The notes beneath the pieces were generated by a model, which saw only the letters and a list, made by a program, of their open reading frames with translations, was not told where the DNA came from and made no database searches. A program made the translations under genes and the position numbers. A stretch of DNA of 63,908 bases, the filler included, from Licmophora abbreviata (taxonomy: Eukaryota): NCBI GenBank assembly GCA_900291995.1. It is 15 parts of 15 records of this genome, joined end to end, with 100 filler letters (N's around TTAATTAATTAA, not from the genome) between each part and the next. Parts side by side here need not be neighbours in the genome. Positions count along the whole stretch, not along the records: positions 27,849 to 33,789 come from OLMU01004073.1; 14 more parts are not named here. One strand, given 5' to 3'. How positions within the stretch are numbered: the first letter of the stretch is position 1; each line of letters opens with the position of its first letter. Below are positions 1-63,908 of this stretch, piece after piece.

Positions 1-239
1 AATAGGAACTTGTCACAAAGATAAACGCTATCGCACTGCGTAGATCGTAGCAACCGGTGCCTGTGGTATGGCGGCAAAGCACAAGACTCGGCCAAAGCTT
101 TGTGCCCACTCTTGCAATCTACTGTAATCTGAGGGAGCTGTCTGAGCCTGATAAGTCCGCCTGCTAGAACTGCTCCGGAATTTGACACAGCGCGACATCA
201 ATCACAGTCAGGCTTTCTCTGTTACCTGGTAGGGAGACC

Positions 240-2488
240 ATGAACATGGATGGGGACGGCGAACCTGTCGCGATTGACGATGATTTCGACACGAAGCTGG
301 GTTCGATCAAAAATTGCGATGGAGAAGGCGGACGAGAGGGAGAGGTCGTAATCAAGATAGTGAGTGCGACCTATGGGGCTTCTGCTAGACGCCGTTTGCT
401 GACGGGTGAAATCAGCACCATAGGTCCTGCGAATGCTCCCTACACGCGAGATGTGGCACCCTTTATAAGAGCCCTTCTCTTGGCCCATCAGCAGCAGGAG
501 AATTACCGCCAGGGGGATGAAATGGAAGAAGAAGCAACTGGAGACTTGGCGACAAGCGCGAACGGCGAAACTGGTGACAACGACATGATTCGATTTGGCG
601 GCGCTCAGCCAGGTGTGAGCACGTTTCTCCCCCTTATGGATGGTAAAACTATGAATGCCATCTTTGGCGATCCGTGTCCTGGGACGTCCAAGCAGCTGAA
701 GATCCATTACGTGGTATTCGACGCTTCAGGTGACGCTCGATCACGAGCTGCAGCTTCGGAACTCCACCGCTCTACGTTTTCGGAACACGAACGTGTTGTC
801 CTTCGTCGTCGCCTCAACTTCTTTCAGGATGAGTCGAAGCTTAAGGATGCGGCTGCTACGGCAGCTCGCAAGTCAGCTGGTATATCTAGTGTTTCGGAAT
901 CGAAAGCTTTGCTTGTCTCACCAGATACGTGCGATGACGCGAGTGACGACGAGTCGACGCTATGTGCCGCGCGGAGGATGGGCCGCTCTCAGTCGATTTT
1001 TGAATTCACGCAGGACATTGCCTCTACGAAACGATTCAAGACCTCTGCTTTTGGTGATGTTCCGAAGAAATGGCGCCTTCGATCGGCGACGTCCGAGATC
1101 GTGCTTCCCATTGTGATGCAGTTCCTCGAGGTTAAGGAACGTGTACAGAGCCAGATGGTCTGCATGTCGTGGCGTTTTATTGTACAGTACTATGGTGTGG
1201 CCAAGACGGTCGATATCAATGATCCTTCTTTTCCCAGCTCACGATCTTTTCTTCGAGGTATCATGTCGCACTCATACTCGAGCCTCCAGAGTCTCTTTCT
1301 GAATGATTTTCGAGAGTTGACAAGGGACGACCTGCACCCTGCAATTCAACATCTCCGAAAGCTTCGGTCGCTTGATATCAGCCGTTGTGAGCAACTCGAC
1401 GACAGCACGTTGAAGCTGATCTCGAGGCATCTAAACCGTTTCTTAGAGGTCTTCTACATGAAAGGGCTGCAGAAAGTGACGGATGAGGGGCTAATCTCAA
1501 TATGCCATCACTGTACGAAGCTCAAAGTTTTGGAGATTTCTAATGTTCCAATTACGGACGAGAGTGGAATAGCGATCGGTGAGAATCTGAAGAAGCTCAG
1601 CGCCTTGTACATGAGGGACAACTATCTCTTGACCAATCGAAGTATCGATATTATCACGGAGAAGTGCAGCCGATTGAGCCAATTGACCCTGTGGGGGTGT
1701 ACCCGGCTGCAACATCTCAGCTTCGACTTACTGAATCGTTCAGGAGTGAGCGGATGCGGAAACTTGGTGCTCTTGAATCTTTGGGGTTGTCACTCGCTGC
1801 TGGATGAGGCTGCTAAAGCCCTCGCACCGATGAAAAGTTTGCGAAGTTTGATTGCAAGCGAATGCCATCGTCTAACCGATAGGTTTGTGGTAAGCACATG
1901 CGTTCTTCTTGTTTTTCCGCTTATAAAAGCTCGTGGCGTGGCGTTTATACTGATCAACAGTGCTCGTCTTTCCTCTTTTAGGTCGGTTTGGCGGAGAATG
2001 TTCCACAGCTTGTCCATCTTCAATTGAGGTATTGCAAACGAGTTACAGACGATGGTGTAAATGTCATTACGAACAGCATGCCTAACCTATACACACTGGA
2101 TCTAAGCTTCTGTACGCGGATCACCGCTGGTTCATTGTTCAACCTGCTGAAGTTGAGGAAAACGTCATTGTCCGAGCTTAGACTTCAGAATTGTCACCAG
2201 TTGAGCGTTGGTGTAGATCCAGATCAGATTGAACCCAGACTTAACGGGGGGAGTTCCGGACGCTCTCTAGTGAACGCGCTCTCGAGTGGTGGGAACTGTT
2301 TGTGCATACTTGACGTAAGGAGCTGTGGTGGACACCCAGACGTGAAGGAACCTTATCTTGATGGTGATCCCTTTGTTCAGGGGATGGGCTTGCTTGACTT
2401 CCAGCAAGTCTTGCCTGGATTTTTTCTAGGCCTGCGAGATGGAATCCGAATGTTCAGCAACGGCTCGTCGATCAGGTCATGTCCTTGA
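240..2488 (+). CDS. F-box/LRR (FBXL-like) protein with an N-terminal SUEL-lectin/DNAJC11-C-like module; exons 240-1889 and 1982-2488 (true stop possibly 2526)
   Basis: IVSATYG...FGDPCPGTSKQLKIHY module. F-box EIVLPIVMQFLEVKERVQSQMVCMSWR. Many Cys-containing LRRs (LRSLDISRCEQLDD, LYTLDLSFCTRIT). GTAAGC...TTTAG intron 1890-1981 joins ORF 240 in frame to ORF 1988. Confidence 0.85.
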
Positions 2489-2693
2489 CGAGGTCAAACA
2501 ACGCAGCTCATACCGTTACTGCATGACTGGCCGCTAGCTAGCTAGAACAGTCACCCTTCGAGTGCGAAGTGTAGACCCTATTATTCTTAGGCTGTTTATC
2601 ACGTTGATTTCCAATCCACTACATACGTAGATATCGAACCGGTCCCGATGCTGAGGTCGCCCTCTTGTAGAGGGCGATCTTTCTCGGACATGG

Positions 2694-4042
2694 TTACGCC
2701 ACCTGTTTAATCATGAAGCGATCGGACGGTTCGCTGATAGGTTTTGGCTTCATAGTCTTTGAGCCAACGCGGTGACTCGCAGCATGGCCTGGGGCGTTTT
2801 CGCACCCAACGCACTGGCAAGAATCCGTGCAATTCTGACCAATATAGTAACATTGGCAGTATTTCTTCAAGCATTTCGATTTTGGGCAGCTACATGTGAC
2901 CTCTTCATTTTCACCCAGCTTCAGCATGGCCGCTCGGTTCTCCTTGCGCGTGGGGCGACGCCCCATGAAAGCATTCTTGTCGCGCTTGAGGACCTTCTCG
3001 ACGGCTTCTAGGCGAGCAGCGCTGTGGACGCTAGTATTCTCACAGTCTTTGCAGCTGCACCTCTCGGCATCGCAGAGCGCACGCTGTAATAGTAAAAAAA
3101 GAAGCGAAAGAAGGGAAACTGTGAGCCAACGTGCGCGACAGGTTTTTCTTTTCAATAATGGATAGACGTTTCACTTACCCCAGCAAAGCATTCGCAGTAC
3201 AGTTTCAAGCAACGATTATTCTTGCATCGGCAAGAGCGTTCTTCATCCGTCGTTGTGCGAACAGGCTTCAAGCTTTTTCCTGGGACCACGGCATTTGTGT
3301 TCGAGTTCTTTGTTAGCTCTTTCAGAGGATCGCGTGTTGCTTCTTTCGATCGCTTCCGCATAGGCAGTTTGTGATTGGGGACAGACGTTCGCTTCTTGCT
3401 GACACTTCGAGCCGGCTTGACTGGTGTTGGAGATTTCGTGAGATCAATATCTGGGACGATGTCATCGTCAAAGCGGTACCGGTAGGCAGTGGAGATGTCG
3501 GGAACATTCTGCGGCTGGGGCGTCGGAGTCGGGACTGTCTGACGACCCCGTCTCACGGGGGTCTCCTTCGACTCGTCGGTTTTCTTTGGAGTTCTGATCA
3601 TCATACTGGCGTAGAGAAGGCAGTCAAATTGACTGCGAGAGAGTTCGGGTCGATTGGTACTAGTCTTCTTTTTGCCTTCGACACCGATACGGGCTGTGGG
3701 AGTGGCAGCAACACGTGCAGGTGGCGGCATGGTCTCTACGGCTGCCAAACCCCGAGCCGTTCCTGGCCTGCCGTGAACACTCTCTTGACGATCATCGCTG
3801 GTGGACCATTGATAGTGGTTTGCGGTGAAGGTGGGAGCAGGCGGGACTGGTGCATACGGATACTGACGGTGTGCGTTCGGCTCCACATGCCGCCGCTCAA
3901 AATGGCGAGCTTGCGGTGCCAACCGAGAACCTGGGAGGGTCGCCCGGTACACTGTCGGGTGATCATCTCGGCGGTCGACCGTGCCGTTCGGCGCAGAGGC
4001 GAAAGAAGAAGGGTAGCGGTATATGGAAGGGTTCATGGTCAA
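2694..4042 (-). CDS. Tesmin/TSO1/LIN54-like CXC (CRC) domain DNA-binding protein; exons ~4042-3179 and 3083-2694
   Basis: Removing the GTAAGT...TACAG intron (3178-3084) gives [34 protein letters not shown]. An R.P.AF-like hinge (KRDKNAF) follows, then a second CRC domain CSCPKSKCLKKYCQCY...CTDSCQCVGCEN. Confidence 0.9.
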
Positions 4043-4080
4043 CTAACTAGTTTGTGCAACGAGAAGAAGTGGATGGAGGT

Positions 4081-4233
4081 TTCAAATCGGCGAAGACTAA
4101 ACCGGTCCTGGTTTGAAACTGATCAGCGGTAGTTTGAAATGAAACGATCAAGTCGAAAAGGTACAATTCTACGTATGGGCCGGTACATGGCATCGAAATT
4201 TGAAATTTGAGAAGGAAACGGATAAATTTTGAA
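4081..4233. promoter_or_regulatory. Cluster of five CHR-like TTTGAA boxes upstream of the CXC gene
   Basis: TTCAAA 4081-4086. TTTGAA at 4112, 4133, 4199 and 4228. Near-match TTTGAG at 4206. Confidence 0.55.
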
Positions 4234-4304
4234 ATTCAGTTGGGCCTACCGTCTGTATGCCTACCGGTATCATCCTACTCACCCGGAGTCATCAGTCTAT
4301 GATA

Positions 4305-4404
4305 NNNNNNNNNNNNNNNNNNNNNNNNNNNNNNNNNNNNNNNNNNNNTTAATTAATTAANNNNNNNNNNNNNNNNNNNNNNNNNNNNNNNNNNNNNNNN
4401 NNNN
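4305..4404. other. Artificial scaffold/concatenation linker N44-TTAATTAATTAA-N44 (first of 14). Others: 9435-9534, 14149-14248, 23735-23834, 24872-24971, 27749-27848, 33790-33889, 36197-36296, 39144-39243, 41760-41859, 50417-50516, 52416-52515, 59301-59400, 61246-61345
   Basis: Identical 100-nt blocks. TTAATTAATTAA places stops in all six frames. Confidence 0.98.
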
Positions 4405-7400
4405 TGTTCGCGAAGTACAGCGCAGTATAGTGCATTACAAAGCAGAGCAGCAGCACGCCGCACTGGCCTTGAAGCGTCCAGCATCAGCGCCATTTTCACC
4501 AAACGAATCAGCGATGGACAGTGACGCGCCACGAGATCAACGTCGGAAGCTGACAGCAACTCAGATACTACTGTGATACATGCCGACCGGACGAGATCCC
4601 TTTCTTCTGTCTCGAAGACGGGGCCGCCGGTACGCACTCTCAAAGCCTTCTCTTCCCGTAGAGTATCAGGCTCCTTGTCCAGGTTCCTTTCGATGTAAGG
4701 TCCCTCGAGAAAATATTCGTGAGTATGCTCTTGTATACTGTCAGCCATCAGCGCTTCTTCAGGTTCCTCTATGTTGCGTCTTCCATAAAGCATGAGATTC
4801 ATGAGAAAGGAAACAAACTCATCCACTCCTCTTCCTCTTCTTCGAATCACGAAAAGCAACGCCTCGGTGACTTTGACGCGCTGCGAGTCGCTTAATGCCG
4901 TCTCTATGCACGTGCTTTCACCCTTCTTGCCCTTGGTATGGATCCTCGTGACGCCAGCACAGACAGCTTCGCCAAGCAAGGGGATGACTGATCGGGGACT
5001 GACATCGGCCACGGCTACAATCGCTTGTATTCCCGCCAGGTAGACGTATGATTCCAGGTCGGCGAGGGCGGTAAGTGACACACGGAAGACTTCGTGGGCT
5101 GCTTTATGGCGGTGGGTTATCATTGATTCATTCCTGTCTCCTTCCATGACTTGAGTAATCAACGGTTGGTCTCGCTGCTGTGTACCCTCGGCTTCGAGAC
5201 AATCATGAGCTAGACGACGAAGAGAAAGTACTCCTCGAGCTCGTATTGGCGGCTGAGTCGATTTCAAATCATTCTCCGCCCCCTGGATGGTGTCAGTCAG
5301 TACCTGTGCTTCTGATCTCTCTCCCGGCGCAGGGTCTGCCAGTTCTATTTCCGCCACGGTCCTTGCCGCGATTAACGTCATGGCATAACTCGCCATTTCA
5401 GCCATTTCCGCCTGAACCCTCGAAGAGGAGTCTTCCTCGCTGACGTTCAACAAGCTCTTGTATTCGGCGAGCGCCGTCAGGGAAGGTACCATGGACTGAA
5501 GGACGGCCTCCTCCATCTTAGAACGCCGTTTGCTACCAAAGTCTAACATGGCAATGACCATGCTTACCACGAGCGACGCCGTGGACAAGAGCGTGTCAAC
5601 TTGCAGGTCATCAGCACTATCGCCGGTGTCATGTTCGTTGATGTGAATATCAAGGTATCGTCGGAACACGGCGTCGGCCAAATGAAAGTCATGTTTTCGT
5701 TTAGCGTGACCTGGACCATCTGCCTGTGATCTTGGACGATTTTCTGAATCAACTCCAATCGCATTCATCGCTCACCGCAGCACCGGCACAATCCAGTATC
5801 AGTTTGATCATGCTTAGAATGCCAATTCCCCCGCTACCAGCAAGCAAAAGGGATTCTGCGCTGCATTCTTCACACACTCGCGGCAGCATCAGCATAACCG
5901 CCCACTGAACGTTTTCTCGGTCCGCCCAGTAGACAGGAGGGAGCTCCATATGGTATATAGAACCAGAGGACAAAGAAGACGAAAGCGATGAAAAGTAGCA
6001 AAGCAGCAGCAAATGAAACACTCGGGAAGGGAATCTGGTAGCCTCAAAATCCTCACCACGGTGGTCTTCTTGTGCAGCTTCGCCGTCGTTTAGAGCCGCC
6101 AACAGCTCTCCCACGATCAATCCGACTCTTGACTCCATCTCTTTCACAATGTCATTCGTGCTTGCGATAGCGCCGCTGCCGGTACGTCTATGAAATACAG
6201 TCGTCAAATAAGCTCTGTCAGTATCGAGAGCTTCTGACGACATCACATACCGAAACCCAAGCAGATCTAGGTCTGTAGGAGGTATCGCATACAGAAGCGC
6301 CATGGCGAGTAGATCACTTCCATCTGCAGCAGATTGACTCTCAGAGACGGGGAACGAGGTCCGCACCATAGTTGAACACAGCAGACGAAGTGCCACAACA
6401 GCATCTTGTTTCACATCGCATTCCAGCACAGACGGCGTCGAGGCGAGTCTCAGGATCTGACCCAACAAGGTCACTCGTGCCCCGTGAGCTAGCGTCTCCG
6501 TTCTCTGTCGTGCTGGACATAAAAGGAGACGGACAATCTTCAGACAGTTTGCTGCCGAAGATGGGATAGAGTGAAGTAGGGCTACAATGCGGCGCACAGT
6601 TCTGTGCGCCGATGTAGGCGACAGGTCTTGCTTGTCATCCGGAATTAGACCTTTCGCGAAGTGAGGTAGTACATGACGGAAAAGTGTCGTCATCGATAAT
6701 CGAGTCGTCACGGCCCAAACGGTCAGTGACCCAGCCTGTTGTGAGAAATCGTTCGTCGTGTCCAAATTCCTTGCATCCAACAGCTCTACTAGTTGCGAGC
6801 ACAACGCTGCAGAGTAGGAGTCGTCCATCTTCCCTGCGGTCAAAGCCCCGGCAAGGCGCAAGCTGGCGCCGCTTCGGTCCTGGGCTGGTGCCATCTGAAC
6901 AAAGACCTGAACGATGGATGTCAAATCTCGACCGGCCATCTCCATCAATAAGAGAGATACTCGTTGTCGAAGCCAAGGAGGAGCCTGTGTACCTTGGAGT
7001 AGTAGAGTTTGATAAGACTTTGCCTGTAGGAAAGAGTCCACTGGTTTGTATCCGACTGGTAGCATTGATGGATGGGGCAAGAAGGTGTGCACGATATCAT
7101 CGTAGCCTTCAGGTATATACAAGTTTACCTCGAGTAGTCCAGTCCTCATCCATTCCTGTTCGAGAGCTTCTGCTTGGAAAATGGCTGCGTGCACGTCGGC
7201 CACGTGTCTGGGTAGTAACATGGGACGAAAACGATCCAGTAGTACCACCTGTCCAAGAATGGTCACTGTCTGTTTCAGTTCCAATACCACTCGGGCAGCT
7301 GCCGTCGCACTTGCTGGTGGAAGTGGTGCACTGTCCGTCACAGATACTCCCCATAACAGACTGGCTCGAGGAATACGCCCCGCAAGTGACGAAGGCAAGC

Positions 7401-8040
7401 CTTGCTTCACTCGTTTGTCCACGGGCCCCAGAAAGTTCGACTGCAACTGCGGCAGTATGGATGTGCAAACCAAGAACTCCATCAAGACAGCGATATCTGT
7501 GTACTGTTGAATTGACAGTAAACCGCGAGGTGGCGGTGGCTTAGCCATGGATCGTCGACACGGTACAGCAGGTGCCGGAGGTGGAGGCGTCTGTGGAAGT
7601 GTGTCCAAGACCGCATAGCACTGGCCTAGACGGCACAAGAGAGGCCATGTCACCCGGGATACCATCCTATAGCGATCTTTTTCCATACCACAGTTATCAG
7701 GGACTGATTTTTCGTGGAGATCCGAAGCTTTCTCATCGCCGAGCACCGGTCCACATTGCTTCGTGATCCGCTGGATTCCCACATCTTGGCTGAACCGATC
7801 CTCGTATAGCTTCACCTTTCCCAAGGACGGCTGCACCTCATCTTCTGGAGAACATTTGTTCTTGAGATGATCCCTGAAGGCATCCGTGCTTCGCAGTCGC
7901 TCAATGGTAAGCTGGATCTGACGCACGACTTGCGCGGCGCAGTCCTCAATTTGGTCGACCGTGGCATCATCGTCGTCGTCTTTCATCATCATGATTGCCA
8001 GAAAAACCAAAGATTCACTGTACGCTCTGGCATGCGACAA
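4405..8040 (-). CDS. TANGO6/RTP1-like HEAT/ARM-repeat protein; 3'-truncated by gap, one frame break near 5750-5770
   Basis: RTP1 C-terminal signature DLKSTQPPIRARGVLSLRRL...LADLESYVYLAGIQAI...RVKVTEAL...VRSACI...VRRAA. ORFs 5749-8040 and 4353-5768 overlap in different frames. Confidence 0.75.
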
Positions 8041-8531
8041 TCATTTCTGTAGTACCTATCTAGTGATTTAGAATTCGGCGTCCATTCATGCATCTCGTTG
8101 TAATCACCATGGTTTTCGAAGTCTGGAGACGACTTTTTTTCTCGTCGGCGGCGGCGCGCCACAGATTGTGATGCTATTCGAATCATTCGACTCATTCTCA
8201 GCCAAGAGAGAGCTGATCGATGAGAGAGAACTTTCGCTCGCCCGCCCGCCTTAGTAACAACATCTTAGAGTACGAATGCTTGTATGCAAAGTAATTATAT
8301 TCACTTATGTAGTTTCAAAAATGCCCGGAGTACCACTCGGACATTCTGAAAAAAATGTCAACGTCATTTCCGATCTTCCTGCCGCGATTCTTCAACGCAC
8401 CGTGGATCTTCCAATCTTTTCTCTCGTTCACACACATTCATTCCTGCATTGAAACGAGCTAGGTATCTTGCCCGTTTTTTATCCTTTCTGTTGGACGGAT
8501 CATACTTTTCTGGTCTTAGAACGCAGCCGTC

Positions 8532-10463
8532 ATGTCGGAGCCGCAAACATTGGTCGATAGCTTCTTGAAATGGGCGGAAAAGTGCCCGGACCGCCGTTTC
8601 ATGACGCAGCCCATGGTACGTGCCTGCACGCGAGTCGAACACGACTTGAGAAAGTGCTTGTTTTGCTGCGTTTGCGGGACGAACTCGTCGTTCTGACTCC
8701 TTGTTTTCTTCTCACAGGGCGGAGGGGATGCGAACCTCAAGTACTGGACTTTCGCGGAAGTCCTGGACGAGGCCAAACGCATGGCAGCCTACCTCGAGAG
8801 CCTCAAGCTCCCCAAAGGGTCCAAGGTTGCTCTCATGAGTAAGAACTGCAGCTACTGGATCATTGCTGATCTTGCCATTTGGCTTGCTGGACATGTCACG
8901 GTTCCTGTCTACCCTACACTCACTGCTGATACGGTCAGTTACATCCTGGAGCACTCTGAGAGCAAGCTCCTCTTCATTGGCAAGCTCGACGACAATCCAT
9001 GGGGCGAGATGAAGAACGGAGTGCCCAAAGGTCTCCCAACGGTCAGCTTCCCCCTTTCGCCTGCCGGCGACTACGATGGAGGCAAGCATGCCAAGTGGGA
9101 TGACTTGATCAAGAAATTCCAGCCCATTTCCGAAATCGTCACTCGCACCCCGGCGGAAATGGCCACCATCATTTACACGAGCGGCAGTACTGGACGCCCC
9201 AAGGGAGTCATGCATGACTTCGACACCATGTTCGTCACCACTGTCGGCATTGTCGAGCAGCTCAACGCAACTGACAAGGATCGCTACCTCAGCTACCTTC
9301 CTCTTGCTCATGGCATGGAACGTTGGTTGGGAGAGTGCGTTGCACTCCAGGCTGGGGTCGAGCTCTTCTTCGCTGAAACCTTGGCTACCTTTGTCAAGGA
9401 CTTGAACCGTGCCGAACCGACTCTCTTTGTCTCTNNNNNNNNNNNNNNNNNNNNNNNNNNNNNNNNNNNNNNNNNNNNTTAATTAATTAANNNNNNNNNN
9501 NNNNNNNNNNNNNNNNNNNNNNNNNNNNNNNNNNTGAACCGTGCCGAACCGACTCTCTTTGTCTCTGTTCCCCGACTCTGGACGAAATTCCAGTTGGGTG
9601 TCTTCAAGAAGATGCCCCCTGGAAAGCTCAACTTTCTTCTCAAGGTGCCTGTAGTCAGCTACCTGATCAGAAAAAAGATTGTGAAGGGTCTTGGCCTGCA
9701 CAAGGTGCGGATTGCGGGCTCTGGTTCTGCCCCCATCCCGGCAGAGCTCATCATGTGGTACCGTAATCTTGGATTGGAGCTTCTCGAGGGATACGGAATG
9801 ACGGAGAACTTCAACTACAGTCACTTGAGTCTCCCGGGGAAGTCCCGTGTGGGCTACGTCGGAAATGCCTATCCCAATGTGGACGTGCGCATTGCCGATG
9901 ACGGAGAAATCCAGATCAAGAGTCCTGGTCAGATGATGGGATACTACAAGAACCCGGAAGCGACCAAGGAAACCATGACGGATGATGGCTACCTTCGTAC
10001 CGGAGATCGTGGAGAGATTGACTCGGCGGGACGGCTCAAGATTACGGGTCGTACCAAGGAACTCTTCAAGACTTCCAAGGGCAAGTACGTGGCCCCGGCT
10101 CCGATCGAGAACAAAATTATCAATCACCCCTTGATTGAACTGGCTTGCGTGGGCGGATCTTCTTTCCCGCAGCCTCATGCGGTGGTGCAGCTGAGCGAGG
10201 ATGCCAAAAAGGATGCGGCTTCGGGCGAAAAGGCGTCGATCGAGGCGGCGTTGCTTGCCCACCTGAAGGCGGTCAATCCTACCTTGGATCAACACGAGCA
10301 GATGGAATTTCTGGTCGTTGTCAAGGACGACTGGTTGCCGGAGAATGGATTCTTGACCCCCACGCAAAAGATTGTCCGACGCAAGATCGAGGAGGAATAC
10401 AGCCCGAACAGTGAGACGTGGTACGGCTCGAAGAAGAAGATCATTTGGTATGGCTGGGACTGA
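8532..10463 (+). CDS. Long-chain acyl-CoA synthetase (AMP-binding); exon 1 8532-8615, intron 8616-8717, continuous across linker 9435-9534
   Basis: IIYTSGSTGRPKGVMH, YLPLAH, EGYGMTE, YLRTGDRG, GRTKELFKTSKGKYVAP and LTPTQKI motifs. 32 nt (9403-9434) are duplicated after the gap (9535-9566). Confidence 0.93.
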
Positions 10464-10839
10464 GGAGTGTGCGTACCAGTATCCTAATAAGTCAAGAGAA
10501 ATGATGAAGGTTGTGGTAGCTTGTTGGCGGTGAGTGCCTGCCTGCCTGCCTGAGTCTTGATGAAGATGATGAATATTTTTCGTTCCATACTAATTACTGG
10601 GATGCACATCAAGTGACGTTAGGGTAGCTTACATTGTCTAGAAAACGTATACCAATCGAGCTGTAGGGCGGTTGAGGTTTACCTGTACCAGTGCGTAGGA
10701 CGATTATTAGGTCAAAGAAGTCCAACGGCGCTTCCGGACGTCGCCGTGCTGTCGACGAAAGCGACAAGTCAGAGGTACAACGAACAGGCGCCAGTGGCCC
10801 TAACAGCAACTCATTGTAACGTTCTTCGTGTAAATAGAA

Positions 10840-12345
10840 TTATTGCGCTGAAGCAGCAGCGCTCGCCTCAGCTGGTTTCTCCTCTTCCTGTTTCTTGCCA
10901 CTGCTGCCCACCCAGGCTGCCATTTCTGTTGGAACTGCGCTTGATCCGGACTCCACGCGCTTCCATGCATCGCTGTCGGCGCGCAGTGGTGTTCTCTGCA
11001 CCATGTAGTGGAAATTGGCATCTGTCGAATCACGCGATACGTTTAATGAGGACACAGATTGCAACAACATAATGCACGCTCTCGCGTCCTAATAGATGAC
11101 ATACCTGCCACAAGGTCTTCAAACGAAGGACCGGTCGCAATTCCCGCCTGTGCAGCCTTTCGCTTGTCGTCAGCCGACATGCTCTCCATATCCTCCAGGG
11201 CGTCCCAGTACTCTGGTAGATCAATCTTTGGAGGGTTCGCTTCATAGTATGCTCTCACCAGTAGAGATTGCGTCAAAGAAAAGGCATTGGAAGTGAACCA
11301 GTAGATCGTCAGGCCCGCCGGCACTTGAAGAGAAAAGAACCCAATCATGAGCGGCAAGAACTTGAGCACATTTTGAGTCGTTTCCGATTGTCTGGCTTCA
11401 TCTTCTGACATGCCTGAAGTGTCAACGGCTGGAGTTAGGACCCGCATGGTGATTGACTGTCCCAGCACAAGCAGTACAGGCATGATCAGAAAGGCCAGTG
11501 TGGTTTCCCAACCCAAAGGCGGCGTCTGCGTGCCGTCGATCATCGTCCATCCCTGAGTCAACCAGTCCATTCCGCGATAGTCTGGGGCACTCACTGGCCC
11601 TTCCAACGACGGGATGAACAAAAATGGCTCGTTCAGCTTATTGTCCATTGCCAGCAATCTAACACCCCGATACAAACCAAGAAAGATCGGTAGCTGTACA
11701 ATGCTCAAAAGACATCCTGAAAGTGGATTCTGCTGGGAATCTTCAAACAACTTTGCAACGGCCCGGTTCTGCGCATCCTCATTTCCCTTGAACTTTTGTT
11801 TGATTTCGTCCTGATAGGGCTTGAGAGCCTTCATGTACTCCGCCGATTTCGACTGCTGGACAGAGAGTGGAATCAATAACGAGCGGACGCCTGCACAAAA
11901 CGCGGGCATGAGGGACATAAGCTCATAGCTATCGACCGAGCACATCTACAACCGGCGGGAACTTACCTGCTGTAAAGAGCGCAATGGAAATGCCCCAGGT
12001 TTGCGTGACGCCCACGCTGCGAAGAGGCTGGTCGACTGTTTCATGCACAAGCTCGAGCGACCTCTTGAAAACGTTAAGGTAGGACTGCCACCAGCCAACA
12101 TCTTGCTTAGCAGTGTCTCCCACCGCATCCGCCAGCCACGATGTTGTCGATGATGCAGCATCGAAATGATTCACTGCCTGTGTCAAGGCATCGACGTGTT
12201 CCGGAAGGATTGCATGGATTGCCTTGGTGGTGGTCGGATTCACGTGGTACGGTGTCAGAGTGCGCGCCGGAGGAGCAAACGCCCACGCCGACGGAGTCGC
12301 GCTACTCCAACAAGCCGCAAGGAACAAGCAAAGAAATCCTCTCAT
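10840..12345 (-). CDS. ALB3: Plastid ALB3/YidC/Oxa1 membrane insertase (diatom ALB3b-like C-terminus); exons 12345-11967, 11890-11105, 11021-10840
   Basis: Signal peptide plus AWA|FAP motif. TWGISIALFTAGVRSLLIPL, NPLSGCLLSIVQLPIFLGLY and KFLPLMIGFFSLQVPAGLTIYWFTSN. Two canonical GT-AG introns restore the frame. Confidence 0.92.
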
Positions 12346-12751
12346 GGTAAACTGCTACGTTATCTCTTCAGCGATAACAAAGGATAGCCAGAACGACTGT
12401 AGTCATGTCGTTGCCATCAGCCATCAACCGAAATCTGAAATCTTTCCGCGAAGACAGTTCGGTGGAGGCAGATTGGCGTTTTATACTGGAGCTGTTGTAC
12501 AAGCTACGCCAAGTTGAAGTTATTTGAGCTCAAAGCCCGATGGAGTAGAGAACGACACCTGGAACACTCTTCCTTGAAATGAGATGAGCCTCTCGAGCTC
12601 TGAAAACTGAAAACTTTCAGACGGGGCAGCAGCCATTCGTTCGTTCCATCGAAATTCTTTTTGCTGCTGGCTGCTGCCCTGTTCATCGCATTGCCAGCCC
12701 ATTGATTGCTGCCAATCAGTACCAGGTAGTCTCGTTTATTATATTTCCATC

Positions 12752-13796
12752 ATGAGTGACAAGACAGAAGAAGAAAAGCCTGCAGCTGCTCCGGAAGACG
12801 AAGAGGAGGAGGAAGAAGAAGAAGACTTGGAAAAACTTCAGGCTGAAATCGAGCGCATGGAAGCGGAAGCAGCACGGATCAGCAAGGAAACGGAAGACTT
12901 GGAGCGTCAAAAGACCGGTGGCGATGCAGCGTCGAAGCCGGCTGCGGAAGCAGGGAAAAATGATGCTGCCAGTGCAGCAAAGCGAGATGGGTGAGTAAAA
13001 TGCGTGGCTGGTAGTGCTGATAGATCAGAACAGTGGACAGAGGACATATCGTGTCCGTGTGGATTGTGGCTGTTCTCTTGATCTGACACACGATTGAATC
13101 GCTTTCTCTTGGCACTTTCAGATGTTCTGTTTATGTAGGACAGGTTGACTATGCAGCAACACCGGAAGAGTTACTGGCGCACTTTGAGGCCTGCGGAACG
13201 GTGGAGCGAGTCACAATTGTCTGTGACAAAATGACAGGAAGACCCAAGGGTGAGTAGCGTAATCTCTTCGCTTCCTAGTGCGCGAGTCGAGTCTCGCAAC
13301 ACTGTTCGGCTTGGCGGAGATTAAAAACTCATGTTCCTTACTGCTGTGATTTTAAATCGTTTCATCTTGCCCTTTCCAACAGGATTCGCTTATTTGGAGT
13401 TTCAGGTACAGTCTTGTCGTCGGAATCGTGAACGGGTGTGACACTGTCCCCTGTTGGCCTTTCGTTTTCTCTTGTTTTGGAAGTAGCGCTCATCATGGGA
13501 ATGAAACACCGCGCTTGTCTTGTTTGCTTTTGATTCGTTATCATAGACGGAAGAGGCAGTGGCTAATGCCGTGAAAATTGGACGGATCGACTTTCAAGGA
13601 TCGACAGCTCAAGGTGACCCACAAGCGAGTCAATGACCCGAATTATTACTGGGGAGAAGGTGGTGGCCGTGGTGGTGGACGGGGTGGACGGGGAAGAGGC
13701 GGTCGTGGCTTTCGTGGGCGAGGTCGCGGCCGTGGCTTTCGTGGTGGGTACCGTGGTGGACGGGGTGGACGAGGTGGCTACCATCCTTATTACTGA
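12752..13796 (+). CDS. PABPN1: Nuclear poly(A)-binding protein 2 (PABPN1/Pab2); exons 12752-12990, 13122-13249, 13383-13405, 13547-13796, with a probable extra A at 13574-13577
   Basis: Acidic/coiled-coil N-terminus. [52 protein letters not shown] tail ending YHPYY. Confidence 0.92.
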
Positions 13797-14099
13797 AGTA
13801 GTTTGCTTGGCAGCGTTCTTGCAAGCTGGGAATTCATTCGGTGCACATGGTGCTCTCTTTTTCATCAAGCGCGAACTGGTCGTTTAGATAGTAAGCCCAT
13901 TACTTAGACTTTTTGTCATGTATTAGCTAGCTTCCAACTCGTATTTTTCTGCACTTTCACCAACAAACATGCTGCAACCAGCAATACAACAGTATCCACG
14001 AAGCTACATCTCTATCTCGTTATTTTCTAGTTAATATCTATGGTACAGTAGCCTCCGGATCTTGAAAAGGGTGAACGAATCGAGTCAAGCCGCGTTAAT

Positions 14100-14893
14100 C
14101 TACATGGAGCGCCGACGGTGCATGGAGCGCTGGCGGGGCGACATGAAGNNNNNNNNNNNNNNNNNNNNNNNNNNNNNNNNNNNNNNNNNNNNTTAATTAA
14201 TTAANNNNNNNNNNNNNNNNNNNNNNNNNNNNNNNNNNNNNNNNNNNNCATGAAGCTCCGGCGTGCCCCGCTGTCTCTTATTGACTGCATGCTGGGGACA
14301 GAACGCAGCTTTAGCAGCTCTTTCTGAACATTCAGGATGCACGAGTGTTCAGAAGCAAGCCCAGCTATCTGATACAGGTACAAGGCCCGTTTGAAGTCCG
14401 CGACTGCTTCCCTGTGGTCACCCAACTGAGCAAAACAGATACCAAGACGATGTAACGTCAAGCCAATCATGTGCGTGACAGGGGCCTTTCGTGCAACCTC
14501 AATCCACAGAGCCTTCTTGAAAGCATCGATACCATGTTTCAATTCGCCTTGGGCATGATTCAACAAACCCATAGTAGAATGTACATACGAAACCAACGAG
14601 GAGGGCATATCGGGTGTTGAGTCAAGCGCGGTCGATAGAAAGCCAGAGAGATCTGAAAGCTCGGATTTGGTCAGACTCCTGCTAGTGTGGATAGCTGAGA
14701 GATCAGCGTATGTCTCCAATTGAGTGAGAACTTCTCTATCCATACAATACAGGGGGAGAGTTTCGCGCAGAAAGCGCTCAAGAGTCGCCAAGCGAAGTTC
14801 AACAGTTAGTGACGAGAACGATCCTCTGCGGGTGCGCTTGGCTTCTGTATCGACGATCGACATGTGGTAGCTATCTGTGAATCTGGTGACCAT
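14100..14893 (-). CDS. TPR-containing hypothetical protein spanning linker 14149-14248
   Basis: Two TPR-like helix pairs (YVHSTMGLLNHAQGELKHGIDAFKKAL; GLTLHRLGICFAQLGDHREAVADFKRAL). CATGAAG is duplicated on both gap flanks; the frame continues SPRQRSMHRRRSM* to TAG at 14100. Confidence 0.6.
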
Positions 14894-15486
14894 TGTGATG
14901 GATAAGTATAATTGAATACCTGTTGGATTATGTTGTGAGCACTGGCTGGGTTGCCTTGAGCTTGATGGACGTTTCGTTTGTGAGTTGGTGTGACAAAGTT
15001 GTGACAAAACTGCACAGGCTGTTCCTCTCAAGCAGTTTGTGACTGACTCACCGGCGGCTGGCGTGATTGTGCATTACAGATATTCAAGCCTGAATGTTTT
15101 ATTACAAAAATATTACACTTCGTCATGACATTTCAACATTTCGCAGACGCTGATGGGGTATCATACAGAGTTCGTAGGCAATCGACATCGACAGCGCCCA
15201 GCACTACTTCTTCCTTCGTCGTATGCTTTACTGCCCTTAGCCCGACCTTCCTCAACAATGTATGCTTAGGTAGCCTGGGTACCAGATCGGACAGTCCCCA
15301 GGTATATCTCGCTAAAGATGTTAGCGGGTGTAACCTGCTAGGTGAGGTGTATCCGTGCGTACGTAAAGATACCACGTTATTGCCTAAACCAAGCCTGCAC
15401 CGCCTACTGCTTGACGCCAGCTGCATTTATATACAGTAATCGCATGCAGCAAGACATGGATGAGTTTTACCAAGGTTCTATCGTCT

Positions 15487-16224
15487 TTACCCTTGGAGCC
15501 AAAGTTTCCCTTCCGGCTTGTCCTTCTTGGCACCGGTCAAACTCTCTCCGGCCTCAATCATCCGCTCGGCAGCAAATGCCATTCTCTGTCCCGATTCACT
15601 CGCTTCCTTCAAGCCAGGTTCTAACTCTCTTATTTTTGTGGACAACACTTCTAGGCTCTCGCCACAAATCACAAGGCTCGCACCGATCTCATTGACTGGT
15701 TGCTTCTGCATGATTCCTGCCCCTGCTGCCTCGAGTGAGGTGCTGCAGACGCCAATCGGTCCAACCGCTGAATCAACCTGCTCAGCAAGCTCTTTGTTCT
15801 CATCCGCATAAGCTTCTTCCACGGCCAACTTCATTTTGTCAGTGGCTTCCGTGAGACAGGTAGCTCCTTCTCGGAGTTCGTCGTAGACTAGTTCCGAGGC
15901 CGTTTTGAATCTCATGCTTGCGGCAGCCTGAGCGACACAGTCGCCCGAGTTTCTTAGTTGCGCACCTACACTTGAAAGTCCACCCCCATAGAGGTCCAAA
16001 GCGCTGGTTGCTTCAATCAGAAGTTCCCCGCTTCGGGCAAGTGCTTTCCCGGCGTCCATAAGCGGCAAGGCGGCGGGCTTCAGGGACGCGGCCAACCGAG
16101 AAGGACTTGAGCATCGTCTTCGCATGGATTCTTTATCTTTAGAGAACGATACAAATCCATGGCTAGAGAGGCCAAGGGCGCTCAAGGTGAAAGCGCTGTT
16201 GATGAATAACCCGCAAGACTTCAT
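15487..16224 (-). CDS. Helical hypothetical protein, probably plastid-targeted
   Basis: 245-aa ORF. Hydrophobic N-terminus with SHG|FVS motif and a Ser/Arg-rich transit-like segment. Ala/Glu/Ser-rich amphipathic repeats. Confidence 0.7.
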   Translation of the reverse strand: MKSCGLFINSAFTLSALGLSSHGFVSFSKDKESMRRRCSSPSRLAASLKPAALPLMDAGKALARSGELLIEATSALDLYGGGLSSVGAQLRNSGDCVAQAAASMRFKTASELVYDELREGATCLTEATDKMKLAVEEAYADENKELAEQVDSAVGPIGVCSTSLEAAGAGIMQKQPVNEIGASLVICGESLEVLSTKIRELEPGLKEASESGQRMAFAAERMIEAGESLTGAKKDKPEGKLWLQG

Positions 16225-16514
16225 GGTTGTTGCTTCGCAGTGTCAATGTGGTCTCATCGTGCTTACACGTCCACAACTTGTGACGAAGCTCCGCCGTTGA
16301 TGGCCAGGCGTTGGAAATTTGTGGCGTCTGGTAGTCACCCGCTGGGTCGGACAGATCCAGCTTGAAGTTTCCTTGCCGCCGCTTCGGTGATGAACTGTCT
16401 CGATTGGCTCCTTGGATCTCACCTAAAGGACCTCGTTTCTTGTATTACTCATATCAAAATTCACCTTAACTGATAAACAATCATTGCAATCCGTGTGGGG
16501 GTACAATTTCCGCC

Positions 16515-17366
16515 ATGAAGTGTTTGCAATCGTTCGCTGTTGTCCTGGCAGGGGTTGTCCCTCTTGCCCTGGGCTTTACAGCGGCCCCAAAGAGTCGCGT
16601 TGGACTTCAGACAAGGGTCCTTTCCTCGACCGCAGCAACGGAGTTGCCTGAGGGTCTCGTCAAGACTATTTCCAAGCCGGGATCCGGACCTCGATTGAAA
16701 CTGGGCGATGTGGCTTCCATCAAGTATATCTGTTATCTTCCTGATGAGCTCGCCGCGCCGTTTGCCAAGTCAGACTTCCAGAAAGTATCGGTGGGAGATG
16801 GGGCCATGATTGATGCGTGGGAGAAGGTTATTCGCACTATGAACGTGGGTGAACGTGCCGTGGTACGGATTACGGACCCGTCTCTGGGCTATGGGTCCAA
16901 GGGAGTCCCGCCGTTGATTCCTCCTAGCGCCGAAATTGAGCTCGATATGGAAATCCTAGACGCTCAGCCACCTCTGCAGGCGATTGATTTTGATACTCTT
17001 GCAATGTCAGATGAGTTGACGCCGAGAACGGCCGGCTCCATTGCAGCGGCATACGAAGAACGGCAGCAACAAAAGGCGTTGGAGCCCCAGAAGGAGGGGT
17101 TGGAGGCGTTCATTGAAAAAGCAAAGAACTTTTACTTCTTCGGGTTCTTTGAGTCCGAGTCAGGCGTCCAGGCCCCGTGGTACCTTCGCCCGTCCATCAC
17201 CTTCCCCATTGCGTTCCTCGTCGTGGGTGCTGCGTTTTATGTCAGCTTGTTGGGTGGTGCGATCAGCGAACGAGGAGCTCAGGTAACGGACGAGCTGGAC
17301 GAGATAATTCTGACCAATCTGGTGTTGACGACACTGCAGGTTTTTGGAAACACTCCAAGTTTGTAG
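16515..17366 (+). CDS. Plastid FKBP-type peptidyl-prolyl isomerase with C-terminal TM segment
   Basis: Signal peptide plus ALG|FTA. FKBP motifs VGDGAMIDAWEKVIRTMNVGERA and LGYGSKGVPPLIPPSAEIELDMEIL. TM ITFPIAFLVVGAAFYVSLLGG. Confidence 0.9.
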   Translation: MKCLQSFAVVLAGVVPLALGFTAAPKSRVGLQTRVLSSTAATELPEGLVKTISKPGSGPRLKLGDVASIKYICYLPDELAAPFAKSDFQKVSVGDGAMIDAWEKVIRTMNVGERAVVRITDPSLGYGSKGVPPLIPPSAEIELDMEILDAQPPLQAIDFDTLAMSDELTPRTAGSIAAAYEERQQQKALEPQKEGLEAFIEKAKNFYFFGFFESESGVQAPWYLRPSITFPIAFLVVGAAFYVSLLGGAISERGAQVTDELDEIILTNLVLTTLQVFGNTPSL

Positions 17367-17515
17367 AGGAAAACGAGTTCCTTCGATTCCTGAACCTGAC
17401 AACTTCTACGATTTTTGGCCTCGCAGTAGTACAGTAGTAGGAGGAGTACCAGGTAATGATAAACACAAAGTAGTTCTACTTTCTCGGCTATTGCATGTCC
17501 CACTGTTCACCGTAT

Positions 17516-19336
17516 CTAGTATCGGAGCCAGTACGAGTGACGACGGATCCAGTTGTAGTCTGGAAGCTCGTGAATTCCACCAACTGCCGCCAGAGCGTGG
17601 TCTTGATCGTTGATGATCTTGGTCGCTGTCGCCTTGATGTCCGCCGTGGTGACAGCATCGATGCGGCTAAAGATTTCAGCCGGAGTCATACGACGTCCAT
17701 ATGTGAGGAGCTGACGTCCAATGTCTTCGGCGACATTCGAATGTCCGTCCAAACCCATGAGCATGGTGGCCTTGAGATTCACCTTGGCTCGCTCCACTTC
17801 CTCATCAGTCGGAGTGTGGACAAGACGAACCAAGTTGTTCGTCACGTACCACATGAGATCGTCGAGTTTGTTGTCAGGGGCCACAGCATACACACCAAAG
17901 AGTCCTGTATCCTTGTAGCAAGTGTTGAAGGTAGTAATGGAATGGGCACATTCATGCGTGGCAACTTCTTGGCACATACGAGAGGCCACATTCTTGCCCA
18001 GTCCCGACGTGCGGTCGTACGAGCCGAGGATGTTCTGCATCAACATGAGAGGAAATGCATATTCGGACGTCCACGACGCGCCCTCGAAGGCGAGAGCAAC
18101 GTGAGCTGTCTTGTCTGAATCGAACTTGACACGGATGTCACTTCCCGTAAAGACTGCTGGGTTCCATGGCGGTCGCTACACTGCTCTTGGGAGCCGTGGG
18201 AATGCTACCAAAGTGCTGAGCGGCAAGTCCACAAAGCTCATCATGGTTGATGGCACCTGCTCCAGCAATCACCATGCGAGGAGCCGTGTAGTGAGCGGCA
18301 ATGTAGTCCGTCAAGTCTCCCTTGGAGAGCGAGCGAATATTCTCTTCCGGTCCCAAAATCGTCCTTCCGAGTCCCGTTCCCTGAAACGCTGTCGCGTGCA
18401 AGTGATCCAAGACGAGTTCCTCCTGCTGCTTGTTGACTTCCGACATTTCCCGAAGAATGACATCTCGCTCCCGTTCAATGGCCGCCTCCTCCAATTTGGA
18501 TTTCAAGAGAATATCGGACAGAATCTCGACAGCGCGCCCAACGTCGCTCTTAAAGACCTTGGCAAAGTAGACCGTCTGTTCACGCGATGTGTAGGCGTTC
18601 CTACAGTTCCAGTGAGGCAAGCAGGCGGGAGAAGTCAAGGCGCTTGTCAGAGGGTGTCTCCACTATGTTTTCAGCCGTTCATCACCAATCCGTTCTACTT
18701 ACAAGTGACCTCCCATATTTTCGATCTCGACTTCGAGCTGCTGTTGCGATCGCTTGGAAGTGCCTTTGAAGGCCATGTGTTCCAGAAAGTGAGCGGCACC
18801 ATTGTTCTTGGCTGTTTCGTAACGCGATCCAGCGTCGATCCACACGCCTACGGTGGCAGTTTCACTGCCCACCACAGTCTCTGAAGCCACCCTAAGACCG
18901 GAATCTAACGTCGTGACATCTGTCGTGGGGGCCCGCAAGATATAGTCAGGAAAGGTCTGAGCAACCTCGGCGGAAAAGAGGGCTCGTTGGGTCAGCAGAT
19001 GCTGGCGAGACGATATCTGGAGGGTGGAACAGTCAGAAGAGAGAAGGAGAAGAGAGTAAGTGTAAGAGGGCAGACAAGCTGAGAAGGACAGAGAACAAAA
19101 CTGGGATGCTCGACGGGCCGTTCTTCCTCATCGTCGGCACACTCCGATTGATTCCTCCCTGTGGCCAGCAGCAAGTAGATTTCGACGGAGAGCTCGTAGC
19201 TTCCTCTCCAAGGAATGTCGTTTTCGACCTTTTCTTCTAACTTGACGCCTCTCTGGTTCACTTTTGTTGCTCCCTGCACTCATGCACATACGACGAACAT
19301 TGATCTGACCTGTTTCAGAGCCACACGGAGCGCCAT
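17516..19336 (-). CDS. PMPCB: Mitochondrial processing peptidase beta subunit (M16B); exons 19336-19310, 19016-18703, 18600-17516, with a +1 error at 18159-18161
   Basis: [30 protein letters not shown] (HxxEH), [29 protein letters not shown] and C-terminal [16 protein letters not shown]. Confidence 0.95.
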
Positions 19337-19714
19337 GGTGTCCAGTTGAAGTGGTGGTGTGATCACAATCGGCAACCACACAAACACACACACACGTGAG
19401 TGTTGTGCAAGAGAGCGAAGAGGATCGCTACTCGTACATTTTGTACTACGACGTACGTCCGTGGAGAAGTACCAGACGACTTCGTAGTGTCTCTTTCCAA
19501 GCGGTAAACCTCGCGCGATGATCGAGAGGCGATCGCGCGACGAGACGGCATTGATCTTCTTGCCTGTGCCGATGACCAGTATGCATATCCAGAACGATGA
19601 TGACCGGAGGCAACCGGCATCAACAGGCAATACCTTGTCAGGCGAACCAGCGAAGGAACATCAGCACCCCCATTTCACCCCGTCGTCGCTTCCTCTCTTG
19701 CTGTTCCATGCACC

Positions 19715-20992
19715 ATGTCTGACGCCACATCGTTCTCACTAGGCAAGATTCGACAGAGGGGAGCCATCAGTCAGACACTGCTACTGGCGCCGACCAAAGA
19801 CTGCGTGACGGACCGGCGCCCAAAGCCATCCGCAACGAAATCAGACCGCTCTGGCCAAATCAAGAGGCTACTGATCATACTGGTTGCTTTCATGTGTGTA
19901 CTTTTCGTTTCAGAGTCGGTTGGAACACCAGATCTCTTCTTGAGATCCAAGAAGAATCCTCGTCGGCACGAGTTCCTTCTTCCCCATCACTTGAGTCCGG
20001 GCGACATGTCACCGCTACTTTGGAGGTCTGACAGGAAACAAGCAGACCAGTTTGCTAGATTAGTAGGCCTACCCCCGAAACTCACCGTTGAGTTGCAAGA
20101 ATACTGCAAACAGACTGGACTTCTGGACGCCTTTTGGTCTCCTGCACAGGGTCAAGCAGACACAGTGTCGAGCGAGATCCTTGATATCAACGGAGCCGGC
20201 AGGTGGGCCGTCACCAGTCCTGGAAAAGACTCCAACTGGGAAAACAGCAACTTGAGATGGTTTGATGCCATTGATGAAGAGACATTCGAACAGACTCTTG
20301 GGGTCCTGAAGCGTGGTGAATTCGATAAGGTTCTGGACGCCGTTGGGAGTGAGTTCAGCTCCGAGGGGTTGATGATTGCCGGAGTCGGCTTTATTGTAAC
20401 GTCCTATTCTTCTGGGGGAGAAATGCATTCTGATGACCCTGGCGTGGGAGATGGATTCTTTGACCTGCTGTTTCCACTGATCCTTCCAGAGAATGAGAAA
20501 GCAGAGCTCTTTATCGGCGATGACGAGAACAACTCTCGACTGGCCCCCCTGACCTTTTCTCGAAACGTGGGCATTCTGATGAGTGGTGATACTGCGCATA
20601 AAACAGGCAATTGTGATTACAGAAGACAAGGGGGGCTTCGGGTCGCTGTGTCGGTGTATATTGCGGATCTCAATGCGACGAACGTTGATTTTATCGGTTC
20701 TGATGACACGGCATTGTTTCCGGTGCCAGGCAATACGGAGTGGCTCTTTGCCCAGAAGGGACGATCATGGGGTGGAGGCAATAGCTTGAAGAACGACAAA
20801 GGGCGAAAACCCTATACCGCAAGAGACTCGAACACACAAGAATGCCGTGCTCTTGCAAAGGCGGGAATGTGCGACAAGGACCCATGGCAAGTAAGGCCGA
20901 AATGTCAGAAGAGTTGCAATATTTTCATTGATGACGAACGATACTACTCAGAAATCATTGAAGCCGGTATTGACATGAGAGTAAGTATATAG
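19715..20992 (+). CDS. Type II membrane protein with putative 2OG-Fe(II) oxygenase fold and C-terminal ShK-like domain
   Basis: N-terminal TM LLIILVAFMCVLFV. HSD...TAHKTG...RVAVSVY (HxD/H/R pattern). C-terminal CRALAKAGMCDKDPWQVRPKCQKSC. Confidence 0.7.
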   Translation: MSDATSFSLGKIRQRGAISQTLLLAPTKDCVTDRRPKPSATKSDRSGQIKRLLIILVAFMCVLFVSESVGTPDLFLRSKKNPRRHEFLLPHHLSPGDMSPLLWRSDRKQADQFARLVGLPPKLTVELQEYCKQTGLLDAFWSPAQGQADTVSSEILDINGAGRWAVTSPGKDSNWENSNLRWFDAIDEETFEQTLGVLKRGEFDKVLDAVGSEFSSEGLMIAGVGFIVTSYSSGGEMHSDDPGVGDGFFDLLFPLILPENEKAELFIGDDENNSRLAPLTFSRNVGILMSGDTAHKTGNCDYRRQGGLRVAVSVYIADLNATNVDFIGSDDTALFPVPGNTEWLFAQKGRSWGGGNSLKNDKGRKPYTARDSNTQECRALAKAGMCDKDPWQVRPKCQKSCNIFIDDERYYSEIIEAGIDMRVSI

Positions 20993-21022
20993 AGTCAATA
21001 AGAAAGCTTATCAAGTACCCGT

Positions 21023-21078
21023 TTTCCCGCACGGTAGAGCTAGCAGTATCGTACATGTTTCCCGCACGGTAGAGCTAG
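21023..21078 (+). repeat. Direct 21-bp duplication TTTCCCGCACGGTAGAGCTAG; each copy contains the E2F consensus TTTCCCGC
   Basis: Copies at 21023-21043 and 21058-21078 in the intergenic region upstream of the IFRD-like gene. Confidence 0.85.
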
Positions 21079-21329
21079 AGTACATGAAGCGAGGTTCGTA
21101 TCGTACGATATCATAGTCTCGATAGTGCAGCGACGCTAGACGAACATCGAGTAACAAGGTACGACCGTCGTCCGCAACGAAAAGATGTCAAACCCTAGTA
21201 AACAACAACACATTTCATCAACGCACCACTTCATCTTCCGGGGCACATCACATCACCGCCTGTGACTCCACTTGGCGGCGGAGCTCCCTTCTCAGACTAA
21301 TCGGGCATACCAGTGAACTATAGAAGATA

Positions 21330-23160
21330 ATGGCAAAGAAGCCTCGCTCGCAGAGGCGAAAGAAAGGATCCTCGCTGGGCGCCGATTCCCAAGACCAGCC
21401 AGCGGACGCCCCGGGCGACAACGAGCTGCTCTCCGACAGCCATACTGTGGCCGACTCGATCTCGACTGTTGGAGAAGAGTTTGAGATTGACGTATCCGAA
21501 CACTTTGGTGCTGACGAAGATCATCACTTGGACTCTCAGGCCTTGGATGCGGCGGCTGAGGCGGCCGCTTCACGGCAAGCGCGATTGGTGGATGCACTAG
21601 CATCCATCGCAGAGTTTTCATCGGAGAAACGAACTGCCCGGCGGGAAGGTCAGCTGCGGCGTGTGTTTAGAGCCTTGACACAGTTCGCAACGGGGAATAT
21701 TGGTCGAGAAACCGTAGAATCGCATCTGGACACCATTGTCACGGCGTGCAAGTATGGGCTCCGTGTCGGAGTCGCGTCTCCTGCAGAGCAGTATGCCGCC
21801 TGTCGTGTTTTGGAAGCCACGGGCGTTGTGCTGGGCGGAAACAATGATGAGTATTGCGATTCTATTGATTCTCAGCTCAAGCGTGTCGTCATGATGGCTG
21901 GGCGTGCGACACCGGTTCGGAGTGCGGCGTTGAGATCTCTTTGTCTATGTAATTTCATGTGTGTCGCGGATGATTTCAAGGCAGAAGCGCTGTTGGACCA
22001 TTGCGAACAGGTGGCAGCACATACGTATCGTGAGGAGGCGGTCGCTGCTTCTCTTCGTGCAACAGCCCTGGATTGCTGGGTGAGTGATGTGTTGCATGAG
22101 CGCGCGGTTCGGGTCGCACCACCGCACGTAGCATCGTCAGACTTTACACCTCTGAAGCATAGCAGGTACCTGGTAGTCACATGGAGTCTCGCCGATTCAA
22201 TCTGCTTATTTTGCCGCCCTCTGCTCGTTCGTCTCGAATCCTAGGCACTTCTCAGTACAACTATTCAGGAAGTCTATGTTGCTGACAAGAGTGACACGCA
22301 TATTGGAAGGGGCTTAGTCCTCCTGCCTTTGCTCAAGGAATGTCTGGAAACGAACAATGTCGACCTGCGTTCTGCGGCAGGAGAGTGCGTGGCGCTGATT
22401 CATGAGTGTCGTTTGAATCTTGGGATTGACGACAGTCAAGCCGTCAGTACCACCGAACGCCGCTTTCGACGAGGTAAGTTGAGAATTGTGTCCAACGGTC
22501 TCCATTGCGTGTCGCTCGCTGCCGAGACTATCACACACACGAGGACGCACTTTGTCCCTGATTTCCGCCCTCTTGTTTGACTCGCTGCAGGATCGTGGGA
22601 TGGATCGGAATGGGAAGTGATCATGGACGAGGTGAAGCAGCTCATAGCCGAACTGTCAGTCGAGTCTGGTCATCACATCAGTAAGAAGGCGAAGAAGGCG
22701 CAACGAGCCACATTCAGGGAGTTCATGTCTACCATCGTCGATGACGAGCCCCCGTGCGAAGTGGTTACATTTCGCGGTGGGACGCTGACGCTTCGATCCT
22801 GGCACGAGGTGATTCAGCTCAATTTCATCCGTCACTGCCTACAAGGGGGTTTCCAAATCCAACTTTGTGAGTATTTGGTTTAGCGGTATAGGCACGTGTG
22901 AGCAAGCCCAGTTCCACCTCGCAAAGACTCATTCTCCCTTCTCCGCCTGTTCAGTGACTAATGCGACGTTGCACGAGGTGTTCAGCGCAAACGGTCACAT
23001 ACTGAATGATTTGGCGACCATGTCCCAGATAGAAAAGCGATTGATGCTGTCCAAAACAAGCGAGGCATCGAAAGCTGCTGACCGCGAGCTTGCTCGTCAG
23101 CGAAGGGTGAGAACGAACGTCAAGAACGACTTCTTGACGGCCGATGGAGAGTGCATTTGA
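21330..23160 (+). CDS. Interferon-related developmental regulator (IFRD1/2)-like ARM protein; exons 21330-22079, 22245-22473, 22591-22866, 22955-23160
   Basis: SEKRTARREGQL, VDLRSAAGECVALIHE, SKKAKKAQRATFRE, LRSWHEVIQLNFIRHCLQGGFQIQLLTNATLHEVF and a basic C-terminus. Three GT-AG introns keep the frame. Confidence 0.85.
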
Positions 23161-23301
23161 CGACGTCACAGTGTCGAACGGAGACGTTGCAATCACTACC
23201 ATGCAGATACCGGTACTGAAGATAGAGTAGAGTTCTTGTAAAGTAGCCAAGCAAGCAAGTCGCTCTACCATAGAGAAGAAGAGTGTATGATATAATTGAA
23301 T

Positions 23302-23734
23302 TTACTCGGACGCACAAGAGTAGTCCATCTGACTGAGAATCAAGGCCGTGATGAGGCCGTACAGCCCCAAGTTACCGGCAAAGACCTGAATGAGTACCGT
23401 TCCGACAAAGAGAGAATCTCCGCTGCTGGTGACTTGGCCTCCTTGATCGCCTGTGAATCCCATTTTCTTCCATGATTCTTCCATGGCACTTTGTGCTCCA
23501 ACAGCTCGTGTACCAGCGTCCGCCGCAATGCCAATCGCGAGTCCAGATGCCAGCGAGCAGAGACCGCAGCAAAGACCTGCAGCCATATGCGCAAAGGCAG
23601 TATATTGAGAATAGGTTGCGTATCCCGTGCCCGCTTCCGGTTTGGTGAACTTTCCATTGAGAATAACAGTGACAATGAGACCATAAATTCCGAGCACACC
23701 GGCCATGACCACTGGGATAATATTCTTCATGAGC
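23302..23734 (-). CDS. V-type ATPase proteolipid subunit c paralog, 5'-truncated by gap; atypical TM4 lacking the conserved Glu
   Basis: [20 protein letters not shown] (TM2), [32 protein letters not shown] (TM3) and [26 protein letters not shown] (TM4). Confidence 0.9.
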
Positions 23735-23834
23735 NNNNNNNNNNNNNNNNNNNNNNNNNNNNNNNNNNNNNNNNNNNNTTAATTAATTAANNNNNNNNNN
23801 NNNNNNNNNNNNNNNNNNNNNNNNNNNNNNNNNN

Positions 23835-24341
23835 CTTCACCACGTTGCAGCTTCACCACACCAGACCGGAAGTGCCAGTTGGGTGCCAGTTCCAAGTCGT
23901 CTGCTGTCTTTATAACCTCGAATCGCTGATGCTGCAACTACTCTGTCTGATCAACAATTAGAGAAACTTCGCACCTGGATGACTGCACAGCATATGCTCC
24001 CCACCATCACAACAGCCATATGTGAGCCTCTTCACTCCTGGCAGTCTAATCTTCCCCCCCAACACTTCAACATCCTCAAGAACCCTGACCTCACCAGTAC
24101 TCTTGCAGCTCAGGATAGTGTGGGATGGAACACGTTCTGTGAGGGCAACGTTATTCACAACGGATGGGCCACCCCACAACAACGCCACTTTGAGTCCCAG
24201 GATAGCGGGCAGACTGGAAAGCAGTGGGCCTCACGTTTGATTCGTGGCTTACGGGAGATTCAACATGCTATGTGGCAACATCCCAATGATTTGGTACACG
24301 GCGCTGAGGAGAAGGCACAACGGGACCTCCTCCTCCTATGA
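23835..24341 (+). mobile_element. Decayed non-LTR (LINE, possibly Ambal-like) retrotransposon, C-terminal ORF remnant
   Basis: QDSVGWNTFCEG...GW...QQRHF...TGKQWASRLIRGL..IQHAMWQHPNDLVHG resembles the Trp-rich W..RN...HG tail of diatom non-LTR polyproteins. Stops lie upstream and downstream. Confidence 0.6.
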
Positions 24342-24425
24342 GAAGGTGTAGAAAACGGACTGCTCCAGCTTGTCCTGAGCCTGAGAGTATAAGCGGTGAA
24401 GATCAGATTCAGTAGTAAAGTGGGT

Positions 24426-24574
24426 TGTAACGTGAGCCTCTGTCATGCGTACGACACAGGGCTGACAGTGCTTGGGAGCGTACTCCCACAATCCCGACAC
24501 TCGATGCTTTGTCACTCCACAATCATCCCGCGACCATCTTTGTCCCTAGCTGGTGTTTCCCCTCTTCCGTTACA
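24426..24574 (+). mobile_element. Short 5' LTR (149 bp) of a Gypsy-like or TRIM-like element
   Basis: Terminal inverted repeats TGTAACG (24426-24432) ... CGTTACA (24568-24574), followed immediately by a TGG-initiated PBS. Confidence 0.7.
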
Positions 24575-24624
24575 TGGAATTCCGCCGGGATTCCGCCCGG
24601 GATTCGAACCCGGAATCTCCTGAT
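24575..24624 (+). other. Primer-binding site: complement of the 3' half of a tRNA (Arg-ACG-like), with a 12-nt internal duplication
   Basis: Reverse complement reads ATCAGGAGATT-CCGGG-TTCGAAT-CCCGG-(GCGGAATCCCGG)-CGGAATTCCA: anticodon-stem 3' strand, variable loop, perfect T-arm, acceptor strand and CCA. Confidence 0.7.
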
Positions 24625-24971
24625 ACCTACGTTCACTGAACAAGCTCCTTGCCACGTCGTGCACACGACAAAATGACCGACACTGCACAAACACTCCCTC
24701 CCGCGAGACGGAGATAGCTTCTCATCCTTTACAGGCTGTAAGGCGCCCATCGAACGCGAGGAGAGTTTGTTCCTTGTTTCTTGTCGGTCGCTTCAGCGTG
24801 TCTGTGAAGAAGTGTGTGGTCTACCAAGCGTGAGCACATCAGAGAGGAGGTGACGCCGTTGCCCATCACCGNNNNNNNNNNNNNNNNNNNNNNNNNNNNN
24901 NNNNNNNNNNNNNNNTTAATTAATTAANNNNNNNNNNNNNNNNNNNNNNNNNNNNNNNNNNNNNNNNNNNN

Positions 24972-27748
24972 CATCTCTACGCGGATTAGGGTCCATCTTT
25001 GTTTAAGAGTTTATCCGCTGCAATGGTGCAAGCCATGTCAATGGTGTTGTTGAGGTACTGTAGAAGTCGATTCAGTTTCTGCCAATCCTGTTCGGTACTA
25101 CGAGACACCCTGGTACACAGGAACGCAATCGTAGGGGAGATGTCACTGCGCCCCCGCTGTGACACATACAATAATTTCGCCACGGTGCTGTGGAAAAGGT
25201 CGCTCCTTGCATTGTCAAGGGAGGGAGCACCACTGTCAATCTCGAAAAGGTCCTTCGCTGCGGGAGTAGCCACCAGCCGGGAGACGTCGTCACAGAAATC
25301 TCGAATCGCCTCTCTCAGGTATTCCTTCATCGTAATGGTAACACTAGCGTCTTCGTTGAAGGTGATGTCCATCCCCAGGAAAGAATGCTGTTTGCCTCGC
25401 GTTACTGTCATTTTTCCAAATTTGGTCTCAATCAAAGCGATGATCTCAGACACTACTGCCGGTTCGACGTGTGAGATCTTGTTGTCGTTAACGTACCAAC
25501 CGATCGTGCACTGCTTCCCATTGATCATGCAGTTGGCCACACATGGATCGTAAGGGTTGATGACAAATCCTCTGTCTTATCAACGTGGTTACAAACGAAT
25601 CGTACCAAAGTACGAGTAGGGCGGACTTAACACACCCGTAGAGGGTCTTGAACAGGCGAACGTATAATACTCGACATCCCTTCTCGACTATCACGAACGG
25701 CGTGTACTTGGGATTCACGTCACATATGATGCCAACGGCGTCCCCGGTGAGACGCATCAATACAAAATCCTCCATGTCAGGGTGTAGATATGCACCAACT
25801 ACATCGGCTGTGGCCACATCCCGTTTCTCCAAACCATCTATCATGAGCGAGATCATGAGTGCATCTGTCGATATGGTGGGTGAGGTGGTCTCCGCACGGG
25901 TGTAAAGGCTGCGCTGCGGACGACCGTCGGCACACGTACGGCCCTTGAGTTGTCCGGACCGCTGTTCTTTGATCAGGTTCACCGCACGTAATGCTCCATG
26001 CTTTTCTTCGACGGACAATTCAGACGGGTCCATTGCCTCGAACACACCTTTGTCGTCTAGCTGAGCGAACTCCTTAAAGAGCGCGTCTACCGCTCCTTGG
26101 CCGTGCTTCTTTATGCCTGCCTTCGCCGTCATTTGCGTGAAGACCTGTCCAAATACGTGAGTACGCAGGGACTTCGGGTCGCTTGGTAGTTGGTGTATGG
26201 CTTGCTGTAGAAGTTGTACTCCACTGGTACCGGGAACATCGCTCGCGGGTTCTGCATCGATCTGTCGGTCATAGCGGTGTTCGTAACTGCGCGCACGGTC
26301 GCCTCTGAGATTGTATCCATGCCCGGTAACATCATCGGTTTCTCCAGGGACATCCTCTGCTTCAAGTGGTTCGTTTTCATCCGGCTGTTTGTCTATCGCT
26401 TCGTCATCCTCGATGGGCGCTCCTTCATCTGCAACTTGAGGCACTTCTCGTCGGCCTCGTGTGTTGCCACATTGATGTCATTGTCACTGTCATCGCTGTC
26501 ACCGTCGTGATCGTATTCGTAGTCAGGAACATCAGCCGCCAATGGGTCGTTGTTGTCGTCCTCGGGGCCATCTTCGTCCTTGCCGGGATCAGCGTGTTCG
26601 TTATCGCCGTCATCGTCGCCGTCAGTGTTTCTTCCTCAATAATGATATTGGGGTGCCACTCGTACTTCATGGTCCCTCCTTGGATGCGTGGTTGCCCCTG
26701 TGCGATGGCCATGGCTTTTACAGTCTGAATCACCTCCGAGGTGACGGGGAACTGTCCATTGACGTCGACTCAAACGAGCACCGGTGGTGAGTGACATGAA
26801 ATGATAGTCACCCTGTTCATTCCCAGTCAGGTTGAGGGCGATTGCACCGGTCATACGTGTAGCTGTGGAGTTGCTTCCTGGGGATGGGCTGTTGTCTTCA
26901 AAACCTGTGCGTAGGAGCCAAACTCGAGCTTCATCTTGTTGTAGTCTGGGTTCGCCAGTCCGGTGACAATCGATCGTGGGCTGAGGGTCTTCGATACGCC
27001 ATTCTTGGCCAGAAAAAGGTTCAAATTCTTAACTGCATGCTTGACTACCTCCTTGATTAACAGAATAGGGAGGCGCCTGTAGGGTAGGCCGTGGATAGTG
27101 GAGCGGGTGCCTCCTTGATTGTCCGAATGGAATGCTCTACCTCGCCGACATGGTCGTCTGCGGCGGTCACGTTGAGTGTCGTTGGCAAGATGTCATTTCG
27201 AATACACTCAAACTCACCGTCGGAGTGGAAACCATTCACGCGGAAACCTCTCGTCTGGTAATGGTTGATGATAGCTTGGGTCTCGCGGAGCAAAGTGGCT
27301 TGCTGCCGGTTTGGCAGGGTGGCAACCGTTCGAAATTGGATCTTTCGGGGTATGGTGTGAAAAAATGGGATGCCATGTACGTAGAAGATGTCACCACAAA
27401 TGGTGACGTCACCGTGATGCTTCAGGATCGGATGGGTTTGGGGAGACGGTGACACTAGGGACGTGAATGGACGGCCCTTTTGTGGTTTTTCCTTTTAGTG
27501 TGGCCACATCTGGGCCGTAGATCTGAAGTGCCCTCTTGGCATCTTGAACTGTAACCGGACAGTTGATGATGAGATTGTTCTGTAGGATACTCAGGAAATT
27601 CTTTTGGGATGGGCAACCAATTTTTCAATACAGCACCACAGCCGCATCCGCTCCTGCAATTTTGCGGGGGGTGAAACGAGACTTCTCGGCTGCTAGTGTT
27701 GATAGAAAAGAGTAGGGGGTAACTGGGGCACTAGTAGAGTTAGCGACG
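24972..27748 (-). mobile_element. Degenerate Ty1/Copia (CoDi-type) retrotransposon pol: pre-integrase region, integrase and reverse transcriptase
   Basis: NNLIINCPVTVQDAKRALQIYGPDVATLKGK. Integrase GDIFYVHGIPFFHTI, HSDGEFE, HVGEVEHSIRTIKE. RT GQLKGRTCADGRPQR, ATADVVGAYL, KTLYGCVKSAL, WYVNDNKISH, FHSTVAKLLY. Integrase precedes RT (Copia order). Multiple frameshifts and stops. Confidence 0.93.
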
Positions 27749-27848
27749 NNNNNNNNNNNNNNNNNNNNNNNNNNNNNNNNNNNNNNNNNNNNTTAATTAA
27801 TTAANNNNNNNNNNNNNNNNNNNNNNNNNNNNNNNNNNNNNNNNNNNN

Positions 27849-30800
27849 GCCCGAGCTGACGGTCGGGGGGGGAGCCATGGATTCGCTCGGCGCTGGACTG
27901 CGCGAAGGGCTGCCACTGAGACGCTCGCCAAAGCAGGCGCATACAAATCGGACTCCACCAGCTTCAGCAAAGCTGACCGTCAATGATTCGACATTCTCTT
28001 CGTCGACCAACACATTCTGAACAGAATTCTCGCCAATGCCATTAATCGGAATAATTTTGGAGCTTCCATCAGACATTTCGACCTCCAAAAAGTCGTTCTG
28101 GCCTTCAGCGACGCCCAATAGTCCAATCGACACTAGCTCGATGACTGGACTCTCGAATGTGAACGTGATATTCCCGCCGCCCTGGTTCTCGCCTGCGTCA
28201 AGTGCGCCGCTTTGTTGGATGACCAGAACATTGCCCTGAGGTTCGCAGTTCTGCCCTGGGCTTCCCGGTTCTCCTCCTGAGCCCACTCCTGGGCCTGATG
28301 GGCTACATTTGACATTAGGACTTCCTAGATCGGGGTCGGCCTCTGGCGCCGAAGTATTGAAAACAAGAGCGCTTCCGTCTGGGGTGACTGTGCCCTCATC
28401 TGATACTGCTGTGACAATCATTCCATACATGTGAAACCACTCATACTTGACGTACTGACCACCAATCAATGTTGAGCCGTCTCCTGATGTCGAAAAGTCA
28501 ATGCATTCTTTGTTCTCGACGCAGGAATGCGATGGTGATTGGCTTGGCGCCGGGCTGACACTAGGTCTCTCACTCGGCACCACCGGTTTCGCACTCGGCT
28601 CTTCACTGGGTTCTGGACTCTTAGTCACCTCATTGCTGGGCACAGCTGAAGGGAATGGCGTCGTCCCCGGTTGTGCCCCAAAGATAGGAGAAGAGGTTGG
28701 TGACGCAGGAGCAGCAGTAGGCGACGGGGTGGGAGCGACTGGAGCGGGTGTCGGATTTTGTCCCGAATCACCAGAGTTGGCCGTCGGCCGGCGAGAAGGT
28801 GAGGGAGTGTGGCATCGGTTCGGGTCTCGAGGGAATGGAGTTTTTCCAAGTGGAGCTGAAAACTTGCTTTTAAAGGTCCAAGAGCTTCCTCCAGGGCCTC
28901 CTCCAGGGCCTCCTCCTGGGCTCGAATCTCCTGCGAAGCTCTTGGAACTCTTGAAGCTCTTGTAACTCTTGTAAGGTTTGAACTTATGGACAATCGTGGG
29001 ATCAAATGGGTTGGTAGTGTACTTGGCCTTGCTCCACGTATTCTTATACTTTCCAAAAAAGTCAAAAAAACCTCCCTTGGAGGAGCCACCTCCTTTACCA
29101 CTGGAATCAAAGGCGCTGCTACCCTTGTACTTGCCGCCGCTGCCGCCCTTCCCTTTCGATCCATAATAGTCGAAGGCAGAGCTACCTTTGGCTTTGCTTC
29201 CACCCTTTCCTCCCTTGCCAGGACTAGCATCGCCGCTGGAGTTGCCCGGGCCGAAGGATCCTGGCCCATTGCTCGGTCCACCCGGAAAGGGACCTGCTGG
29301 CTGCGTGGGTCTATCGTTTGACGAATTCGCGGGAGACGGCGAGGTATCGCAATCCTCATCATCCGGCGGGCCGCCACAAGACACATGGTCTTGAGGAAGA
29401 ATGATTATCTTTCTGTTGGCCTCGACAAAATCGAAGGAGCTGGTGTCACGATCACCGTCGTCGTAGCTGTCGGAAGAGTAGTACGAATACTTGTACTTGC
29501 CCTTCTTGTGTTTGGCACTCTGGTACCGCGCATCAGCCGAAAAGTCATCAGAGTCGCTAGAAGATGAGGAGGAGGAGGAGCCCATTGACATGCCTTTGGA
29601 CTTTCCTTTGGACATTCCTAGGTCCCTGCCCATCGCGTTCGTTGCATGGCCATTGTCTTCCGACGGTGGAGTCTCTTCGTAAAGACCACGCACGCGACCC
29701 TTTCCTTTTCCACTATCGAAGTAGGCATTCTTGCTTCCTCCTTTTCCTTTTCCTTTTCCACTATCGAAGTATGCATTCTTACTCCCGCCCTTTCCTTTGC
29801 CGCCATCATAGACGGTGTATCCACCGTTGTCGAAAGCTGGAACATCACTGCAGCCGAATAAATCATCTGCATCGTATTCGACTCCAGGACAAATGAATAC
29901 CACGTTCGCACAGGCTGGATGGTTAGCCGGGATGACTCTGAATCCATCGACAACAGGGTAGGCATAGATTTCATCAGCATCGTAGTAGAAGTCGTTGTCC
30001 TGGTACTTTGACGCCGGGGAGCCCTTGGACTTGGACTTGGACTTGGACTTGGACTTGGACTTGGAGTTGGACATTCCAAGAACCCGGCCTTTGGTGTGGC
30101 GCCGCGGCTTGTTCTCAAGCTCCCGACCCTTGGAGCCCTTGGAACCACCTTTGCCACCTTTGCCGCCACCTTTGCCCGACGAGTAAGTGTCAAAATTGCC
30201 CTTGGCACCGCCTTTGCCGCCCTTGCCCCCTTTTCCGGGGCTCGAATCACCAATCACATTGTCAAACGCATCCTGGGGCAGCCACTCCCCGGGGAACTGA
30301 CAACGACAACCATAATCGGCTTCATCTTCGGACACATTCACCGATTGCGTCGTCTTCTTGCGGTCGCGGTCTTGACGATCATCGGCGGAGGCGGCATCCG
30401 TGCGGCTAGGCCTGGCGCGCGCACCAGAGTCTGCGCGGGATCCAAACCCTAAGAAGTTTCGGACAAGCGATCCGAAATCTCGTCGCGCGCTGCCGCGCGT
30501 CGTTCCATCCCCGCCCGATCGACCTCCACGACTCGAGCGACGAGCGGACGTCGTCCTCGTCGTCTTGGTGGCAAAGGACCGGACTTGAGTCGTCGACTGA
30601 GAAGTCCTGCTCGATCCTCCTTCACGGGAAGTCTTGCTGGTATCACCAGCCTCCCACCTGATGAAGCTTGCCGCAACATCTTCTTCTTCGGAGTCGCCTG
30701 GACGGGCCATGGTCGAGCCTACGCTGTGCTCGCGGGACGTCCTAGTAGACCCTCCATCAGCGCTTGCAAGATCACGATGAATTCCCTGCAAGTTCTCGGA

Positions 30801-31499
30801 GTAACTCGTACCAGGGATGATGTATCCATCTCGATCCAACAAGCAATCGGTACAGTCGTCATCTTCGCCACTTGCTGCGGCTGCAACTTGCTGGTGTCGG
30901 ATATGGAAGTCGGTCCATTCAGCGCCTTGAAAGAACAGTTTCAGCATCTCCGGAATCGGGCTGATACCACTTCCCTTGAAATCGACATCATCCACACCTT
31001 CAACCTCATCAGATTCAAAAGTACCTCCTTCTTCAGCGGAGTGGTCATCTGCGGTCGCAAGAGGGTCATTCTCCTCTCCCTTCAAGACCGCAGCGCCAAC
31101 TGAGCCAACCAATTCCTCGGACCGGGCCTTCATCGCCTCGCCCTTCCTAGGCTTGGTTTCCTTCCCATCGCTGCCGATCGCCTTATCCTTAGAGTTTTCA
31201 GCGGAGAAAAGATTCTCCACATCTTCCTCGTCAGCAAGGGCTCCGGCAGAACCAGAGTTGGTGATGGTGCCCCAAAGGTTCGAGAGAATCGAACCAAATG
31301 CACCACCAGAGGGTGACTTGGTCACTCGTTTGATGCCAGCCTCGCCATACGTCAACACGCCTGCACCAAGCAACAAACAAAGACCAAGTCCCGCCATAAT
31401 GATCTTGTCGTTCCGCTTCTTACTCACTGCAGCATTCAAGCCTGCAGCTTTCGAGTTGCGACTACGACGACGACTGCCGCGGGTAGGACGGCGCGCCAT
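27849..31499 (-). CDS. Large N-anchored extracellular/luminal protein with silaffin/cingulin-like K/G/S/Y-rich segments, RxL sites, Pro/Ser/Thr stalk and C-terminal globular domain; 3'-truncated
   Basis: More than 1200 aa uninterrupted. Basic N-terminus then TM IIMAGLGLCLLLGAGVLTYG. GKGGKGG, (KS)n and YFDSGKGKG repeats. RDL, REL, RVL, RGL, RDL motifs. PSxxP stalk. DPDLGSPN..C...GNVLVIQ domain. Confidence 0.8.
30026..30066. repeat. (GACTTG)n hexamer run encoding (KS)n on the minus strand
   Basis: TGGACTTGGACTTGGACTT... tandem array. Confidence 0.9.
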
Positions 31500-32184
31500 C
31501 TCCTTGCGCGTACTACCAGGAACAGTCAGAACTTATGGAAACTTGTTTGCTTTGCAATCTAGAAACGTCTCTTCTCTCCAGAGACGGTTCCTTCAGCTGA
31601 AATCACTCGATGCAACAGATCTTTGTTGCTTGGAGCGATTTTGTGACTGGGTCATCCTCATCTGCTTTTTCGACAAGACTACGATCTGTGTAGCGTTTGT
31701 ACCAGCACCAGCGTAGTGAAATTTCGTAGGTCCTGTCAATCAAGCCCTTCGATCAATTTGTACTCGTGGCATAAGTGGTAGTCAGATATACTCTATACAA
31801 TACTGATAGGGTATTAACCATAATTCCTTGTCACTCAACGCATGGGTCATTTGGTCGGACATTTCACGAAAAGATGAAGTGGCGCGCAACTTTTTCAACT
31901 TGAAACTTCACGCGAACTTTCGAGCTCTCATCGTTATTGTAGGGCTTTTGCCGGCGCCATCATAAATCATAACCCTATGAAACCACAAAATGTTCGCTGT
32001 CACCATTATAGCGATTTTTGATTTTTGTTGGGTGCCGCAGAGCTTATAGCCTGTCTTCTGTCTTCCAGTCTTGTCCAGAGTTGACTTGGATCGGTGAGAA
32101 GATCCATTCTGAAATCTGATCGTTTGTTCTTACGGAAAGACAGGCCAGCAGTAGCGTCAGTGCGTCCCCTGTGCAAACAAGGAG

Positions 32185-33944
32185 ATGCAACATCGACGCA
32201 CCTTGCTCGTCTTGTTGCTTTCCTTTCAAGCGATTCTTCCTGCCTTTTCCTGGACCCGACCTACGTCCATGCTTCGTCGATCGGCCCGACGCTATTCTCG
32301 TGCCATGTCTTTCGCTTCTCTCCAGGAACTCGCGCAGCGCCTCATAGTTCAGGCCGATCCCGACCCTCCGTTGGTATGCATCGTCGTGGCCGGAGGAGGC
32401 GGTTCGGCCATTTCGACGCTGGCGTCGACCGAGGGAGCATCGAGCCTCTTTCTCGAAGGAACTCTCACGTATGATCAGAACGCTTTTCATTCGTATACGA
32501 ATCTTCCCCAAAAAAGCGCAGACGACGAAGACTTTCGGTACGTGTCTTCCGAAGCGGCGCACTTGTTGTCTAGAGCTGCTCTAGAGCGAGCGATGCGATA
32601 CAGACCTCAGTTGGTAGACCAAATCCGCTGTGTCGGAATCGGTTGTACCTCCAGCCTAGTTTCCTGTCAGAGTAGACCGAGACCAGGGCGTGTCAGTCGC
32701 GGGCACATTGTAGCCTCACGAGCTGACGGTACAAAATGGGAGTGCAGCGTCACGCTGGCGTCCAACAAACGTAGTCGGTTCGATGAGGACGTTCTCATGA
32801 GCCAGTTGGTATTGAAAAGTCTGGAACAACTACAAGGTAAAGAATCTGACCTGAGCGAGTTTTTGGAGGGTGATGATCAAGGTGATCACTGGATTCATGG
32901 GGATGATGGGTCTATCGACGTTGTTGAAGAAAGTGCAAGGATGATTGTCGAAGGCTCAGTGGGATCCGTGTTGCTCGTTCCTCGGAAAGACAACACGTTT
33001 ACCGCTTTGAGAAAGCCGACATTGCCACAAGGTTCTTTGCTCTTTCCTGGTAGTTTCAATCCACCTCATATCGGCCATATAACACTGGCAAATGTCGCTG
33101 CGGCCAAATGGAAGGAGAGCACAGCCTGTCCAGCGGTTCTGATGGAATTGTCGGTCACAAATCCCGACAAGCCTTCTATCGACCCTGAAATGGTTTCGAA
33201 GAGAGCGCACAAGTTCTTCGAACTCGAAAACCTGCCGGAGAACTGGGGCGTTTTGCTTTCCAGTGCCCCATTGTTCTCCCAGAAGGTGGATGTTTTTGCT
33301 CAACAGATTGTGACTGGTGAGTGCTCAATGCTCGTAGATGTGAATGAGTTTGGGGGTTTATGGACACACGCCGACTGACTCATGTTTCTTCCCTGATGCA
33401 CACAGTGGACAAAGAATCTCCCAATATGGCTTTTGTCATTGGTACTGATACGATGGTGCGAATCCTGGACCCGAAGTATTATGGAAATAGCGAAGCTGCG
33501 ATGCTGGAAGCCGTCTTCGAGATGAAAAGAAAGGGCATCCATTTTATTGTCGGGGGTCGTCTAGAGAATGGAAGGAAAGAAAGTGGGTGAGTAATCTTTT
33601 CTGTGAATGCCTCCATAATTTATTGCAACTCATTCGCATTGTGCGGGTTGTCGGGCTGTAGAAAGTTTGTTTCGGGGGAGGACGAGCTAGAAAGATTACC
33701 CCAAGATCTTCAAAACATGTTCACCCTCCTCACAGAAGACGAGTTCAGACTGGATATAAGCAGCACTGAATTAAGAACTAATCAATCTTNNNNNNNNNNN
33801 NNNNNNNNNNNNNNNNNNNNNNNNNNNNNNNNNTTAATTAATTAANNNNNNNNNNNNNNNNNNNNNNNNNNNNNNNNNNNNNNNNNNNNGTTCAGACTGG
33901 ATATAAGCAGCACTGAATTAAGAACTAATCAATCTTCAGGCTAA
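32185..33944 (+). CDS. CinA/PncC-like plus nucleotidyltransferase (NMNAT/NadD-like) fusion; introns 33317-33405 and 33587-33661, continuous across linker 33790-33889
   Basis: VVAGGGGSAISTLASTEGASSLFLEGTLTY, FPGSFNPPHIGH (HIGH motif), ELSVTNPDKP, APLFSQK, FVIGTDTMVRILDPKYY and FRLDISSTELR. 47 nt duplicated across the gap. Confidence 0.88.
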
Positions 33945-34010
33945 ACGGGGATGTTTAATCGAAAGAAGTTAGAGGTTTGTGGAGGTGTCGACCATAGAAG
34001 AAGCCAGAAT

Positions 34011-36520
34011 CTAGCGTCTCGGCGGTTGGTCATTGTGTCGGCTTCGTCGGCGAGAAGGCCCCCCTCTCTGACCTCTGCCGTTGCGATATCCAGGGGGCTC
34101 CGGCGGCATAAACCGGCCATGGGAAGGCTCGGGGTAATCGTGCCTCTGTACCTGTGGAGGTCTCCTGGCCGGGTCGTGGGGCGCTCCACCGCCCCTGTGG
34201 TAGTCGCGACGGAAAGGCTCCTCCACGGGCGCATCGTGTTGGCTCCCTTCTTCCCTCCGACGGGAGCGGCCTTCACGTTCCCGCCCATCCGATCTTTTAC
34301 TTCGTTCCCTTTCTCGCGAGCTGGCGTGACGTTCACGGTCGCTCTTCCTGTGCAGGTGTTGGCCACCATCTCTCTCCCTCCTACTATCTCGACGTTCGCG
34401 TTCATGGTGTCGCGACGGGTCGCGACCGTGGTCACGATGCGATGATGTTCGGTGTCGCTCCTTGTGCTTCGAACGCTCTCTAGGAGAAGATTCAAGATGT
34501 CGGGAAGAGCGCTCTTGAGGAGAAGATTCGAGCTGTCTGGGAGCGCTCGCTCGAGGAGAAGACTCAAGTTGTCGAGAAGAAAGCTGGTCTCGGCTACTTG
34601 CACCGCGGCCTTCTTCATAAGTATCATTCTTCGATTTTTCCAACTTTTGTTTCTTCGACGATCGGTCTTCGGATGGCTCCACGGCACCGACACCGTTGAC
34701 GTCCCACTCCTCGCGACGGCTGTGATTTCTGTCGTCCGTTTGATCCATTCGTTGTCGCTTTTGACTCGAAGGGTCTTTCCCATGGCTCCGTGCCGCAGGA
34801 TCTTTATGATTGGCCCTATCTCTTCCATCCTGCCGCCTGTCGCCCGGCATGTCTTGTTCCTTGATATCGCTGCTTTTACGAAGCATATCTTTTGCGCGCG
34901 CAACACCATCCTGAGAAGCCTCCATCGGTCTCGGGGCAGCTCCATCGATTTTTCGTGAGGGCACTGTTCCTAGCGCAGCATTTCCTTCCTCTGCAACCTT
35001 CTTCATGCATTCGCGATAGACAGCGTCGTATTCCGCTTCGGCTTCCTTCTCGCTCAAGCCCAGGGTTCGAGCGTCCTCGCTAGCCTTTTTCGCCACAGTT
35101 TTGGCCTCGCGTCTTTTCTTTTTCGTTTGAAACTCATGAAAGTGTCCGCCACCTCCACCAAGTTGCAACATTCCTAGCTCGGCCGGATTGTCTGGAGCTC
35201 TTGGCTCCGACAAGAAGTACCGCGATGTCAGTGCCCGGTTGGCCGTTAGGCGCTTCTTCGGATCGAGTTCGAGCAACTTTTCCAACAAATTCAAAGCTGG
35301 AACAGGCAGCTTCGATCCATATCTGTCGCGGAGTCTCGGTTTTCGATGCTTGTCAATTGCGACTTCGCCTGTCCGCAACAACTTCAAGTCATTCAATCCC
35401 TCCCATGTTTCGGCGGTAGGCGTTCCCAGTAGATCAAAGATAAGCTGCAGTTGATCCATTTCTGTCTTTCCCGTCAAGAGCGGCTTCCCCAATAGTAGCT
35501 CTGCCAAAATACACCCTGCGGACCAAACATCGACAGGAAACCCGTACCGAGTTGCGCCCAGCAATATCTCGGGAGGCCTGTACCACAGCGTAATTACCTT
35601 GTTTGTGAGTTCCTGCTGTCCTCCGCGACTGGATCGGAGTCAGAAAGCGCAAGCGACGGAAAGTTAGTAAGGAGGGGAGGGGGCACCTGAAGCGCTCAAA
35701 GAGATTTCAAGTGATACTTACTCGGTAAATGTGTCGAGAATGGGAGGTTCGATGCATCGAGCCAAGCCAAAGTCGGCCAATTTGACACGAAAGTGGGAGT
35801 CGATCAAGATATTAGAACTTTTTATGTCTCTGTGAACGTACTTGTTGTCGTGCATGTATTCCAAGGCTTCCAGTAGCTGTCGAAAGATGCTCTTTACTTG
35901 CACTTCGGTAAAGCGATACGCCACGTCCATGAGTCCAGTGAGATCGTGCGAAACGTACTCTAGAACCAAATAAATGTTTCCCTTGTACCCCTCGCGAGCA
36001 TCTACGACTCTATCTTTCTTAGAGGAGTTACGCTTACTACCCTTTTCTTCCGGCGGAGGGTCATTTTCATCGAGATACTCCACCCCCTTGGAACTTACCA
36101 CCTCCAGCATTTCGACCAGATGCGGATGACGGAGGCGTTTCAGTATCTTAATTTCGCGCAGAACAGTGGGCGGCATTCCCCAGTAGCCGCCATGATNNNN
36201 NNNNNNNNNNNNNNNNNNNNNNNNNNNNNNNNNNNNNNNNTTAATTAATTAANNNNNNNNNNNNNNNNNNNNNNNNNNNNNNNNNNNNNNNNNNNNATTT
36301 CGCGCAGAACAGTGGGCGGCATTCCCCAGTAGCCGCCATGATGGACACGGATTTTCTTCATGGCCACGATTCGACCGGAGTCCAAGCATTTCGCTCGGTA
36401 AACCTGGCCGTATGTACCCTCGCCAATCTGTTCAATGCGCTCGTAGTGGGCCAACGTGCGAGTCATGCGGTCCCACCCCGTTGGAGCATGCGTCATGTGC
36501 GAAGCCGACTGAGAAGACAT
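34011..36520 (-). CDS. Transcriptional CDK (CDKC/CDK9/CDK12-like) with Arg/Ser/Glu-rich C-terminal tail; intron 35721-35629, continuous across linker 36197-36296
   Basis: [74 protein letters not shown] and HFHEF. 46 nt duplicated across the gap. Confidence 0.93.
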
Positions 36521-39375
36521 GACGGCGGGACTGCTGCTGCCCGTCGATGCCACTACTAAACCTGAGGGTGATTTAATATGTTCGAGGGAGAGAGGGGGCA
36601 CTGAAAGCGACAGAAGCGGCCGAAAGGCGACCCTACTTTGGTCATTGTCGCGCTGCACTTTTTTCTGAAGACAAGAGAGAGTTGGCTCTTAGGCGCCTGT
36701 TTGTGGTGAGGGATGAAGCTCACGGATTAGAGGTAGCGTGATTCCTCATTCCTGATTCCTACTTTTGCCGGTCGCAGACCTTAGGATGCAGACCAACGAC
36801 CATCCCTCAACTTTGGAATAGGTGAGGACACTTGTAACCTACGTCTATACGCACCTACTCCTATAACAGGGACATCGAATGCACCGGGTAATTCCAATCT
36901 CATCATGACAGACGGCTGCAAAATATGTCAAACTACGCACTCATCCTCCGCAGAACGGAAGCGATGCGGACGGTATATCCGCTGCACAGCAAGTAATTCG
37001 CGAAAGAATAGAACCCACTGTGTATGGTAGCCTACTTTGGGGCCATTTATGTCTTAAAGTTGCGGCCTGGAGTTGGAAACTCATCGGGGAGGATACCTGT
37101 CGGATCAATTTGCTCCGCCGACTCCAACGTCACGGACCGAAGGTAGTCGTCGCCATCGCCCAGTATGGCGACGGTAACGAAGCGAAAAATGTGTGCCTTT
37201 GCTGCAGAACTATTCTTTGGTAGTACAGATGTAGGATCCATGGTGTGACAACACGTTCCGATCCAGCAATGGTCACGAAGAACACGTGATCTCTGCGTGA
37301 TGCAGTGCGAATTCATACAATCTTGGCGACGAAGTGGTCGTGTCGATACAATCTTCGATGGAGAGACTCAATTAGCCCATTAGAGCTTTCCCCGCAAATC
37401 TATCTGAGCACATAGGATGTGTGAGTGAAGTCTATCGGGAATAAAAGACGTCGCTTCATCGAAAACACACCTTTCGGGTCAGATTTCGTCGTTTGCAGCC
37501 TTCCAGGCGGCCTTTTTCACCTAAACTCCCATCGGCAGACAGTGCGTTGAGCGAGCTCCCCTCTGCAGCACCTCTAAACCTCTTCCTGTACTATGGGTAA
37601 CCTTGTGGTAGCACGAAATCGTTCGTGGGGTATTTAGAGTAGCGATTTCGGCCCATTTTGGAGAATCGCGTGAAAAAAACAACGCAGAGAATTATCAGTA
37701 TGTCGACTCGTTTCTCTCGTCGTATGTGCCTTCAGTTAACCAGCTGTGCACAGCTGGCTTTCTAATATTATGGCTTGCACTTGAAAAGTGGTTGGTGGGC
37801 GCAAATTTTATCTTCGACACGTCTGATAGTCAAGAAACCAGGGGTAGACAAGTACGTTGATTGGAGGCTTACAACAACATATCATACCACCACGACAGTG
37901 ACAAGCCCAGCAAACGTTTCAGACAACGTAGACGCTTCCACTGACATAGTGAAGTGCACTACGGGGCATTTAGAGATGCGAACGAGTTCGGAACGCCCTT
38001 CTTGGGAGTTGTGTCGTGTCTTTTCAGTCAAACTTGCGAGTAAAGTCGACTGAACATGACATTTGGCATTCTCCTCAACAGCATCGCGAGAATGGAGAAC
38101 GCGTTGCTGAACGCGGCTATATTTTCGTGGCCACGGTATATATGAACTAGAAACATGGACGCGAGGACGATTAGAAGACCAGTGTCGAAGGTATGACGCG
38201 AGTACGGATCAGACGGCGTGTACGGCACTTACCAGAAAACAAAACCTTGGAGTGCATATTCAACTGGGAACTCACAGAACCTGAATAGCTTCGATGTCGT
38301 GGGCACATTTCCGGGTCTAGCACCATTCCAGATCCTCTTTCACTCGGTTGATTGTTACTTGTAGTCGGTTATTGGCTCTGGCGGGCCACGATCGCATGGC
38401 TTCCAAGAAGATCCCGTTCATGTTTGCAGCCCATATTCCATCTTTCAATATGGACTTGTACATGCACACGTAATCCCGCCCTCAGTATTATCAACTTAGG
38501 AGCTGTAGAAGACTGGCAGAATGGCTATGCATGAATTTTGAGGAGCGCCGAAGCTCAAACCTATCTTTTTTCTGTCAGGGGCCTTCGTCCAGGGGCCCCC
38601 CGAGCGACAAAACACGTCATGTTAGACAACCAAGATCGCGCACGAGAGGCTCCACGACGGCAACCTGCTCTTACCTTACACATAGGTAATCGGTCTCTTT
38701 GGGTGGAACGACGTTCCTAAGGGCGAATATCAATCTTAACCCCCACTTTCGGTAGCTGAGCGTGGTTCTCGACCAGATCCGGGTAGCATTTCGTGCGTTT
38801 GAGGGCCCAAAAGATTGACGAAAACTCTTCTTGCCTATACCATCTTCTCAGCTTTGTCAATACAGATACGGGAAATCTGCCGTGGACTCTACAATCTGTA
38901 CAGGCACCATATTCTTAGCCTTTTCGACCCCAACGGCGATGCAAGGAGTAAACATCCGGGTGCCCAAGTGGATGCTTTTTCTCACAGGACCCAGGACGTT
39001 TCACATGATCAAGCCTCTTCTCCTGCACAACTACTACAGTAAAGAAAGAACGACAATTGAAACCATCTGTGCGGTGGAATGCAAATAGCAATGGCGAAGA
39101 CCCACTGCAAAGACGGCTTATCATACCACCAGTAGAGAAAGCGNNNNNNNNNNNNNNNNNNNNNNNNNNNNNNNNNNNNNNNNNNNNTTAATTAATTAAN
39201 NNNNNNNNNNNNNNNNNNNNNNNNNNNNNNNNNNNNNNNNNNNTTTTGATTTCTGACGCGTTCGCGCCAAACAGGACTTTCTAGTCGAATGGGTCAGCTC
39301 TCTGATTTCGCTGCTCCCGACTTCTGCCGCCCAAAACAAAATACTCTAGCGTACGACGTAGCAACGACTTCGACC

Positions 39376-40062
39376 ATGGGAAATAAGGCCTCGACCGTAG
39401 CTGATGCGCCTCCAGGAGGTACTTCTGACACAGAAACGGGAGTCTTTTTGGCAGAGGAATTCCAGCGTACGTAATTCTATGTTGATTTGTGGAATCAGGA
39501 CGATGTTTCGAACTCGAAACTGAACATATACACGCTTCTTCTTCCGGCCATCCACAGAGAAGATCTTGCAAGACTTTCAAAGTTCCATTCTCAAGGACGA
39601 ATGGGAAAAGCGTCAAAAGTATCTGCTGGCGAGACATAATAAGCGTCGGTTGGAAGATATGCAGCACCAAGAGGCCCACGAGCAACAACAGATGGCCTTT
39701 CGACAGGAGAACGAAGCGACACAGAGTCGACTGGATCAGCGCACGGACGAGCTTCTGGCACGCTTTGCGGATTCCACCGTCGCCTTGCAACATGATACGA
39801 CACGGCTTGAGAAGGAGCACGTGGCGGAGAGACGAAAGGTATGTGTATTTTGAGGTACGAGAAGGTGAAGAAATGTATGAGATCATGGCCCCGCCCTCAA
39901 AATCTCTTTCGTTCACAATAGACCGGAGCCGAAATTCCGTGCTCCAACGCAAGGCGTAAGCTATCGACGTGCTTCAATGGCCATGCGGGTGAAGTTAAGG
40001 AATGCGATGTGTTTGTTGAGGCTCTGGAGAATTGCGTACGAAAGACCGTGGTGAAGACGTAG
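39376..40062 (+). CDS. Mic19/CHCHD3-like protein: N-myristoylation motif, coiled coil, twin CX9C; exons 39376-39466, 39558-39838, 39922-40062
   Basis: Spliced product MGNKAS...EEFQQKILQDFQ...coiled coil...C-SNARRKLST-C-FNGHAGEVKE-C-DVFVEALEN-C-VRKTVVKT*. Confidence 0.75.
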
Positions 40063-40945
40063 TTACCATCCAAGCAAGCTCTGAAGTAGAGACGACTACA
40101 AGACTCCTCCGCGTATGTCGTAGTTAGTTTATGCACATGAACGCATTTCTACCTGTTTCTATTTTCGGGTTCATGAAATGTCCATGCAGATCGATACTGC
40201 TCACCCCGAGGACGTTCAGATGTATTGTGACGACGGGCCTTGTCCGCGGATTGCTGGATTTCGTCTATTAACGGCAGCCTGGAAGGCTGCAAGCGAGGTT
40301 AACCCGTCCTTTGTTGAAATGGCTTCGCGTCTTCTTCTCAAAGGCTTTCCTAGACGCCATCCACTACGCCAGGTGTCATCTTCTTGTGAGGGGTGCCAGG
40401 GTGGGTAGATGAATGAATCATATTGTCCTCCCTGATCACGAGCTATTTCAACAATCATTATCAACGGGGGAGCAGAGGCAAAAGTTGAAAGTGGGAGTGG
40501 AGCTGTCCAAAGGCCGGCGGACGTCGGATTTTCAAACCATTTATTCAGTACATCCATGAAGATGTATATATTGCTAAATCAATATACATTGCCCGATATA
40601 TATTTATGAATCCAAATCAACCGTCTCACAATTTCGACCTGAGCCGCCGGCGACCTGAGAGACTCTCAACTTGCTCATGAGACGTCACACACACGGCCGA
40701 TTCGACAGCAAAAGCGTCGCTGGAGCCGACACTGTGACCCCTTCTACGGACCAGCGATACGTAAGTTGCCGCTAGAGATGTGATCGCATTCTGGACACTC
40801 ACTTTGGTGAACTTTCGAGTCGTGATTGATTTTTCCATGTCCGGGATCTTTTCGAACGAACGATAATCCATTACTCATCACTCACTCGCTCGTGATATTT
40901 TTCTTTCAGTTACCGAGGAAGCCCGAGACACTGTCGAATTCGCAG

Positions 40946-43724
40946 ATGAAATCCAGAGTAGCGAGCAGAATAAGATGGAACTTGAGCGCCATGGCTCTGG
41001 TATTGCTGCCACGCTGCCCAGTTGCCCTTGAACTGGTATACAACGGGGAATGCACCCGTGCACAGAAATGTGGGCTTTGTGAGGGCGACTGCGACGGGGA
41101 TCAAACCTGTGCTACTGGGCTATCCTGCTTTGAGCGCGTTGGCACATACCCTGTCCCGGGATGCGAGGGCCAAGGTGTACCACACAAAGACTATTGCTAC
41201 ATGGCAGAATCATTGACTCTTCCACTCCGAGAGCGGGTTGTTCGTTGCTGGCAGGGCCGGCCATGTAGCTTATGTCAAGGTATGTGAAACGCGGCGGGAC
41301 AGAAGAACTGAAAGAATACCACCGGTACTTTCGTTCCAATTGCTTATTTTACCGTTGTATTGGTCGAGGACAGGCGACTGCAGCACAGATGCAGACTGTC
41401 TGGGCACCCTGTCATGTTTCCACCGAGGCAACACTGAAACTGTTCCTGGGTGCTCCGGCGACGGGATCGCAAACTACAACTACTGCTTCCTGGCTCCCGC
41501 AGATAGACAAGATGAGACGCCGGCACCTGATATGCGGCCCTCACCATCTCCCATTGAACCCACAATGCCAGAGCCTATTGAAACGCCAGGACCCGTAGAA
41601 ACACCAGCGCCTATTGAAACGCCAGCGCCTTTTGAAACACCAGCGCCTGTTGAAACGCCAGCGCCTGTTGAAACACCAGCGCCTGTTGAAACACCAGCGC
41701 CGATTGAAACGCCAGCGCCTGTTGAAACCCAGCGCCTATTGAAACACCAGCGCCTGTTGNNNNNNNNNNNNNNNNNNNNNNNNNNNNNNNNNNNNNNNNN
41801 NNNTTAATTAATTAANNNNNNNNNNNNNNNNNNNNNNNNNNNNNNNNNNNNNNNNNNNNGTCTCCCGCTAGGCCAACTGAAGAAATTACCCCTCCCCAAC
41901 CCGGTCACCGACTCCGCTTCCAACTCGTTCTCCGAAGCCTGATCCGACCGTTGCGACACCAGATCCGACGTTGGCTTCACTTTCAACTGCTCCTACTTCG
42001 TCTCCCTCTCGGCTTCCAACTGACGAAGTTACTCTCTCCCCAACAGAGGACTCTTTTGGTGAATACTTTGACCAACCAGACTTGAAATGGTCTGTCCGGC
42101 TGAATGCAAACACTGGAAAAGGAAACGCCGCTATATTCAGCCCAGACGATGCGCTTATATACGTCACACACAACGAGGGATCTCTAAATGTCCTATCCGC
42201 CGCCAATGGCGACGAGCAGTGGAGTGTCAGTCCAAACAAAGGAACACGTGGATGGGCAGTAACATGTACAAGTGGCGTTACGTTTGGCGAGGCTGAGGGT
42301 CTTGGCGAGTTTGCGGTATACGCAATAGTCGACAGGGCGCCAGATGATAGTGGAAGCGAGTCAGAGAGTAGGATAGTTGCGGTCTCTCATCCATTGAATG
42401 AAGTGCTCTGGATCTCGTCACCCATTCCTGGAGAGGTTGCTGGTACGCCTATCGTGACGAAGAGCACTGGCACCACCGGTTCGTACATCTTCATTACACA
42501 TAACGTGGGAGAGATTGAGGTTCCAGAGGGTTTCTTTTCGATGTTGAGCGTGCTCGATGGAGCCGTTTTGTTTTCAGAGGGAGCTGGAGACCTTGTTGCG
42601 GAAGACAGGCTTACCTACTCTCCACTCGGTCTGGCCTGCTCTCCATCGTATGGAAAATATTCTGGCGGAGAGAACAATACAAACCCGCTCTTAGCGTGGT
42701 CAACCAGTCATATGGATGGACTTGGACGGGAGGGCTATATGCGGGTGTTTCAGCTACCGATGAATTTCGATGCTACAGTGGACCGTGGTTCTCTCGCAAC
42801 AACACGGCTACCTGATGTCGGCTGGAACGCCATAACAAGACCGACACTATCTCGGAATGGTCTGAATCTCTTTGTGACTATGCGACAGAGTCAGGTCCGA
42901 GGGTGGGTTCGACAACGGACGTTCGACGATGCCGCAAACTGGAGAGTTGAATTGCAGACAGACGCAACTGCAGAGGATCTCCGTAAGTCGAAAGCAACAC
43001 TAACGCATGTAACTTGCAATTTTTGTACTCACAACCACCATTTCACGACATGCGACAGCAATTGGGAATGCGGGTACCCTTTCCGTTGACGAGACGATCC
43101 TTTTTGTCTCCTCTGCCACCGCCTCAGCGGCTGCGATAGACGCAAATGCAGGCACTATCCTTTGGGCGAGGAACAGTACATCGCTGCTCATGAGCGAGGC
43201 AAAGGTCTCTCCCGATGACACTCATGTGTACATGATTCAGGTCAGTGGCTCTCTTAAAGGTGTATTGGAAACTCGGCGACACATAATTCTCGCTCGCTCG
43301 CTCGCTCACTTCATCTGTGCATTATTACTCCCATACTACATAGTCACTGGATGGGCGCGTTCTAGCCCTAAATCAATCTTCTGGGGAACCCATCTGGACC
43401 ATCAGCTGCGATCGCTTTGAAGAAGACTGCGCTAACTCCGTCGAGGCTGAATTCGACGTTTCGGCCAATGGACTCATTTTGGTCTACGTCGACGTCGTGG
43501 GTCGCACGACAGCAATCCAGCTGGGACGAGCCGAGGACCCCACACCTTCTCCGACGGATTATCCTGTCATTGCACCAACGCCAGTGCCTGTTCCAACCGC
43601 AGGGCAGGAACCATCCTCCAGACCAAGTGATACCGGTGCGCCGAGCAGCGACGGGCAACCCACTATTCCATTTCTCTTTTTGTCACCTGTCCTGTGGACT
43701 AGCACGGTGTGGTTGTTGTACTAA
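40946..43724 (+). CDS. Secreted cell-surface protein: two frustulin ACR domains, PVETPA stalk, PQQ-like beta-propeller, C-terminal hydrophobic (GPI-like) tail; introns 41280-41373, 42983-43058, 43241-43343; spans gap 41760-41859
   Basis: CGLCEGDCDGDQTCATGLSCFER..VPGCEG...DYCY and CSLCQGDCSTDADCLGTLSCFHR...VPGCSG...NYCF. Propeller blades SAANGDEQWS, DANAGTILW, NQSSGEPIW. Joining across the gap is inferred from Pro/Thr-rich sequence on both sides. Confidence 0.75.
41571..41759 (+). repeat. 18-bp tandem minisatellite encoding (PVETPA)n, running into the gap
   Basis: About 10 units of GCGCCTGTTGAAACRCCA. Confidence 0.92.
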
Positions 43725-43828
43725 AAGTCTAAGAATAATACCATAGTGTGCGCTTGCTCTACTAGTCTACGCCGCCACCACAGCTACATGTCATATCATC
43801 GTTTCCACCTGTATCGCATTAACTTCAT

Positions 43829-44865
43829 TCAATGACTGTAGAACCCAACCTTCAACACCAACAAGAAAATAACGTGCGTCCCCATGACCGCGAGCAAGAG
43901 AGGTCCCGCCTTGGCCTGCGACACATCGGCCGATAAAAGAGGCGTCGCCACATTTCTCACCACCAAGAGAGCAGAAATCACAGTGGCCACCAGGAGGAAG
44001 GTCCAAATGAAGGCTTCGACCGGAATCAGACACAAGACAGTGGCGGGTACGTAGGGCAAAAGGGAGTATCCATAGAGACAGACCCAGTCGACTAGTTTGA
44101 GAGCCTGCATGCCCAGACACTGCGTCAGTATCCAAAAGACGCAGGGAATTGCCAGAGCAAAGCACGCCAGAACCGTCGTGGCCCGAATCAAGTGCGTAAT
44201 GTCGTACTCGAACTCTTCGACATTGTCAGTGTGCAGATAGGCAGCGATGTTGGAAGTGACCTGAAAGTGAAAAGAAATCAAACGAAAAAAGAAAAATGAG
44301 ATGCTCAATGTTGAGTAGGACACTCGACAGCCCAGAATCCTCTTTGCTCCATACTCACCGCCAGGAAGAAGACTAGAGTCATGGTGGTCCAGAACGGTCC
44401 GTAAAGATCCGGACCCTTCATCATGTTGTTGTCGTCTGGAGACGATCCTCCTCGTTCCACCCCAACGACTTCATTTCGAAAGGCATCACGCTTGTAAAAG
44501 GATGTAAAGACCGCTCTGACCCTAACTCGAATATCAGCAGTGTCGACATCAAAGTAGGATGCGTACGTGTCCATGCGACAACAGCTCTTGAACGCTCCCC
44601 ACCACGACGACCTACCGGTAGGAGGAGAAGGAGGAGGAGGCGCCGCAGTATTCGTACTGACCATTGCAGTACTCATCATTGGGGTCGTCTGCTGCGGTTG
44701 CATGGGAGGTGCAGCGCGGAAGGGATCCTGGGTCATCGGCGCTGCTGCTGTTGCATTGCTGAAAAAGTCTTCTTGCTCGACAGGGGGGTCTGTCGTGGTG
44801 GGATTCGAGCGAAACGGATTCGGGGGGAAATCGTCGGCGTTGCTGTTCGTGTTGGAAGACATCAT
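43829..44865 (-). CDS. Yip1-domain Golgi protein (YIPF1/2-like); intron 44358-44261
   Basis: YASYFDVDT, GPDLYGPFWTTMTLVFFLA and VCLYGYSLLPYVP; five TM segments. Confidence 0.9.
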
Positions 44866-45507
44866 TGTGACGAGCGGTGAGGATGAGACTTTTAAACTGC
44901 AGATTGAAGAATGAGATAAAAGCACGAGAGCAAACGGGTCAAGGAGTGCTCTGCCTCTTTGTCTTGTGTCTCGTCGCCATTGTCAGGCGTTGCCGTCTGG
45001 CCGAATGCTGGCATTGAATGATGAATGACTGAGTATGTCGCAGTGATAAATAAGACGGTTTGTACGTCATCAATAAATGACCCATTCGTGCGTGCTCGTT
45101 GCAACATTACGGGGTAGCTGAGGGAGAGGCGTTCAACTGCCGCATTTCCTTTTACCTGTATGACAATACAATAACGCTAGTCTAAGAGAGCAAGAGAAGT
45201 GATGAGGAGGAGTACCTGGTATGATAACAGTGAAATACCCCACCAAGAAGGCGAAGATAATTCGCGCTCCCTTTTGTTAAATCTGGCCGTCTGCCGTAAT
45301 CGAAATTTCTAATTTCGAAAAGGAAAAAACAAAAAACAAAGAAAAAAACAAATCGGCGCGTAATGTCGGATCGTGAAGTCATCAGAATTGAAACTACTCG
45401 TACTCGTGTTGAGGTATCATCTACTTCAGTGGACTAGTAGACAACTACCCCATCCTATCTGTCTATCTGCTCCTTGTTTATTATCACAACCGCAATAGTT
45501 TGCTATC

Positions 45508-48500
45508 ATGCCTCGTCCTCCCCCGGTCTTCCGGCCAGGCCGCGCTTCCTTCACGAGCAAGACGGACGACGATCGACCGATGGCTCCTCCAAGTAGATCG
45601 CCAGCAGCACCTACTACTAACAGAGGTACCGATACGGCCACTGCTCCGGAAGCCAAGCATCCTCAAAGGAAATCTGCCACAGCACGACAGTGGCAGCAGG
45701 CGCTGTACAAGGGACCCGCCGCAGGTGCAGCTTCTACTTCTGCTACACCGACTCCCCAGCAGATGGCGACCTACTTCAAGGGAGTGCTGAAGGACACGGA
45801 CTGAGCTTTTCTTTAGCAGCTTCATCGCCAACCGCCTCCAAACCGCAGACTTCTCGGAAGAAGGCAGTCGGCTGGAACGACAAGCTCTTTGTTTTGAATA
45901 GTAGCAGTCCTGCTGCGCCTTCCCTTTCGACGAACCGCGACAGTCAAACGCACCATGCAAAAACAACATCTACTACTGGTTCTACTTTTACAGCTTCAGC
46001 GACCCGTCGACGCGATAACGGGCCACCTCTCGGTCGTCGCGACGATAGCTTTAAGGAATTACCAATCGGACTCAGTCGTCATGACGGAAGCTTCTCCGAA
46101 GACAAACATGTCCCTCCGCCCATCCCACTCAGCCGTCGCAAACAAACTTTGATTGTTGACAAGGAAAAGCGCGACACGCGTTGGAACTGGAATCGACTGC
46201 TCGTGAGCAAGACTCTAGAACCGTACCGACAATCTCTCTGTAATAAGGATGACTTGCTCCCAGACGATGACCAGGGGTTTCAAGATTTTCAGCAGGAATT
46301 CATGGAGACAGAATTTAGTCAAGTGCGTGACAGCATGCTGGATGATACTGAATTGACGGAACGCGAGGTGGCAGCTTTCTTTGAAGGATTTGCCTTGTTT
46401 CAAATGAAGGTGCGATCGCTGCAGAGTCAGTTGGACAGTGCCAAGGCCTTGACGAGCCTCGATGATCGGGTTACGCGTATGCGATCTATGCGAGCGTTGA
46501 GCATGTCTCCTATGGACTCTAAGAATAATATGACTCGATCCGAGTTGGCCCGTAGTCAGTCGGGTGTCCGATCCAGTCTCATGATGGCCGCCGGGAAAGG
46601 GAGTGCCACGGACAATGCTTCGGACAATAGGAAGAGAATGCAATCTACGCCGCCGCGGCAATTCGGAAAGTCGCTTCGTGCCCTATCCATCAAGAAGGTA
46701 CAAAAGGACCACGGGGAAGATGAAAAAGTACAGAAACTTCTGAAGGAACTGGAGGAAGCGGAACGAAAACAGAACAAACTCGAGAAGCAATTGGCGCAGG
46801 CGGGAATCGTCATTGCAGAAGATATTCCATATGAAGAAGCGAAAGAAAGCGTGGCGCGAATCGCCAAGCGATTGCAAGAAATTGGATCGTCTGATACAGC
46901 AGATCCGAAACTGCGGGAAGAGTACTTCAAACTGGAACAAGAGATGGAGAAGATGACCACGGCGCTGCAGCTTTCAGACGAGTATGTTGAAGAGCAAGAG
47001 AATCTCGAACGCCAGTGGGAGGAAGACAATGAATCAGATAACCTCGAAGCTCTCAAGATGATTCGCCGGCACATGCCTGTGGAAGTAAAGAGCATGTCTG
47101 AAGCACAGCTGTGTACAGATGAGACGCCCAGTGGAAAAGTGCTCCCCAAAGCAATGGCGAGAAAGTTCAAACGCACCAATGTGCTTCAGTTGTTGCGTGT
47201 CGACCCCGGGGACATCGTCCGAATGCATCCGTCAACCCTCGAGAATATGCGAGTGACAGGTCTAACATTGACCGAGCGGCGTGCTTTGTATTCCCATCTT
47301 CGTGGAATTGGTCCGCGATGGAAATCGATGCAGGCTGATCAGATGACTGAACGAAAGTGGGTTTGTAAGTTTCCTTCGTTGCCAACGTTTTTGTATAGAG
47401 CTAGTATGTGTTCTAACGGCGCCTTGCTCTCTAGGGTTTCAAATGATGAAGCAAAATTTTAAGGAAAATCTGAACTTGTATCAGAACCACGTTGAAAAGT
47501 ATGGTCCGCCCGGCAATCATCCGTATTCCACCCGCGAAAATCCAGATGGTGGATGTCCGCTGATTGGTAAGCAGTGTCCGCTGAGAGCGGATAAGATCAT
47601 TGACTACGACGGTGACTACGGATATCCTGATGGCGAGTTGTATGAGGTTTCCAACGTGACCAAAGCCGACGCGGAGGATCCGGGGGCCAAGGCGAAACGG
47701 GAAGCTCTGGAGCTCGCTCGTGACAAACGAACTGACGAGCGCGGTGACTCTCTCAGGAAGCACTACAAGGGCAAGGTCTTACAGGTTTCCTTGGCCAACG
47801 GGAGCTGCGAAGCGATGGATGAAGTGCTGGATCGCATTGACGCGTGGCAATCCAAGTGGATCGAAGAACGAGCAAGTCGTGGGGTGAACACTGTAAACGA
47901 TGAAATCAAACGAACAGAAATTGCAGCATTCGGTGATGCCCTGAATGAACTGAAACTTGCGATCCTTCCGTTCGCCGAGCGGTCTGGAATGCAGCTCACG
48001 GGCAAAAAGGACGCCAATGCAGAACACGTTGACATACGGAGTCCAGTCGAGCTGGGCCTCTGCGAAGAGGTGTACGAGGCGGCAGAAGACTTCTTCGAGG
48101 GACTGGAGGAGCGCATGGCTCGGCTTAGAGCCAAGGACAGCCGCTTGACTTCGACAATTAGTCAGCTTCGAGATCTCCTTGTCGAACTGCACGAGCGAAA
48201 TGTCAACACTCTAAAGGCGCTTGGGTGTCAGCGGCCCGTGCCAACTAGGAAGCGTAGGAGCCGAGCGACAATAATGGAAAACACGAATTCTTTGCCAGAA
48301 GATTCTGGTTCAAAATTGCGCGGACCACCAGGTCCCTCTCCCATGGGGGCTCCGGGTAGAGGCGGTCTCTTGGCTGCGATCGCGGGCCGTGGTAGAGGCC
48401 GTGGACCGAGTGATGCTCCTGGAAGGGGAGACCTGATGTCAGCGATTGCGGGTAGAGGTCGAGGACGTACGCCACGCGTTACTGCTGGCAGAGCAGACTT

Positions 48501-48791
48501 GATTTCAGAGCTTGCCGGCCGGGGGATAGGACGTGGACCACGCGATGCTGCTGGAAGGGGAAATCTCATGGCAGCGATTGCTGGCCGAGGACGTGGTCGC
48601 GATGGGGGGAGAGGGGAATTAATTCGGCTATTGCTGGAAGAGGTCGCGGCGACGAAGTGGGTGGTCAAGGCAGAGATGATTGCTCCGCTCAAGAAGACAA
48701 ATCATCAACGGCCACAGCTCCAACCCGGAAAAAGCCAAAGGACAGAGGCAATTTCTTAGAGTCGATTGGTGCGATGGGCGGTTTGGAGTAG
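45508..48791 (+). CDS. Large coiled-coil protein with C-terminal tandem WH2-like/RG-rich repeats; intron 47365-47434; probable 1-nt errors at 45798-45799 and 48623-48624
   Basis: Overlapping ORFs 45508, 45690 and 47443 join into one product. Coiled coils and a globular TNVLQLLR..HPSTLENMRVTGLTLTERRALY region. Repeats GRGxL[LM]xAIAGRG. Confidence 0.7.
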
Positions 48792-48914
48792 CCCAACCCG
48801 GGGTAGATACTGCAAGTGTGTTGCTGAACGAGCATTATGGCTAATTCATTTACCATATATCGTTTTCAGCCATTTGAACACCTTCTTGGACTAGAAACGG
48901 TCCAAACCGTCTCT

Positions 48915-50144
48915 CTAAGAGTCCAGATCCTGCACCATCAGTACCGCTTGCGGAATTAGACCAGCCTCTTGCAGGGAGACCGAATCATCTTCATATGTCT
49001 GCTTTGGGAAGCTCGTCGACAGTGCAACGTTGCGTAACACATTGTCCTCCTCGTCATTCGCACTACTACCAGTGTTCTGCTCCATGCTCTGCAACAAAAC
49101 ATAAGCTTTCAGCGTTCCAATCGTTTCGTCCGAGTAAAACCTCCGTTCCAACCGCGCGCCAGTCGGCAAGACGAACCGAATTCTGGCCCCGCCACTGGAA
49201 GGCTCGTCCCTGACCAATGATTTTGCTCTACCCAAAGCTTCTTCCTCCTCGCGCTGTTTCTCTTCCTGATCTCGCTCAGCCTCCTCCTGTCGACGTCGCT
49301 CCTCCTCAAGCGCTTCCTGTTGCCGGCGGTGGCGTTCCTGATCCGCCAGCAAAGTCTCTTGATACTCCCGATCTTGTTCGCGACGCAATTCCTGCTCTTG
49401 TTCCCGCTGAATACGCCTTGCTTCTTGCTCTGCTACAATCCCATGATGCCGTGTCAAAGCTGTATTCAGGTACATGACCAACTCCGGAACACGAATCGTC
49501 TCCAGAACTGGCCCCTGAGCACACAAGAGTAGCTGCAGACTCGACGAGCTGGGTTGCAAGAGGGCCACCAGTGGAAAAGAGGCAGCACCGAGCATCTGCG
49601 CGAGCTGTGCACCCTGGGCTGAATGGACGCTGACACCGAACTTCTTCAAGCTGGGCTGCTGCAAGAAGCCATGAAAGTGTTCGTTTTCAAACAAACGCCG
49701 CGCGGTGGGAACTGCCGAGCGATGCAAGGGACTGTGCAAGTACACAAACATCAAAGCGTTCTCTTCCATCGCCTCCTGTTTCAACGATTGAAAGCCAGTC
49801 GTACTCCAGTCGTCGTCCACAAGGTCCAGCTCAGCCCTCAGAAACGCAAGGAAGGCGCGCGCAGCCTTGGCCGTGACAGCGGGGGACAAGCCATCGAGCT
49901 CTCGAGGCGGAAAGAGCAGCCGAAGCGCAAAGCGCAAGGGAAACAGCAAAATTCGCAAGACCAGAGCGACCAAGCTAAGCCAGGACTGAATTCGATTCTA
50001 AAGAAAATAAAGAAAACGATGCCGTCGTGAGGAGTCGAGTCCGAATCCACACCAGCAAGAATCGACTCACTCGGGAGCTCTGAAGCCGAGATTTCAGATT
50101 TCACGGGAGCTTCTTACAGTTTCGACCATCGTTTCTCTGCTCAT
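48915..50144 (-). CDS. UAS + coiled-coil + UBX domain protein (FAF2/UBXD8/PUX10-like); short exon 1 50144-50118, intron 50117-49998
   Basis: N-terminal hydrophobic hairpin. UAS MFVYLHSPLH and SFPLVALL. ELRREQDREYQETLLADQER. UBX ARIRFVLPTGARLERRF...TSFPKQ...SLQEAGL. Confidence 0.88.
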
Positions 50145-50516
50145 TTCTTCGAAAAACGGGAAGTGCGCTATCGAAATCGGAGCGACAACCTCTTCTCCAC
50201 ACAACAGAAGCGAGGGAACGAACGGCACAGGTCCAACACGCCATGTAGTGCACTCCTCTCGTGGATGATTGCAATGATTGTTTAAAGTTAAGGTCAATTT
50301 TGATATGAGTAATACAAGAAACGAGGTCCGTTGCGTTAGATCCATAATTTACAATTTACAACCATGAGTACTTGTGAAGTGTTATTTTTTAAGAACACAG
50401 ATGCTTATTTTTAAACNNNNNNNNNNNNNNNNNNNNNNNNNNNNNNNNNNNNNNNNNNNNTTAATTAATTAANNNNNNNNNNNNNNNNNNNNNNNNNNNN
50501 NNNNNNNNNNNNNNNN

Positions 50517-50700
50517 TGCAAGTTTCAGAAGTGTTGACGTAGACATCAGTCTTGAGGTAGGCCTTGGCGAGCATTTCCTCCCAAGGGCACCCGAACCCAT
50601 TGTTGAGCTTGCGCTTCGCGTTGGCCACGCTTCGACCGCGAATGGATGAGGCTGCAGCTGAGGTAGCCAAGAGGGAGAGGATCAACAAGTTCCGAATCAT
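50517..50700 (-). CDS. 5' fragment of a secreted protein with signal peptide and RKL propeptide site
   Basis: MIRNLLILSLLATSAAA-SSIRG...KRKL; truncated by the gap. Confidence 0.6.
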
Positions 50701-51330
50701 GGTCTTGTTTCGTTGTTGCTTGCACTTTGAACTTGTTTGGTGATACAAGATCACTTTTTGTGCGAGAAAGGACTGACTCCACTCAACTCGCAAAAGAGTT
50801 TTTGGCCCTTGGTCACCGACTATTATGTCCGTAGTCATGACTTAGGGCTTGATTTATTTAACAAACTCACCTTAGTACATAGACATTACTGTGGTTTGTT
50901 TATATATAGTACTGATATTTGTGAAAGACATTTTGCGCTCATAGTCATCGCCATCGAGTCTTCTTGAAATAAATACTTTGTGAAGCTATGACTCTCCTGT
51001 ACAGTTCCTACCAGGAGACTGGTCACCGGTACTGCGTATCGTGCCTGGAGTCATAAAGTAGACGTGGCTCTTCGTACACTTTTTCCTGATAGAGACTAGG
51101 GCTATTGTGGAAGAAAAAGTCTTGAGACGATGAGCATAAAAAGTGCGTATTATGGTCATAGACAAGTGTGGAGGTATTGAAAGTTGTGAGTCATTGCAAC
51201 CAAGATCTAGACTTATCCCCCCTTCTCTTCTCGTTTTGTTATATATGCCTCAAAAATGCCAATCAGGACCAAGCGCACAATATTCCATTGATCTCCATCA
51301 TTCACCTCGTTCGTTGGCCCAAGAGTCAAG

Positions 51331-52415
51331 ATGAGAAAGCTCTTTCTCGCTGTTTGCTTCCTAACGAAAGGAGTCGCTGTCAAAGGCCATGGGAACCATC
51401 ACCATGATCACGGTCCACGTAGCGGCAAGGGGCGAGAATTGTGGTTTTGGAATGACAGCGATGAGCAGGACGAGCCCACCATCGCACCTGTGGCGCAACC
51501 CACCGAGTACTGTGATGAGTTCTGCATGCTCTTTCAAGACGTCCTCATGATGGCTGGAGAGGGATCTGGGGACATTACCTACTTCTTTCCCTACGACGAG
51601 GACAACCCAAACGGGACCCCAGAAAATGGCGACAGCTTCTGTGGAACTCAAAGACCCGCGGAAGAAGTTTTGCAAAAGCAAGCGGCCGAGACTCGCATTG
51701 CGAACGAAGCAGGACAACGAAGGCTCAACACAGGCCAAAACCAGACCTTCATCGACCTGCATTTCCACATTGTGACAAACACGGCTGGAGATTCAGGGAA
51801 CCTTGCAGAATGGCAAATTACGGCCCAAATGGACAAGCTTAATGCCGACTTTGCGGACACTACTTTCCAGTTCAATCATATCAATACCACTGTCGTCCAA
51901 GATTCTGATCTCTTCTTTCTGGATGGATTGCTGTTCCGAAATGATATCCCATCGATGCAGAGCAGACTTGGGCAAGACCTACGACAAGGCAATCGCACGG
52001 TACTCAACGTATACTCTCTCAAGATGCGTAGCAGAGGTCTTGGAATGGCGACTTTCCCTGCGTCATTCGGAGGCACCAAGGACGGCGTCTATATCGATCA
52101 CTGCACGGTACCGGGTGGAAGTGGCTGCGGAACATATAACACAGGAGACATACTTACGCATGAAGTTGGTCATTGGCTGGGACTACTTCATACTTTCGAA
52201 GGAGGGGTAAGTTTCGTATGCTATTTTATTGTTGTTTCTCGGACTGTTTCAGGTCTCATCATCCAAACTGTCTTTTTCGTTCACTTGCAGTGTAATGAAG
52301 AGCACGGGGACTATATCAGTGATACACCACCTCAAGCAATCGCTAAGTACAGTTGCCCAAGTCCCGGCAATACAGAAGACTCGTGTGGTCCGGCTTTCGC
52401 CGGGACCGACCCTTT
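51331..52415 (+). CDS. Secreted M43 (pappalysin/ulilysin-like) zinc metalloprotease; intron 52207-52290; 3'-truncated
   Basis: Signal peptide, Cys-switch FCGT, [32 protein letters not shown] and GDYISDTP. Confidence 0.92.
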
Positions 52416-52515
52416 NNNNNNNNNNNNNNNNNNNNNNNNNNNNNNNNNNNNNNNNNNNNTTAATTAATTAANNNNNNNNNNNNNNNNNNNNNNNNNNNNN
52501 NNNNNNNNNNNNNNN

Positions 52516-52662
52516 GTGGCAGTGGCAGTGGCAGTGGCAGTGGCAGTGGCAGTGGCAGTGGCAGTGGCAGTGGCAGTGGCAGTGGCAGTGGCAGTGGCAG
52601 CAGGCAGTGGCAGTGGCAGTGGCAGTGGCAGTGGCAGTGGCAGTGGCAGTGGCAGTGGCAGT
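52516..52662 (+). repeat. (GGCAGT)n hexanucleotide microsatellite, probably encoding a (Gly-Ser)n linker
   Basis: About 24 tandem units adjoining the gap, with one interruption near 52600. Confidence 0.95.
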
Positions 52663-53505
52663 GACAGCGGTAGTGATGATCGGAACGATGAAGTCTACAC
52701 GTTCGATTACAACAAGTTCTTCAGAAACTTACCTAATCTAGAAGTCCAGTGCGAAGAGACCGACTGCGACGGAAAGTTCAACTACGCCCAGCGAAAGCAA
52801 ATTGTCGAAATGTCGAAAGCTTTGGAATTGGTGGTGACAAGCAACGAAGAAAAGATCAACCGAATCAAAGAGTTTCTTGCTAGCAGACCGGTGCAGCATG
52901 AGCTATCGAAAGCTGAACTCAAAGAAACCCAAGAAGTGGAAGAGCAGTACCTGAAAAATGTAGTGAAAAAAGATCTCGAGGCCGACCAGGACGCTCGCAT
53001 GGCTGAACTCGAGAGCAAGAAAGGCAACACGGAATATTTCGCAGACAAGGACGAGTGGGAGGATGCCAAAAAGGCATTGAAAGCCTTGTTCGAAACTGAG
53101 TGGGACGATTTCGACTTAGAGAAGATTGCTATGAAGGAACGACATATTGCCGAAGAGAAGAAACTGGACGATGACTACAATGCTGATGTAGAAAAGCTGA
53201 TATCAGATGAAGTCTACTTCGAAGAGGAAACCAAGACGGAGGAAGAAGTCGTGAAAACAGGAATTACGGGGGCCGTGATGCAATTCCAGGATCCAATGAT
53301 ATTGGGATTTGCCCCCCCACCGGACTTGAGACTGACAGAGTTGCAGTTGAGTTTGGAGAGCTCACTGACACAAAAACTCAACGAGGCATACAACCCGACT
53401 TGCTTTCTTACCGCACCCTTGGTTGATGTGACGGTGACAGGAGACATGACCGAGCAAGTCGCTGAGGACTTTGTGAATGCTCGGAGCTGTCCACCCAGCA
53501 GCTAG
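52516..53505 (+). CDS. C-terminal part of an acidic coiled-coil protein (possibly the tail of the M43 gene)
   Basis: About 300 codons open after the GS repeat; Glu/Asp/Lys-rich helices with a few Cys; no start visible. Confidence 0.6.
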   Translation: MAVAVAVAVAVAVAVAVAVAVAVAVAVAAGSGSGSGSGSGSGSGSGSGSDSGSDDRNDEVYTFDYNKFFRNLPNLEVQCEETDCDGKFNYAQRKQIVEMSKALELVVTSNEEKINRIKEFLASRPVQHELSKAELKETQEVEEQYLKNVVKKDLEADQDARMAELESKKGNTEYFADKDEWEDAKKALKALFETEWDDFDLEKIAMKERHIAEEKKLDDDYNADVEKLISDEVYFEEETKTEEEVVKTGITGAVMQFQDPMILGFAPPPDLRLTELQLSLESSLTQKLNEAYNPTCFLTAPLVDVTVTGDMTEQVAEDFVNARSCPPSS

Positions 53506-53568
53506 AGATGCATAAACGTGCAAAGCATTTTAAAGGTACTGCATAGAGATAAATGATTAGTTTTATGA

Positions 53569-55117
53569 TTAATGGTGAGCATCCTGGGTCCACTGAATCT
53601 CTTTCAAGTCAATGCCTTCTTGCACCATTTCCCATAGAGGTGACATCTCGCGTAGTCGTCCCACATGTTCCTTGAGCAGCTCCAATACAAAGTCCATCTC
53701 CTGTTCCGTCGTGAAACGCCCAATGCCGAACCGAAGGCTCGAGTGCGCCAGCTCGTCATCGACCCCCAAGGCACGCAGGACATAACTTGGTTCTAGACTC
53801 GCCGATGTACAGGCCGATCCCGAACTAACGGCGATATTCTTTAGACTCATAAGAAGCGATTCGCCCTCCACGTAGGCAAAAGAGTAGTTAAGACACCCGG
53901 GGTAGTTGTGCTCGGGATCTCCATTCTGAATAACCTCCGGGATATCCTGCTCAATTCCAGTCTTGAGTTTGTTTGAGAGATACGAGATCCACGCACTATC
54001 GACTTCCATGTCGTCCTGCGCCAGTTGACACGCCTTACCAAAGCCCACACAGAGAAAGTGGGGGAGCGTCCCGCTGCGAAGTCCACGTTCCTGCCCTCCT
54101 CCCGAAAAGAGCGGTTCCAGTCGCACCCGGGGACGACGGCGAACGTACAATGCCCCAATGCCTTTCGGACCGTAAATCTTGTGTCCCGACATGGACATGA
54201 GATCGATTTTCATGTCGTCCACGTCAATCGGCATCTTTCCCAGCATCTGCGCTGCGTCTGTATGAAAGACGATCTTCTTGGAGCGACAAAGTTCTCCAAT
54301 CTCCTTAATCGGCTGAACTGTTCCGATTTCATTGTTTACTGCCATGACGGAAATCAAAATGGTGTCATCACGAATGGCGTCCTTCAACCGATCCATATCG
54401 ACACGCCCCGTCGCCGGCTCGACCGCAAGATAGGTGACATCGTAGCCTTCCTGCTCGAGCGAGCGACACGAGTCCAAGACACACTTGTGCTCCGTCTGGG
54501 TGGTGATTACATGCTTTCCACGCTTTCCGTAAAAGTGTGCCGCACCCTTGATGCTGAGATTGTTGGATTCGGTCGCACCGCTCGTAAAGATGATCTCCTT
54601 GCTACTGGCACCAATCAAACTTGCAACCTGCTCCCGGGCTACTTCCGTGACGCGTTCCGACTCCCACCCGAAGCTGTGTGTGCGAGAATGAGGGTTTCCA
54701 AAGGAGCCAATCTAGAAAGCGACACACAAACGCATCGTGAGAGTTTGAGCCAATCGTGCGGTTCACAAGACAGCAGAGCTTCCTCGTAGACCCACTCACC
54801 ATATGAGGCGCCATGGCGTCCAAGACACGCGGATCCAGGGGCGTAGTGGCACTATGGTCTAGATAGGCGGCTCGGCCTTCGCGAAACTTGCCACGGATAC
54901 TATATTCCGACGTAAAGTCGTCTTGGAACAAGGACGAGGGAATTTCAACGCTGGCCTGATATCGGCGGTCCGTTTCCATCTGTTCTGGCGTTGTAGAGGC
55001 CATACTGCTGCTACTCAAGGCACGGACTGACGCAAGGCCTCTTCCAGTAGACACCAGCTTGGAGCGGCACAACGCCTGTCCGCGAGACAAGAGTACCCGC
55101 TGCGACATCATCATCAT
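53569..55117 (-). CDS. NFS1: Mitochondrial cysteine desulfurase; intron 54799-54712
   Basis: [46 protein letters not shown] (PLP Lys) and [19 protein letters not shown] (catalytic Cys). Confidence 0.97.
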
Positions 55118-55470
55118 GGTGGGTGGTGTTGTGTCGATCACAGAAAAAGGTAAAAGTTCAATGAAATTCGGAGCGAACCTCACAACACGTCATCCCAGTC
55201 TAGCCGCCGTCCGTTCAATTCTACGAGCTTTCTTCAACCTGAACCCACTTTCCGTCAGAAACGAGCTCGTATCATAGCCAATGTCTCGTGCTCGCAGAAT
55301 GACCATGACCATGTCATGACATTTATTGGGGGCACAGCTCCAAAGGACGATGAGGCATTGACACTCACAAAGTTGCAAGAAAGAAAAAGACCCCCTTCCT
55401 CAAGTCGTACCAAAACTCCCATACAAGTATCTTCCAGAACACAGCAATCGTTCCGATTGATCATATAACA

Positions 55471-55818
55471 ATGAAGGCCTTTTCAGTACTTTCTCTGCTC
55501 TCGATTGGATTGTTGACGCTCCCGACTACGGTCCACGCCGGATGCGGGCTGCGAGGCGGCGACTGTCCTGCAGCTCAGCTCAGCTCCTACTCGAATATCT
55601 TGACCTCTCCAGTAGCCAAAGGCGTACGCGATGCTGCGGATAGGGCAGCCGCATCTCCTCTACTAGAAGCCTCTTCTTCTTCCACAACTGCGGAACGATC
55701 CTCGACTCAAGAACAAATAGCCGGCGAAACTCATTTGCAACTAGATGCAACTGCCGCATTACACTACGAAGAAGCGGTTGCTCAAGTACAACAGGATTCG
55801 ATGGACGTGACCGAATAA
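55471..55818 (+). CDS. Small secreted acidic protein
   Basis: Signal peptide MKAFSVLSLLSIGLLTLPTTVHA followed by CGLRGGDC; divergent from NFS1. Confidence 0.55.
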   Translation: MKAFSVLSLLSIGLLTLPTTVHAGCGLRGGDCPAAQLSSYSNILTSPVAKGVRDAADRAAASPLLEASSSSTTAERSSTQEQIAGETHLQLDATAALHYEEAVAQVQQDSMDVTE

Positions 55819-56076
55819 CAGAAGTCGACTTACAAGACCCCGAATACTATTGCTGAGCTAGAGCAGGTGGAAGAGGTTGCTAGCACATTCGTTATACAAC
55901 AAGAAGAAACTGTCACGCAAAGATAGCAGAGTGCCGCAGAAGAAAGAGAACGAGCGGAGATGGAGCAAGAATCCATTCCGACGTTGTCATTTAATGCACA
56001 CGCTCATCATTGGGGCAGTGTTGCATTATTCTAGATTTGACATTATAGTATACTCATATTACACACAAAAACGCTT

Positions 56077-57135
56077 TCACTCTTTGGGTCGTAGCTCCAA
56101 TTGATCTAGGCATTTGTAGCCACACCCAATATCGTCAAAGAGGCAAGTGTGATTGTGCACCCGGTGTCCATTCAAATCACATGGAAACGTCGCCGACTCG
56201 TAGCATTGTTCATGGGCAAACTGCAGCAGCCGAACATACTCTTGGATATGTCGCTGCACCCGACCTCGTCCCAGGAAGTCAATGGTCGCGTCCAACTTGG
56301 CCACAGCCTCTCTGTACAAAATTACATCTCCTGCAATGCGTCGCTGCCACGGAGTCACAACCTCCCTTTCTCGTTGCCAGGAGAATGGCTCCGTCAGGTA
56401 GATGCATGATGTATCGTTGAAGTCCAACAGGTCGTTGGGGGCGGTTATGTAAAGCAAGTCGGTTGTGTTGAGTCCCCAAAGCAGTTTCAATACAACCAAT
56501 GATTCATGCAGCCGTTCTGTGATGCCGATAAAGTGATATTGCTCTCGAAGTATTCGTTCGACGTGCGCAATTTCACTGTGGAATATCATGTCCTTGGTTT
56601 CATTCAGTAGTGTTCGCAAGTAGTAGTGATCCAGCTCGACAGTCTCTTCCAGAAACCTTTCGTAGTTTTGAATCGCCGGTTCGACCTCTTGCCACGATAC
56701 TTTCTTCGAGAAAAACTCACTCTTGGCTCGTGCTGCAGGATCTCTCAAGAAGGTCCATCTCAAACTATTACTTCTACTGCCTTTCGCGGTAGTCAACGAG
56801 GACGACGACAAGTCAGGAAAGGGCGGCGTGCCCACTGCGGCTTTGATGGTATCGTAATGCCGATCCATACGCAAGAAGACACTCCCCAAGATGGATGTTT
56901 CGACATTGTCCAAAGGCACATATAGAATCTTACGTGGTGATTTCGAAGCATCGTCGTCGTTGTCCTCTACAAACTTCTGAGGCCTCCAAGTGGTGTGGTC
57001 GTCGTCACGATGGTCTCGACAGGAGGCCGCAGTTTTGGCCAACTTGTGAAGCCATTTTCGCTCCCAAAGAAATGAAATCAAAAGAATACAGGGAACCGAC
57101 CATTTCTGGACAGTAGAGAGGAATGGGAGCGTCAT
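56077..57135 (-). CDS. Golgi-type sulfotransferase-like protein (Gal-3-O-ST/Sulfotransfer_2 related)
   Basis: 3'-PB-like WTFLRDPAARAKSEFF, YHFIGITERLHESLVVLKLL...DLLY and C-terminal CLFDDIGCGYKCLD; N-terminal hydrophobic anchor. Confidence 0.75.
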   Translation of the reverse strand: MTLPFLSTVQKWSVPCILLISFLWERKWLHKLAKTAASCRDHRDDDHTTWRPQKFVEDNDDDASKSPRKILYVPLDNVETSILGSVFLRMDRHYDTIKAAVGTPPFPDLSSSSLTTAKGSRSNSLRWTFLRDPAARAKSEFFSKKVSWQEVEPAIQNYERFLEETVELDHYYLRTLLNETKDMIFHSEIAHVERILREQYHFIGITERLHESLVVLKLLWGLNTTDLLYITAPNDLLDFNDTSCIYLTEPFSWQREREVVTPWQRRIAGDVILYREAVAKLDATIDFLGRGRVQRHIQEYVRLLQFAHEQCYESATFPCDLNGHRVHNHTCLFDDIGCGYKCLDQLELRPKE

Positions 57136-57444
57136 GCCGGCGTCTCAAAAGGGCAGAAAGGAATTGAATTGTACCCTCCTTCTAGGGCCGACCACATGAT
57201 GCCCCGACGCCGTGGGGTTTGAGGTCGAAGGTGTTGCTGGCACATCAGTCGCGAATATGACGCACTTTTAAGCGGGACTCAACTATGAGTCAATCTACAC
57301 CACCCTCCAAGACATCCACTACCTCCGTTCAACCACATCCCACAAGAAAGATACGATGAATATCATAAACAGCTCGCTTGCTAGTAAGCTCAGATTGAAA
57401 GCCATCCTCTAAATTAGTTCGTAGCAGTTGTTCTCATTTTTTAA

Positions 57445-59300
57445 TTATGAAAACGGTATCAGCGCAAGGAGCGAGACGACACCCGCAAACGTAGCGAGCA
57501 GGATTCGGGAGTAGCTAATGTCGTCGACCTCATTTCGTGCCGGGATCTCGTTTCCCTGCTGGAAGAATATCACAAAGCTAAAGTAAAAGAGGAACAAGTC
57601 GGATCCGAATATTCCAGCCACCAGTAAACTCAACAGAAAGATTTGCCCAACGATAGCCTTGGCACCGCGGTTAAATAGAGTCAGCCCAATGCGACCTCCA
57701 TCAGTTGCTGCAGACAAAAGATCGCGTAGCGGTGAGCGACGTCAACGTACACAAAGAGAGCAAGCGTAGAACGAACGATACAAAAACTCACTTCCAATTG
57801 GCAAAAGTGCAAGAGCATTTACAATCAGACCAATGTAACCGGCAATGGCGACAGGATGTAGTGGAATGTTGATGCTTGCCACCGCACTTGACCCCAGAGC
57901 AGCGCCGGGCACACCCAAAGCGCCGTTCCCCAGCACAAACTCAATGATTCCCCCTCCCAATGTACTCTGTCTCAGAATCTCCAAAGGAAGCGCCGGAAAC
58001 ATGGCATACGACTGAGGATCCGTGAACGCAGTGAACTGGCAGCCCAGGACCAACGCCCCGATGGACGCTGCCATACCGGCAAGCGGACCCGCGATCGCAA
58101 AGTCAAACATGGCCTCCTTGTTCTTGGGTGGCGTCTTGAATGTCGTAATAGAGCTCGTTATGCCAGTAACAAACGATGGAACGAACGTGGGGATCGTAAT
58201 TTCCGTCTTGTAGGCTGCGGCGGCAGCTCTATGCGCAAGCTCATGCACCAGGTTGATGGCTATGAAAGTGCCAAACAAGGGTAGACTCATATCCGTCAAC
58301 CAACTCAAGTCGTACGTCATTCCTGCATCTGCCAGGCCCATCTGCTCCTCAGCGCGTTTCATGATGCCTTCGTTCAAGAGGAATGGGTAGATAGAGAGAT
58401 ACCAGGAGGATGCAATGCCGATAGCCGAGACGGTCGAAAACAGCAGCCGTCGCCGCTCGCTAGTCACATCCGGGCCCAAGACGAGCAACACGGGAGGGTT
58501 GTCGCTAGGGTCAAACATGGGACTTTCCATTTGCTCCTCTGTAAAGACAGTAAAATCGTTGACAAGGAAGACAGAGAGTTTGCCGCTGATGGACGACTTC
58601 GCGAGCGCTTCGTCGATCGCATCGATCGTAGCGTCATTATCTTCGAGGCGGCTTGTGCCCCGAACAACGAAACCACCTGACACTGGTTCTGGTTTGCCAC
58701 TGGGCATAAAGGACGCCTTTGGTAACACCTCAGTAATCAGGGCCATAGCTTGTGCTTGTGTTGGGGCTTCTTCGTCTTTACGTGTGCATTTCGGAAACAG
58801 AGATTCGGCAACCATATCGACATCTGTCTTATTCACCACCGACGTCACGATATTGAGAATGTCAATATCTCCAGCTGCCATCAAGCCACTCATCATATAC
58901 TCTGCCCTAATGTCGGCCTCGTATTTGTCCTTGAGAAACGCACGAGCGGCCTCGTCGTCCGACATGGTCTCTCCCTCGGGCAGTGCGTTCTTGAGCAAGC
59001 GAAAAAAGGGCTGCTGCTTGATCCCTTCCACCTCCTTGTCGGTAAAGACAGGTTCTTTCAGATTCAGCATCTCTGAATAGTCTTTTCGTTTGTCCGTCTC
59101 CATCATCTTCAAGGCAACTTCCGTACTGTTAATATCCTTGACGTCGTCGGGAATCAAGCCGACGGCATTTGCAACCAATAGCTTTGTGAAATCGGGGGCT
59201 TCCTCGAAATTCTTTCGCAGCTCGTCGATATTTGGTGGATCCGCATCCACCCCCGACTGCTCTGATGACATGGACACGGTTCCTCCTCCCAATGGAGGAG
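57445..59300 (-). CDS. EGY-like site-2 intramembrane metalloprotease (M50), probably plastidial; 5'-truncated; intron 57791-57708
   Basis: NLVHELAH (HExxH), FDFAIAGPLAG, LHPVAIAGYIGLIVNALALLPIG-TTDGGR and EIPARNEVDD. Confidence 0.9.
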
Positions 59301-59400
59301 NNNNNNNNNNNNNNNNNNNNNNNNNNNNNNNNNNNNNNNNNNNNTTAATTAATTAANNNNNNNNNNNNNNNNNNNNNNNNNNNNNNNNNNNNNNNNNNNN

Positions 59401-61245
59401 GTCCCCCAAACAAGCAAAAGGATCTGGACGCCTTGGTCAAGGCCATGAGTGGAAACGAGGACAAAATTATGGCTAGAATTCAGGAGTGGTGGGATGAGCC
59501 GCAACCCTCGCAAGAAGCAGAATGGGAGGACGTCAATAAAAAGGGCACTTCGAAAAAGCAACCAAAGCAGTCGCAACCAAGGCACCCGAAACAACAGCAT
59601 CCTTCACAGCAGCAGAAACAACAGCATCAAACGACCAACGGCGGTCGTGGACGTGGTGGCAGAGCCCGTGGCAGCGGTGGACGAGGAGGACGAGCTTCGT
59701 CGGAGCGTCGGGGGCGGGGAGGTGGACATCGCTCGCCTCCAGTAGAAAAGAAAACGCCAACACCGATCGAGAATGACAGTGCAGCGGCAAATTCGACAAA
59801 AGTAGAAGACGAAGGAGTTCCCAAGCCCGTGACGGTCGCTCCGGCGCCTCGCGGCGCATGGGGACAGGCCGCCGCCGCGCCTCCTCCTCAAACACCCAAG
59901 GTGGAAGCTCCATTTATTGATCCACTCCCTCCCCCTCTCGAGAAACCGATGGACATTGGCATTGTGGCAACGAGCGATCCGACTCCCTCTGGTTTGAAGG
60001 AAACCGTTGTTGTAGATAAGCCTGTGCGATCTTCTGGAAATGTTTGGGCAACGAAGGGTTCTGCGCATCTCATTCAAGCGGAAAAACCGAAGCCACCGCC
60101 GCCCCCACAATCCAGACCTTCGCCCAAGCGGATGGAGTTGCCTGTCCAAGAGGCAAGAGCGAGCATGATCAGTTCACCACCGGCTCTCCCACCGACTTCC
60201 AGTATTGGTGGTGCTCCCACATGGGACACAACGCCGCTGTCTCCGACTGTACCAGTGCCTCCCTCGCCGAAGGCTGCACCTGCGCCTACTCCCAAGCCAG
60301 CCCCCGTACTCAATATGGGACACTGGGAATCGGGCGAAGGAGATGACACGCAGAACTTGGACTTTGGTTTTGGATCATTTGGGAACGAGAGCGAGGGCCC
60401 TGTCGACAGGGCGACGCCCTCGAAGGATGCGAGCACAATGTCGCCCGCGAGACCGCCTCCTGGTCTCTCCATTGGCGGAATGCCACCTATGCCGGCGAAT
60501 GCAGTTCTTGTTCACGAGCTCGAGAATGCGTCTCTCGGACAGAGTGCGGAAACGCCCGCTTCTTCAGCTCCAAAGACTGATCTTCCGACCTCTCACCCCG
60601 TTCCCCCAACTCAACACCCCCCGCTCGGTGCTCCACCAGGCAGCATGCCGCAGCCACCAAACTATAACGCTGGTTATGGGATGGGTGTCGGTTACAGCTA
60701 CAATGCTCCTGGCGGGAACGGTTTCGTCGGAGTGCCTGGTGCTTTGCCCGGCGCGCCCCCTTCCTCAAAGGCTCCTGCTGGCCTCGCAGGAGGACCGGCC
60801 ACGGGAGTGGTCGTCTCTGGTCCGCAAGGACCTCAAGGCGGTCTCTACGGAGCATCCAACTCGAACAATGAAGGTAGCAACGTCCCTCTCTCCAGCGAGG
60901 GCACCGCCACGACTAATGCGACGGCGGCGGCCATCCCACCTGGCATGCCGGGTGCAGCGATGCCCTACAACCCGCCTGTCTTTTACGGACAACAGCCCTA
61001 CCAGATGGGCCAACCCCATGGAGGGGTTGGATACGGCTATGGATATGGAGCTCAGTTTGGAGGAGGCGCTGCCTTTGGTTATCAGCAAGGCATGATGGGA
61101 CAGAACGGAGGCTATGGTGGTCACTACGATGACCAGCAACAGCAGCAGCAGCGGAGGCGATGGTGGTGGTGGCTACCAGAACAAGAATAACGGCGGATAC
61201 CGTGGACGTAACTCGAATCAGTACGCACAGAATCAGTACACTCCT
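59401..61245 (+). CDS. UBAP2/Def1/GIP1-like low-complexity protein (end of a UBA/CUE-like domain, RGG, Pro-rich, Gly/Tyr/Gln prion-like tail); partial at both ends; probable frame break near 61135-61150
   Basis: KDLDALVKAMSGNEDKIMARIQEWW..WEDVNKK, RGG box, LDFGFGSFG (FGxF-like) and G/Y/Q-rich C-terminus. An alternative frame continues GGDGGGGYQNKNNGGYRGR. Confidence 0.65.
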
Positions 61246-61345
61246 NNNNNNNNNNNNNNNNNNNNNNNNNNNNNNNNNNNNNNNNNNNNTTAATTAATTA
61301 ANNNNNNNNNNNNNNNNNNNNNNNNNNNNNNNNNNNNNNNNNNNN

Positions 61346-62319
61346 TGACTTTGCACATGACACTTGTATTCAGCAGCAAGCTTCCCCAACGACGACATGA
61401 GTTCCGGAGAGCAGGTAGGAATGAATCGCGGTGTTACAATCGGAAGAATCATTGGAAGCATGTTGGTTCCTTCTGCTTCTCCTTCTCTTCCAGCCTTGTC
61501 GTGAATGTAGTCAATCAGCTGTCTCGTTTCCTCTACATTCGCCTGAACCGTCTGTACATAGTCCATTGGACTGTTCCGATCCATACACACCTTTCCAATC
61601 AACGCCCGCTGGCCTTGTTGCAAGGCAACATCTACCAGCAGCATGCACGGCTTCAAATGCAAGGTTGCATAGTACACGGCCGTGGTGGTTCCCAAGGACA
61701 GTGTCGTTCGAACGAGCGACTCGTACACACACTGCGCATGCGCAAGGTCCGTCCCCAATCGACGTTCCGAAGGAAAGGTGTACGTTTCGAGCCAACCATC
61801 GGGTCCCATAAGCGGACGATCGGTGGCTATGGACAATGTACGTGGAGAAACGATCGAGTCAGTGTTCCTGTGATGCGTACATGTAACATCAAGGTGTCTC
61901 CTGTCGACTTCAGTATTCCACTCACCTGTTCCAGTATACGAAAACTGCGGCGCGTGAATGTGCAAATCAATGAATCCTGGACATAGAAATTCGTGATCGT
62001 CGAGTCGCATATACTGTGAATCATCACTCGTTGTGTCATCATGACTGAGAAACCAATCATGTTGATGTTTCGAATCCGAAGCCGGTGCCAGGTGAACAAT
62101 GATTCCTCTCGAATCCACCATGACGACATGGTCCAATAAGATCTTAAGTTTTGGTCCAAGCCACTCATAAGAATCGCTACTACTAGTATTTGTACTTTCG
62201 TTCGGTGACAGGTCTTCTTCTTCTAATTTCGAAAAGGGATTTCCAATGGGGACAATCACGTTTCCACGAATGATCCATTGTATGGAGGAACGAGACTCGT
62301 CTACGTTAGACATTACCAT
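61346..62319 (-). CDS. GDA: Guanine deaminase (amidohydrolase); in-frame intron 61925-61827; 3'-truncated
   Basis: CPGFIDLHIHAPQF, WLETYTFPSE, GTTTAVYYAT, RALIGKVCMDRN and PIVTPRFIPTCS. Confidence 0.93.
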
Positions 62320-62742
62320 TTTGGAGGTGTACCGTCGGTGCTGCCTTCGTCACTCGTCCTCGCCTCCTACCATGGTGCAACTTATTCGAGTACGAGTAGA
62401 ATTTACGAGTCGAACTTTGTTTTGGAAGGATCTTTTTCTCGTTTGGAACTTGGATCTTTCCGACCTGTTCGACTCGACTCTTTCAAGTCGAATGAGTCGA
62501 GTCAACGAGCGGATGCACGTTGAAGACATATCTACTCTTCCAAGATTCCTTTGATCCGTACCATCTTTTGGAGGTGGTCTACGTGGAAAGGGAATCTCAT
62601 CTTCACGCTCCTTGTTGAGACGTCACTGGAGTTCTCATCCTCCTCCCCCAAACATGATTTGACACACACAGCACGATACCGACATTTTATCATACAAGAG
62701 AACAACACAATCCAAGCAACAAGACTCCTCATATTCATCATC

Positions 62743-63201
62743 ATGATGCTATCCGCCGCCGCCGCTCGTGCCTCCATGGCCCGTACTTGCACCACCACTC
62801 TGCTTCGTAGTACTCCACCTCCTACTGCTCTTTCCGTCTTGGGAGGGAGTCGATGCATGGCGATCGGCGATCAGTTGGCCAAAAAGGTGCGTGTAATATG
62901 AATCTAGTAGTAGTAGTAGTAGTAGTACTAGTAAGAGTACTACTAGTAAGAGTACTACTAGTAAGAATGTCTGATGTTCTCACCACCTCACTTACTTTCG
63001 TTTCAGGAAAAAGTCGAAGAGGATCGTTACATTCGTCAGCAGGAAAAGGAAATGATGGAACGACACAAGGAGGCTGCCCAGGGCGACCCCGACTTGGAAC
63101 AGGCCATGAACGAAGCTGCCATGGCCTTGACGGCCACGAAGGATTCCGTCAGTCAGGAAGGAATCACCAAATTGGCGCAATGGAAACTGGGACGAAAGTA
63201 G
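62743..63201 (+). CDS. Mitochondrial ATP synthase inhibitor IF1-like protein; intron 62887-63006
   Basis: Mitochondrial presequence followed by GDQLAKK|EKVEEDRYIRQQEKE, resembling the IF1 inhibitory helix (F.K[KR]E.AEEE.Y.R). Confidence 0.7.
62905..62967. repeat. (TAG)n microsatellite plus three ~15-bp GTACTACTAGTAAGA units inside the IF1 intron
   Basis: Directly visible tandem arrays. Confidence 0.9.
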
Positions 63202-63382
63202 GAGAGGACGAATAGCAGTAGAAGTAGTCAAAGAGAGAATGTAGGAGTCGATCGATCATTGAAGGCTCATTTGTCGTATGAAATCGGAGGAAGCTCGTGT
63301 CGTACGAGGATAAGGTAGAGGAATTCCATCCGTAGTACTACTGTAGTGATAGAATGGTGTGTTTGACAATCCTGTATTCTAC

Positions 63383-63908
63383 TTATGGAAGAGGAATCAA
63401 CGTCAATGTGACGAGCAGTGAGCACGCAATGCCCAAGAATCCTCGCGATACATCCAATTCGTCCACCTCGTTTCTCACAGGACCTTCCAGTTCGCGTTGC
63501 CATAGTAGCGCAAAGAGTGTATAAAGCAATAGCAGTATGGGGGAATCGTTGCTCACGTCACCAAAGAGCAGTCCGCCCGTACAGATCAGAATAAGAATGG
63601 TCGAAATCAGGGCCTTGACCAGATAGGCGCCGCGTCGACCAAACATGGCGAGGCTGATGCGGCCGCCGTCCGTGTGTCCTAACGGTAAGAGGTTCAGCGC
63701 GTTGATGACTAGGCCTGCGTAGCCGGCAATGGCAAAGGGGTGGAGGGGGAGTACTACCGCAGTCTCGGGGCTTCCGGAGGATGACAAGACGCCGCTGCCT
63801 AAAAAGTACTCGATCATTTCTCCACCCAGAGCACTCGAACGAAGAAAGGAAACTGGTAGTGCGGGCAAGTTGCTTACTGAGTCCATGTCCATGGATGCAG
63901 TCATTGTT
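63383..63908 (-). CDS. C-terminal part of a second EGY-like M50 protease paralog
   Basis: LPALPVSFLRSSALGG, LHPFAIAGYAGLVINALNLLPLGHTDGGRISL and GPVRNEVDELD. Confidence 0.88.
   Translation of the reverse strand, partial: TMTASMDMDSVSNLPALPVSFLRSSALGGEMIEYFLGSGVLSSSGSPETAVVLPLHPFAIAGYAGLVINALNLLPLGHTDGGRISLAMFGRRGAYLVKALISTILILICTGGLLFGDVSNDSPILLLLYTLFALLWQRELEGPVRNEVDELDVSRGFLGIACSLLVTLTLIPLP

Follow-up and report, generated by a model that had tools for sequence, protein, structure and literature searches.

In eukaryotic V-ATPases, by textbook and structural accounts, every proteolipid of the rotor ring carries one essential glutamate. The canonical subunit c (yeast Vma3, human ATP6V0C, and plant VHA-c) is a four-helix double hairpin. 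Fungal c' (Vma11) and c'' (Vma16) offer a precedent for proteolipid paralogs that occupy a single, specific position in the V0 ring; both retain an essential Glu, c'' having an additional, fifth helix at its N-terminus and c' being fungal. The c-ring of Acetobacterium woodii and the rings of archaeal multi-hairpin c subunits contain hairpins without a site and still turn, and to our knowledge every polypeptide in these rings keeps at least one carboxylate. In yeast, a ring in which the essential Glu of one subunit is changed to Gly has been made artificially (c''E108G or "Delete"; PMC8804929). In the portions of that study on which we draw, the normal glutamate spacings are given as eight of 36, one of 18, and one of 54 degrees, a salt bridge between Glu and Arg735 is said to stabilize each step of the ring, the glutamate of every yeast proteolipid is called essential (Hirata 1997, cited in PMC8804929), and the role of the uneven spacing made by c'' is described as not understood (PMC8804929).

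Here we describe a c-type proteolipid of the diatom Licmophora abbreviata that resembles the yeast c''E108G subunit in having Gly in place of the essential Glu. While the yeast mutation was engineered, lies in c'', and strongly impairs function in the account available to us (PMC8804929), the diatom protein is a natural paralog under purifying selection, with further conserved changes near the site. It is about 60% identical to stramenopile canonical c over TM1–TM3, and TM2 and the GLYGLI of TM4 are identical. In contrast to canonical c, which has its Glu in TM4, it has no carboxylate anywhere in the membrane. It also differs by a Leu-to-Gln change at −4 and an Ala-to-Asn change at +1 from the former Glu site, by Ser in place of Gly/Ala in TM3, by an invariant 25-residue cytoplasmic insertion, and by an N-terminal tail on the luminal side that is longer and bears an NxS sequon. 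Unlike the situation in the A. woodii and archaeal rings, it is a whole four-helix subunit that lacks the carboxylate, and it is of the eukaryotic V-ATPase type. A full-text literature search, which covered few subscription journals, turned up no account of a c paralog lacking the Glu in either diatoms or haptophytes; a 2014 work by Bussard and Lopez, reportedly on V-ATPases and pyrophosphatases in diatoms, may list these paralogs.

A c-type proteolipid gene at a contig end

The window, i.e., the whole 63,908-nucleotide stretch of L. abbreviata DNA that was analyzed, consists of 15 contigs, and its 28 runs of 44 N correspond to 14 N44-TTAATTAATTAA-N44 linkers. The right-hand end of the contig at 14249-23734 carries, on the minus strand at 23302..23734, the 3' part of a V-ATPase proteolipid c-type gene, with 143 codons and a stop. 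Its frame is free of stops from 23733 to 23305 and closes with a TAA at 23302-23304. The 5' ~59 codons, which encode the N-terminal tail, TM1, and the first loop, are missing because the contig end cuts the gene; the truncation and the open start of the frame thus have the same cause and are not biological. Using tblastn, we found neither these missing codons elsewhere in the window nor a second c-type gene in it. The encoded protein matches Pfam PF00137 (ATP-synt_C) in two stretches (E 1.7e-15, 57.4 bits for a cut-off of 24) and is 88.8% identical to residues 60-202 of a full-length ortholog, P0003. Among genomic loci of this family, six (L001, L002, L006, L009, L011, and L017) have an intron after about residue 35, and eight others are colinear, being either spliced transcripts or intron-less genes.

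The membrane helices, all encoded on the minus strand, could be delineated by combining the translation with an AlphaFold2 (AF2) model of P0003, a phmmer alignment, and a column-by-column comparison with relatives. TM2 (window residues 6-27; 23653..23718) corresponds to the AF2 helix 65-86 of P0003, and the majority TM2 sequence of the Glu-less clade is that of stramenopile canonical c over 17 residues. The membrane part of TM3 (residues 43-72; 23518..23607) contains Ser60 (23554-23556) and Ser63 (23545-23547), which replace a Gly and an Ala of canonical c. The 25-residue insertion in the cytoplasmic TM3–TM4 loop, seen in the alignments and the AF2 model, is encoded at 23416-23490. In TM4 (residues 104-134; 23332..23424), Gln116 (CAG, 23386-23388) stands four residues before the former Glu site, where canonical c has Leu, Gly120 (GGT, 23374-23376) replaces the proton-carrying Glu, and Asn121 (AAC, 23371-23373) replaces Ala.

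The proton-carrying glutamate is missing from a conserved clade

An earlier note on this DNA, made from the sequence alone, had claimed that the TM4 Glu is replaced by Gly, with new polar Gln and Asn residues close by, and that TM2 lacks the alternative Glu used by c''. All of this is borne out by the translation, by the column comparison, and by the alignment to solved c subunits (phmmer), in which the FAGN of P0003 pairs with the FAEA of plant c1 and the FSEV of yeast c'. The insertion, which sits between the two aligned stretches, is also there, although it measures 25 residues and not the 20 or so first estimated. The note had overlooked that the window is a string of contigs and that a contig end accounts for the truncated gene. 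We looked at the Gly codon in independent DNA as well. Low-depth Logan DNA contigs from two runs (X1 and X2, from two studies, X1 possibly being the source sample) span 23263-23430 and deviate from the window at 23347 and 23380 only; they agree at the Gly codon.

A protein search returned 2,953 proteins at E <= 0.001 among 3,352 candidates, and we examined the best 120, which come from diatoms, are 80-92% identical, and cover 97-100% of the query. The conserved Q-x-FAGN clade whose existence the note had proposed to check was found, in the form Q-x-FA[G/S]N, since 119 of these 120 relatives have FA[GS]N at the former Glu site (FASNLGLYG in 68, FAGNLGLYG in 48, and FAGNIGLYG in 3, with one not matching the pattern). 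The insertion motif W[KR]KMGF[ST]GD is present in 115 of the 120. In an alignment of the window protein with 17 orthologs, 10 residues of the insertion and LIQVFA-N are invariant (18/18 rows). Complete MMETSP transcripts exist for orthologs from Attheya, Odontella, Craspedostauros, and Cyclophora and carry the insertion, which is therefore coding in a transcribed gene; among the sequencing runs listed for the exact stretch in the window, the matches were low-depth DNA contigs, with no RNA run. An unspliced intron as the origin of the insertion was ruled out, since it is in frame in the complete transcripts and in 115/120 of the best relatives.

Next, we estimated selection. Between the window gene and 16 metagenome loci, dN was 0.10-0.22, while dS was either greater than 2.4 (saturated) or not computable; the median dN/dS was 0.07 over the 23 of 136 pairs with 0 < dS < 2.5. 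On these sequence comparisons, the Glu-less clade is under strong purifying selection. Since the gene is conserved, transcribed in relatives, and under purifying selection, sequencing error and pseudogene status are excluded; the earlier view that the frame is intact and conserved, and that the change is no simple sequencing error, thus holds, while the prospect that close relatives keep Glu and that this copy is decaying does not.

Finally, we asked whether an acid elsewhere might compensate, a reservation attached to the note because TM1 is missing from the window. In 47 full-length orthologs and in the column table, TM1 is normal (C-P-x-W-A-P ... GGAYGTAKAGQGI), and none of the membrane helices contains an acidic residue; acids are conserved only at loop position 58 (Glu/Asp) and in the GDAG-type turn (Asp), and canonical c has both of these too. 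A compensating TM1 carboxylate can therefore be ruled out.

Fold and class of the Glu-less protein

For structure prediction, we used AlphaFold2 with an 81-row alignment headed by P0003. The model (mean pLDDT 82.4) has helices at 19-53, 65-86, 102-149, and 163-193, and in it the insertion adds a few turns to TM3 and TM4 on the cytoplasmic side, leaving a short tip of low confidence at 150-162. When the model was searched with Foldseek, the c chains of yeast, human, pig, bovine, and Citrus enzymes were returned with E down to 3.6e-11, and superposition on human and pig c gave an rmsd of 1.3 Å and a TM score, normalized to the target, of 0.94-0.95. Chains of c'' ranked below c, and rotor subunits of A. 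woodii (chain 4bem_J of the F/V-hybrid c-ring, PDB 4BEM; E 6.5e-6) and Enterococcus hirae lower still. The best solved relatives by phmmer were plant c1 (4e-34), yeast c' (3e-30), and yeast or mammalian c (6e-29), the match to c'' being only 1e-15. The ESM Atlas yielded only matches to generic proteolipid clusters.

Judged by sequence and predicted fold, then, the window protein is a member of the ATP-synt_C/proteolipid superfamily (PF00137) with two hairpins per chain, and its nearest relatives on both counts are V-ATPase c/c' rather than c'' or prokaryotic K/c. Where subunit c has the TM4 Glu equivalent to yeast E137, the window protein has Gly. The TM0 helix and the Glu in the second core helix that typify c'' (Vma16/ATP6V0B) are both absent; the N-terminal tail of full-length orthologs, of ~17 residues, is non-hydrophobic and contains no TM0. 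The TM4 Glu and the fungal lineage that define c' (Vma11) are likewise lacking. The window protein does have the LIQVFA[GS]N sequence and W[KR]KMGF insertion that characterize a single clade, for which we coined the label GL, as we did the labels TWK-A and TWK-B used below.

A Glu-less clade in diatoms and Parmales

Named members of the GL clade come from Attheya septentrionalis, Odontella aurita, Craspedostauros australis, Cyclophora tenuis, Fistulifera solaris, Epithemia, and Pseudo-nitzschia multiseries. To explore the wider clade, we searched a set of representatives exhaustively and ran two more protein searches, taking the best 120 or 150 matches of each. These added Aulacoseira subarctica, which reads QVFAGNIALYG and has a different, Gly/Lys-rich insertion, and, from the Parmales, Tetraparma gracilis and Triparma retinervis. 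Among the matches listed, no GL member came from other ochrophyte classes, and Ectocarpus was represented by canonical c only. Canonical c (FAEALGLYG) was found in a Bacillariaceae metagenome-assembled genome and in Triparma laevis, so that within the genus Triparma both kinds of protein coexist. On the sequence record, GL is a real paralog of subunit c, specific to diatoms and Parmales, in which the proton-carrying carboxylate has been permanently lost, and it is old, since it extends to Parmales and to the early diatom Aulacoseira.

We then compared columns, in P0003 numbering, across 48 core diatom members, 4 deep members, 7 haptophyte Glu-less proteins (see below), and 20 canonical c. Position 175 is Gln in all 48 core, 4 deep, and 7 haptophyte sequences and Leu in 20/20 canonical ones. 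At 179, the former Glu site, core members have Gly (29) or Ser (19), deep members Gly (2) or Ser (2), haptophyte proteins Ser (7/7), and canonical c Glu (20/20). In TM3, position 119 is Ser in 44/48 core members, Ala (2) or Ser (2) in deep members, and Ser in 7/7 haptophyte proteins, as opposed to Gly in 19/20 canonical c; position 122 is Ser in 48/48 core and 4/4 deep members and Cys in 7/7 haptophyte proteins, as opposed to Ala in 19/20 canonical c. Position 47 is Gln in 34/48 core members and 6/7 haptophyte proteins, most often Val (2) and then Glu (1) in the deep members, and Met/Val/Thr in canonical c (Gln in 1/20).

Within TM4, the GL clade has changed at positions 171 (Met to Thr), 172, 175 (Leu to Gln), 176, 179 (Glu to Gly/Ser), and 180 (Ala to Asn), and nearer the luminal end at 188 (Val to Ala/Ser/Thr), while 167-170, 173-174, 177-178, and 181-187 remain as in canonical stramenopile c, and TM2 is unchanged. 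At 100 degrees per residue, the changed positions between 171 and 180 would occupy one half of the helix, which includes the former Glu, and the kept positions 173, 174, 177, 178, and 181 the opposite half. From residue counts to the cytoplasmic turn, Ser119 and Ser122 of TM3 should lie at the same depth as 179 and 175 of TM4.

A probable second loss in haptophytes

Haptophytes also have Glu-less c-type proteins. In Prymnesium parvum, P0140 reads MVLIQGTASALGMYG, and the same assembly encodes a canonical c, P0389. Of the 120 matches listed in a protein search with P0140, we examined 117, leaving out three known diatom members: 42 were Glu-less (LIQG[TC][AG]SAL; 36 identified by pattern and 6 by sequence tails), 74 had the Glu, and one was truncated before TM4. 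A Phaeocystis cordata transcript falls within one haptophyte Glu-less cluster. These proteins share with the diatom clade Leu175Gln, a small residue at 179, Gly119Ser, Ala122Ser/Cys, Gln47, and an insertion in the TM3–TM4 loop, which amounts to about 9 extra residues in haptophytes and 25 in diatoms.

To place the two groups, we built trees with IQ-TREE. When all columns were used (50 rows, 178 columns), the diatom/Parmales clade (98/97) and the haptophyte Glu-less clade (100/100) were each recovered, the latter as sister to haptophyte canonical c from Emiliania, Chrysotila, and Scyphosphaera (99/95), and a 98/92 split put GL on the side of stramenopile canonical c. A third tree (49 rows, with the trait columns removed) likewise placed the haptophyte Glu-less proteins as sister to haptophyte canonical c (98/94). 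In a trait-free tree, from which positions 47, 118-122, 139-166, and 175-180 and five long-branch rows were left out, haptophyte Glu-less and canonical proteins again grouped together (98/96) opposite the stramenopile side (99/99). Across the two trees lacking the trait columns, the GL clade itself had support of 65/83 only or was not recovered as a resolved group. In AU tests, a single Glu-less clade was not rejected with all columns (p = 0.131) and was rejected without the trait columns (p = 0.0046). Since the haptophyte clade is placed beside haptophyte canonical c, loss of the Glu in diatoms/Parmales and in haptophytes is probably convergent, a conclusion from sequence comparison that, given the all-column AU test, depends on leaving the trait columns out.

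Prymnesium and Phaeocystis neither silicify nor calcify. That they hold equivalent Glu-less paralogs argues against a role specific to mineralization and weakens the link to the silica deposition vesicle that the earlier note had drawn.

Further diatom c-type paralogs

Two more groups of diatom c-type proteins have a loop insertion. TWK-A (SAWGTWKSG...), from Thalassiosira and Cyclotella, retains the Glu in LIMLIFSEALALYG. TWK-B (AAWGTWKSGMGLC...), from a Eucampia transcript and from P0527, P0528, and P0219, reads SVTILSF[SA]GAIGLYG, with Gly in place of Glu and Leu kept at −4. In the 49-row tree, a 97/89 branch separates GL, TWK-A, and TWK-B from all canonical c, and TWK-A and TWK-B are sisters (97/90, subject to a long-branch warning). 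Because TWK-A keeps its Glu, this implies that TWK-B lost its own independently.

A possible proton-blank step in the V0 ring

What might a c-type subunit do without its glutamate? The reading we prefer, to which we give a probability of roughly 45%, is that the GL protein is a low-copy member of the V0 c-ring that provides a proton-blank step. It would assemble beside Glu-bearing canonical c, probably in a single copy, with its packing surfaces kept and with the TM4 face that meets subunit a turned into a polar strip without charge (Thr-Gln-Gly/Ser plus Asn), which the new Ser residues of TM3 would support from the same depth. Preservation of the packing faces, together with polar rebuilding of the face toward subunit a and lipid, is what would be expected of a ring subunit that slides past the stator arginine. 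The subunit would pass this arginine neither taking up nor releasing a proton. With one such programmed blank in a ten-membered ring, the glutamates on either side would stand 72 rather than 36 degrees apart, and H+/ATP would drop from 10/3 to 9/3. The Gln/Ser/Asn changes, being convergent, may be the adaptation that makes a blank tolerable. The invariant insertion is predicted to extend the TM3–TM4 hairpin into the cytoplasm, the face that subunit d binds, and would probably single out this one position in the ring, so that subunit d, an assembly factor, or a regulator could contact it. The silent ring subunit proposed in the earlier note therefore survives as the best-supported reading; membership in V0 and the effect on H+/ATP are our extrapolation from the conserved surfaces.

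The engineered yeast ring offers a partial yardstick. In the text available, c''E108G cells do not grow at pH 7 with Zn2+ or Ca2+ and grow on YPD with Ca2+ (PMC8804929), so that a blank is harmful, not lethal, in an unadapted ring. Further points weigh against a blank step in GL. The gap left by a blank of the c type, 72 degrees, would exceed the natural 54-degree gap at c'', and the extended hairpin on the cytoplasmic side might collide with subunit d rather than bind it.

An unlikely alternative is that the protein is a ring member acting as a brake or parking site, where the rotor stalls or idles when the Glu-less face meets the stator arginine. A stall of this kind would keep protons from leaking through free V0, or would produce a V0 that does not pump and is used, for instance, in scaffolding or membrane fusion. 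It would be in keeping with the severe impairment of yeast function on loss of one ring glutamate, and with the argument, made in the part of the study available, that uneven glutamate spacing contributes to autoinhibition of free V0 (PMC8804929); the conserved hairpin extension could then be a regulatory handle. However, pumping would cease if every ring held a permanent stall site, and the gene occurs in every named diatom among the matches listed, beside only one type of canonical c. Moreover, the convergent Gln/Ser/Asn stripe looks adapted to pass the arginine, not to block it.

We consider it rather improbable that the protein has left the V-ATPase altogether, forming a ring of its own or together with the other insertion paralogs and serving as a pore, channel, or scaffold elsewhere. 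Such an assembly is conceivable because the three insertion paralogs, GL, TWK-A, and TWK-B, share the same side of the 97/89 branch, apart from all canonical c. Against it, the TM2 and TM4 packing faces have stayed those of canonical c over >100 million years of diatom history, which is most easily explained by continued packing on canonical c and passage along subunit a, and the protein has no extra domain pointing to a new partner.

Two readings have only a slim chance of being right. In one, the protein is a divergent diatom counterpart of c'' (Vma16) or fungal c' (Vma11), either of which would likewise be a minority ring subunit, and yeast c' is indeed the second-best solved match (3e-30). 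The match to c'' is far lower (1e-15), however, TM2 is canonical, there is no extra helix, and c' keeps its Glu; the trees attach the clade, unlike fungal c', on the stramenopile canonical-c side and not with fungal sequences. In the other, just as improbable, the remodeled site still works in transport but binds another ligand or ion, such as Na+ or a small solute. Gln/Thr/Ser serve as ligands in Na+-binding rotor sites, Gln, Asn, and Ser side chains now surround the position at the level once held by the Glu, and the E. hirae rotor is among the Foldseek matches. Yet we know of no ion-binding rotor site without a carboxylate, and no helix of this protein offers another acidic residue. An artefact or a pseudogene, suggested by nothing more than a truncated gene at a contig end, has a negligible probability in view of the motif in 119/120 best relatives, a dN/dS of ~0.07, complete transcripts, and DNA contigs that agree at the codon.

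Wider context

If the blank-step reading of GL is right, it might be generalized. Diatom rotors may be built from canonical c, GL, TWK-B, TWK-A, and c'', with one to two blank steps per turn, and haptophytes may have arrived at the same design independently, by the same combination of Leu-to-Gln and a small residue, although we regard this picture as doubtful. In algae that have secondary red plastids, both H+/ATP and the spacing of the glutamates would have been naturally re-geared, possibly in connection with the V-ATPase responsible for acidifying the surroundings of chloroplasts or mineralizing vesicles. According to the parts of a recent study on which we draw, the V-ATPase is found around diatom chloroplasts, its activity is needed for silica wall formation, and around the chloroplast it enhances photosynthesis in diatoms and coccolithophorids (10.1101/2022.05.26.493626); the words "proteolipid," "isoform," and "paralog" do not occur in its available text. 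The lineages with a chloroplast V-ATPase overlap those with Glu-less paralogs, which is suggestive only.

A ring-type subunit that has been selected without its Glu offers a natural test of the number of proton sites that a V-type rotor requires, of how the stator arginine gets across a gap, and of the re-gearing of H+/ATP. It has a practical side as well. GL proteins are annotated at source as "16kDa proteolipid subunit," and because databases thus label Glu-less proteins as the ordinary 16-kDa proteolipid, tallies of subunits and studies of expression may lump subunits that pump with those that do not.

A second Glu-less c-type paralog and its Glu-bearing sister in diatoms

Diatoms possess a second V-ATPase c-type paralog without the Glu, distinct from the gene at 23302-23734 (minus strand) and represented by proteins outside the window (P0548, P0527, P0528, and P0219), which we named TWK-B. 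Its N-terminal half carries AAWGTWKSG, GDAG is replaced by GIAGE[IV]G, and a loop insertion is present. TM4 of TWK-B reads SVTILSF[SA]GAIGLYG, with a Gly at the Glu site and the Leu at -4 retained. In the tree, the sister of TWK-B is a Glu-bearing paralog, with support values of 97/90 that come with a long-branch warning. This third diatom c-type paralog, TWK-A (P0131, P0281, P0290, P0523, P0529, and P0562; outside the window), occurs in Thalassiosira and Cyclotella and displays the sequence feature SAWGTWKSGVSL... It keeps its Glu, within LIMLIFSEALALYG, and has a long acidic/Gly-rich insertion in the TM3-TM4 loop, the same loop that holds the other insertions.

Two single records, both outside the window, were also seen. 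P0149, a one-member cluster, reads SFAGATALYG, with a Gly at the Glu position, and also carries an insertion in the loop. Its branch in the tree is very long (2.45), and it could be either a TWK-B relative or a further independent loss of the Glu. In Cyclophora tenuis, P0118 consists of a TWK-B-like N-terminal half fused to a C-terminal half identical to P0055, the Glu-less paralog of this species, and is probably a chimeric transcript assembly.

Luminal N-termini of the Glu-less clades

The luminal N-terminal tail of the diatom Glu-less clade contains a conserved N-x-S sequon, with Asn10 found in 45 and Ser12 in 46 of 48 sequences (numbering of P0003, a full-length diatom ortholog of the window gene). 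Cys15 and Cys199 in the same numbering, which lie close to both luminal termini, are kept in nearly all of the c types examined. Glycosylation or a luminal disulfide is possible. In the haptophyte Glu-less paralogs (P0140, P0327-P0365, and P0138; outside the window), the luminal N-terminus is extended by a proline-rich stretch (PPPPxPP..MP.G.LELCP). Among them, a Phaeocystis-like subclade (P0138, P0338, P0346, P0352, P0356, and P0364) displays an extra N-terminal basic stretch and a hydrophobic segment, which might represent either a signal peptide or an additional c''-like helix.

Gene structure and composition of the window

Orthologous genomic loci (L001, L002, L006, L009, L011, and L017) share a single intron after approximately residue 35, inside TM1. 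The first exon is absent from many automatic gene models, which yield 154-aa forms or odd N-termini (e.g., P0001 and P0002). In the window (1-63908), linkers of the form N44-TTAATTAATTAA-N44 connect 15 separate contigs and account for 28 runs of N. Genes that flank a linker are not neighbors. The ORFs at 23779-24341 are part of a different contig from the 23302-23734 gene.

Follow-up and report, generated by a model that had tools for sequence, protein, structure and literature searches.

A lysine-rich, modular and putatively signal-anchored protein of the diatom Licmophora abbreviata with a carbohydrate-binding-module-like domain

The cingulins (CinY/CinW) and silaffin-like proteins of the diatom Thalassiosira pseudonana have a short signal peptide and combine K/S/G-rich KxxK blocks and aromatic/Asp tracts with RxL motifs; they evolve fast and have few detectable homologues. 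In the sections of the literature drawn on here, KXXK-containing regions of cingulins are described as alternating with Trp/Tyr-rich regions, and the silaffin precursor Sil1p as a row of short repeats that each close with RxL. Lysine-motif criteria underlie the operational screens for silaffin-like proteins (Fattorini & Maier 2022; Brembu 2017), and a pentalysine regex was found in 29% of silica-associated proteins versus 1.5% of the background proteome. Membrane anchoring is already known among biosilica proteins: Sin1 and SAP1/3 belong to the type I membrane proteins, and a single transmembrane domain is predicted for 18 silica-associated proteins. Silicanin-1, TpSAP1/3 and SiMat7-like proteins cross the membrane once and carry a long luminal part in which Ser and RxL sites abound, and the luminal part of SAP3 stays in the silica once it is cut from the anchor. 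The adhesive trail proteins (Trailins, CaFAP1 and Ca5609) are described, in the accounts used here, as modular and extracellular, with P/S/T-rich, probably O-glycosylated spacers, Cys modules and a folded domain family otherwise found on bacterial surface proteins (T9SS, PEP-CTERM or LPXTG anchored).

The window, a stretch of 63,908 nucleotides of L. abbreviata sequence (assembly GCA_900291995.1, filler included), contains on its minus strand an open reading frame encoding the protein P0001. Its first ATG lies at 31499, and a stop codon is found 11 codons upstream. The protein is C-terminally incomplete, because position 27849 is the edge of a scaffold gap and not the gene end. An orthologue, P0012, is colinear over all 1217 aa with 53% identity and shows conserved islands (84% in the block aa 182–244, 69% in the C-domain and 59% in the N-tail); judged from this conservation, the gene is real and constrained. 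The locus is a real diatom gene, incompletely assembled, for a large, putatively membrane-anchored surface protein. The diatom host is borne out by an Alb3-like open reading frame: all of its listed matches with a named organism are diatoms, and three of them, when looked up, belong to Bacillariophyta; the best named match is a raphid pennate (72%), with centric species at 69–71%. It had been annotated initially as a membrane-anchored, RxL-punctuated silaffin/cingulin-like polyprotein; the features described then are all present in the translation, and what had been passed over are the gap at 27849, the C-terminal linker with the beta-sandwich, and the colinear orthologue with SdrD-B repeats. 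The features of the locus are, in the direction of translation:

27849..31499, minus strand: open reading frame of 1217 codons, start defined, 3′ end open (translation; orthologue colinearity)
31404..31499, minus strand: basic tail, aa 1–32, net +11, predicted cytosolic (composition, orthologue alignment)
31347..31403, minus strand: only strong hydrophobic segment, aa 33–51, Kyte-Doolittle 2.13, putative signal anchor (N-in)
30957..31346, minus strand: acidic segment, aa 52–181, net −14, disordered-like, 35% identical to the orthologue
30768..30956, minus strand: most conserved block, aa 182–244 (IPEMLKLFF...CxxC...GIHRDL), ending in RDL242, 53 of 63 residues as in P0012
30315..30767, minus strand: S/R/T-rich segment, aa 245–395, disordered-like
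28830..30314, minus strand: K/G/S-rich low-complexity region, aa 396–890, with Y/F/D tracts, lysine clusters and Cys islands (G 18%, S 15%, K 12%)
30072..30086, minus strand: RVLGM, aa 472–476, conserved RxLGM that opens module 1, putative cleavage site (RALGM in the orthologue)
30024..30072, no strand assigned: hexanucleotide repeat encoding a (KS)n run, 6 nt x 8.2 copies, 95% matches
29701..29798, no strand assigned: 48-nt unit duplicated in tandem (2.0 copies, 90% matches), which codes for the doubled GGSKNAYFDSGKGKGK block
29613..29627, minus strand: RDLGM, aa 625–629, conserved RxLGM that opens module 2, putative cleavage site (RHLGM in the orthologue)
28524..28829, minus strand: P/S/T/A-rich mucin-like linker by composition, aa 891–992, P 25%, S 20%
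27930..28523, minus strand: beta-sandwich, aa 993–1190, carbohydrate-binding-module-like fold, 6 Cys, net −23 (AlphaFold2 pLDDT 92.5)
27849..27929, minus strand: P/S-rich linker, aa 1191–1217, entering the gap; leads to SdrD_B in P0012
27749..27848, no strand: scaffold gap cutting the gene (N44-TTAATTAATTAA-N44)

With the cingulins and silaffin-like proteins P0001 has in common the lysine blocks, the aromatic/Asp tracts, the RxL motifs, the diatom host, fast evolution and few detectable homologues, a likeness by composition and description. However, it is 3–5 times larger, a long basic N-tail and a 20-residue hydrophobic anchor stand in place of the short signal peptide, its repeat units are irregular, and it has conserved Cys islands and a CBM-like beta-sandwich, with SdrD-B repeats in the orthologue. 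It resembles Silicanin-1, TpSAP1/3 and SiMat7-like proteins in its predicted single-pass architecture with a long, Ser- and RxL-rich luminal part, but the putative anchor is N-terminal (opposite orientation) and the cytosolic part would be the 32-aa basic tail. Modular build, P/S/T-rich spacers, Cys modules and a domain family also present on bacterial surface proteins likewise recall the trail proteins; in contrast, the domain of P0001, with no Pfam or NCBIfam match, does not appear to be choice-of-anchor-A, and the trail proteins, in the accounts used here, are without a membrane anchor and have no reported lysine-cluster region. SdrD/MSCRAMM-type and T9SS/RTX bacterial surface proteins share the beta-sandwich and, through the orthologue, SdrD_B, whereas P0001 is encoded by a eukaryotic gene and has a putative N-terminal anchor, and its K-rich disordered region is without counterpart there.

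The basic tail contains 12 K+R and 1 D, and its first 12 residues, MARRPTRGSRRR, are the same in P0012. Behind it, aa 33–52 form an uncharged run, 20 residues long in the orthologue as well, which is the sole candidate translocation signal of P0001. A 32-aa n-region of net +11 followed by a 20-residue uncharged run is a better fit to a signal anchor than to a signal peptide. Both the basic N-tail and the single hydrophobic segment had been described before, and the N-terminus indeed resembles the type II signal anchor then proposed; the positive-inside rule predicts the corresponding topology. The sequence (T/A)-Y-G|E, with a small-residue −3/−1 pattern (T-Y-G|E here), follows the hydrophobic run in both orthologues; because this is a possible signal-peptidase site, the protein might be soluble after cleavage. 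A C-terminal transmembrane domain as in type I biosilica proteins was not found by Kyte-Doolittle analysis within the 1217 aa, from which the true C-terminus is missing, nor was a C-terminal hydrophobic segment evident in P0012 when its sequence was read by eye.

Most of aa 52–992 shows disorder-like charge/hydropathy. The previously reported lysine blocks GKGGKGGKGGAKG, GMSNSKSKSKSKSKSKSKG, the doubled YFDSGKGKGKGGSKNA and KFKPYKSYKSFKSSKS were all recovered in the translation, where YQDNDFYYDADEIYAY, KYKYSYYSSDSYDD and the tracts AFDYYG.../FFDFFGKYK come after runs of K/S or K/G. According to published silaffin-like screens, a lysine-enriched region consists of at least two K[SG][SG]K motifs with a spacing of 4 residues at most; six motifs were found, and the clusters at aa 423–429 and 447–457 are two such regions. 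In addition, five regions contain at least two K..K within 10 residues. Windows of 100 aa in which K reaches ≥10% and S reaches ≥18% numbered 109. The strict pentalysine pattern K..K..K.{1,2}K..K had one match (aa 841–853), which was reached in 11 of 5000 shuffles, and 0 matches in the orthologues P0012 and P0003. Lysine clusters occupy aligned positions in both orthologues: within aa 396–890, 33 of 60 K are conserved (55%, versus about 45% for the whole K/G/S-rich region), as are 10 of 13 R and 7 of 7 Cys, the Cys islands being CRCQ, RVIPANHPAC...C...C and LP..H..C...C. The most striking K runs, (KS)n and the doubled block of 16 aa, are tandem repeats at the DNA level and young, and the orthologue does not have the (KS)n run in this form. 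The term silaffin/cingulin-like is apt for composition only, as seen in the loose lysine criteria and the alternation of K with Y/D tracts.

Exactly five RxL motifs are present, as had been noted (RDL242, REL459, RVL472, RGL604 and RDL625), compared to a mean of 2.0 in 20,000 shuffles, a marginal excess (P=0.046). The orthologue retains three of these (242, 472 and 625), two in the form RxLGM, but does not retain REL459 and RGL604. The conservation of RDL242 can be explained without processing, because this motif closes a 63-aa block that is 84% identical and for which no Pfam match was found. The twofold module proposed earlier was confirmed: FRVIPANHPAC and IIILPQDHVSC are both present, and the Smith-Waterman score of the two copies is 65 versus 33 ± 5.7, reached by 0 of 1000 shuffles. 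Each module of about 150 aa carries RxLGM at its beginning and not at its end, in 4 of 4 instances across both orthologues, and an invariant PRRHTKG precedes RVLGM and RALGM. The pieces between RxL motifs are very unequal (roughly 217, 13, 132, 21 and 590+ aa). The designation as a polyprotein could not be upheld, because the five motifs are irregularly spaced and do not close a series of short repeats, as RxL does in Sil1p.

Structural comparison of the beta-sandwich model with VIA-align 2 revealed BtuJ2 (DUF4465; Z 9.3, rmsd 3.9, 162 aligned), Xyn10B CBM22 (Z 8.9) and CBM61 (Z 8.3), and Foldseek revealed a pectate-lyase CBM (E=1.7e-4, TM 0.43). The best fold matches, CBM22, CBM61, CBM32, pectate-lyase CBM and DUF4465/BtuJ, with Z 8–9.3 are barely above the Z 7–8 which, according to the tool, models lacking a clear match typically reach. 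The overall fold is like that of CBM-type beta-sandwiches and DUF4465 (BtuJ), but a sequence relationship to them is lacking and the domain has its own hallmark; sequence searches returned no match in Pfam, NCBIfam or PDB and none to any CBM, and 0 of 28 family members matched any Pfam model at a meaningful E. Because the Z values are near background and no CBM matches in sequence, glycan binding by the modelled domain is a guess.

HMMER searches assigned 1368 clusters to the beta-sandwich family at E≤1e-3, and 94 reached E≤1e-30; the matches cover about 190 of the 211 residues. The family hallmark is ...DLGSPN..C...GPG.G.GGEPG.PG.NC..GNVL.IQ..., in which a Gly/Pro-rich loop separates two invariant Cys; the copy encoded here has the invariant Cys/Gly/Pro columns (DLGSPN...GNVLIIQE). 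Of 401 sampled Bacteroidota genomes, 4 contain the domain, and it occurs three times per protein in proteins with Por_Secre_tail (P0009, P0055, P0099) or RTX repeats (P0052); such T9SS sorting tails and RTX repeats of relatives suggest that the C-terminal part of P0001 is extracytosolic. SdrD_B is the partner in 8 of 40 examined relatives, others being Lectin_C, HYR, Calx-beta, VOMI or G8, and 25 of the 40 have no known partner domain. An early signal-peptide-like hydrophobic run was seen in 41 of 132 representatives starting with M, and P/S/T-rich windows in 52 of the 176 retrieved proteins. Among these 176, at least two K[SG][SG]K plus lysine clusters occur only in the 3 members of the orthologue cluster, and a single weak K feature in 7 others; K-rich features are, as far as the retrieved proteins indicate, not a usual partner of this domain.

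This one orthologue cluster was found by homology searches over proteins of 669–2130 aa. SdrD_B (PF17210) was detected in P0012 (E=3.9e-17, 62.9 bits versus a cut-off of 29.7) and also in P0003. Profile searches did not find it in the window, where the gap cuts the gene, and for this reason the SdrD_B part rests on one orthologue cluster.

On balance, we consider it more probable than not that the gene encodes a modular, signal-anchored, mostly disordered matrix protein of the cell surface or wall that may be shed at RxLGM. Such a lineage-restricted protein of the secretory pathway would be held in the membrane by its own N-terminal signal anchor, with the short, highly basic, conserved tail in the cytosol and the remaining 1,165+ residues toward the lumen or outside. 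From the membrane outward, the acidic stretch, the conserved 63-aa block and the S/R/T-rich stretch would be followed by the disordered K/G/S-rich region of roughly 500 aa with its Y/F/D tracts and small disulfide-type Cys islands, then by the mucin-like P/S/T linker, which may be glycosylated, and the acidic beta-sandwich; Ca-binding SdrD-B-type repeats would come next by orthology, lost here in the assembly gap. The lysine clusters might attach to polyanionic material of the wall (silica, acidic polysaccharide or both) and the distal beta-sandwich to a glycan, and the two conserved RxLGM sites could allow shedding of the distal part from the anchor into the wall. The likeness to silaffins appears confined to the composition of the middle part; the end is a putative sugar-binding-like module, adhesin-like by orthology.

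A true precursor of the silaffin/cingulin type, tethered either in the plasma membrane or in the silica deposition vesicle and cut at RxL into several lysine-modified silica peptides, seems unlikely to us. The diatom host, the two lysine-enriched regions formed by six K[SG][SG]K motifs, the five K..K regions, the one strict pentalysine match, the 109 K- and S-rich windows, the cingulin-like alternation of K blocks with Y/D-rich tracts, the conserved RxL at 242, 472 and 625 and the precedent of TpSAP3 for luminal parts kept in silica after cleavage all point in its direction. However, the RxL count is barely above chance with two motifs not conserved, the inter-RxL pieces do not resemble Sil1p units, the orthologue is without a strict pentalysine cluster, and (KS)n and the doubled block are young repeats. 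Moreover, published screens demand a signal peptide and exclude transmembrane domains (the latter being criterion (ii) of Fattorini & Maier), and P0001 has the hydrophobic aa 33–51; folded modules of adhesin type that bacteria also have make up about 330 aa here and about 550 aa in the orthologue, and the proteins searched yielded one orthologue cluster. The bolder proposal of a first type II (N-in) membrane-tethered silaffin-like precursor, bringing its own anchor to the silica deposition vesicle or plasma membrane, released at RxLGM and cross-linking silica, polysaccharide and membrane by means of a bacterial-type domain, is in our opinion quite improbable.

We also regard as quite unlikely a membrane-tethered mucin-like adhesin with glycan- and Ca-binding modules, which would serve cell-substratum, cell-cell or cell-bacterium attachment with the basic tail as a cytoplasmic handle. 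The P/S/T linker, the Cys islands and the domain shared with bacteria parallel the adhesive trail proteins of diatoms, described as P/S/T-rich with a bacterial-type CAA domain in the accounts used here; SdrD_B repeats as in the orthologue are typical of bacterial adhesins, a K/Y/G-rich composition is the target of diatom adhesive-protein screens, and the identity of the first 12 residues in both orthologues would suit a conserved handle. Yet the trail proteins described in those accounts have signal peptides without a membrane anchor, the one K/Y-rich candidate tested, AC3362, is a cell-wall component and not adhesive, and neither GDPH nor CAA was among the Pfam/NCBIfam matches of P0001, which had none, PF20597 and the NCBIfam choice-of-anchor models included. 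A truncated or decaying copy, with the 3′ part displaced by a retroelement and the visible reading frame not the functional protein, is highly unlikely. The reading frame does enter the gap, beyond which stops occur in all three frames of that strand, the first sequence past the gap contains no SdrD_B or other gene-like continuation, and a weak RVT_2 match lies at 25491–26477 (E=3e-4, below the Pfam cut-off). In contrast, 1217 codons are open without a frameshift relative to the orthologue, and the missing 3′ part may simply sit in the unsized gap, since other genes continue across N44-TTAATTAATTAA-N44-type linkers. Repeats such as SdrD_B arrays are frequent breakpoints of short-read assemblies. 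Short contigs 99–100% identical to the gene are present in four marine runs, so its sequence is not an assembly artefact.

The preferred reading, a shed or tethered matrix protein of surface or wall, leaves P0001 a reasonable candidate for a role in biosilica, judged from sequence, and not a demonstrated biosilica protein. If wall-associated, it would add an anchor of opposite orientation and glycan-binding/adhesin modules to the lysine-cluster proteins of diatoms. In that case, the conserved pentapeptide RxLGM would also offer the processing protease a better-defined candidate recognition site than bare RxL. Its C-terminal domain represents a well-folding, unannotated family of at least 1368 clusters, often with several copies per protein, common to probable microalgal proteins and T9SS/RTX surface proteins of Bacteroidota. 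Like the choice-of-anchor-A domain of diatom trail proteins, this family merits its own entry and raises the question of gene transfer.

The window protein P0001 (1217 aa) is encoded by one uninterrupted frame of 1217 codons at 27849-31499(-). The first in-frame ATG lies at 31499, with a stop 11 codons upstream, and the orthologue P0012 starts with the same twelve residues, so the N-terminus of P0001 is well defined. A search with its first 720 residues yielded one matching cluster among 5.8 billion, with 8000 candidates scored and only proteins of 669-2130 aa considered. Its members P0003 (1340 aa) and P0012 (1789 aa) align colinearly along all of P0001, with 53% identity. Identity to P0012 differs between regions as follows:

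aa 182-244, block IPEMLKLFF...CxxC...GIHRDL: 84%
C-terminal domain (C-domain, aa 993-1190): 69%
N-terminal tail: 59%
lysine-rich region: 38-54%

P0012 retains every Cys of the lysine-rich region (7 of 7), most of its Arg (10 of 13) and just over half of its Lys (33 of 60). Beyond the point at which P0001 is cut, P0012 carries SdrD B-like repeats: four units are readable in the sequence, and three stretches match the Pfam model (E=3.9e-17; 62.9 bits, cut-off 29.7). Searches of P0001 itself against Pfam, NCBIfam and PDB sequences gave no match beyond chance-level Orf20 rows (E ~0.4).

The P0001 frame enters a block of the form N44-TTAATTAATTAA-N44, and position 27849 is not the end of the gene. 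The window contains 14 such blocks (e.g. 9435-9534, 27749-27848 and 36197-36296), and at least two genes cross them:

8697-9434 / 9537-10460: AMP-binding enzyme spanning the gap, profile positions 20-261 before and 254-384 after it
36299-36688 / 35721-36194: protein kinase spanning the gap, continuing across the block

On this basis the blocks are scaffold gaps and not unrelated pieces joined together, and reading frames that touch them are incomplete rather than ended. Beyond the gap next to P0001 (25491-27748), all three minus-strand frames contain stops and no gene-like continuation was found; the remainder of P0012 had no match in the sequence beyond the gap either. A weak match to RVT_2 (Copia-type reverse transcriptase) at 25491-26477 (E=3e-4, below the cut-off) was detected there, and this sequence is probably the decayed remnant of a retroelement, which disrupted either the gene or its assembly. 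Since the frame runs into a gap and is not continued behind it, the true C-terminus of P0001 is missing from the window; that the gene is a truncated copy is very improbable. Contigs of 57-663 nt from four marine runs, mostly 99-100% identical, cover portions of the gene, leave 27849-28364 uncovered and do not reach past the gap. The runs matching the gene were marine metagenomes with shares of at most 0.29; no RNA run was listed, and the RNA status of one additional coded-organism run is a guess. As scans of metagenome contigs with A1 (a query handle) and P0012 as queries revealed no confirmed locus, neither synteny nor the 3′ end was obtained from metagenomes.

Two other features of the window were classified:

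32185-33375(+): divergent neighbour of 397 aa, cytidylyltransferase-like (PF01467, E=2.6e-5), with a weak CinA-like match (E=0.002)
2697-4042(-): two neighbouring ORFs with Tesmin/TSO1-like CXC domains (E=1.9e-12 and 7.7e-6)

The former is possibly an NMN-adenylyltransferase/CinA-type fusion and has no relation to the P0001 finding; the latter are probably exons of a single CXC-domain regulator. Three window ORFs of exactly 613 aa each were suspected to form a repeat and turned out to be mutually unrelated. Elsewhere in the window, an Alb3/YidC-like ORF has best relatives with 63-75% identity, and all organism-named entries among its relatives are diatoms (Nitzschia inconspicua, Epithemia, Minutocellus, Helicotheca, Attheya and four MMETSP diatom transcriptomes). 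Three of them were checked and belong to Bacillariophyta; the host is thus a diatom, one that lacks close annotated relatives.

The initial annotation interpreted P0001 as a type II membrane precursor with a basic N-terminal tail and a single hydrophobic segment, and both elements are present in the translation. The tail comprises 32 residues with a net charge of +11, and the sole strong hydrophobic segment spans aa 33-51 (Kyte-Doolittle 2.13; uncharged run of 20 residues). The C-domain is extracytosolic in its relatives, and the only possible translocation signal of P0001 is aa 33-52 behind the basic tail. The positive-inside rule and the usual core lengths of signal peptides favour a signal anchor with a cytosolic N-terminus; for these reasons aa 33-52 are likelier to be a signal anchor in N-in orientation than a signal peptide. 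That the orthologues begin with the same 12 residues argues that the basic tail is retained and used. Small residues precede a conserved Glu at -3/-1 in both orthologues (T-Y-G|E and A-Y-G|E), where signal-peptide cleavage is possible. Residues 1-12 (31464-31499(-)) read MARRPTRGSRRR in both orthologues. Type II membrane proteins can carry an N-terminal di-arginine as an ER-retrieval motif; the Arg-Arg at positions 3-4 of MARRPTRGSRRR presumably matches this motif and could point to regulated ER exit. According to a charge/hydropathy calculation, the sole source for order and disorder in the N-terminal 1000 aa, nearly all of aa 52-992 fall on the disordered side, with the exception of an RVIPANHPAC...C...C island (aa 516-556), and the C-domain (net charge -23) comes out as folded.

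The five RxL motifs claimed for P0001 were all found in the translation, at 242, 459, 472, 604 and 625, compared with 2.0 expected from composition, a marginal excess (P=0.046; 20,000 shuffles). The quoted lysine-rich blocks are likewise present, and a two-fold module consisting of RxL-GM(S), a K/S run, a D/Y tract and (I/L)P..H..C was confirmed: the alignment of module 1 with module 2 scored 65, whereas shuffles scored 33 +/- 5.7 and 0 of 1000 reached 65. In the DNA, a hexanucleotide repeated 8.2 times (95% matches) underlies the (KS)n run, and a 48-nt unit in tandem (2.0 copies, 90% matches) encodes the doubled 16-residue block, so that the most conspicuous blocks of P0001 are young products of slippage or duplication. 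The orthologue keeps the RxL motifs at 242, 472 and 625 but not those at 459 and 604. Conservation of RDL242 is explicable without processing, because this motif closes the 84%-identical block. The motifs at 472 and 625 are kept as the pentapeptide RxLGM heading each module in all four instances (two modules in two species), which makes them credible processing candidates:

30072-30086(-): RxLGM pentapeptide, head of module 1
29613-29627(-): RxLGM pentapeptide, head of module 2

The first RxLGM is preceded by an invariant PRRHTKG. Judging from the aligned sequences, the conserved unit is RxLGM, beyond the bare RxL.

A linker rich in Pro (25%) and Ser (20%) at aa 891-992 leads to the C-domain, for which a search of 1.84 billion representatives retrieved 1368 clusters at E<=1e-3, 94 of them at E<=1e-30; the relatives often contain 2-6 copies per protein. 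The domain is absent from Pfam, NCBIfam and the PDB sequence entries, and 0 of 28 aligned members matched Pfam at a meaningful E-value. AlphaFold2 modelling with the family alignment as input revealed a beta-sandwich (mean pLDDT 92.5, pTM 0.90). Foldseek retrieved carbohydrate-binding modules (best E=1.7e-4, TM 0.43), and VIA-align 2 retrieved DUF4465/BtuJ2 (Z 9.3, rmsd 3.9, 162 aligned), the CBM22 of Xyn10B (Z 8.9) and CBM61 (Z 8.3). As these Z values lie only slightly above the background of 7-8 given by the tool for models without a true match, the domain is called carbohydrate-binding-module-like and no more. Low ESM Atlas scores, 0.85 for unnamed bacterial clusters and 0.77 for PEP-CTERM and DUF4465 clusters, serve as leads only. 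Relatives contain the string GDPDLGSPN, which prompted a GDPH-domain reading that was dropped, and no published literature on the hallmark 'DLGSPN' was found. Among 40 examined relatives the following partners of the C-domain were observed:

SdrD_B: 8/40
Por_Secre_tail (T9SS): 3/40
RTX repeats: 2/40
Lectin_C/HYR, Calx-beta/GSDH, VOMI and G8/CEMIP: 1/40 each
no known partner: 25/40

Three copies of the C-domain occur in T9SS-tailed proteins and in one RTX protein, and a sample of 401 Bacteroidota genomes contained the domain in 4, the best match (E=7.8e-43) lying in a 2865-aa open frame. These occurrences mark the C-domain as a module of secreted surface proteins that is not specific to silicifiers. 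An early signal-peptide-like hydrophobic run was present in 41 of 132 Met-starting representatives; many of the others are fragments. Four Bacteroidota MAG loci found with the relative P0009 matched only its SprB part and lacked the C-domain, which occurred in none of their four genomes. The family (window 27930-28523(-), proteins P0002-P0177 and loci L005-L009) is common to probable microalgal and Bacteroidota T9SS/RTX surface proteins. As with the choice-of-anchor-A domain known from diatom trail proteins, gene transfer between domains of life is a candidate explanation for its distribution.

Silaffin-like proteins are defined by a signal peptide and repeated KXXK with X = S/G (Brembu et al., PMC5501833), and lysine-enriched regions by two or more K(X)2K at most 4 residues apart, in a screen that needed a signal peptide and excluded transmembrane domains (Fattorini & Maier, PMC9650480). 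Skeffington et al. (bioRxiv 10.1101/2021.09.18.460806) give the pentalysine regex K..K..K.{1,2}K..K for 29% of silica-associated proteins versus 1.5% of the background, one predicted transmembrane domain in 18 silica-associated proteins, and a type I topology for Sin1, SAP1 and SAP3. P0001 contains 6 K[SG][SG]K motifs, which yield two lysine-enriched regions, five regions with at least two K..K inside 10 residues, one strict pentalysine match (aa 841-853) and three looser clusters of five Lys inside 14 residues. The orthologue shows comparable loose clusters at aligned places and no match to the strict regex. Among 176 other fetched proteins, lysine clusters and KXXK repeats occurred together in the orthologue cluster only; the lysine-rich region is therefore a lineage-specific insert that does not ordinarily accompany the C-domain. 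Species-specific low-complexity proteins with lysine clusters are already known to be common in diatoms, and membrane-anchored examples exist. What is unusual here is that the anchor lies at the N-terminus, that the RxL sites take the form of the pentapeptide RxLGM, and that a carbohydrate-binding-module-like domain is fused on, together with the SdrD-type modules seen in the orthologue. A title and abstract search found no type II biosilica protein in the published literature; supplementary tables of silica-associated proteins, outside this search, could hold relatives.

The biosilica precursor originally proposed, a silaffin/cingulin-like polyprotein punctuated by RxL, draws on the composition of P0001 and on its diatom host. 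As described in PMC4557024, cingulins consist of KXXK-containing regions alternating with Trp/Tyr-rich regions, and the middle of P0001 agrees with this in composition only. In contrast, the Sil1p precursor described there is built from repeat units, each with a terminal RRIL/RRNL, an architecture that does not fit P0001. With the strict pentalysine motif not conserved either, a biosilica precursor seems rather unlikely. An adhesion or mucilage adhesin would parallel the diatom trail proteins, which combine P/S/T-rich regions with a domain of bacterial type (bioRxiv 10.1101/2023.03.06.531300), but the trail proteins described there are without a membrane anchor, and we regard this alternative as improbable. 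A K/Y-rich diatom adhesive candidate proved to be a wall component in the work of Buhmann et al. (PMC4220933), which calls for caution with both wall and adhesive readings.

The observed anatomy, orthology, fold and distribution make it reasonably probable that P0001 is a signal-anchored, largely disordered matrix protein of the cell surface or cell wall, with a putative topology and presumed glycosylation, binding and cleavage. Its conserved lysine clusters would bind polyanionic wall material, the distal beta-sandwich would bind glycan, and the SdrD-B repeats seen in the orthologue would bind Ca. The distal part of the matrix protein may be shed at RxLGM, and this pentapeptide could serve as a sharper signature of a diatom processing protease.
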